Shown one piece after another: positions 1-31,072 of a DNA stretch of 31,072 nt. The notes under the pieces are model-generated. The model searched no databases. It worked only from the letters and a program-made list of their open reading frames with translations, and was not told the DNA's origin. How positions within the stretch are numbered: the stretch's first letter is position 1; the number at the start of each line of letters is the position of its first letter. The stretch lies in contig JAYZQJ010000042.1 in NCBI GenBank assembly GCA_036149055.1, positions 1 through 31,072 on the forward strand, written 5' to 3'. Made by a program: the position numbers and the translations under genes. The DNA is from Myxococcota bacterium. GTDB taxonomy: Bacteria > Myxococcota_A > Polyangia > Polyangiales > Sandaracinaceae.

Positions 1-280
1 GACCCCCTCGCCCAATCGCGGTGATCCGGATGCGGCCACTGGACGACGCAGACGCCCGTGACCCTCGGAATGAACGCCATTTCGTGGCTGACGCTCACGG
101 CCAACATGCTCGCCTGCCTACGCATCAACGCGCCGGTCGCCCGTCGCGCTGCAAGGCTGGCTACCGGCCTGCCGGGCTCGGCTTTGACCGGGTGGGATTC
201 GCACCCACAAGACACCTCTTCCAAGTTTCGGTCGCTACCGCATCACTCCTTCCCCTCGGACCAGCAGTGCCTGGTCGCAC
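1..280 (-). mobile_element. Group II intron, 5' part (domain I); continues off the left edge of the window
   Basis: The minus strand begins GTGCGACCAGGCACTGCTGGTC at 280 (GUGYG consensus). It then shows domain-I-type motifs: GGGTGCGAATCCC, AGCCTTGC...GG-GCGA-CC tetraloop...GCGTAGGCAG, and AGCCACGAAA. A stem-loop GGTCAC-GGGCG-[TCTGCGT]-CGTCC-A-GTGGCC (63-34) has a loop complementary to the last 6-7 nt of the 5' exon. The RT ORF and domains V/VI are not in the window. Confidence 0.85.
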
Positions 281-336
281 CTGCGCCTCTGCGCCTCTGC
301 GCGAGACAAATTCGAATCCCACGCAGAACCGCCGAG
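281..336 (-). repeat. REP-like imperfect hairpin with tandem GCGCAGAG units (intron target site; possible terminator of the upstream gene)
   Basis: Minus-strand arms CTCGGCGGTTCTGCGTGGGA (336-317) and TCTCGCGCAGAGGCGCAGAG (306-287) pair at 18 of 20 positions including 3 G-U, with a 10-nt loop. It starts 4 nt after the stop codon at 343-341. Confidence 0.7.
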
Positions 337-340
337 GAGA

Positions 341-991
341 TCAGCGGGGGCGGACGACGACGCCGCCTCGGCCGCGGACGCGTCCGTCACGGCGGCGATC
401 GCGGCGGCGATCCATGCGGCGGTCCTGGCGACGCTCGCGGCGTCGCTCGACGCGCTCCTCGCGGCGCTCGAGGCGACGCTGGCGGCGGTCCATGCGACGC
501 TCGCGGCGGACGCGGCGGTCACGCACGGCCGAGCGATCGTCGGGGCGGTAGGCCTGGACCCGGCCTCGGCGCGCCGGCGCCCCGCGGCGCACGCGGACGT
601 CGGCCTGGGGCACGCGGCGCACTCGCACGCCGTCACGGACGCGGTAGTGGCGGTAGCGGCGCGGGCGATCGATGCGCACCACCGCGCGCGGCACCACGCC
701 AACGTTCACCCGGCTCCAGCCGCCGAGGTAGCTCGAGCGGTACCAGACGCCGTTCTCGTATCGCCAGTAGGCGTCGTCCGAGTAGAAGACCGGCTGGTCG
801 TACTCGGCGACCGCCCACACGCCCGGGCGCACGCGCACCATCCGGGGCTGGGGGCTCGCGACGGTGGTCGTGGCGCTGGCGCGGTAGGCGACGGTGCCGC
901 TGCCGCAGCCTCCGATCACGAGGAGGCCGGCGAGGAGCGCGCCCCAGCTGCCGTAGCCGAGCGCGCGGCGAAAGATCGTCTTCTTCTGCAT
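341..991 (-). CDS. Putative lipoprotein with aromatic-rich core and extremely Arg-rich C-terminal tail
   Basis: MQKKTIFRR... signal peptide with lipobox-like VIGGC, a core of PVFYSDDAYWRYENGVWYRSSYLGGW, and a tail of DRR/ERR repeats. Start reassigned to ATG at 991 because the longer ORF overlaps the kinase gene. Confidence 0.75.
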   Translation of the reverse strand: MQKKTIFRRALGYGSWGALLAGLLVIGGCGSGTVAYRASATTTVASPQPRMVRVRPGVWAVAEYDQPVFYSDDAYWRYENGVWYRSSYLGGWSRVNVGVVPRAVVRIDRPRRYRHYRVRDGVRVRRVPQADVRVRRGAPARRGRVQAYRPDDRSAVRDRRVRRERRMDRRQRRLERREERVERRRERRQDRRMDRRRDRRRDGRVRGRGGVVVRPR

Positions 992-1086
992 CGCCCGAGC
1001 AGCGGTACATGCATCGTGCCGACCGGTGGGATCGGCGCCGAGACCCCGCCGGACCGTCGCAGATCGCGACAATCCCCGGCAGATCG

Positions 1087-2427
1087 TCACATGTCGTAGA
1101 CCACCCGGGTCTTCGCGACGCGATCGTGGACCGCGCGCTTCTCGCGCCCCGCGGCCACCGCGAGGGTGAGCACCCAGGTCACGAAGAGCGCGGTCGCGGC
1201 GAACGGGTGCCAGCGCTCCGCCTCGAAGGGATCGACGACGCTCATCGCGATCGGCCCGGCGTGCTTCACCAGGTTCCGGACGAGCGCGCGCGAGAAGCGA
1301 GGCCGCTCGAGATCGGGGTCGACGACCCGGAGGTCGAAGAGGCGCTTGCCGACGGTCAGGCCGAGCCGGCTCTCCGCCGCCGCCCAGCCGAGCGCCGGGA
1401 TCAGCCACGCGATCGGCGTGAACACCGCGGCCAGCAGCAACGCGACGAAGCCCGAGATCATCAGGTCGACCGCGAAGGCGCTGCCTCGCGCGAAGACCCC
1501 CGCGCTCTTCGGCGCTCTCGGGCGCGCCTCGGCGATGGCCCCGCGCAGCGCGTCGAAGGTCTCGAAGCGGTCGCCCGGCGCCTTCTCCATCAGCCGGGAG
1601 ATCAGGGCGTCGAGGGCGGGCGGCAGGTCCGGGCGGAGCGAGCGGGCCGGGAGCGGCGTCTCCTCGCGGTGCTGCACGAGCAGCGTCCCGGTGTCGGGCG
1701 CGGTGAAGGGGCGGTGCCCGGTCACCATCTCGTAGAGGGTCACGCCGAGCGCGTACATGTCCGCGCGGTGATCCACCGGCCCCGGGCGGGTCTGCTCGGG
1801 GGCCATGTACGCGGGCGTGCCGACGATGGCGCCGCGGTGGGTGAGCGCGGCCGACGGAGCCTCGCCTTCGCTCGCCGGCTCGTCCTGCTCGCGCACCGCC
1901 TTGGCGAGCCCGAAGTCCGCGAGCAGCACCCGGCCGCCCTCGGCGCGGAGCACGTTGCTCGGCTTCACGTCCCGATGCACCAGGCCGCGGCGCTGCCCCT
2001 CCTCGAGCGCGCGCGCCACCGCGTCCACGCAGTCGAGCGCCTCCTCGACGTCGAGCGGCCCGCTGGCGAGGCGGTCGGCGACCGACGCGCCCTCCACCAG
2101 GTCCATCGAGAGGAAGACGACGTCCTCCGCCTCGCCGACGAAGTGGATCGGCACGACGTTGGGGTGGCGGACCTTCGCCTGGGCGCGGGCCTCGCGCAGG
2201 AAGCGGGCGCGCGCGTCGGGGTGCGCCGCGGTGAGCACCTTGATGGCGACCGGGCGCTCCAGGGCGGTGTCCCAGCCGCGGTAGACCGCGCCCATGCCGC
2301 CGCGGCCGAGCGGCGCGTCGATCCGGAAGTGCGCGAGGGTCCGCCCGAGCAGCGCGTCGGGCGCCTCGGCGCGGCTCGGCTCGGAGTCGCTCCGCGCGGT
2401 CTCGGCGAACGGGTCGGCCGCGGGCAC
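1087..2427 (-). CDS. Ser/Thr (Hanks-type) protein kinase with C-terminal RDD membrane domain
   Basis: GRGGMGAV, VAIK, HRDVKPSN, ADFGLAK, GTPAYMAPEQ and D-x-Y-x-L-G motifs. The C-terminus has RDD signatures (ARGSAFAVD, GLTVGKRLFDLRVV, RAVHDRVAKTRVV). Start GTG 2427 lies 6 nt after TACCCT. Confidence 0.92.
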   Translation of the reverse strand: MPAADPFAETARSDSEPSRAEAPDALLGRTLAHFRIDAPLGRGGMGAVYRGWDTALERPVAIKVLTAAHPDARARFLREARAQAKVRHPNVVPIHFVGEAEDVVFLSMDLVEGASVADRLASGPLDVEEALDCVDAVARALEEGQRRGLVHRDVKPSNVLRAEGGRVLLADFGLAKAVREQDEPASEGEAPSAALTHRGAIVGTPAYMAPEQTRPGPVDHRADMYALGVTLYEMVTGHRPFTAPDTGTLLVQHREETPLPARSLRPDLPPALDALISRLMEKAPGDRFETFDALRGAIAEARPRAPKSAGVFARGSAFAVDLMISGFVALLLAAVFTPIAWLIPALGWAAAESRLGLTVGKRLFDLRVVDPDLERPRFSRALVRNLVKHAGPIAMSVVDPFEAERWHPFAATALFVTWVLTLAVAAGREKRAVHDRVAKTRVVYDM

Positions 2428-2505
2428 GGCACGAGGGTAGCGCAATCGAGCCCCGACCAAATCGGAACGGGGGGCCGCGCGTCCAAGGGGCGTATGCTCG
2501 ATGCC

Positions 2506-4530
2506 GTGCGCGTCTCGACTCTCCTCCTCCTCGCGCTGCTGGGCTGCACCGGGCCGCAGACCGCGAGGCGCACCGCGGGGCCGCTCACGAGCGAGCCGGA
2601 GATCCCGCCGGCCCAGGCCACGACGTCGCCCCCCGCCGAGCGGCTCGCCTCGACTCACCGCATCGACGACCCGCGGACCTGGGCGCGGCTCGCGGCGCGG
2701 CCGGCGACCGAGACCTTCGCCCGCACCGAGGTGGTGAAGTTCCTGATCGACCTCGAGGACGAGCGGCGCCTCTGGTTCACCGACACCGAGCGCTTCGAGA
2801 TCCACTTCCACTTCGCGCGCGACGTGCTCGGAGTCGACGAGAGCCACGGCGACTTCAACGTGCGCGAGTACCGCCGGCCGGAGCGGCGCTTCGTGATGGG
2901 CACGCTGGTCCACTACCTCGACCCGGATCTCTGGGCGTTCGAGATGGTCGCCGGCGACAACCTCGACGGGGCGCGGGTGCTCGAGGCGTTCGAGCAGGTG
3001 CAGGGCGCGGTGTTCTTCGGGGATCGCCTGCGCTACCGGGCGATCAGCCCGCTGCACGAGCGGCGCACCGAGGGCCTCGGCGCGCGGCTGCCGCGGGTGA
3101 GCGCGGGGGAGGTCTTCCGCGGGGTGCGCTATCAGCCGCTGACCCAGGGCGTCGCCTACGGCACGCTGCGGCTCGTGCGCGGGCCCCTCGACGCGGCGAG
3201 CGTGCGGCCGACCGACATCCTGGTGCTCGAGCACCTCCCGGACGGGATCCCGGTGTCGAGCGCGGTGATCAGCCAGGAGCTGCAGGCGCCGCTCGGCCAC
3301 CTCGCGCTGCTCTGCGCGACCCGCGGCACCCCGAACATGGGGCTGCGCGACGCGCTCTCCGACCCGGCGATCGCCGCGCTCGATGGGCAGCTGGTGCGGC
3401 TCGACGTGGCCTCGCAGGAGCACGCGATCCGGGCGGCGACCCGGGCGGAGGCGGAGGAGGCGTGGGCTGCCCGCCGGCCGGCGCAGCCGCTGACCCCGCA
3501 GATCGATCGCGGCTTCGCGGCGCTGACCGCGGTGTGCGACGCCCGCATCGGCGACGCGCCCCGGATCGGCGCGAAGGCGGCCCAGCTCGGCGAGGTCTGC
3601 GCGGAGGGGCTGCCGACGCCGGGCGGCTTCGCGGTGCCCTTCGCGCACTACCTCCGCCACCTCGAGCGGCACGGGCTCGCGGGCGGGCTGCGCGCGATGC
3701 TGGAGGACGCGACGTTCCGCGGCGACCCGCGGGTCCGGGCCGAGAACCTCGCCCAGCTCCGGGCGGTGATCGCGCGCTCGCCGGTCGACCCCGCGCTCCT
3801 GCGCGAGGTGCGCCGCCGGATCGACGCGTTCCCGGGCGAGCCGCGGGTGATCTTCCGCTCGAGCACCAACGCCGAGGACCTGCCCGGGTTCACCGGCGCG
3901 GGGCTCTATCGCTCGGTGGTGGTGAGCGGCGGGGCCTCGGACGCGGAGCTCGCCGACGCGCTGCGCGAGGTGTGGGCGAGCGTGTGGCTCTCGGGCGCCT
4001 ACGAGGAGCGAGACTGGTACCGCATCGATCACCGCGAGGTCGCGATGGCGGTCCTGGTGCAGCCCTTCGTCGACGGCGCGATCGCCAACGGCGTCGCGAT
4101 CACCGCCAACCCGTTCTACGAGGCGCGGCCCGGCTACTTCGTGAACGCGCAGGCGCTCGGGGGGAGCGTGACCGGGGCCGCGGGCGACGAGATCCCCGAG
4201 CAGCACCTCATCTACACCTACGCCGACGACGGCCCCGAGCTCGAGCTGGTGAGCCGCTCCACCCGGGGCGACGGCGCGCTCCTGCTGCGCGAGCCCGAGC
4301 TCATGCAGCTCCACGCCGCCCTCGCCCGCCTCGACTTCGCGCTCACTCCGTACTGGTCGGGGCGCGCCAACGCGGTCGACGTGGAGTTCCTGGTCGCCGG
4401 CCCCGATCGGCGCGTCGTCATCCTCCAGGCCCGCCCGTTCTGCGTCCGCTACACCGAAGGCCAGCGCGCGGTGCACCGCCGCCCCCAGGCCGCCTGCCCC
4501 GCCCGGCTGTACCCGCCTCGCGCGCCCTGA
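2506..4530 (+). CDS. Lipoprotein with phosphohistidine-swivel-like and PPDK_N/PEP-synthase ATP-grasp domains (dikinase-like)
   Basis: Signal MRVSTLLLLALLGC, His-domain motif QAPLGHLALLCATRGTPNM, and ATP-grasp motifs IGAKAAQLG, PTPGGFAVP, FRSSTNAEDLPGFTGAGLYRS, VWASVW, MAVLVQ, DVEF, ILQARP. Start is GTG 2506 (alternative ATG 2494). Confidence 0.88.
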   Translation: MRVSTLLLLALLGCTGPQTARRTAGPLTSEPEIPPAQATTSPPAERLASTHRIDDPRTWARLAARPATETFARTEVVKFLIDLEDERRLWFTDTERFEIHFHFARDVLGVDESHGDFNVREYRRPERRFVMGTLVHYLDPDLWAFEMVAGDNLDGARVLEAFEQVQGAVFFGDRLRYRAISPLHERRTEGLGARLPRVSAGEVFRGVRYQPLTQGVAYGTLRLVRGPLDAASVRPTDILVLEHLPDGIPVSSAVISQELQAPLGHLALLCATRGTPNMGLRDALSDPAIAALDGQLVRLDVASQEHAIRAATRAEAEEAWAARRPAQPLTPQIDRGFAALTAVCDARIGDAPRIGAKAAQLGEVCAEGLPTPGGFAVPFAHYLRHLERHGLAGGLRAMLEDATFRGDPRVRAENLAQLRAVIARSPVDPALLREVRRRIDAFPGEPRVIFRSSTNAEDLPGFTGAGLYRSVVVSGGASDAELADALREVWASVWLSGAYEERDWYRIDHREVAMAVLVQPFVDGAIANGVAITANPFYEARPGYFVNAQALGGSVTGAAGDEIPEQHLIYTYADDGPELELVSRSTRGDGALLLREPELMQLHAALARLDFALTPYWSGRANAVDVEFLVAGPDRRVVILQARPFCVRYTEGQRAVHRRPQAACPARLYPPRAP

Positions 4531-4547
4531 CGTGATACGAGAGGGGC

Positions 4548-5081
4548 ATGCGAGTCTGCGTGTTCTGCGGTTCGTCCCCCGGCTCGAAGCCGATCTACCT
4601 GGAGGCCGCGCGCCGCGTCGGGCGCACGCTGGCCGAGCGCGGGGTCGGCGTGGTCTACGGCGGCGCCTCGGTCGGGTGCATGGGCGCGGTCGCCGACGCG
4701 GCGCTCGAGGCGGGCGGCGAGGTGATCGGGGTGATCCCTCACTCGATGGTGGACCGCGAGCTCGCCCATCCGGGGCTGACCGAGCTCCACGTCGTCGAGG
4801 GCATGCACGAGCGGAAGGCGCTGATGACCGCGCGCAGCGACGCCTTCCTGGCGCTGCCCGGCGGCCACGGCACGCTCGACGAGCTCTTCGAGGCGCTCAC
4901 CTGGGCCCAGCTCGGCATCCACGGGCAGCCGATCGGGATCTGGAACCTCGAGGGCTACTGGGATCCGCTCTTCGCGATGCTCGACCGCGTGGTCTCGGAG
5001 GGCTTCCTGCGCCCGCACCACCGGACGCTGCTGCTCTCCAGCCACGAGCTGGAGCCGCTGCTCGACTCGCTCACGGTCTAG
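4548..5081 (+). CDS. LOG family (TIGR00730-type) nucleotide phosphoribohydrolase
   Basis: VCVFCGSSPG, VYGGASVGCMG, MHERKALM and LPGGHGTLDELFEALTWAQLG (PGGxGTxxE motif). Confidence 0.95.
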   Translation: MRVCVFCGSSPGSKPIYLEAARRVGRTLAERGVGVVYGGASVGCMGAVADAALEAGGEVIGVIPHSMVDRELAHPGLTELHVVEGMHERKALMTARSDAFLALPGGHGTLDELFEALTWAQLGIHGQPIGIWNLEGYWDPLFAMLDRVVSEGFLRPHHRTLLLSSHELEPLLDSLTV

Positions 5082-5131
5082 CTGGCACGGGCCCCCCTCG
5101 TGCGTACCTGACGCTCGAACGTGAGGAGTCC

Positions 5132-5725
5132 ATGAGCGAAGACACGAACGAATCCCAGAACGGGTTGATCCGCATCGTGGTCGGCGTCGACTTCACCGAG
5201 GTCGGCGACGTCGCGCTCGACGAGGCCATCCGATACGCGATGCGCCTCCAGAAGAGTGAGCTTCACCCCGTCTTCGTCATCACCGAGCGGGTCAAGAATC
5301 ACCTCGAGGAGGTGAACCGCCACCTCGACGAGGCCTACAAGGCCCTGCGCGAAAAGGTGATCACCCGCTGCGAGGCGGTGGGCGAGCGCTGGGAGCAGCA
5401 CGTCTTCTTCCACGTCCGGCTCTCGAAGGAGCCGGCGGAGGCGATCCATCAGGTCGCGGTCGACGTCGGCGCGGACGCGATCGTCGTCGGCACCCACGCG
5501 CGGCGCGGCCTCGAGAAGATGCTGCTCGGCTCGGTGGCGGAGGAGCTGGTCCGCACCGCGCACGTGCCGGTGATGGTGGCGCGCCCCAACGAGCTCGGGG
5601 AGCTCGAGAAGACGCCGAAGCCCGAGCCCGCGGTGCCCGGCGAGGACATTCACCACGCGCGCGTCATGGCCAACGAGCACATCGTGTTCGGCAAGCGACC
5701 GAGCCACATCGCCTACCTCATCTGA
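5132..5725 (+). CDS. Universal stress protein (USP domain) with C-terminal extension
   Basis: IVVGVDF at the N-terminus and DAIVVGTHARRGLEKMLLGSVAEELVRTAHVPVMV. SD GAGGAG at 5123-5128. Confidence 0.92.
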   Translation: MSEDTNESQNGLIRIVVGVDFTEVGDVALDEAIRYAMRLQKSELHPVFVITERVKNHLEEVNRHLDEAYKALREKVITRCEAVGERWEQHVFFHVRLSKEPAEAIHQVAVDVGADAIVVGTHARRGLEKMLLGSVAEELVRTAHVPVMVARPNELGELEKTPKPEPAVPGEDIHHARVMANEHIVFGKRPSHIAYLI

Positions 5726-5757
5726 AGATCCCCATTCCGGGATCGGATTGAGGCAAC

Positions 5758-8088
5758 ATGACCCCCATGGGGGAGGAGCGCCGAACGCCGCGTGTCGACA
5801 CGCTGCGCGACGACGAGGTCTCGCCGAGCGAGGCCCCGAGCGGTGACGCGCGCTATCGGATCGAGCACGAGATCGGCCGCGGCGGCATGGGCCGGATCTT
5901 CCTCGCGAAGGACACCCGGCTCGGTCGCCGCGTCGCCCTGAAGACCCGGCTCGGAGACGGCGAGCGCGCGGCGGCGCGCTTCCACCAGGAGGCGCGCGCG
6001 ACCGCGCAGCTCGAGCACCCGAACATCGTCCCGGTCTACGACCTCGACGAGGACGAGCGCGGCGAGCCTCGCTTCACCATGCGCCTGGTCGAGGGCCGCT
6101 CGCTCTCCGACGTGCTCACCTCGCTCGGCCGCGGCGAGGGCATGATCGCGCGCGCGTTCGGCCCGGCGGAGCTGCTCCTCGTCTTCACCAAGGTCTGCGA
6201 CGCGGTCGCCTACGCGCACAGCCGCGGCGTGCTCCACCGCGACCTCAAGCCCGACAACATCATGCTCGGGCGCTACGGCGAGGTGTTCGTGATGGACTGG
6301 GGCCTCGCGCGCGTCGGCGACGTCGAGGTCGGCGGCGCCATCAGCGAGACGCGGATCAAATCCGACAGCGGCGAGCAGATCACCGTCGTCGGCTCGGTGC
6401 TCGGCACCCCCGGCTACATGTCGCCGGAGCAGGCGCGGGGCGCGCGCGAGGAGGTCGATCCCCGGAGCGACGTCTTCTCGCTCGGCGCCATCCTCTACGA
6501 GATCCTCACCTACCGGCGCGCCTTCGCGGGCGACCACGCGGCGGCGCTCCTCGCCGCGACGATCCTGGCCGAGGTCGTGCCGCCGACCGCGCTCGCGCCC
6601 GAGCGCCCGATCGTCACCGCGCTCGAGCCGATCTGCCTGCGGGCGCTGGCGCGGGATCCCGACGCGCGCTTCGCGTCGGTCCGGGAGCTGCGCGACGCGG
6701 TGGCCGAGGCGCTCGAGGGATCGCGCGAGGCGGCGCGGCGGCGGTCCGCGGCGGAGGCGAGGCTGGAGACCTCGCGCGAGCACCAGCGCGAGCACGTCGA
6801 GCTGGGCGAGCAGGCCCGGGAGCGGCGGGAGGCGGCCGAGCGTCGGCTCGCGGAGCTCCCGGTGGACGCGGCGGCCGAGCGGGAGGACGTCTTCCGGGAG
6901 CTCGGTGACGTCGCCGCGCTCGAGGCCCGATCCCGCGGCGCGTTCTGGGAGGCGTACGGCCGGCTGATCAGCGCGGTCCGCGAGGATCCCGGGTTCGCCC
7001 CGGCCCGCGAGGCGCTCGTGGAGCTGCTGCTGTCCCGGGCGAGCGAGCTGCGCGGCGCGGGCGACGCCTCGACCGCCGAGGACCTCGAGGCCATCGCGCG
7101 ACAGCACGACCGGGCCCGGGTGGAGGCGCGGCTCGACGCCCCCTGCCGGCTCGTGCTCGAGCTCGACCCGCCGGGCGCCGACGTGACGCTGGCCCGGTTC
7201 GTCGAGCGCGGCCCGCGCTGGGAGGAGCACCCGGTCGAGGGCCCGGAGCTCGCGCCGGGCGCCTACGTCGCCGAGCTCTCGCTGCCCGATCGGCCGCCGG
7301 TGCGCGCGACGTTCGCGGTCTCGGCGGGCGGCGAGCGGCGGCTCCGGGTGACGCTCCCGGAGGCGGGCGCGATCGAGGAGGGCTTCGTCTACGTGCCGCC
7401 CGGCGTCTATCGCGTGGGCGGCGATCGGGTGGCGCCGGACGCCGAGCCGCGGCGCGAGGTGGAGCTCGGCGGGTTCGCGATCGCGCGCCACCTCGTGACG
7501 ATGGCGGAGTACGGCGCGCTCCTGAACGCGCTCCCGCCGGACGAGGCGGCGCGGCGGGCCCCTCGCATCGGGCACACGCCCTACTGGCGCCCGGTGGACG
7601 GGGTCTATCGGGCGCCGTTCATCGATCCCGACGGCGACGAGATCGGCCCCGACTGGCCGGTGTGCATGGTCTCGGCCGCCGACGCCGACGTCTACGTGGC
7701 CTGGCTGCGGGAGACGCGCGGGCGACCGTTCCGCCTCCCCACCTCCGACGAGTGGGAGGTCGCGGCGAGCGGCGGCGACGGGCGCATCTTCCCCTGGGGC
7801 AACGGCTTCGATCCGTCGCTCTGCCGCAACCTCGCGAGCGCCCCCCGCGCCGGCCCGTGCCCGGTGGGGAGCTACCCGCGCGACCGCTCACCCTTCGGCG
7901 TGATGGACGTGGCCGGGCTGGTGCGCGAGCACACCTCGACCGAGGTCGACGGCAAGCGCGTCATCCGCGCCGGCGCGTGGCCCGCTCCGCCCGTGCAGTG
8001 CCGCCTCGGCCGCCGCACGATGCTGCCCGCCGACGAGGCCTACGTGACCTTCGGCTTCCGCCTCGCCCACGACGTCACGGTCGTTTGA
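5758..8088 (+). CDS. Ser/Thr protein kinase fused to C-terminal formylglycine-generating-enzyme-like (SUMF1/FGE-sulfatase) domain
   Basis: GRGGMG, VALK, HRDLKPDN, DWG and GTPGYMSPEQ, then a helical linker. FGE motifs: FVYVPPGVYRVG, FRLPTSDEWEVAA, FPWG, SPFGVMDVAGLVREHT, GFRLA. Alternative start ATG 5767. Confidence 0.92.
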   Translation: MTPMGEERRTPRVDTLRDDEVSPSEAPSGDARYRIEHEIGRGGMGRIFLAKDTRLGRRVALKTRLGDGERAAARFHQEARATAQLEHPNIVPVYDLDEDERGEPRFTMRLVEGRSLSDVLTSLGRGEGMIARAFGPAELLLVFTKVCDAVAYAHSRGVLHRDLKPDNIMLGRYGEVFVMDWGLARVGDVEVGGAISETRIKSDSGEQITVVGSVLGTPGYMSPEQARGAREEVDPRSDVFSLGAILYEILTYRRAFAGDHAAALLAATILAEVVPPTALAPERPIVTALEPICLRALARDPDARFASVRELRDAVAEALEGSREAARRRSAAEARLETSREHQREHVELGEQARERREAAERRLAELPVDAAAEREDVFRELGDVAALEARSRGAFWEAYGRLISAVREDPGFAPAREALVELLLSRASELRGAGDASTAEDLEAIARQHDRARVEARLDAPCRLVLELDPPGADVTLARFVERGPRWEEHPVEGPELAPGAYVAELSLPDRPPVRATFAVSAGGERRLRVTLPEAGAIEEGFVYVPPGVYRVGGDRVAPDAEPRREVELGGFAIARHLVTMAEYGALLNALPPDEAARRAPRIGHTPYWRPVDGVYRAPFIDPDGDEIGPDWPVCMVSAADADVYVAWLRETRGRPFRLPTSDEWEVAASGGDGRIFPWGNGFDPSLCRNLASAPRAGPCPVGSYPRDRSPFGVMDVAGLVREHTSTEVDGKRVIRAGAWPAPPVQCRLGRRTMLPADEAYVTFGFRLAHDVTVV

Positions 8089-8767
8089 TCTGCTTCGGCG
8101 GGTTGCCGAAGGTGAGGTCCTTCAGGGCGGCGTTCCAGTGGGTCCGCTGCTCGAGGCTCTCCACGTAGGCGTGCACCTTCTGGTGCTTGGCCGCGGTATC
8201 GAAGATCTGCTCCGACGGCTCCATCAGCCGCAGGTAGCTGACCGCGGCGCCGACCAGGAGGTCGGCCAAGCCGTAGCGCCCCGCCTGGTTGTTGCCGTGG
8301 GGGTCGGGATCCTCGCGGTTGATGAACTTCCCGGCCGGCGGCACCTGCGTCTCGAGGTAGTCGAGGGCGCCCGCGGCGAGGTCCTTGGCGCGATCGAACT
8401 CGGTCGCGCTGCCGGTGGTGATGAGGCCGTGCAGGAGCAGCGTCTCCACCGGCGGCAGCAGCTCCCGCGCCGCCCACGACGACCACTGGAAGGTGAGCGG
8501 GATCATGCAGGGCACGGGCGGGATGAAGTCCACGCCGTTGTGCGCGTTGCGCCGCTCGTGCAGGTACGTGATGCACCCCATGCCTTCCCAGACCTCGAAC
8601 GTGTCGTTGTGGAATCCGTTCGTGTCCACCAGTCGCGCGGGCCCGGCGTTGGCGGGCTTGGGCGGCGTCACCGTGCTGATCGTCGGGCTCACGCCCGCGT
8701 CCGCGCAGGCGATCTTCGCGGCCATGGAAGCCGGCCAGTAGTCGTGGTGATGTAGCGTGATTGCCAT
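8075..8767 (-). CDS. Divergent glutathione S-transferase-like protein
   Basis: N-terminal thioredoxin-like pattern (ITLHH...AAKIACADAGV; VWEGMGCITYL resembling l.ES.aI..YL) and C-terminal helical pattern (ALDYLETQV...YGLADLLVGAAVSYL...KVHAYVESLEQR). Good SD GGAGG upstream. Confidence 0.65.
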   Translation of the reverse strand: MAITLHHHDYWPASMAAKIACADAGVSPTISTVTPPKPANAGPARLVDTNGFHNDTFEVWEGMGCITYLHERRNAHNGVDFIPPVPCMIPLTFQWSSWAARELLPPVETLLLHGLITTGSATEFDRAKDLAAGALDYLETQVPPAGKFINREDPDPHGNNQAGRYGLADLLVGAAVSYLRLMEPSEQIFDTAAKHQKVHAYVESLEQRTHWNAALKDLTFGNPPKQIKRP

Positions 8768-8843
8768 CCTCTTCCCTCCCCTCGGGAAAGGAAGCTACCG
8801 CAGCACGCAACGATGGATCCAGACGGGAACGCCTGGACAGTGA

Positions 8844-10646
8844 TCATCGAGGCCGGAAACCAAGCGCCCCGGCGAGGCAGAGCTCCCGCACCCAGGCGTC
8901 TCCGCTCGTCGGGAGATCGTCCTCTCGATCCTCGAGGGACGCGTCGATCGCGGCCGCGAGTTCGGCCGCCTCGATCGCGCCGTCGAGGGCCGTCCAGGCG
9001 GAGGCCACCGCGTCGGGGACGGGGACGACGCTCACGCCGTCGAAGAAGCCGCCGACCAGGATCGTCGTCGGCCGCGCCTCCATCGTCGCCTCCTCGCCCT
9101 CGGCGAACGCGGCGTGGGCGGAGAGCACGTCGTGGGTGAAGGTCATCGCCGAGAAGGCGTCGCTCTTCATCACCACGCCGTCGAGGGGGTCGGGCAGCGC
9201 CTCCGGATCCCAGCAGAGCCGCTCCACGCCGTCGTCGCGGCGCGCGCGCACGATCGCGGCCTCGAAGGCGGCCATCTCTCGGGTCGGCGTGGGGGCGCCC
9301 TGGAGCCAGGCGCAGGCGCGATCCTGCAGCGGCGCGCGATCGAGGAGCGCCTCGCTCCCGGCGAAGCGCGCGAGGGCGTCGTCGGCCTCGAGCGTCGACC
9401 ACGCGCAGGGCACCACCTGCCCCACTCCGTCGGCGAGCACGTCGAGGGCGCGGCCGGCCGCGGAGCCGTCGGCGAGCACCACCTCGGCGCGCTCGACGCC
9501 CAGCGCGTCCAGGATCCGCGCGCGCCACGCCTCGAGGTCGCAGGGCGCGCCCGCCATCACCTCGGCCGCGTCGGGGTAGGCGTCCTCGAGATCCTCCTCG
9601 GCGCCGTCGGCGAGGTGGCCGGCGCGGAGCAGTAGATCCCACAGGGTGCGGCGGTCGCGCCGCTCGGCGGCGATCGCGAGGTCGACCTCGAGCGCGCCGA
9701 AGAGCAGCCGGTCGAAGAGCGCCTCCACCCGGTCCCGGTAGGCGCGCACGTCGCCCGCCCGCGCGTCGTCCGGCGCGATCGAGAGCGCGGCCGCCACGCC
9801 CGGGTCCGAGAGGCGCGCGAAGTGCCCGACCACGTAGGCGGTGGCGTCGCTGGCGCTGTCGAGGAAGGGGTGCGGCGCCGGGACGCGGACGCCCCGGGCG
9901 AGCTCCTCGTCGACGGCGGACAGCTCGCGCTCGAAGTGCAGGACGCCCTCGCGCAGCTGCGTCACCGTGCGCCGCGCCCGCGCCACCAGCGCCGCCTCGT
10001 CCTCCATCCGCCAGCGCGCGTCCTCGAGGCGCGCCGCGGGGCGACGGCCGGCCGCCGCGCGATCGAAGGCGCCCTCGTCGAGGCGCATGACCTGCTCGGG
10101 CCCGTACCAGAGCACCACCGGGACCAGCTCGTTGAGCCGGGCCGAGAGGTAGAGCTCCCAGCGCGTGAGCCCCGGCCGCCAGAAGAAGCCGGCCGCCCGG
10201 TGCATCATCTCGTGCGGGCCCCACTTGCTGACGTGAGCGGGGTCGTAGATGGCGTGGGGCGCGTCGGCGGTGAAGCCCTGGTACTTGCCGGTCTTCAGCA
10301 CGCCGCGGTCCCACACGTCGTGCTCCGGGTCGGCGACCTCGGGGGCGAGGTGCTCGGTCCAGTCGACGCTGCGGCGCAGCTCGCGGTGACGTGACGTCGC
10401 GCCGACCGCGACCCCGTGGGCGACCGCGCGCACCGCGAACGGCGAGGCGACGACCTCGGCGAGCGGGAGCCCCGCCGCGCGGGCGAGGGGCGCCGCGTCG
10501 AGCTCGCGGAGGGCGCGGGCCAGGGCGACGCAGGCGTCGACCAGATCGGCGTCGGTGGCCTCGCGCACCGCGCGTCGGCGCGCCGCGGGATCGGCGCCGT
10601 CGAAGGAGAGTCCGGGCAGCTCGAGCGTGCTCACGGCGCGGAGCAT
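8844..10646 (-). CDS. Hypothetical protein with HEXXH motif and C-terminal region resembling HvfC/BufC (DUF2063-like) partner proteins
   Basis: Protein-like composition. WGPHEMMH at 10200-10214 with a downstream LNE (E at 10128-10130). The C-terminal pattern was judged by eye. Alternative start GTG 10634. Confidence 0.7.
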   Translation of the reverse strand: MLRAVSTLELPGLSFDGADPAARRRAVREATDADLVDACVALARALRELDAAPLARAAGLPLAEVVASPFAVRAVAHGVAVGATSRHRELRRSVDWTEHLAPEVADPEHDVWDRGVLKTGKYQGFTADAPHAIYDPAHVSKWGPHEMMHRAAGFFWRPGLTRWELYLSARLNELVPVVLWYGPEQVMRLDEGAFDRAAAGRRPAARLEDARWRMEDEAALVARARRTVTQLREGVLHFERELSAVDEELARGVRVPAPHPFLDSASDATAYVVGHFARLSDPGVAAALSIAPDDARAGDVRAYRDRVEALFDRLLFGALEVDLAIAAERRDRRTLWDLLLRAGHLADGAEEDLEDAYPDAAEVMAGAPCDLEAWRARILDALGVERAEVVLADGSAAGRALDVLADGVGQVVPCAWSTLEADDALARFAGSEALLDRAPLQDRACAWLQGAPTPTREMAAFEAAIVRARRDDGVERLCWDPEALPDPLDGVVMKSDAFSAMTFTHDVLSAHAAFAEGEEATMEARPTTILVGGFFDGVSVVPVPDAVASAWTALDGAIEAAELAAAIDASLEDREDDLPTSGDAWVRELCLAGALGFRPR

Positions 10647-10669
10647 GACCTGATACCGTCGGCCACGCG

Positions 10670-12505
10670 ATGGTGGGGCTCATCAAGTCGAGGCCGAAGG
10701 TCCGCGTGCGGGTCCCGAACGAGATCCGGCCGGGCGACACCTTCCTCGTGCAGGGCGAGCTGATCTGCCGGAAGCTGGTCGACGTCGAGTGGGTGCGGGT
10801 GACCCTCCTCGGCACCGAGCGCTGGAGCACCGGCAGCGGAGACAGCCGCGTCTCGCGCTCGCAGACCCTCGTGTCGCTCGGCGCCGAGGTGATGGGAGCC
10901 CGGATCCTGGAGGCCGGGACCTACCCGTTCGAGGTCCGGATCCCGCTGCCCGCCGACGCGCCCCCGACCTACCGCGGCGCGGCCGGGCGCATCGACTACG
11001 AGCTGCGGGTGACGGCGTCGGTCCCGTGGTGGCCCGACACCGACACCGCGTTCGACATCCGCGTCATCCCGCCGGCCCGGCCGTCGCTCGAGACCGAGAC
11101 GCAGATCTACTCGTCGAACCCCGCCGGCGCGCCGATGGGATCGCCCCACGCCGAGGTCAGCCTCGCCTCGCAGTGGACCCGGATCGGGCACGGGGTGGAG
11201 GGCGCCATCGCGCTCGCGAACGTCGACGCGGTGCAGTACTCGGAGATCAAGGTGGGGCTGCGCGGGGTCGAGACCCTCTGGGACGCCGGCGCGCCGCGCA
11301 CCACGCGGGAGGCCTTCCGCTACGTGATCCGGCTCGGCGCCGAGAGCGCGCGCGAGGGCGAGATGCTGCCCTTCCGCTTCCGCCTCCCGGACGACGCGCC
11401 GCCGGAGCTGCCGGAGGCCCGGCGCCCGGGCGGAGCGCCGCCGCTCGTCACCCTCGCCTGGGAGCTCGAGGCGGTGATCGGCGTGCGCTGGGGCTCCGAC
11501 CTCACCCTGCGCATGCCCTACCGCGTGCTGCCGCCGAGCGATCGTCCGGGCGACGCGCCCCAGCGCCTCGCGCCGCCGACGGTGGGCAGCGACCGGCTCC
11601 GTCTCTTCTGGAGCGCGATCGGCGAGCGCCACGGCCTGCGCTACGAGGCCCAGTCGCTCCGCGGGGTCGTCGGCGAGACCGCGCTCGTCGTGCGCCGCGA
11701 TCACCGGGGCCGGGACGGCGTGCACCTGATGGCCGAGCTGAGCTACCCGGAGCTCCACCTGGACCTCGAGGTCGAGCCGGCCACGTCGGTGCAGAAGATG
11801 GTGGGCGGCGGCAAGCGCATCGGGGATCCGAGCTGGGATCGAGGTCACTACGTGATCGCGCGCGACGAGGGGCAGGTCGCGCGGGTGCTGCGGCAGCTGC
11901 TGCCGGCGAGCGCCAACGCGCAGCTGCAGCGCATGGACGATCGCGCGCTGGTCGTGAGCGTGCGCGACGCCGGCGACTCCCCGGCCCGCCTCGAGCGCTT
12001 CGTGCTCGCCGCGGCCGAGCTGGCCCGGCAGATGGAGCGGGTGCGCGGCGCGATCCCGCCGCCGAGCGGGCTCGAGGACGCGGTCGACGCCTGGCGGAGG
12101 CTGGCCGGCCAGATCGGCGGTCAGCTCGAGACGGCGCGCATGCGGGTCACGGGCACGGTGGCCACGCTGCCGGTCGAGGCGCGGGTCAGCTTCGACCGGG
12201 AGGGCGCGCCGCAGACCACGTGGCTGAGCGTCGAGAGCCCGACCCCGCTCGACCCGGAGCACGCGCGGGTCTGGCACCCGGGCGAGGGCGAGGCGGCGGC
12301 GGGGCTCCACCCGGAGGCCGGCGCGCTCCTCGACGCGATCACCCGCGGCGCGCTCTCGCTCCAGATCACCGAGCGCCGCGTGATGATCGAGCTGCCCTCG
12401 CTCCTCGGGGTGGGCGAGCTGGACGATCGCGACGCGGGGCATCGGCTCTCGCGCATGGCGCAGCTCGTCCAGCTGCTGCGCGGCAAGGTCGGCCCCTACC
12501 GCTGA
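10670..12505 (+). CDS. Arrestin/SpoOM-like beta-sandwich protein with duplicated C-terminal domain
   Basis: VRVTLLGTE...LEAGTYPFEVRIPLPADAPPTYRGAAGRIDYELRV matches the arrestin-N pattern. A second copy reads IKVGLRGVE...LPFRFRLPDDAPP...LAWELEA. Confidence 0.75.
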   Translation: MVGLIKSRPKVRVRVPNEIRPGDTFLVQGELICRKLVDVEWVRVTLLGTERWSTGSGDSRVSRSQTLVSLGAEVMGARILEAGTYPFEVRIPLPADAPPTYRGAAGRIDYELRVTASVPWWPDTDTAFDIRVIPPARPSLETETQIYSSNPAGAPMGSPHAEVSLASQWTRIGHGVEGAIALANVDAVQYSEIKVGLRGVETLWDAGAPRTTREAFRYVIRLGAESAREGEMLPFRFRLPDDAPPELPEARRPGGAPPLVTLAWELEAVIGVRWGSDLTLRMPYRVLPPSDRPGDAPQRLAPPTVGSDRLRLFWSAIGERHGLRYEAQSLRGVVGETALVVRRDHRGRDGVHLMAELSYPELHLDLEVEPATSVQKMVGGGKRIGDPSWDRGHYVIARDEGQVARVLRQLLPASANAQLQRMDDRALVVSVRDAGDSPARLERFVLAAAELARQMERVRGAIPPPSGLEDAVDAWRRLAGQIGGQLETARMRVTGTVATLPVEARVSFDREGAPQTTWLSVESPTPLDPEHARVWHPGEGEAAAGLHPEAGALLDAITRGALSLQITERRVMIELPSLLGVGELDDRDAGHRLSRMAQLVQLLRGKVGPYR

Positions 12506-13227
12506 CCGCGCAGCCGCCGCACCAGCCAGTGCGCGAGCCCGAGGCCGGCGACGAAGAGCAGCACCACCGAGAAGTGCGCGAGCATCAGGTGCTCGGGGTC
12601 CTTCCGGGGGCAGTGCAGCTGGAGCACCAGGTTGCCGAGCAGCCCGGCCGCGCAGGCGGCGAGGAGCGAGGTCGCCTGGGCGCCGCGGTCGAGGAGCCGG
12701 AGCACGAAATAGACGGGCACGCCGAAGAGCAGCCCGAAGAAGAGGCAGCCGCTGACGTGATCGAAGACGCCGTGCGCCTCGCCCGGGTCGTGCGGGGAGA
12801 AGAGCGCGAGCGCGAAGGTCGACGCGAGGGTGAGCCCGACCACCGCCGCCCGGGCCGCGCCTCGCATCGGCGGTCGGTGGAGCGGCCGGAGCGCCATGTG
12901 CACGCTGAGGAGGAGCAGCGCGCCGAGCGAGCCGAGGGCCACCGCCATGTAGCTCGCCGGGTAGTCGTGGAAGTCGGCGCGCAGCATCAGCGCGGCGGTG
13001 AGCCCGACGACGCCGAGCGCGGCCCCGCTGGCGATCGCGCGGCGGACCCAGGTGGGCCGGGTGCGCAGCCAGAAGGTCGGCTTCTTCTCGGCCTGACCGA
13101 TCTCGCGCTCGACCGACTCCAGCAGGCCCTCGAGCTCGGGCTGCGGCTCCGCCTCGGCCTCGCGGGCCTCGGCGAGCCACTCCTCGAGCTCGGGGTCCGG
13201 CCCCGGGTCGTGCATCGGATCGCTCAT
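12496..13227 (-). CDS. Membrane anti-sigma factor, NrsF/DUF1109-like
   Basis: About 6 hydrophobic segments, a Cys in SGCLFFG and the LHCP...EHLMLAH motif. Directly downstream of the ECF sigma gene, with SD-like GGGAG before ATG 13227. Confidence 0.8.
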   Translation of the reverse strand: MSDPMHDPGPDPELEEWLAEAREAEAEPQPELEGLLESVEREIGQAEKKPTFWLRTRPTWVRRAIASGAALGVVGLTAALMLRADFHDYPASYMAVALGSLGALLLLSVHMALRPLHRPPMRGAARAAVVGLTLASTFALALFSPHDPGEAHGVFDHVSGCLFFGLLFGVPVYFVLRLLDRGAQATSLLAACAAGLLGNLVLQLHCPRKDPEHLMLAHFSVVLLFVAGLGLAHWLVRRLRGQR

Positions 13228-13243
13228 CGGGATCGCTCCCACG

Positions 13244-13269
13244 TACGACGTCGCGCGCTCGGAGTTTCC
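13244..13269 (-). promoter_or_regulatory. ECF sigma-type promoter GGAAAC-N16-CGTA upstream of the anti-sigma gene
   Basis: Minus strand GGAAAC (13269-13264), exactly 16 nt, then CGTA (13247-13244). This matches the generic ECF AAC/CGT architecture. Confidence 0.6.
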
Positions 13270-13273
13270 TGGA

Positions 13274-13819
13274 TCATCCCAGCTCCTCCCCGAGGAGGTC
13301 CTTCAGCTTCTTGTACGCCCGGTGGGCGCGCACCCGGACCGCGCCCTCGCTGGCCCCGACGATCTGGGCCACCTCGGCGAAGGGCCGCTCCTCGAACCAG
13401 TGGAGCTCGACCACCTCGCGCTGCGACGCCGGGAGCTTCTCCATCGCCGCGTGCAGCAGCTCCGCGCGCTGCCGCCGCTCGATCGGCCCGCGCTCGCTCG
13501 CCGGCTGCTCGAGGCGCTCGTCCTCGAGCTCGGTCTCCTTGCGGCGCTTCTTCTTGCGGAAGTGCTCGCGGACCAGGTTCATCGCGATGGTGAAGACCCA
13601 GGGCCGCAGCTTCCGGTCGACCTTGAAGTCGAGCCGGGCCGCGTGCATCTGGAAGAAGGTCTGCTGCACCACCTCGCGGGCGAGCTCCTCCGACTTCAGG
13701 TGCCGCACCGTCAGGCGCATCAGCATCGGCGCGTAGCGACCGAAGAGGATCCGGAACGCCTCGTGGTCTCCGTCCACGTACGCGCGCATCAGCTCTTCGT
13801 CGCTGCGCGCGTCGGTCAT
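13274..13819 (-). CDS. ECF RNA polymerase sigma factor (sigma-70 family)
   Basis: SDEELMRAYVDGDHEAFRILF, region 2 (EVVQQTFFQMH...RPWVFTIAMN) and region 4 (LPASQREVVELHWFEERPFAEVAQIVGASEGAVRVRAHRA). Confidence 0.95.
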   Translation of the reverse strand: MTDARSDEELMRAYVDGDHEAFRILFGRYAPMLMRLTVRHLKSEELAREVVQQTFFQMHAARLDFKVDRKLRPWVFTIAMNLVREHFRKKKRRKETELEDERLEQPASERGPIERRQRAELLHAAMEKLPASQREVVELHWFEERPFAEVAQIVGASEGAVRVRAHRAYKKLKDLLGEELG

Positions 13820-13820
13820 G

Positions 13821-14309
13821 TCAGTCCCGAAAATTCTGGAACTGGAGCGGGAGGGGCAGATCCTCGGCCTTGATCAGCGCGATCGCCTCCTGGAGCACGT
13901 CGCGCTTCTTGTGCGACACGCGCACCACGTCGCCCTGGATCGCGGCCTGGACCTTCAGGGCCTTCGCCTCCTTGAGGATCTTCACGATCTTCTTGGCGTG
14001 ATCCTGATCGACGCCCTCGCGCAGCTTCACGAGCAGGCGGTAGGTGTCGCCGCCGGCGGGCTGCGCGGGCCCGGGGTCCAGCGCCTTCTGCGAGACCCCG
14101 CGCTTGGCCAGCTTGCCGCGCAGCACCTCGAGGGCCGCGGTGCAGAGCGAGGCGCTCTTGGTCTTGATCAGGATCCCCTCCTCGCTCTTCTCGAGCGAGG
14201 TGTCGGTGCCCTTGAAGTCGTAGCGCTGCGAGATCTCGCGCCGCGCCTGATCGACCGCGTTGTCGACCTCGTGGTGGTCGAGCTTGGAGACGACGTCGAA
14301 GGAGGCCAT
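13821..14309 (-). CDS. yajQ: YajQ family nucleotide (c-di-GMP)-binding protein
   Basis: MASFDVVSK...EVDNAVDQARREISQRYDFKG...KVQAAIQGDVVRVS..KRDVLQEAI...LPLQFQNFRD; 162 aa. Confidence 0.96.
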   Translation of the reverse strand: MASFDVVSKLDHHEVDNAVDQARREISQRYDFKGTDTSLEKSEEGILIKTKSASLCTAALEVLRGKLAKRGVSQKALDPGPAQPAGGDTYRLLVKLREGVDQDHAKKIVKILKEAKALKVQAAIQGDVVRVSHKKRDVLQEAIALIKAEDLPLPLQFQNFRD

Positions 14310-14317
14310 GGCTGGCG

Positions 14318-14346
14318 ACGATAGATTTCGCCGCCGGGCAGGGCAA
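14318..14346 (-). promoter_or_regulatory. Putative sigma70-type promoter of yajQ (TTGCCC-N17-TATCGT), leaderless-type
   Basis: -35-like TTGCCC at 14346-14341, a 17-nt spacer, TATCGT at 14323-14318, and the ATG 8 nt later with no SD. Confidence 0.5.
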
Positions 14347-14350
14347 GGGG

Positions 14351-14608
14351 TCAGCTCGTGGGCTGATCCAGCCTCGAGAGCTTGGTGACTCCGTAGAGGA
14401 TGGCGCCGATGGCGGCGACGCACGCGACGCTGAGGACGAGGGAGCCGATCCAGCCCGGGTTCATGCCGCCAGGCGGTGACACGTGGAAGCCGCCGTACAT
14501 CATCACGCCGGTCCAGAGCGCGGCCAACGACGCGAACAGCACGGCGGCGGCGGACGCCCAGCCGATGAGCCGACGTAGCTTGGATTCTTTGCGAGAGAGC
14601 TCTGCCAT
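14351..14608 (-). CDS. Small membrane protein (2 TM)
   Basis: 85 aa with two hydrophobic stretches; fills the gap between yajQ and the M20 gene. Confidence 0.7.
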   Translation of the reverse strand: MAELSRKESKLRRLIGWASAAAVLFASLAALWTGVMMYGGFHVSPPGGMNPGWIGSLVLSVACVAAIGAILYGVTKLSRLDQPTS

Positions 14609-14665
14609 GCCGAAGACCTAGGAACGGCCTGACGATCGTCCAAACCACCGCTACCGTTCGCGGCC

Positions 14666-16123
14666 ATGGCCCGGCGCAGACGCGGCAGCTGGAAGAAGGT
14701 CCTCGCCGGGCTCGGCGCGGCGCTCGGCGTGCTCGCCGTGGTGCTGGTGGTGCGCGCGCTCGGCGGAGACGAGCCGCCGACCCGGCGCGAGCCGCTGACC
14801 CTGGAGATCGACACCGAGCGCGCCGCGGAGCGCCTCGCCGCCTATCTCCGCCAGGACACCAGCACGCCGCCCGGCATCTCGCGCGACCCGCGCCCCGCGC
14901 ACCTCGACATGCTGATCGCCGACTACGCCGAGCCGCTGGGGCTCGAGGCGGCGGTCTACGAGGGGCGCATCCTGCTCCTGCGCTGGCGGGCCGGCGCCCA
15001 GGAGGGCGGCCCGATCGTGCTCCTGAGCCACGCCGACGTGGTCCCGGTGGCCGAGGAGGAGCGCGAGCGCTGGACGCACCCGCCCTTCGGGGGCGTGGTG
15101 GAGGACGGCTACGTGTGGGGCCGCGGCGCGATCGACGACAAGGGCGCGACCATCGCGCAGCTCGAGGCGATCGCCGCGCTGCAGGCGGCCGGGCTCACGC
15201 CTCGCCGCGACGTCTTCCTGCTGATCTCTCCGGACGCGGAGATCGGCGGCGAGGAGGGCGCGGGCGCGGTGCTCGCCCGGCACGCGCACCGCCTCGAGGA
15301 GCCGTGGGCGGTGCTCGACCAGGGCACCTTCGTCGCCCCCGACTTCGTCACCGGGACCACCATCGTGCCGGTCGGGGTCGGCGAGAAGCGCTTCGTCACG
15401 ATCGAGCTGCGGGTCAACGGCGAGGCCGGCGACTCGAGCATGCCGGAGCCGAACGCCTCGCCGTCGGTGCTCACCACCGCGCTGGCCCGGCTGAACGAGC
15501 TGGAGCTGGACACCCGGCTGCTCCCGGCGACGGAGGCGTTCCTCGACCGGATCGCGGGGCGCGCGTCGTTCGGAGAGCGCATCGCGCTGCGCAACCGCTG
15601 GCTCTTCGGGGGCGCGGTCGAGTCGATGCTCGCCCAGCGGCCGGCGTCGAACGCGATGATCCGCGACACGATCGCGCTGACGATGCTGCGCGCGGGGATG
15701 AAGGACAGCGTGGTGCCGGCGCGCGCGGTGGCGACCCTGAACCTCCGCCTCCTGCCGGACAGCGATCTCGCCGCGGTGCTGCGCGACGTCGAGGAGACCA
15801 TCGACGACCCCCGGGTGCAGATCGAGGTGATCACCGACAGCGGCCCGGCGCCGGTCTCGTCGGTGGAGGGCGAGGCCTGGCGCCGGCTGCACGCCGCGCT
15901 CGCGACCGCCTTCGACGACGACGCCGTGGTGGCCCCGATGATCACCCCGGACACGCTCGACGCGCGCTTCTTCGCCCGCCGCGGCATCCCCACCTACCGC
16001 CTCGTCCCCTTCACCCTCGACGCGAACGAGCGCGGCCGGGTGCACGGCATCGACGAGCGGGTCAGCCTCGAGAACCTCGAGCAGGGCGCGCGCGTCTACG
16101 CCCACGTCATGCGCTACTGGTGA
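14666..16123 (+). CDS. M20/M25/M40 family metallohydrolase (carboxypeptidase S/PM20D1-like), membrane-anchored, with degenerate active site
   Basis: LSHADVVP, WTHPPFGG, WGRGAIDDKG, NLRLLP, VHGIDER and an N-terminal TM helix. The expected DEE, DEG and GHSS motifs read DAE, DQG and GDSS. Confidence 0.92.
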   Translation: MARRRRGSWKKVLAGLGAALGVLAVVLVVRALGGDEPPTRREPLTLEIDTERAAERLAAYLRQDTSTPPGISRDPRPAHLDMLIADYAEPLGLEAAVYEGRILLLRWRAGAQEGGPIVLLSHADVVPVAEEERERWTHPPFGGVVEDGYVWGRGAIDDKGATIAQLEAIAALQAAGLTPRRDVFLLISPDAEIGGEEGAGAVLARHAHRLEEPWAVLDQGTFVAPDFVTGTTIVPVGVGEKRFVTIELRVNGEAGDSSMPEPNASPSVLTTALARLNELELDTRLLPATEAFLDRIAGRASFGERIALRNRWLFGGAVESMLAQRPASNAMIRDTIALTMLRAGMKDSVVPARAVATLNLRLLPDSDLAAVLRDVEETIDDPRVQIEVITDSGPAPVSSVEGEAWRRLHAALATAFDDDAVVAPMITPDTLDARFFARRGIPTYRLVPFTLDANERGRVHGIDERVSLENLEQGARVYAHVMRYW

Positions 16124-16127
16124 GCGA

Positions 16128-16751
16128 TCAGCAGCCGTGCCGGCCGGGCTCGACGTGGTTGCGCACGCAGAGCGGGACCTTGAGCAGCCAGTCGTCGACC
16201 AGGGGGCCGAACACGTCGAGCACCACGCCGCCGCCGATGTCGGCGAGCACGCCCCAGGTGACGATGGTGTTGTCGTCCTCGTAGGACGAGAGCGTGATGA
16301 AGCCGCGCCCCGCGCGCAGGTCGTGGGGGCGGGTGCGGTCGAGCGTGAAGCTCATGTGGTGCCGCTCCGGCTCGAGCCGGACCCGGGCGAAGTAGCTCGC
16401 CCGCGCGAAGGAGTAGCGGTGCTGCATGTGCACCACCCGCTCGTCGCCGTCCTGAGACACGAGGCGCGCGCGCTCGAGCGCGGGGATGAGGTGCGGGTAG
16501 GCGCGCACGTCGGTGACCGCGGCCCACACCTGGTCGACCGGCGCGTGCACGAGCTGCCAGCTGGTGCCGCCGCGCATCGCGAAGCGGCCCTCCCGCCGGG
16601 TGACGTTGCGCGCGACCAGCTCGCCGGCGCGGATCCGGTTCTGCTCCTCGCGGGTGAACGCCTCGGTGCGCTGGGCGACGCCGGCGGCGCCGATCAGGCT
16701 CACCGCGATCACGCACGCCGCCGCTGTCCCGAACCGGAGCCTCCGCACCAT
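16128..16751 (-). CDS. Secreted SRPBCC/START (polyketide cyclase-like) protein
   Basis: Signal-like N-terminus and VHAPVDQVWAAVTDVRAYPHLIP motif. ATG 16751 lies 8 nt after TATCGT (the track start is TTG 16760). Confidence 0.8.
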   Translation of the reverse strand: MVRRLRFGTAAACVIAVSLIGAAGVAQRTEAFTREEQNRIRAGELVARNVTRREGRFAMRGGTSWQLVHAPVDQVWAAVTDVRAYPHLIPALERARLVSQDGDERVVHMQHRYSFARASYFARVRLEPERHHMSFTLDRTRPHDLRAGRGFITLSSYEDDNTIVTWGVLADIGGGVVLDVFGPLVDDWLLKVPLCVRNHVEPGRHGC

Positions 16752-16803
16752 CGTCCTCAACGATAGCCATGTACGGCGAAAGCGGAAGGTTTTTCGCCCC
16801 CGC

Positions 16804-18834
16804 TCACGGAGCGGGGAGGTCGGCGGCCCGGGCGCGCTCGCTGCGAGAGAGGCCGAGGACGTAGGGAGCCTGGGCTCCCTGGGTGGGGACAGTGACCCAG
16901 ACGTCCCAGGGTCCGGCCAGGCCCGGGCCGTCGTAGAAGGCGCCGTCGCGGTCCACGCCGCAGACCAGCTCGCCGTCGGGGCGACGCAGGATCACGCCGA
17001 CCGATCCCTCGGCGCGGGCGAGCACCCGGAGGCGCGGGAGCTCGGTGTGCACCTCGAAGGCGTGGGTGGGGAGATCGGTGGTGAACCCGGTGCAGTCGCC
17101 CGCGAGCCCGGAGATGTCGATCTCGCCCAGGGCGATCCCCTCGAGGAGCTGAGGGTCGGGGCCGTCGGGCCGCACGACGAGCGCGTCCGGCTCCCCGCCG
17201 TCGCCGCCGACCGGCTCGGGGAGGCCGCTCGGCATCGCGGACAGGTCGGGGGTGACCCCGAGGGTGTAGGGGTGCAGGTCGAAGCGGTCGAACGCGCCGA
17301 CGTAGATCCGGTGCTGGCCCGCCGGGAGCTCGAGCTCGACGACCGGGTCGGTGCCCTCGGTGTCGTCGTTGCAGACCCAGGTCCCGTCCTCGAGCTGCAC
17401 CGCGAGCGTCGAGTCCGAGGCGCCGCGCACGAGCACCCGCAGCCGCATCGGCTCCACCACCGACAGCGGGTGGTGGACCATGCCGATCCAGCCCACGCAG
17501 CTCGGGTCGACGCTCTCCGCGTCGACGTCGCCGCCCGCGGTGTCCTGGATCGTCACCGGGCTCATGCCGGGGAACGCCTCGAGCGGGGCGGCCGGCATCG
17601 AGCTGTCGAGGGACGGTGTCGGCAGCCCGAAGTCGTCCATCCCGCCGAAGCCGCGCATGAAGTCGCCCATCACCTGGATGGCGCCGATCACCATCGCCGC
17701 GGCCCCGCTGATCCGCGCCCAGAGCAGCTCGCTCTCGCGGGCGTCGAGCGCGAAGGACATCTCGATGCGCCCGTCGCGCACCACCGGCTCCATCGCCGCG
17801 ATCGGCGCGCTCAGGTGGTAGAGCCGCACGAAGGGCTCCTGCGAGGTCTCCTCGATCGCCTCGGTCAGCGCGGCGCGCACCGCCTCGGCGTCCGCCCCCT
17901 CGGCGACCTCGAGCAGCCAGTCCGCCCGGATCCCGCCGTCGACGTCGACGCGCAGCCCGCCGGCCGAGAGCTGCCGCACCCACTCGGGCACCTCGGTCTC
18001 GCCGTCCTCGCCCTCCTCTTCGACCAGCTCGCGCAGGGTGCGCGCGTCCTCGGTGACCATCACCAGGTGGTGATCGAAGAGGCCGATCCGGTCGTGCAGC
18101 CGCGTGCCGTCGTCGGACGTCGCGCCGCCCCGCCGGTCGAGCACCCCGCGCACGTCGCCCTCGGTGGCGAGCACCCAGAGGCCCTCGCGCAGCTCGACCA
18201 GCTGGTACTCGCGGGCCACGAACGCGCGGAGCCCGCGGACCTCGCGCACCCGGACCCGCGCCGCCTCCTCGTCGGCGACGCCGAGCCCGAGCGGATCCTC
18301 GGTCTGCGGCGCGCCCATGCCGAACGGGAGCTCGGGAAGATCCCCGCCGCCGGCCGCGAGCCGCACCGTCGCGCGCGCCTCCTCGTCGGTGAAGCGCGCC
18401 CCGAAGAAGCTCACCGCGGTGGGCGGGTTCCGCCGCGGGTTCGACGCCACGAAGATCCAGTCCGCCCGGGTCAGCACGTCGAGGGGCTCGGCCTCGGGCT
18501 CCTCCGGCGGCGCCGGCTCGACCTCTCCCTCCTGCCCCTCCTCGAGCGCCTCGAGCGCCGCCAGCGCGGCGAAGGGCGACGCCTCCTCCAGCTCGGCCGC
18601 CGCCTGCTCGCTCAGCTCCCGGAAGAGCGCGAGGTCCTCGTCCATCGCCGCGTAGAGCCGCGTGCTCCGGATCCCGGCCAGGTCCAGGAACACGAAGCCG
18701 CGGGACGCCGGCGGCGCGAGCGCGACGAGGTCGTCGGCCGCGGGGAGCTCGGTCGGCCGGAGGACCGTCGACTGGCGCGGGGTCGCACCGCAGCCGACGG
18801 AGAACAGGGTGAGGAGAAGCAGCGAGCGCGTCAC
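16804..18834 (-). CDS. Lipoprotein with two C-terminal PPC-like beta-sandwich repeats
   Basis: GTG start giving MTRSLLLLTLFSVGC (lipobox). Repeats: CVGWI...DSTLAVQLEDGTWVCNDD...PAGQHRIYVG and CTGFT..PTH...VILRRPDGELVC...GPWDVWV. Confidence 0.75.
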   Translation of the reverse strand: MTRSLLLLTLFSVGCGATPRQSTVLRPTELPAADDLVALAPPASRGFVFLDLAGIRSTRLYAAMDEDLALFRELSEQAAAELEEASPFAALAALEALEEGQEGEVEPAPPEEPEAEPLDVLTRADWIFVASNPRRNPPTAVSFFGARFTDEEARATVRLAAGGGDLPELPFGMGAPQTEDPLGLGVADEEAARVRVREVRGLRAFVAREYQLVELREGLWVLATEGDVRGVLDRRGGATSDDGTRLHDRIGLFDHHLVMVTEDARTLRELVEEEGEDGETEVPEWVRQLSAGGLRVDVDGGIRADWLLEVAEGADAEAVRAALTEAIEETSQEPFVRLYHLSAPIAAMEPVVRDGRIEMSFALDARESELLWARISGAAAMVIGAIQVMGDFMRGFGGMDDFGLPTPSLDSSMPAAPLEAFPGMSPVTIQDTAGGDVDAESVDPSCVGWIGMVHHPLSVVEPMRLRVLVRGASDSTLAVQLEDGTWVCNDDTEGTDPVVELELPAGQHRIYVGAFDRFDLHPYTLGVTPDLSAMPSGLPEPVGGDGGEPDALVVRPDGPDPQLLEGIALGEIDISGLAGDCTGFTTDLPTHAFEVHTELPRLRVLARAEGSVGVILRRPDGELVCGVDRDGAFYDGPGLAGPWDVWVTVPTQGAQAPYVLGLSRSERARAADLPAP

Positions 18835-18878
18835 GGGCGCAAACAAGCGCCACCACGACGCACGCGTCAAGCCGGGAG

Positions 18879-19790
18879 TCAGAACCGGTAGTCGCTCCGG
18901 GAGGTGTTGTGGGCCGTGACCTCGAGCGTCCCCTGCCCCTCGGGGGTCGGCACCGCGGCGGTGAAGCGCATCTCGAACGCGCTCTCCTCTCGGAGGGTCG
19001 GGCGATCGATCGCCAGCGGGAGCCAGCGCCGCTCGCGCCCGGTCGCCACCGCCTCGCGCAGCTGCACCCGGGGAGGCAGCCCGAGCACGGACAGGCCGCC
19101 CAGCTCGAGCTCGGTGACGATCTCCATGCAGGGCACGCCCTCGATCTCGGTCAGCGCCGCGAAGGTGCTCTGCCCCCGCAGCCGGTCCTCGGACACTCTG
19201 ACGGTGGGCATCGCCTGGAGGTTGCGGGCGGCGCGAGCCGCGTCGATCGGCCACGACTCCCCGACCGCCCGCGGCTGCACCGTGCCGTACATCTCGTCCG
19301 CCCCGACGTCCGCCTCCCGGCTGTCGACCACGTCGGTGATCCACGCCGCCTGCTCCTCGGTGAGCGTCCCGCCGACCCAGGTGACGCCCGGCTCCTCGTC
19401 CGGCCGCAGGGCCCGGCTGACCTGGAGCACCGCGCCGGCGGGCACCACCGCCTCCTCCTCGCCGCCCTCGAGTCGCGTCGCGTGCTTCACGGTCAGCTCG
19501 ATCCGCGCGACCCGCCCCTGCGCGTCGACGTCGAGCACGACCACGTCCGCGCGGAGCCGGTGGGTGGCGTCCTCGACCGACTCCTCGACCGGCTCCCCGG
19601 GCATGCGCGCGACGGAGCGGGTCCGGTCCCGCGCCTCGGTCGTCAGCACGAAACGATCCCCCGCCCGCGCTCTCCGCTCGAGGACCACCTCGTGCCCCTC
19701 CTCGGTCGGTGGGGAGTCCGCAGCCGTGGAGGGAGGCGGCGCGCCGGAGCCGCATGCGGTGAGCAAGAGCAAGACCGACAGGTTGCGCAT
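18879..19790 (-). CDS. Hypothetical lipoprotein
   Basis: MRNLSVLLLLTAC lipobox, SD AGGAG just upstream, and a beta-rich body with a PRAVGESW motif. Confidence 0.78.
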   Translation of the reverse strand: MRNLSVLLLLTACGSGAPPPSTAADSPPTEEGHEVVLERRARAGDRFVLTTEARDRTRSVARMPGEPVEESVEDATHRLRADVVVLDVDAQGRVARIELTVKHATRLEGGEEEAVVPAGAVLQVSRALRPDEEPGVTWVGGTLTEEQAAWITDVVDSREADVGADEMYGTVQPRAVGESWPIDAARAARNLQAMPTVRVSEDRLRGQSTFAALTEIEGVPCMEIVTELELGGLSVLGLPPRVQLREAVATGRERRWLPLAIDRPTLREESAFEMRFTAAVPTPEGQGTLEVTAHNTSRSDYRF

Positions 19791-19824
19791 GTCTCCTGAA
19801 TAGCAGGATCGATAAGCTCCCTGC

Positions 19825-20094
19825 ATGGACATCTTCGACCGCTCCCGGGACCTCATGGATCAGGTGCAGGAGACCCTGCGCGAGGCGTCGCCCCTCATCG
19901 AGGGCACGACCGGCCTGGTCAAGGACACCCAGACCCTCACCACCAAGGCCGCCGGCACCCTCTCCAACTGCAACAGCGTGCTCGCCGAGCTGTCCGCCCT
20001 CCTCTCGGCCCGGACCCGCCTCGCCAAGCTGGAGTGCGAGAAGCTCGAGCTCGAGATCGCCGCCCTGAAGTCGAGCGCGCCTCAGTCGTCGTAG
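19825..20094 (+). CDS. Small predicted coiled-coil protein
   Basis: 89 aa, strong GC3 codon bias, heptad-like Leu pattern; TAAGCT 6 nt before the ATG. Confidence 0.75.
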   Translation: MDIFDRSRDLMDQVQETLREASPLIEGTTGLVKDTQTLTTKAAGTLSNCNSVLAELSALLSARTRLAKLECEKLELEIAALKSSAPQSS

Positions 20095-20489
20095 CAGCGG
20101 CCGGGCGGCTGGCGCGAGGCCCGATCGAAGACGAAACCCTCGGCGCCGGCGTGCGCGCACACCGGCCGCGATTCTCCGAACCGGAGCCGAGCGCGAGTGA
20201 CCTCCAGGACCGGGGCGTGGTCGCCGTCCCGGAGCTCGATCCGATCCCCGAGGACGCGCCGCACCTCCAGCCGCGCGACGCAGCCTCGCACCCCGCCCTC
20301 CCCGTCGGGCTCGCGCGACTCGAACGCGACGACCCGGGGCGCCAGCGAGAGGCACGCCTCGGCGCCGTCCGCGGCGCGGGCCCGGTACACGCCAACCAGG
20401 CGGGAGGAGATCTCCGGGGCGTCGGCGCTGGACGGCTGCGCGACGAAGACCGCCATCAAGGCGACGAGGGCGGCGGGGGAACGACCCAT
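20082..20489 (-). CDS. Small putative secreted protein with 4 Cys
   Basis: Signal peptide-like MGRSPAALVALMAVFVAQPSSA; TAGGAT 6 nt before the ATG. Confidence 0.6.
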   Translation of the reverse strand: MGRSPAALVALMAVFVAQPSSADAPEISSRLVGVYRARAADGAEACLSLAPRVVAFESREPDGEGGVRGCVARLEVRRVLGDRIELRDGDHAPVLEVTRARLRFGESRPVCAHAGAEGFVFDRASRQPPGRCYDD

Positions 20490-20578
20490 CTGGCGATCCT
20501 ACGCCCTCGCCGGGACTCGACCCAAAGATTCTCAATTCGGATTGCGCCCCGCCAGACGGATGACGTCTACTCACCGAG

Positions 20579-21652
20579 ATGAACGCTGACACGATCAACG
20601 CGATCTTCGGCATCGGCTGCACGGTGGCGATCTTCGGGATCACCGGGGGCGGCTTCTGGTGGATGCAGGGAAAGTCGGAGCGACGTCGGAAGCGGGCGCT
20701 GCGCAACCCGCCGCCGCTGCCGCTCCATCGCGGGGACCCGCTGCTCGGACGGCTGGTCGACGCCTGCGGGCGTCAGGATCTCCAGACGCTCCAGCGGGAG
20801 CTGGGCGCGATGCAGGGAGACTGGCAGCGACGCAGCTACTACCTCGACGCGATCCTGCTCGACCTCCCTCGCGCCCGCGTCGCGCTCGACCGCTGGGTGG
20901 CGGACGCCCCGCAGGATCCGCTGGCCCGGCTGCTCCAGGGCATCGGCCTCATCGCGTGGGCCTGGGAAGCGCGGGGCACCGGCCTCGGGTCTTCGGTCAC
21001 CGAGGACGGCCGGCGACTCTTCTCCGAGCGCCTCCAGCTCGCTCGGCAGGCGCTCCGGGAGGCCGCGGCGCTCGCGCCCGACGATCCGCATCCGTGGGGA
21101 GAGCTCGTGCTCGTGGGCCAGGCCTCGGGCGAGCCCGACGCCGTGCTGGAGGAGGCCTACCAGGAGGCGCTGCGCCGTGACCCGTCGAGCTTCCACGCGC
21201 ACTGGCGCCGGGTGAACAGCCTGCTCGAGAAGTGGTCGGGCCAGGAGCACGCCGCGCGGGAGCGCGCGAGGGAGGTCGCGCGCGCGGCCGCGCCGGGCTC
21301 CGATCTCCCGATGCTCCTGGCGTTCGCGCTCGCCGAGGAGCGCAGCGCGCGGCTGCGTCGCAGCGGTCACGCCGCCGCCGATGCCTTCGGGCGCGCCCCC
21401 GCCTTCCGTCAGGAGCTCGAGTGGGCGATGCGTCGCTCCATCCTGCACCCGGCGCACGTCGACGGTCACGGGTGGGCGCTGCTGGCGGTGAACTGGGGCG
21501 CGTTCCTCTCGCGGCTCGTCCGGGACGACGCCACCCTGCGCGGGCTGCTCGAGCGCCTGGGAGACAAGGCGGGCGTCTGCGGCTGGAACATCGCCGAGGC
21601 CAAGCGCCCGGGGTACGTTGCGGAGGCGCGCGTGTCGGTCGGTCTGCTCTGA
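20579..21652 (+). CDS. DUF4034-like/TPR-like protein with N-terminal TM anchor
   Basis: LDRWVADAP...AWAWEARGTG...VTEDGRRLFSERL..A...L.EAAALAPDDPHPW and the L.EKWSG pattern typical of this family. Confidence 0.75.
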   Translation: MNADTINAIFGIGCTVAIFGITGGGFWWMQGKSERRRKRALRNPPPLPLHRGDPLLGRLVDACGRQDLQTLQRELGAMQGDWQRRSYYLDAILLDLPRARVALDRWVADAPQDPLARLLQGIGLIAWAWEARGTGLGSSVTEDGRRLFSERLQLARQALREAAALAPDDPHPWGELVLVGQASGEPDAVLEEAYQEALRRDPSSFHAHWRRVNSLLEKWSGQEHAARERAREVARAAAPGSDLPMLLAFALAEERSARLRRSGHAAADAFGRAPAFRQELEWAMRRSILHPAHVDGHGWALLAVNWGAFLSRLVRDDATLRGLLERLGDKAGVCGWNIAEAKRPGYVAEARVSVGLL

Positions 21653-22152
21653 TGCCCCAGGAAAGTGCTCGAGAGGAAACGCCGAGTCATCGGTACTACC
21701 GCGCCTGCGTGGGGCGGTGGCGGAGCCCGGTCGCGCTGACGATCGAGGACCCGGGCGCGCTCGCGGCGTCCGGCATGTCGTGGCTCGATCGCGTGAGCCT
21801 GCGGACGCTCGCCGGGTGGCCGGGCTGGCTGCCGCCGATCTGGATGCACACGTCGGTCGCGTACGATCCGTCGGGCGAGGTGGTGCACCGGACGGTGATC
21901 CGGTGTCTGGGCGTGCCGCTCCGGCGCACCGTCGAGCGCTTCACGCTGCAGCCGGACGGGCGGCGCTTCGTGGTGTCCGGGGACATGAGCGGCGAAGGCG
22001 AGGTCGAGGACGACGGAGCGCACGCGCGGTACGCGCTCCGCTGGCTGGGCGTCGACATCCGGCAGGAGACCACGCGCGAGCCCGACCTCGTCACCGTGAG
22101 GCAGACGGGGCCGGGCTTCGCGGGCACGCAGCGGCTCGTGCGACAGGCCTGA
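21652..22152 (+). CDS. Hypothetical beta-rich protein, translationally coupled to the upstream gene
   Basis: TGATG stop/start overlap at 21650-21654; 166 aa, MPQESAREETPSHRYYRACVGRW... Confidence 0.7.
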   Translation: MPQESAREETPSHRYYRACVGRWRSPVALTIEDPGALAASGMSWLDRVSLRTLAGWPGWLPPIWMHTSVAYDPSGEVVHRTVIRCLGVPLRRTVERFTLQPDGRRFVVSGDMSGEGEVEDDGAHARYALRWLGVDIRQETTREPDLVTVRQTGPGFAGTQRLVRQA

Positions 22153-23838
22153 TCAGCGCGCCACGACCTCGGCGCCGGCGACCCCGGCGTGCATCATGCG
22201 GGCTTCGCCGACCAGCGCGCCGTCGGCGTCGAAGTCGCTCTCCATCAGCTCGACGTTGGCCACCGCGCCCTCGGTGCGGTTGCCGCCGACGAGGCCGCCC
22301 TCGCCGCCGAAGTAGGCGTTGCCCTCGACCACCGGCGGGATGGGCATGGGCGCGCCGCGGAACACGAACGCGCGCCGCTGGCTGACGACGGTGTTGCGGT
22401 ACACGTGGACGTTGGACGCGTCGGGGGTGGTGGTCTGGCCGTTCATCCGGATGGCGGCGTCGACGTTCTGGTCGCCGTCGTAGATCGCGGTGTTCCAGCA
22501 CACCTCCTGGTTCTCGGCGGAGGGCTGGGTGATCTGGTTGCTGACGTCGATCGCCGCCGTGCCCGCGCGGCCGATGAAGAGGTTGTCGCGCACCGTCAGG
22601 TCGTTGGTGTCGTCCTTCGGGTGGATGAACATGTCCCCGTTGCTCGGCTGGAGGTCGACGCCGATCGCGCGGTTGCCCTCGAAGAGCACGCGGCGCGAGT
22701 CGAAGGTGACGACGAGCTGGGCGGCCGCGTTCGCGCGCAGCTCGCTGTCGAGCACCGCGAGGTTCTCGTGGTACGGCCCGTCGGCCATGAAGGCGATGCA
22801 GCCGGGGTTGTCGCGGCCCGAGCCGCCGACCCCGGTGTCGTCGAACGAGAGGGCCCAGAAGGTGACCCGCTCGGAGCGGTCGGTGACGTTGAAGATGCGC
22901 GCGTTGCCGAGGTCGCCGCGCGAGCCGGTGAAGTCGATGCCGGCGACGAGGTAGTCGTCGAGCCCGCCGACCCGGGTGGTGCGAAAGTGGCCCTCGGAGG
23001 TGTCGAAGGTGACCGCCTCGCCCGGGTGAGCGACGAGCGCGATCGGCTTGACCGCGCCGTCGAGGACCGGGCTCGTGAAGGGCTCGGCGGCGTAGACCTG
23101 GTAGCGGCCCGCCCGGAACACCGCGACGCGCCCGGCCCACGTGGCGTCGGCGTCGTCGTTGCGCCAGAGCCCGGCGGCGAAGGTGCGGAGCGGCGCGTCG
23201 AAGGTGCCGGCCGCGGCGTCGTCGCCCGCCTCCGCGTCGACGAACACGAAGGCGTCGTCGTCGGTGGTCACCTCCCAGGTCAGCTCCACCGACTCCCCCG
23301 ACTGATCGGTGACCCGGACGCGGAAGGCGTGGCTGCCGGCCGCCGGCGCGGGCCACTCGATGACGCCGTAGCCCGGGGTCCGCAGGTGCTCGATCCAGCC
23401 GGTCTCCGGGTCCTCGCGCCGGTCGAGCTCCCCGGCCACGAAGGCCGCGCCGTCGGGGCCCTCGACCAGCTCGTAGAGGAACGGCCACTCGCCGCCCTGG
23501 ATCGCGACGCGCACCCGGTAGGGGACCCGCGAGTGGGCGCGGCGGTGGTAGGCGTCGGGCGAGGTCTCGTCGTCCGGCCGCGGGTAGAGCGCGTGCATCG
23601 GCAGCTTCTGACCCACGCGCGACTCCATCGGCAGCGTCCAGGCCCCCGGGGGCGGCGGCCCCGCGTCGGGCTCGCCGCCGTCGACGCCGGCGTCGTCCAT
23701 CGTCGACCCGTCCGGCGTGGACGCGTCGGACACGGGCGGGGCGGAGGCGTCGGGGCCCGCGTCCTCGGCGGGCGCGGGATCGCCGTCGCACGCGGCGAGC
23801 CAGAGGAGGGCGAGGAGACAGAACCGGTACTTCTTCAT
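22153..23838 (-). CDS. Lipoprotein with Ig-like domain and right-handed beta-helix (pectin-lyase-like, DUF1565-type motif)
   Basis: MKKYRFCLLALLWLAAC lipobox, DAG/Pro linker, Ig-like GGEWPFLYEL...FRVRVTD, FVDAEAGDDAAAGTFDAPLRT, and Asn-ladder repeats (FEGN, VRDN, CWNT, VYRNT, VEGN). Confidence 0.82.
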   Translation of the reverse strand: MKKYRFCLLALLWLAACDGDPAPAEDAGPDASAPPVSDASTPDGSTMDDAGVDGGEPDAGPPPPGAWTLPMESRVGQKLPMHALYPRPDDETSPDAYHRRAHSRVPYRVRVAIQGGEWPFLYELVEGPDGAAFVAGELDRREDPETGWIEHLRTPGYGVIEWPAPAAGSHAFRVRVTDQSGESVELTWEVTTDDDAFVFVDAEAGDDAAAGTFDAPLRTFAAGLWRNDDADATWAGRVAVFRAGRYQVYAAEPFTSPVLDGAVKPIALVAHPGEAVTFDTSEGHFRTTRVGGLDDYLVAGIDFTGSRGDLGNARIFNVTDRSERVTFWALSFDDTGVGGSGRDNPGCIAFMADGPYHENLAVLDSELRANAAAQLVVTFDSRRVLFEGNRAIGVDLQPSNGDMFIHPKDDTNDLTVRDNLFIGRAGTAAIDVSNQITQPSAENQEVCWNTAIYDGDQNVDAAIRMNGQTTTPDASNVHVYRNTVVSQRRAFVFRGAPMPIPPVVEGNAYFGGEGGLVGGNRTEGAVANVELMESDFDADGALVGEARMMHAGVAGAEVVAR

Positions 23839-23940
23839 GGGGACGACTCTACCGAGCGCGGCGCGCGTGTCCCCTAATCTCTGCCTACCTCGCTCGCTGG
23901 CTGGCGCAGCGGGGCTACGCTGCGGCGGAGGAGGGGCACG

Positions 23941-24915
23941 ATGAACGAACGGAACGCGGACTGGCCGGAGCTCGACTACGCGGCGTGGCGGGAGACCTGC
24001 ACGGCGCTCCATCTCTGGACGCAGGTGGCGGGCAAGTACCGGCTGGCGCACACGCCCTGGGTCAACCACTCGTGGCACGCGACGCTGTACGTGACGCCGC
24101 GCGGCCTGACGACGGGCACGGTGCCGGACGGCGGGCGCGCGGTGACGCTCGACTTCGACTTCGTCGACCACGCCTTCGTGGCCCGGGCGGACGGGGGCGC
24201 GACCTCGCGCTTCGAGCTCGGGGAGATGAGCGTGGCCCGCTTCTTCGACCGGGCGAAGGCCGCGATCGAGGCGGTGGGCGGCACGCCGACCCTCCACGGG
24301 GCGCCGAGCGAGGTGCCCGACGCGACGCCGTTCGCCGAGGACACCGCCGCGCGCCCCTACGACCGGGACGCGGTGGAGCGTTATCACCGGGCGCTCACCC
24401 ACGTGGAGCGCGTGCTGTCGCACTTCCGGACCTCGTACCTCGGCAAGGTCAGCCCGGTGCACCTCTTCTGGGGCGCGCTCGACCTCGCGGTGACACGCTT
24501 CTCGGGCCGCCGCGCGCCGCTGCACCCGGGCGGGATCCCGAACCTCCCGGACGCGGTGACGCAGGAGGCGTACAGCCACGAGGTCTCCTCGGCGGGGTTC
24601 TGGCCCGGAGGCGGCGGCGTCGAGGAGGCGATGTTCTACTCCTACGCGTACCCGACCCCCGAGGGCTTCGCGGCCGCGCGCGTCGAGCCGGAGGCCGCCC
24701 ACTACCACGACCAGCTCGGCGAGTTCGTGCTCCCCTACGAGGCGGTGCGATCCGCCCCGGACCCGAGCGCCACCCTGATGCGCTTCCTCCGCTCGACCTA
24801 CGCGGCGGCCGCCGAGCTCGGAGGCTGGGACCGCGACGCGCTCGAGTGCGCGCTGGGATCGCCGAGGGTCCCCCGCGGCGTCCGCGCCGAAAGGCGAATT
24901 CCCGCGGAAGGGTAG
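23941..24915 (+). CDS. DUF5996 family protein
   Basis: WPELDYAAWRETCTALHLWTQVAGKYRLA..PWVNHSWHATLYVTPRGLTTG, GKVSPVHLFWG..DLAVTRFSGR, EAYSHEVSSAGFWPG, FYSYAYP. SD GGAGG. Confidence 0.88.
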   Translation: MNERNADWPELDYAAWRETCTALHLWTQVAGKYRLAHTPWVNHSWHATLYVTPRGLTTGTVPDGGRAVTLDFDFVDHAFVARADGGATSRFELGEMSVARFFDRAKAAIEAVGGTPTLHGAPSEVPDATPFAEDTAARPYDRDAVERYHRALTHVERVLSHFRTSYLGKVSPVHLFWGALDLAVTRFSGRRAPLHPGGIPNLPDAVTQEAYSHEVSSAGFWPGGGGVEEAMFYSYAYPTPEGFAAARVEPEAAHYHDQLGEFVLPYEAVRSAPDPSATLMRFLRSTYAAAAELGGWDRDALECALGSPRVPRGVRAERRIPAEG

Positions 24916-24962
24916 ACGCGAGCGCGCAGAGCTGTCAATCAGGCTGCCTGGGAGGGGCAGCC

Positions 24963-27900
24963 ATGGACGCGGTGGACGAGGTCATGAACGCGATGGACGC
25001 CATCGGGCGAGAGCTCGACGGCGCGGAGCTGCGACCGGATCCGGCGCGCGAGGACTGGGCTTCTCAGGCGGAGCGGCTCGAGGAGACGAGGGCGAAGCTC
25101 GAGGCCGACGTGCTCGCCAAGCTGCGCGAGGCGACCGATCTGCTGGCCTCCGAGGGGCCGGTCGCGCAGCAGAACGTGCGCGACGGCGCCGCCTTCCTCG
25201 CCGCCGAGCTGGCCGCGGCGTTCCAGGCGTCGGGCGATCGCTCGACCGCGGGGACGCTGCTCGTGAAGGCGCTGCGCGCGGGTCCGTCGGGCGCGCCGCT
25301 CGCGGAGCTGGAGGCGGCGAGCAAGGAGCCGGACGCCTGGGTGAGCCTCGCGCTCGGGCGCTGGCATCACCGCCGAGGCGACTTCTCGGCCGGCGACGCG
25401 GTGCTGAAGGCCGGCAAGCGCGCGGCCCAAGATCGCTCGCTGCGCGCGTCGTTCGATCGGAGCCTGAACGGCCCGCGCCCGATGACCGGCGGGGCGCCGT
25501 CGCTCTTCACCTTCAACGGCATCGGCACGATGCTCTACGGCGCGCGCGACCGGCGGGACGACGGCTCCCACGTCGCCACGCTCTTCCTCTGCCTGATCTA
25601 CATCCCGGTGCTGGCGCTGAGCGCGTACCGGGTCGTCGATCACGGCAACGGCTCGTACACGTTCTTCACCAAGGAGCGCCTCAGCGGCGCGACGAAGGGC
25701 TGGAACTGGGCGATCGCGAGCGCGCTGGTGCTCGCCATCGGGTGGGGCGTCACCAGCTCCTACCTCGGGTCGCCCGGCCGCCTCGCCCGCGTTGCGCTGG
25801 AGGAGGCGGAGCAGGTCGAGGAGCGCGGCGACCTGGAGCGGGCCGCCGAGGCCTACCAGGGCGTGGTGGACGAGCACCGCGGGGTGCAACGGACGGTGCG
25901 TGACGCGGCGACCGGCCTGATGCGCGTCCTCACCGCTCGGGTGGAGACGCCGATGACCGCGGCGCGGGCCGACGAGGGCGTGCAGCTCGTGCGTCGCTAC
26001 CGTCTCCTGCCCGATCACGCGCAGCAGGGAGAGCGGGCGACGATCCTCGCCCGGGCGCTCGGGGAGTGGTCGGAGCAGATCGGCGAGGAGGACGACGCGG
26101 CGAGGCGCGCGGCGCTGCGGCTGGCGGAGCTGGGGGCGCAGGTGGCCGGGGAGACCGAGGTCGGCGCGACGCTCCGGGCGCGGGTCTCCGCGCTGCACCT
26201 CGCGATGGCGGCGCCGCTCCGCGAGGCGTGGCCCCTCGAGGCCCTGCATCACTACGTCGCCGCGGACACCCCGGAGGCGATGCAGGCGGCCGACGCGCTC
26301 GTGCGCGAGCTCGACGCGTCGCGGCTCCCCGACGTCGCGGCCGAGGTCGCGGCGTGGGAGGCGAGCGGCGACGCGGACGAGGACGCGGTGGCCCACGTGC
26401 GAGCGCTCCGCGCGCAGCGCGAGGAGTGGGCGGGCGACGCGCGGCGGACGGACGCGCTGGCGTCGGGCGACGCCGAGGCGCTGGCGCTGCTCCACGGGGA
26501 GCGCCCGGACGATCAGGAGGTCGGCGCGGCGCTCGCGGAGGCCCGGCGCGGCGCGGGCCAGACCGACGAGGCGCTCGCGATCCTGATGGCGTACGGGCCG
26601 CCGGGCCGGCTCTGCGGGGAGGCGCAGCGGACGCTCGCGAGCTGCTACGCCGACCAGGGCGAGCTGGAGCGGGCGGCCGGCCTGCTGTCGAGGCAGGTGG
26701 AGCTCCGGCTGCCCGGCTTCCAGGAGGCGCAGCTCGCCTACGACTCGGCGTCGCAAGCGCGGGTCGACGCGCTCGTGGAGCGCGCCCGGGCGGGCCGCGA
26801 CATGGAGCTCAACCGGCGCCTCGAGAACGTGTTCGACGACGCGCGGGGGCGGGAGATCTTCGACGCCTGGCTCCGCGAGCGGATCGAGGGCGACGCCGAG
26901 CTGACCACGCTGCACGAGGCCTACCTCGCGCGCTCGAGCGTGGTCCCCATGGTGCTCTCGCTCGGGACGCTCCAGCTCCGCCGCGCCCGCGAGGTCAGCG
27001 GCGAGGCGCGCGAGGCGCTGCTCGCCGACGCCGAGCGGCTGTTCCTCGCCATCCGGCAGGAGGCGGCCGGGGTGCCGAGCTATCACCTCTCGCTCGGGCA
27101 GGTCTATCACCGCCTCGGTCGCACCGCGGAGGGCGACGCCGAGCTCACGGGCCTGCTCGAGTCGGGCGACCTCGGCCTCGCGCTCCAGGTGGGGCACGTG
27201 TACCGGAACCTCGGGCTCGTCGAGCGGGCGCGCGAGGTCGCCGAGGACGTGCACGCCCGCGGCGCCGGGAGCGCGGCGACCCAGGACGTGGCCGGCGCGG
27301 CCGCGCACCTGATGGCGCTCATGGCCACCACCCTCGAGGATCGCGAGACCTGGCTCCGCCGCGCGCCGCAGGAGCTGCCCGAGGTCGAGACCGCGCTCCT
27401 CGAGGTGCGCGCCGAGCGGGCGCTGCAGGCCCGGGAGCTGCGCGAGGCCGACGCGCTCTTCGCCCAGGTGGCGCAGCGCTACGCGTCCGCGGGCGACAAC
27501 GACGCCGCCTCCCAGAACAACGCCGCGCTCGCCGACCAGCAGCGCTACCGGTGCACTGGCGATCCCGCGCACCTCGTGCGGGCGGGCGAGCGCATGGAGC
27601 GCGGCCTCCGGCTGATGCCCGACGACGCGCTGATGGTGGGCAACCTCGCCGCGATGGAGAGCTACCGCGGCGACCTCGCGGTGCTGGACGGCTTCGTGCG
27701 CACGTCGATCCTCCGACTGGACTCGGCGCAGACGGGGCAGCTCCTCGGGTGGCTCTCGCTCGGGCCGCAGCGCGACGCGGCGCGGGAGGCGCTGCGGACC
27801 GGGGCCCACTCGCGCCGGGCGCGGGAGCTCACCCGTCAGGAGCAGGTGCTCGCTCCGCAGCGCGCGCGCGCCTGGGTGCGGGAGTGGCAGTGGGCGGCGG

Positions 27901-28625
27901 AGGAGGACGACGTGGACGCGCTCCGGGCGCTGCTGGCGCGCCTGCGCGAGGTCGACAACCTCGACACGTCGCGGCAGGTCGAGGCCCGCACCCGGGAGCT
28001 GACCGCCGAGCAGGAGGCGCGCCTCGAGGCCGAGCGCGACGCGGCCGTGGCCGACGCGGAGGCGCTCGTCGCCGACGCCCGTCGCGCCCGTCATCCGGCG
28101 ACCCTCTCCGCCGCGCTGCACCTGCACGCGGTCGCGCTGGTGGCGCGCGCCTGGGAGAGCGCGAGCGTGGAGGACGCACGGGCGGGCGTCGCCGCGGCGC
28201 GCGAGGGAGCGGCGACGTGGGACGGCTTCGGCGCGGGCGAGCTGCCCTGGGCGCTCCGGACGCTGGCCGCGCTCGAGGTCATGAGCGCGCAGCCCGCGCT
28301 CCGGGCCGCCTACGACGCGCGCGGTCCCGCCGACCGGCTCGACGGCGTGATGGAGCAGGCCGCCGAGCGCGACGCGGCGGTCGCCGCCGCCCTCCGTGAG
28401 AGCGCCACGCTCGACGAGGCCTGCGCGCTGCGCGCCGCCGCCCCGCCGAGCGACCTCGGGCTCGCCGACGTGACCATGGCCCAGCTCGCCGGTCACGACG
28501 GCCTCGGCGCCGCCGCCCGCGTCGTCACCACCCGCCCCCGCGCCCCGGTCGAGCTCGACATCTGGGCCCAGGTCGATCCCGACAACCCCGAGATCCCCCG
28601 GCGCCGCGCGCTGCTCGGGGGCTGA
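24963..28625 (+). CDS. Large (1220 aa) membrane-anchored TPR-like/alpha-solenoid protein
   Basis: SD GGGAGG before ATG 24963. Motif APSLFTFNGIGTMLYG...ATLFLCLIYIPVLALSAYRV, a TM helix near 25700-25760, and many TPR-like helices (LASCYADQGELERA, LGQVYHRLGRTAEG). Confidence 0.82.
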   Translation: MDAVDEVMNAMDAIGRELDGAELRPDPAREDWASQAERLEETRAKLEADVLAKLREATDLLASEGPVAQQNVRDGAAFLAAELAAAFQASGDRSTAGTLLVKALRAGPSGAPLAELEAASKEPDAWVSLALGRWHHRRGDFSAGDAVLKAGKRAAQDRSLRASFDRSLNGPRPMTGGAPSLFTFNGIGTMLYGARDRRDDGSHVATLFLCLIYIPVLALSAYRVVDHGNGSYTFFTKERLSGATKGWNWAIASALVLAIGWGVTSSYLGSPGRLARVALEEAEQVEERGDLERAAEAYQGVVDEHRGVQRTVRDAATGLMRVLTARVETPMTAARADEGVQLVRRYRLLPDHAQQGERATILARALGEWSEQIGEEDDAARRAALRLAELGAQVAGETEVGATLRARVSALHLAMAAPLREAWPLEALHHYVAADTPEAMQAADALVRELDASRLPDVAAEVAAWEASGDADEDAVAHVRALRAQREEWAGDARRTDALASGDAEALALLHGERPDDQEVGAALAEARRGAGQTDEALAILMAYGPPGRLCGEAQRTLASCYADQGELERAAGLLSRQVELRLPGFQEAQLAYDSASQARVDALVERARAGRDMELNRRLENVFDDARGREIFDAWLRERIEGDAELTTLHEAYLARSSVVPMVLSLGTLQLRRAREVSGEAREALLADAERLFLAIRQEAAGVPSYHLSLGQVYHRLGRTAEGDAELTGLLESGDLGLALQVGHVYRNLGLVERAREVAEDVHARGAGSAATQDVAGAAAHLMALMATTLEDRETWLRRAPQELPEVETALLEVRAERALQARELREADALFAQVAQRYASAGDNDAASQNNAALADQQRYRCTGDPAHLVRAGERMERGLRLMPDDALMVGNLAAMESYRGDLAVLDGFVRTSILRLDSAQTGQLLGWLSLGPQRDAAREALRTGAHSRRARELTRQEQVLAPQRARAWVREWQWAAEEDDVDALRALLARLREVDNLDTSRQVEARTRELTAEQEARLEAERDAAVADAEALVADARRARHPATLSAALHLHAVALVARAWESASVEDARAGVAAAREGAATWDGFGAGELPWALRTLAALEVMSAQPALRAAYDARGPADRLDGVMEQAAERDAAVAAALRESATLDEACALRAAAPPSDLGLADVTMAQLAGHDGLGAAARVVTTRPRAPVELDIWAQVDPDNPEIPRRRALLGG

Positions 28626-28690
28626 CCGACGGCGTCGACGCGCGTAACGCGCGCTGCTTCCGTGCGCTCCCATGGGGGAAGGGAGCGCAG

Positions 28691-29365
28691 ATGTCTCGAG
28701 CCCGCCTGGACGACCCTCATCGAGAGGTGCGCGCGCTCGCCACCGCGATCGAGGGGCTGAAGCTGGAAGCGCAGACGCGCGCGTTCGCGCGCCGGAGCCT
28801 CGACGGGGCCGCGGGCGCGCGCCGCGACGACGCCATGCAGATCGCCACCGCCGCGGGCCTGGAGATGGCGCTGCTGCTGCGTCAGCGCCGGCTGCTCCAG
28901 CGCGCCGACGAGCTGAGATCATGGGCCTGGGATCACCCCGAGCTCGAGCGCGAGAACTACTACCGGGCCCGCGAGGCGATCTCGGGGTGGCCGTCGCGGC
29001 GGGCGCTTCTGGCGGATCTGCTGGCGGGAGAGCGCCGCGCCATCGAGCACCTGGAGCTCGCCGACGCCGCCGGTCAGGCGCGAGCGCTGACGCTCGGCTT
29101 CGGCCTCGTCGCGCTCGTGGCCGCCTACTTCGCGGTGCTCGACCGGGATCCCGCGGCCGCGCTGCTCACCCCGGTCGCCGCCGGCCTCGCGACCTTCGCG
29201 CTTCGTCGCGCCATGCCCCGCTACGCGTCCGCCGCCCGCGGAGGGAGCGAGACCTGGCGTGCGCGGCTCGACGCCGCGTTCCTCGCCGGCGCCGAGGGCG
29301 CTGAGGCCAGCCGGGACGTCGACGCCTGGCTGGCGGAGGTCGAGCCCGCGTTCGCCGTGGCCTGA
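28691..29365 (+). CDS. Hypothetical membrane protein (2 TM)
   Basis: 224 aa, SD GGGAG, two hydrophobic segments. Confidence 0.7.
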   Translation: MSRARLDDPHREVRALATAIEGLKLEAQTRAFARRSLDGAAGARRDDAMQIATAAGLEMALLLRQRRLLQRADELRSWAWDHPELERENYYRAREAISGWPSRRALLADLLAGERRAIEHLELADAAGQARALTLGFGLVALVAAYFAVLDRDPAAALLTPVAAGLATFALRRAMPRYASAARGGSETWRARLDAAFLAGAEGAEASRDVDAWLAEVEPAFAVA

Positions 29366-29369
29366 AGCG

Positions 29370-30674
29370 TCACTCGTCGTTCGGCTCGCTCGCGCCGGCC
29401 TCCGCCGCGGCTCGGCGGGCCGCGGCCTCTCGCAGCTTGTCTTTCTTGCTCTTGCGCTTGCCCTTGATGCCGCCGGTGCCGTGGGAGCGTGTCACCTGCA
29501 CCTCCTCTTCTTCCGGCTCGAACCCGGGCACGTGCTCGCGGGGGAGGCGGCGGCGTTCGCGGCGCTCGATCAGCCGGAAGTGGGCTCGCATGTCGGCGGT
29601 GACGAAGCTGACCGCGACGCCCGCTCGATCGCGCCCGGTGCGACCCACGCGATGTCGGTAGTCGTCGGGCGAGCGGGGCAGGTCGTAGCTCACGACCATG
29701 TCGAGGCCCTCGACGTGCAAGCCGCGGGCGGCGACGTCGGTGGCCACCAGGACCCGCACCTCGCCCCGCCGCAGCGCCTCGAGGGCCCGGGTGCGCGCGC
29801 CCTGGCTCAGCTTTCCGTGGAGCGCCATCGCGGCGACCCCACGATCGGTCAGCTTGCGGGCGACGTGCCCGGTCGAGTACGTGGTCGCGACGAACACCAG
29901 CACGCGCTGGGCGTCGCTCTCCTCGAGCAGGTGCCGGAGGAGCGGCGTGCGCTTCGGCGTGTCCACCTCGATCACCCGCTCGACGAGCTCGGGAGCGTCC
30001 TCCTCGCTCGTCACCGTCACGACCCGGGCCGACGCGCGGAGCGTGGCGCGCGCGAGCGCCTCGACCTCGGGCGGGAAGGTCGCCGACAGGAGCAGGGTCT
30101 GGCGATCCTCGGGGACCGCGGCCACCACGCGCGTCAGCTCGTCCTCGAAGCCCGCGCGGAGGAGGCGGTCGGCCTCGTCGAGCACCAGCGTCGAGACGCG
30201 CGAGAGCGAGAGCGCGTTCTTCGAGACGAGATCGAGCAGCCGGCCGGGGGTGGCGACGACGAGGTCCGCGCCTCCGCGCAGGGCGAGCATCTGAGGGTTG
30301 ATCGAGACCCCTCCGAAGACGACCTGGGTCACGGGCGGCGACGGCAGGCGAGCGCCGAGGGAGGTGATCTCCTCTCCGATCTGCGACGCCAGCTCCCGCG
30401 TCGGGCAGAGGATGAGCCCCTCCACCGCGCGGCGCCCTCGCCCATCCCGCCGGGGGTCGCGGGCCGCGTGGGCCTCGAGCAACGGCAGCACGTAGGCGGC
30501 GGTCTTGCCGGAGCCGGTGGGGGCGCTCGCCCACACGTCCTCGTTCGCGAGCGCGGCCGGGATCACCGCCGCCTGCACGCGGGTGGGGCGGGTGAAGCCC
30601 CGTTTCCGGATCGCGGCCCGCAGCGCCTCGGAGAGCCCGAGCGAGGCGAAAGATGGATCGGAGGACGGCGGCAC
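29370..30674 (-). CDS. DEAD-box RNA helicase (RhlE-like)
   Basis: Q motif, APTGSGKT, PTRELA, TPGRLLD, DEAD, SAT, ATDVAARGL, HRVGRTGR and a basic tail KGKRKSKKDK. Confidence 0.95.
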   Translation of the reverse strand: MPPSSDPSFASLGLSEALRAAIRKRGFTRPTRVQAAVIPAALANEDVWASAPTGSGKTAAYVLPLLEAHAARDPRRDGRGRRAVEGLILCPTRELASQIGEEITSLGARLPSPPVTQVVFGGVSINPQMLALRGGADLVVATPGRLLDLVSKNALSLSRVSTLVLDEADRLLRAGFEDELTRVVAAVPEDRQTLLLSATFPPEVEALARATLRASARVVTVTSEEDAPELVERVIEVDTPKRTPLLRHLLEESDAQRVLVFVATTYSTGHVARKLTDRGVAAMALHGKLSQGARTRALEALRRGEVRVLVATDVAARGLHVEGLDMVVSYDLPRSPDDYRHRVGRTGRDRAGVAVSFVTADMRAHFRLIERRERRRLPREHVPGFEPEEEEVQVTRSHGTGGIKGKRKSKKDKLREAAARRAAAEAGASEPNDE

Positions 30675-30839
30675 CGCGAGGGCTTAGTCACCCGGCGGCT
30701 GGCTGTCACGGAGCCCTCCCCTGGCGAGCGTCCCGGCGCGCGGAGGCGGGGGCGCGAGCGACGCTCCCGTCATTTCAGAAGTGGGGTCCGGTCACCCCGG
30801 GTGAAAGAGCGAAGCCGCCTCTGCGCCCCGATCCGCCGC

Positions 30840-30854
30840 TGGCACGCAGGCTGC
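30840..30854 (+). promoter_or_regulatory. Putative sigma54 (-24/-12) promoter
   Basis: TGGCACG-CAGG-CTGC gives exact GG-N10-GC spacing against consensus TGGCACG-N4-TTGC, in an intergenic region. Confidence 0.5.
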
Positions 30855-30868
30855 GTGGATCTCGCGGC

Positions 30869-30949
30869 GTGGAAAACGCACAAGACTCCATGGCCTGGCT
30901 CCTGGGCGGCCTGATCGCCGTCTGCGCCGCCGTCACGGCCCTGCTCTAG
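30869..30949 (+). CDS. Putative small hydrophobic peptide (26 aa from GTG 30869 or 19 aa from ATG 30890)
   Basis: (VENAQDS)MAWLLGGLIAVCAAVTALL*. All codons of the hydrophobic part end in G/C, and it sits directly behind the sigma54-like motif. Confidence 0.4.
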   Translation: MENAQDSMAWLLGGLIAVCAAVTALL

Positions 30950-31072
30950 AGCGGCAATCAGTTTGAAACCACCGGCGCTGCGGGGCGGGACCGCGGCCAG
31001 GCGCGCCCGGTCGCTCCTCGACGATGCCCTAGCATCGCCTCGTCCCGCCCGAGCACGCCTGACCGCCCTCGC

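Follow-up and report, generated by a model that had tools for sequence, protein, structure and literature searches.

A class E group II intron that probably homes into host-specific tandem repeats by base pairing with two successive units

The 31,072-nt window studied here begins at base 1 of contig C42 in assembly G000 of a Myxococcota bacterium (9.9 Mb, 73% GC, 289 contigs), and its left end raises the question of how a group II intron selects its target. An earlier note on this DNA had placed there the beginning of an intron directly behind a hairpin in a tandem repeat, and had proposed a lineage that joins a IIB-like domain I to the hairpin-adjacent insertion of class IIC introns and homes into a dispersed REP-type repeat family. 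A review distinguishes three target specificities for bacterial group II introns, namely homing sites, terminators, and attC sites (PMC4424553).

The intron at the left end of the window

Positions 280 to 1 of the window, read on the minus strand, are the 5′ end of a group II intron that is lost at the contig edge. Rfam model RF02005 (group-II-D1D4-6) matches positions 201-1 with 76.5 bits (cut-off 49), a match that is itself cut off by the contig end, and it also matches a metagenome contig, L135, with 107.5 bits, so that the claim of a group II intron is borne out by a covariance model. The coordinates in the earlier note were correct throughout: the intron begins with GTGCG at 280, the 5′ exon ends in ...GAGGCGCAG, the loop at 52-46 reads TCTGCGT, and EBS1 lies about 230 nt into the intron. 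The fragment (1-280, minus strand) comprises most of domain I of a class E intron, as argued below, and has one difference from L135 in 280 nt. Its 5′ splice site, GUGCG, occupies 276-280 (minus strand); three copies in G000 agree inward from this point, and their exons diverge outside the repeat. Alpha (GCCC, 174-177, minus strand) was read from the sequence in the Ib loop, with its partner alpha-prime (GGGC) at 13-10. An upstream ORF of 216 aa on the same strand (341-991, minus) has its stop codon 60 nt before the intron and could provide read-through transcription of it; by eye, its N-terminus resembles that of a lipoprotein, and its tail is of low complexity and rich in Arg and Asp.

G000 holds three 5′ junctions of this intron, in C42 itself, in C41 (3 differences in 280 nt), and in C198 (broken after 47 nt), and BLAST with a relative, G003, located four domain V/VI ends, in C242, C143, C73, and C72, all at contig edges. 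No assembled copy of the intron body was found in G000 (0 matches to Rfam RF00029), as expected of a collapsed multicopy element, and the window's own two exons occur together on no single contig. The whole element, 2,020 nt long, is present in L135 (L135:6-2025), which shows no difference from the four 3′ ends in G000. The RT and domains V/VI, which the earlier note had suggested seeking to the left of the contig end, were thus both found, the RT in L135 and domains V/VI in L135 as well as at the contig edges of G000. The RT ORF (L135:642-1934) encodes an intact protein of 430 aa with a YADD motif (TIGR04416, 344 bits; cut-off 300); it ends at domain V, gives RT-family matches only, and has no endonuclease domain. 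RF00029 matches L135 over the full model length with 36.4 bits and an E-value of 4e-6, below the cut-off of 40, and the intron ends in ...CUACUCGAC, the same as in relatives. The element is an intact, multicopy group II intron with at least four copies in G000.

L135 comes, along with L082 and L124, from a metagenome scan that yielded at least 120 loci (L064-L183) and constitutes a sample; the sequencing runs that hold the L135 element are mostly marine and belong to several studies. Contigs of one RNA run (X15) cover positions 1-1321 and 1535-2029, and DNA may be present in that run. A second, more distant group II RT was noticed in the same samples (L135:1110-1570, runs X6 and X8). A junction pattern gave 47 matches over species-representative genomes, none with RT or intron similarity, and the intron 5′ pattern gave none over viral contigs. 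A PF00078 profile search of G000 returned one RT, L001 (C177:9781-10401), which is retron-like by eye and was rejected as the RT of the element, being unlike that of L135. Locus L231 (G734) was left out of the analyses. The intron copy of C198 (C198:62677-62848, locus L010) is cut at 47 nt by a sequence that starts with TGTTG; this sequence is common to the ends of C205, C289, and C253 and is probably an IS end.

The longer, IIB-like domain I (class E/F-style) described in the earlier note agrees with the RT tree, in which the L135 RT and S.me.I4 form one clade (SH-aLRT 98; a quick tree of 50 rows with a single class E reference), rather than with an ordinary class C RT. The L135 RT shares 43.8% identity with S.me.I4 vs 29-33% with class D and g1-g3 references taken from PMC3552965; the tree has no class C row, and g4 and basal-F references are absent from it. 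Class C was weighed by score only, with 127.7 bits to the GsI-IIC RT by phmmer vs 339 bits to S.me.I4 by BLAST, scores that stem from different programs. Class F and g1-g4 are disfavored by the low identity to the g1, g2, and g3 references and by the YADD motif, which contrasts with FADD in g2. The label S.me.I4 is indirect: L273 is 99.2% identical to a disrupted copy on S. meliloti GR4 plasmid NC_019847.2, S.me.I4 is placed on pRmeGR4b (PMC5894124), and the equation of the two plasmids rests on the strain and the disrupted RT. The closest RT relatives, P0002-P0013 (70-85% identity), are known here from proteins alone. The domain V loop is 5 nt long (GAAAU) in the predicted fold, and an alpha-prime in a terminal loop is a feature of IIE and IIF introns (PMC3753933). 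These sequence comparisons support the assignment to IIB-type class E, not class C.

The octamer repeat and the insertion junctions

The target broken by the window copy, a short leader followed by CGCAGAGG-CGCAGAGG-CGCAG (281-305, minus strand), belongs to a dispersed, intergenic repeat, (CGCAGAGR)n, that is expanded in G000. CGCAGAGRCGCAG occurs 259 times in 96 clusters vs about 1.9 occurrences expected under an order-5 Markov model of G000; trimers account for 379 of the genome's 496 runs, which are frequently spaced at about 100 bp in arrays and divided into CGCAGAG and CGCAAAG subfamilies. A crude caller, which classes 79% of the genome as coding, puts 18 of 423 runs in coding DNA. The repeat is host-specific, with 246 matches in G000, 31 in G018, and at most two in each of the other 59 genomes searched. 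G018 is the only other searched genome with an expanded octamer, its matches often forming close inverted pairs; with this query, the intron RT was found neither in G018 (82% complete) nor in G001.

We regard the target as REP-like, and no description of the octamer repeat was found in the literature searched. A classical REP has a palindromic unit and an associated RAYT transposase, whereas the trimer is a direct repeat; 28 of the 68 larger arrays mix strands. A link between the repeat and Y1 transposases was rejected, none of the nine PF01797 genes lying within 10 kb of a repeat run, and so was a link to four-helix-bundle genes, none of the 10 being closer than 1 kb. One of the two GxxExxY (PF13366) genes is flanked by inverted octamer trimers, at distances of 22 and 37 nt (C79:64442-64903); the gene in C30 is not.

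All five readable 5′ junctions (C42, C41, and C198, plus L082 and L124 among the matches listed) lie in unit 3 or 4 of a repeat run and have GRCGC at -15 to -11. All seven distinct 3′ junctions (C242, C143, C73, C72, L135, and two from other sequencing runs) start with AG and then leave the repeat. The insertion point common to all readable junctions is CGCAR/AG in the last unit (the slash marks the insertion point). No 3′ junction continued by another octamer was found, which reflects the last-unit bias. Empty look-alike sites read CGCAG-AG without a break, and CGCAG stands before each of the five look-alikes of the C242 3′ exon, indicating that the intron breaks a unit cleanly. The earlier note's proposal of homing into a dispersed repeat family agrees with the collected copies, every one of which sits in the octamer repeat (5/5 5′ and 7/7 3′ junctions). 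The junctions were read from fragments; the 5′ and 3′ sets are partly the same events, and p-values based on them are not independent. C242 is likely the 3′ partner of C198, where the occupied unit (C198:62416-62676) has four octamers, as against three in the otherwise near-identical unit that lies one period further upstream in the same array. The extra octamer could stem from slippage or from duplication of 8 bp when the intron inserted.

Reading of the target and competing explanations

We consider it probable that this class E intron retrohomes into the last unit of host (CGCAGAGR)n repeats by ordinary RNA-DNA base pairing. EBS1 (CUGCGU, 46-51, minus strand), in the loop of the id3 hairpin, would pair with RCGCAG of one unit, represented in the window by IBS1 (GCGCAG, 281-286, minus strand, exon -1 to -6), which we located within the third octamer by sequence reading and from the junctions of the G000 copies. 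The EBS1-IBS1 pairing, already drawn in the earlier note, is supported by covariation in relatives: CACCCG faces the exon CGGGTG in G003, CGUGCU faces AGCACG in G639, and CGUGUU faces AACACG in G746. A putative EBS2 (GCGUU, 73-77, minus strand), just 3′ of kappa, would pair with GRCGC one unit upstream. The corresponding putative IBS2 of the window, GGCGC (291-295, minus strand, exon -11 to -15), spans the end of unit 1 and the start of unit 2.

The segment after kappa was also compared with exons in relatives, where pairing with exon -9 to -13 was the best register in 48 of 62 exon/intron pairs (two copies of the window intron included), with at least 4 bp in 41. Most relatives have CUAU against AUAG in the exon. 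The window intron carries UGGCGUUC, whose pairing with the exon amounts to 2 bp in the usual register and to 5 bp (GCGUU with GRCGC, -15 to -11) when shifted one base outward; one-base shifts of IBS2 are known in IIB1 and IIB2 introns (PMC8643678). Among L064-L183 and related loci, a large class E subclade has a fixed EBS2 (CUAU), with TAG at -11 to -9 in 85 of 119 distinct exons among the matches listed. Its EBS1 loops are rich in U and in many cases fit the exon badly, so that targeting in this subclade may rest mainly on EBS2. A role of this TAG as a stop codon is not supported, since its frame stays open over 90 codons in 20 of 79 cases vs 14 and 13 in the other frames.

Site counts in G000 bear on the putative IBS2. 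RCGCAG/A alone occurs at 3,953 sites, 311 (8%) of them in repeats and 2,878 in coding DNA, and together with GRCGC at 152 sites, 108 (71%) of them in repeats. Last units account for 134 of the 311 repeat sites (43%) without the IBS2 rule and for 93 of the 108 (86%) with it, the pass rates being 15 of 130 middle units and 93 of 134 last units. Seven last-unit insertions out of seven have a p-value of about 0.003 without EBS2 and about 0.35 with it; this result played no part in choosing EBS2, which was chosen after the target was seen, and the events are few. Allowing wobble (G-U) at every position raises the count to 814 sites, of which only 13% lie in repeats. The L082 exon has an A at -1, a mismatch with EBS1, L082's own EBS1 being off its contig. 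Unit 1 is preceded by a pyrimidine leader, and both sites would be available only from the third unit on, which would explain the preference for last units.

The least certain step of the scheme concerns the 3′ exon. Delta U (52, minus strand) could pair, in a IIA-like manner, with the A that begins all seven 3′ exons, because the coordination loop appears to be zipped shut. MFE and centroid folds predict the id3 arm (34-63, minus strand) as a continuous helix of GGUCAC (63-58) and GUGGCC (39-34) with one bulged A (40), which is no more stable than the folds of shuffles (z -1.0). The coordination-loop strand N-GAA-GRY, kept in 55 of the 62 pairs, is not kept in the window intron, where the canonical EBS3 position is a C opposite the A at +1. 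Loss of the loop with EBS3 and delta-prime would, by prediction only, be a derived change within class E; the EBS3 bulge is missing in UHB.I2 too (PMC7923331). Relatives often have A at +1 and obey EBS3 loosely, so that the A at +1 says little in favor of delta pairing. As for completion of the process, the cDNA would be primed by the replication fork because the RT has no endonuclease domain, as described for endonuclease-free introns (PMC4424553), and the intergenic, numerous, host-specific repeats would serve as a renewable safe harbour.

The hairpin beside the window copy is an interrupted stem of 4+3+13 bp (286-337, minus strand) that is specific to this site. Positions 345-281 fold at -36.2 kcal/mol on the intron strand (z -4.6; 0/200 shuffles as good) and at -22.1 kcal/mol on the opposite strand (z -2.0; 8/200), confirming the 20-bp hairpin of the earlier note and its preference for the intron strand. 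If the IIC-like position pointed out in that note reflected the mechanism, a DNA hairpin ahead of IBS1 would be required, and the strength and strand specificity of the window hairpin speak for this, as do the inverted arms of the G1026 target and reports of class E and CL1 introns behind attC-like hairpins, in a role described as speculative (PMC7923331). However, with DNA parameters the last 45 nt of the exon fold at -9.8 kcal/mol in the window copy, and the values of the four remaining sites are -5.5, -2.5, 0.0, and -7.0 kcal/mol, with no comparable stem and in one case none at all; a stem-loop does not precede every insertion, as it would in class C. Occupied sites are also no more structured than empty ones, since 97 empty third-unit sites have a median of -6.9 kcal/mol and 22% of them are as stable as the window's. 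Moreover, the hairpin covers exon -6 to -15 and would thus bury the putative IBS2, the RT is not of class C, and L082 and C198 already largely refute such dependence, leaving it very improbable. The feature common to the sites is the octamer sequence, not structure, and the hairpin is probably incidental, formed where a chance upstream complement pairs with unit 1.

Three other explanations retain the repeat as the relevant feature in different ways. If only the 7-nt RCGCAG/A were recognized, by EBS1 and delta, and selection purged genic insertions, intergenic repeats would remain as occupied sites. Selection surely contributes, most RCGCAG/A sites are coding, and EBS2-IBS2 is dispensable for in vitro splicing of IIE and IIF introns (PMC3753933). 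But just 311 of about 1,075 non-coding sites lie in repeats, yet 5/5 junctions do; this account does not predict the last-unit bias, and EBS2 covaries with exons in relatives, so we find it unlikely. Recognition of the upstream units by the RT protein or by a repeat-specific DNA structure, not by EBS2, would accommodate the shifted EBS2 register, and the intron-encoded protein helps target recognition in group II introns generally (PMC4424553). Against it, the post-kappa segment has changed from CUAU of the clade to the complement of the octamer repeat, and the corresponding segments in G746 and G1026 agree with the differing repeats targeted there; we give this explanation a similarly small chance. 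A single insertion spread among arrays by recombination or duplication, without repeated homing, seems extremely unlikely: arrays do have spacer sequence in common, and two 3′ flanks in G746 agree over about 100 nt, but the 5′ flanks diverge just beyond the trimer and the 3′ flanks within a few bases, and one site belongs to the CGCAAAG subfamily. We conclude that the intron likely reads two successive units by base pairing, and we reject the hairpin mechanism.

Parallel cases and known systems

Among 20 full-length relatives with both flanks, 17 lie in non-periodic sites and three in tandem repeats. G746 contains two full copies in (AACACG)n, two 5′-truncated copies followed by AACACG, and one short remnant without it; next to its EBS1 (CGUGUU), the G746 intron has an EBS2 (UGUU) that, by eye, pairs in the usual register with the unit before, and the repeat occurs 26 times in G746 vs 0-4 times in four other genomes. 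In G1026, a single copy sits in (CGCCAAGAR)n, its EBS2 matching the preceding unit over 7 bp, also in the usual register (by eye); the repeat occurs 20 times in G1026 and was not found in four other genomes. The window, G746, and G1026 introns do not form one clade (p-AU 3e-27 in a quick tree; 4 of the 29 loci chosen for the origins tree have no intact RT frame), and well-supported branches require at least two separate origins of repeat homing in class E. The earlier note's "intron lineage" is therefore right about repeat homing but both too narrow and too wide, in view of these separate origins and of the 17 relatives found elsewhere. Two further loci were noted. At L012:3310-5361 (G003), an internal inversion of about 215 nt disrupts the RT of a related intron, which adjoins an IS21-like ORF pair; at L014 (G055:C316:15991), an intron 5′ end has a domain V-like sequence of opposite orientation no more than about 200 nt behind it.

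These cases raise the broader idea, to which we assign even chances, that homing into short tandem repeats is a recurring class E strategy in which EBS1 and EBS2 converge on the same word and read two successive units, separately against an octamer, a hexamer, and a nonamer, accompanied here by loss of the coordination loop and a IIA-like switch of 3′-exon recognition. There is precedent for class E introns, for homing into multicopy IS elements, for REP-targeting IS elements, and for a IIB-to-IIA switch. In the literature searched, including passages of PMC4424553, PMC8919778, PMC7306698, and PMC12584367, we found no report of a group II intron whose homing targets are short tandem repeats or REP-like ones; subscription papers and supplements may bear on this point. 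The proposed mechanism is one of homing, but onto host-specific repeats with about 100 suitable sites, and a IIB-type intron would thereby gain, without recognition of structure, the spread usually credited to class C. Although conserved in class E and F introns, EBS2-IBS2 pairing can be dispensed with in splicing, and its involvement in retrohoming has only been proposed (PMC3753933). The putative EBS2 sharply predicts that the third unit is a target and the second is not, and the insertions found in nature agree with this. If true, a natural switch from IIB to IIA in the 3′-exon recognition of a mobile element would bear on the origins of the subclasses.

The closest known systems are other class E introns such as S.me.I4 and Cl.be.I2, with which the window intron shares the RT clade, an RT-X architecture without an endonuclease, a domain I matching RF02005, a 5-nt domain V loop, alpha-prime in a terminal loop, and an EBS1 together with, in the window intron, a putative EBS2 (PMC3753933). 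It differs from them in its target, apparently two successive units of a host tandem repeat, in the one-base shift of the putative EBS2 pairing, and in the predicted collapse of the coordination loop. Class C introns, which insert after terminators or attC hairpins, are similar in occupying many intergenic sites, and the window copy does follow a hairpin behind a stop codon; unlike them, the window intron has an RT of another class, a 6-nt EBS1 plus a putative EBS2, no hairpin at other sites, and no U-tract. The class D introns RmInt1 and RmInt2 also combine endonuclease-free retrohoming with a repeated, harmless target, but theirs is a mobile element, ISRm2011-2 or the inverted repeat of ISRm17 (PMC3552965, Table S1), whereas that of the window intron is a tandem array of short non-coding units. 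REP-targeting IS elements (PMC1525189) likewise exploit a host repeat family, through DNA transposases, in contrast to the RNA-guided retroelement proposed here. Finally, the class B intron C.te.I1 of Clostridium tetani offers a parallel as a IIB-derived intron that moved to IIA-like delta-IBS3 pairing, as demonstrated by mutagenesis (PMC4024640); C.te.I1 keeps a loop-like motif and serves alternative splicing, whereas in the window intron the loop is predicted to be closed and the element is apparently mobile.
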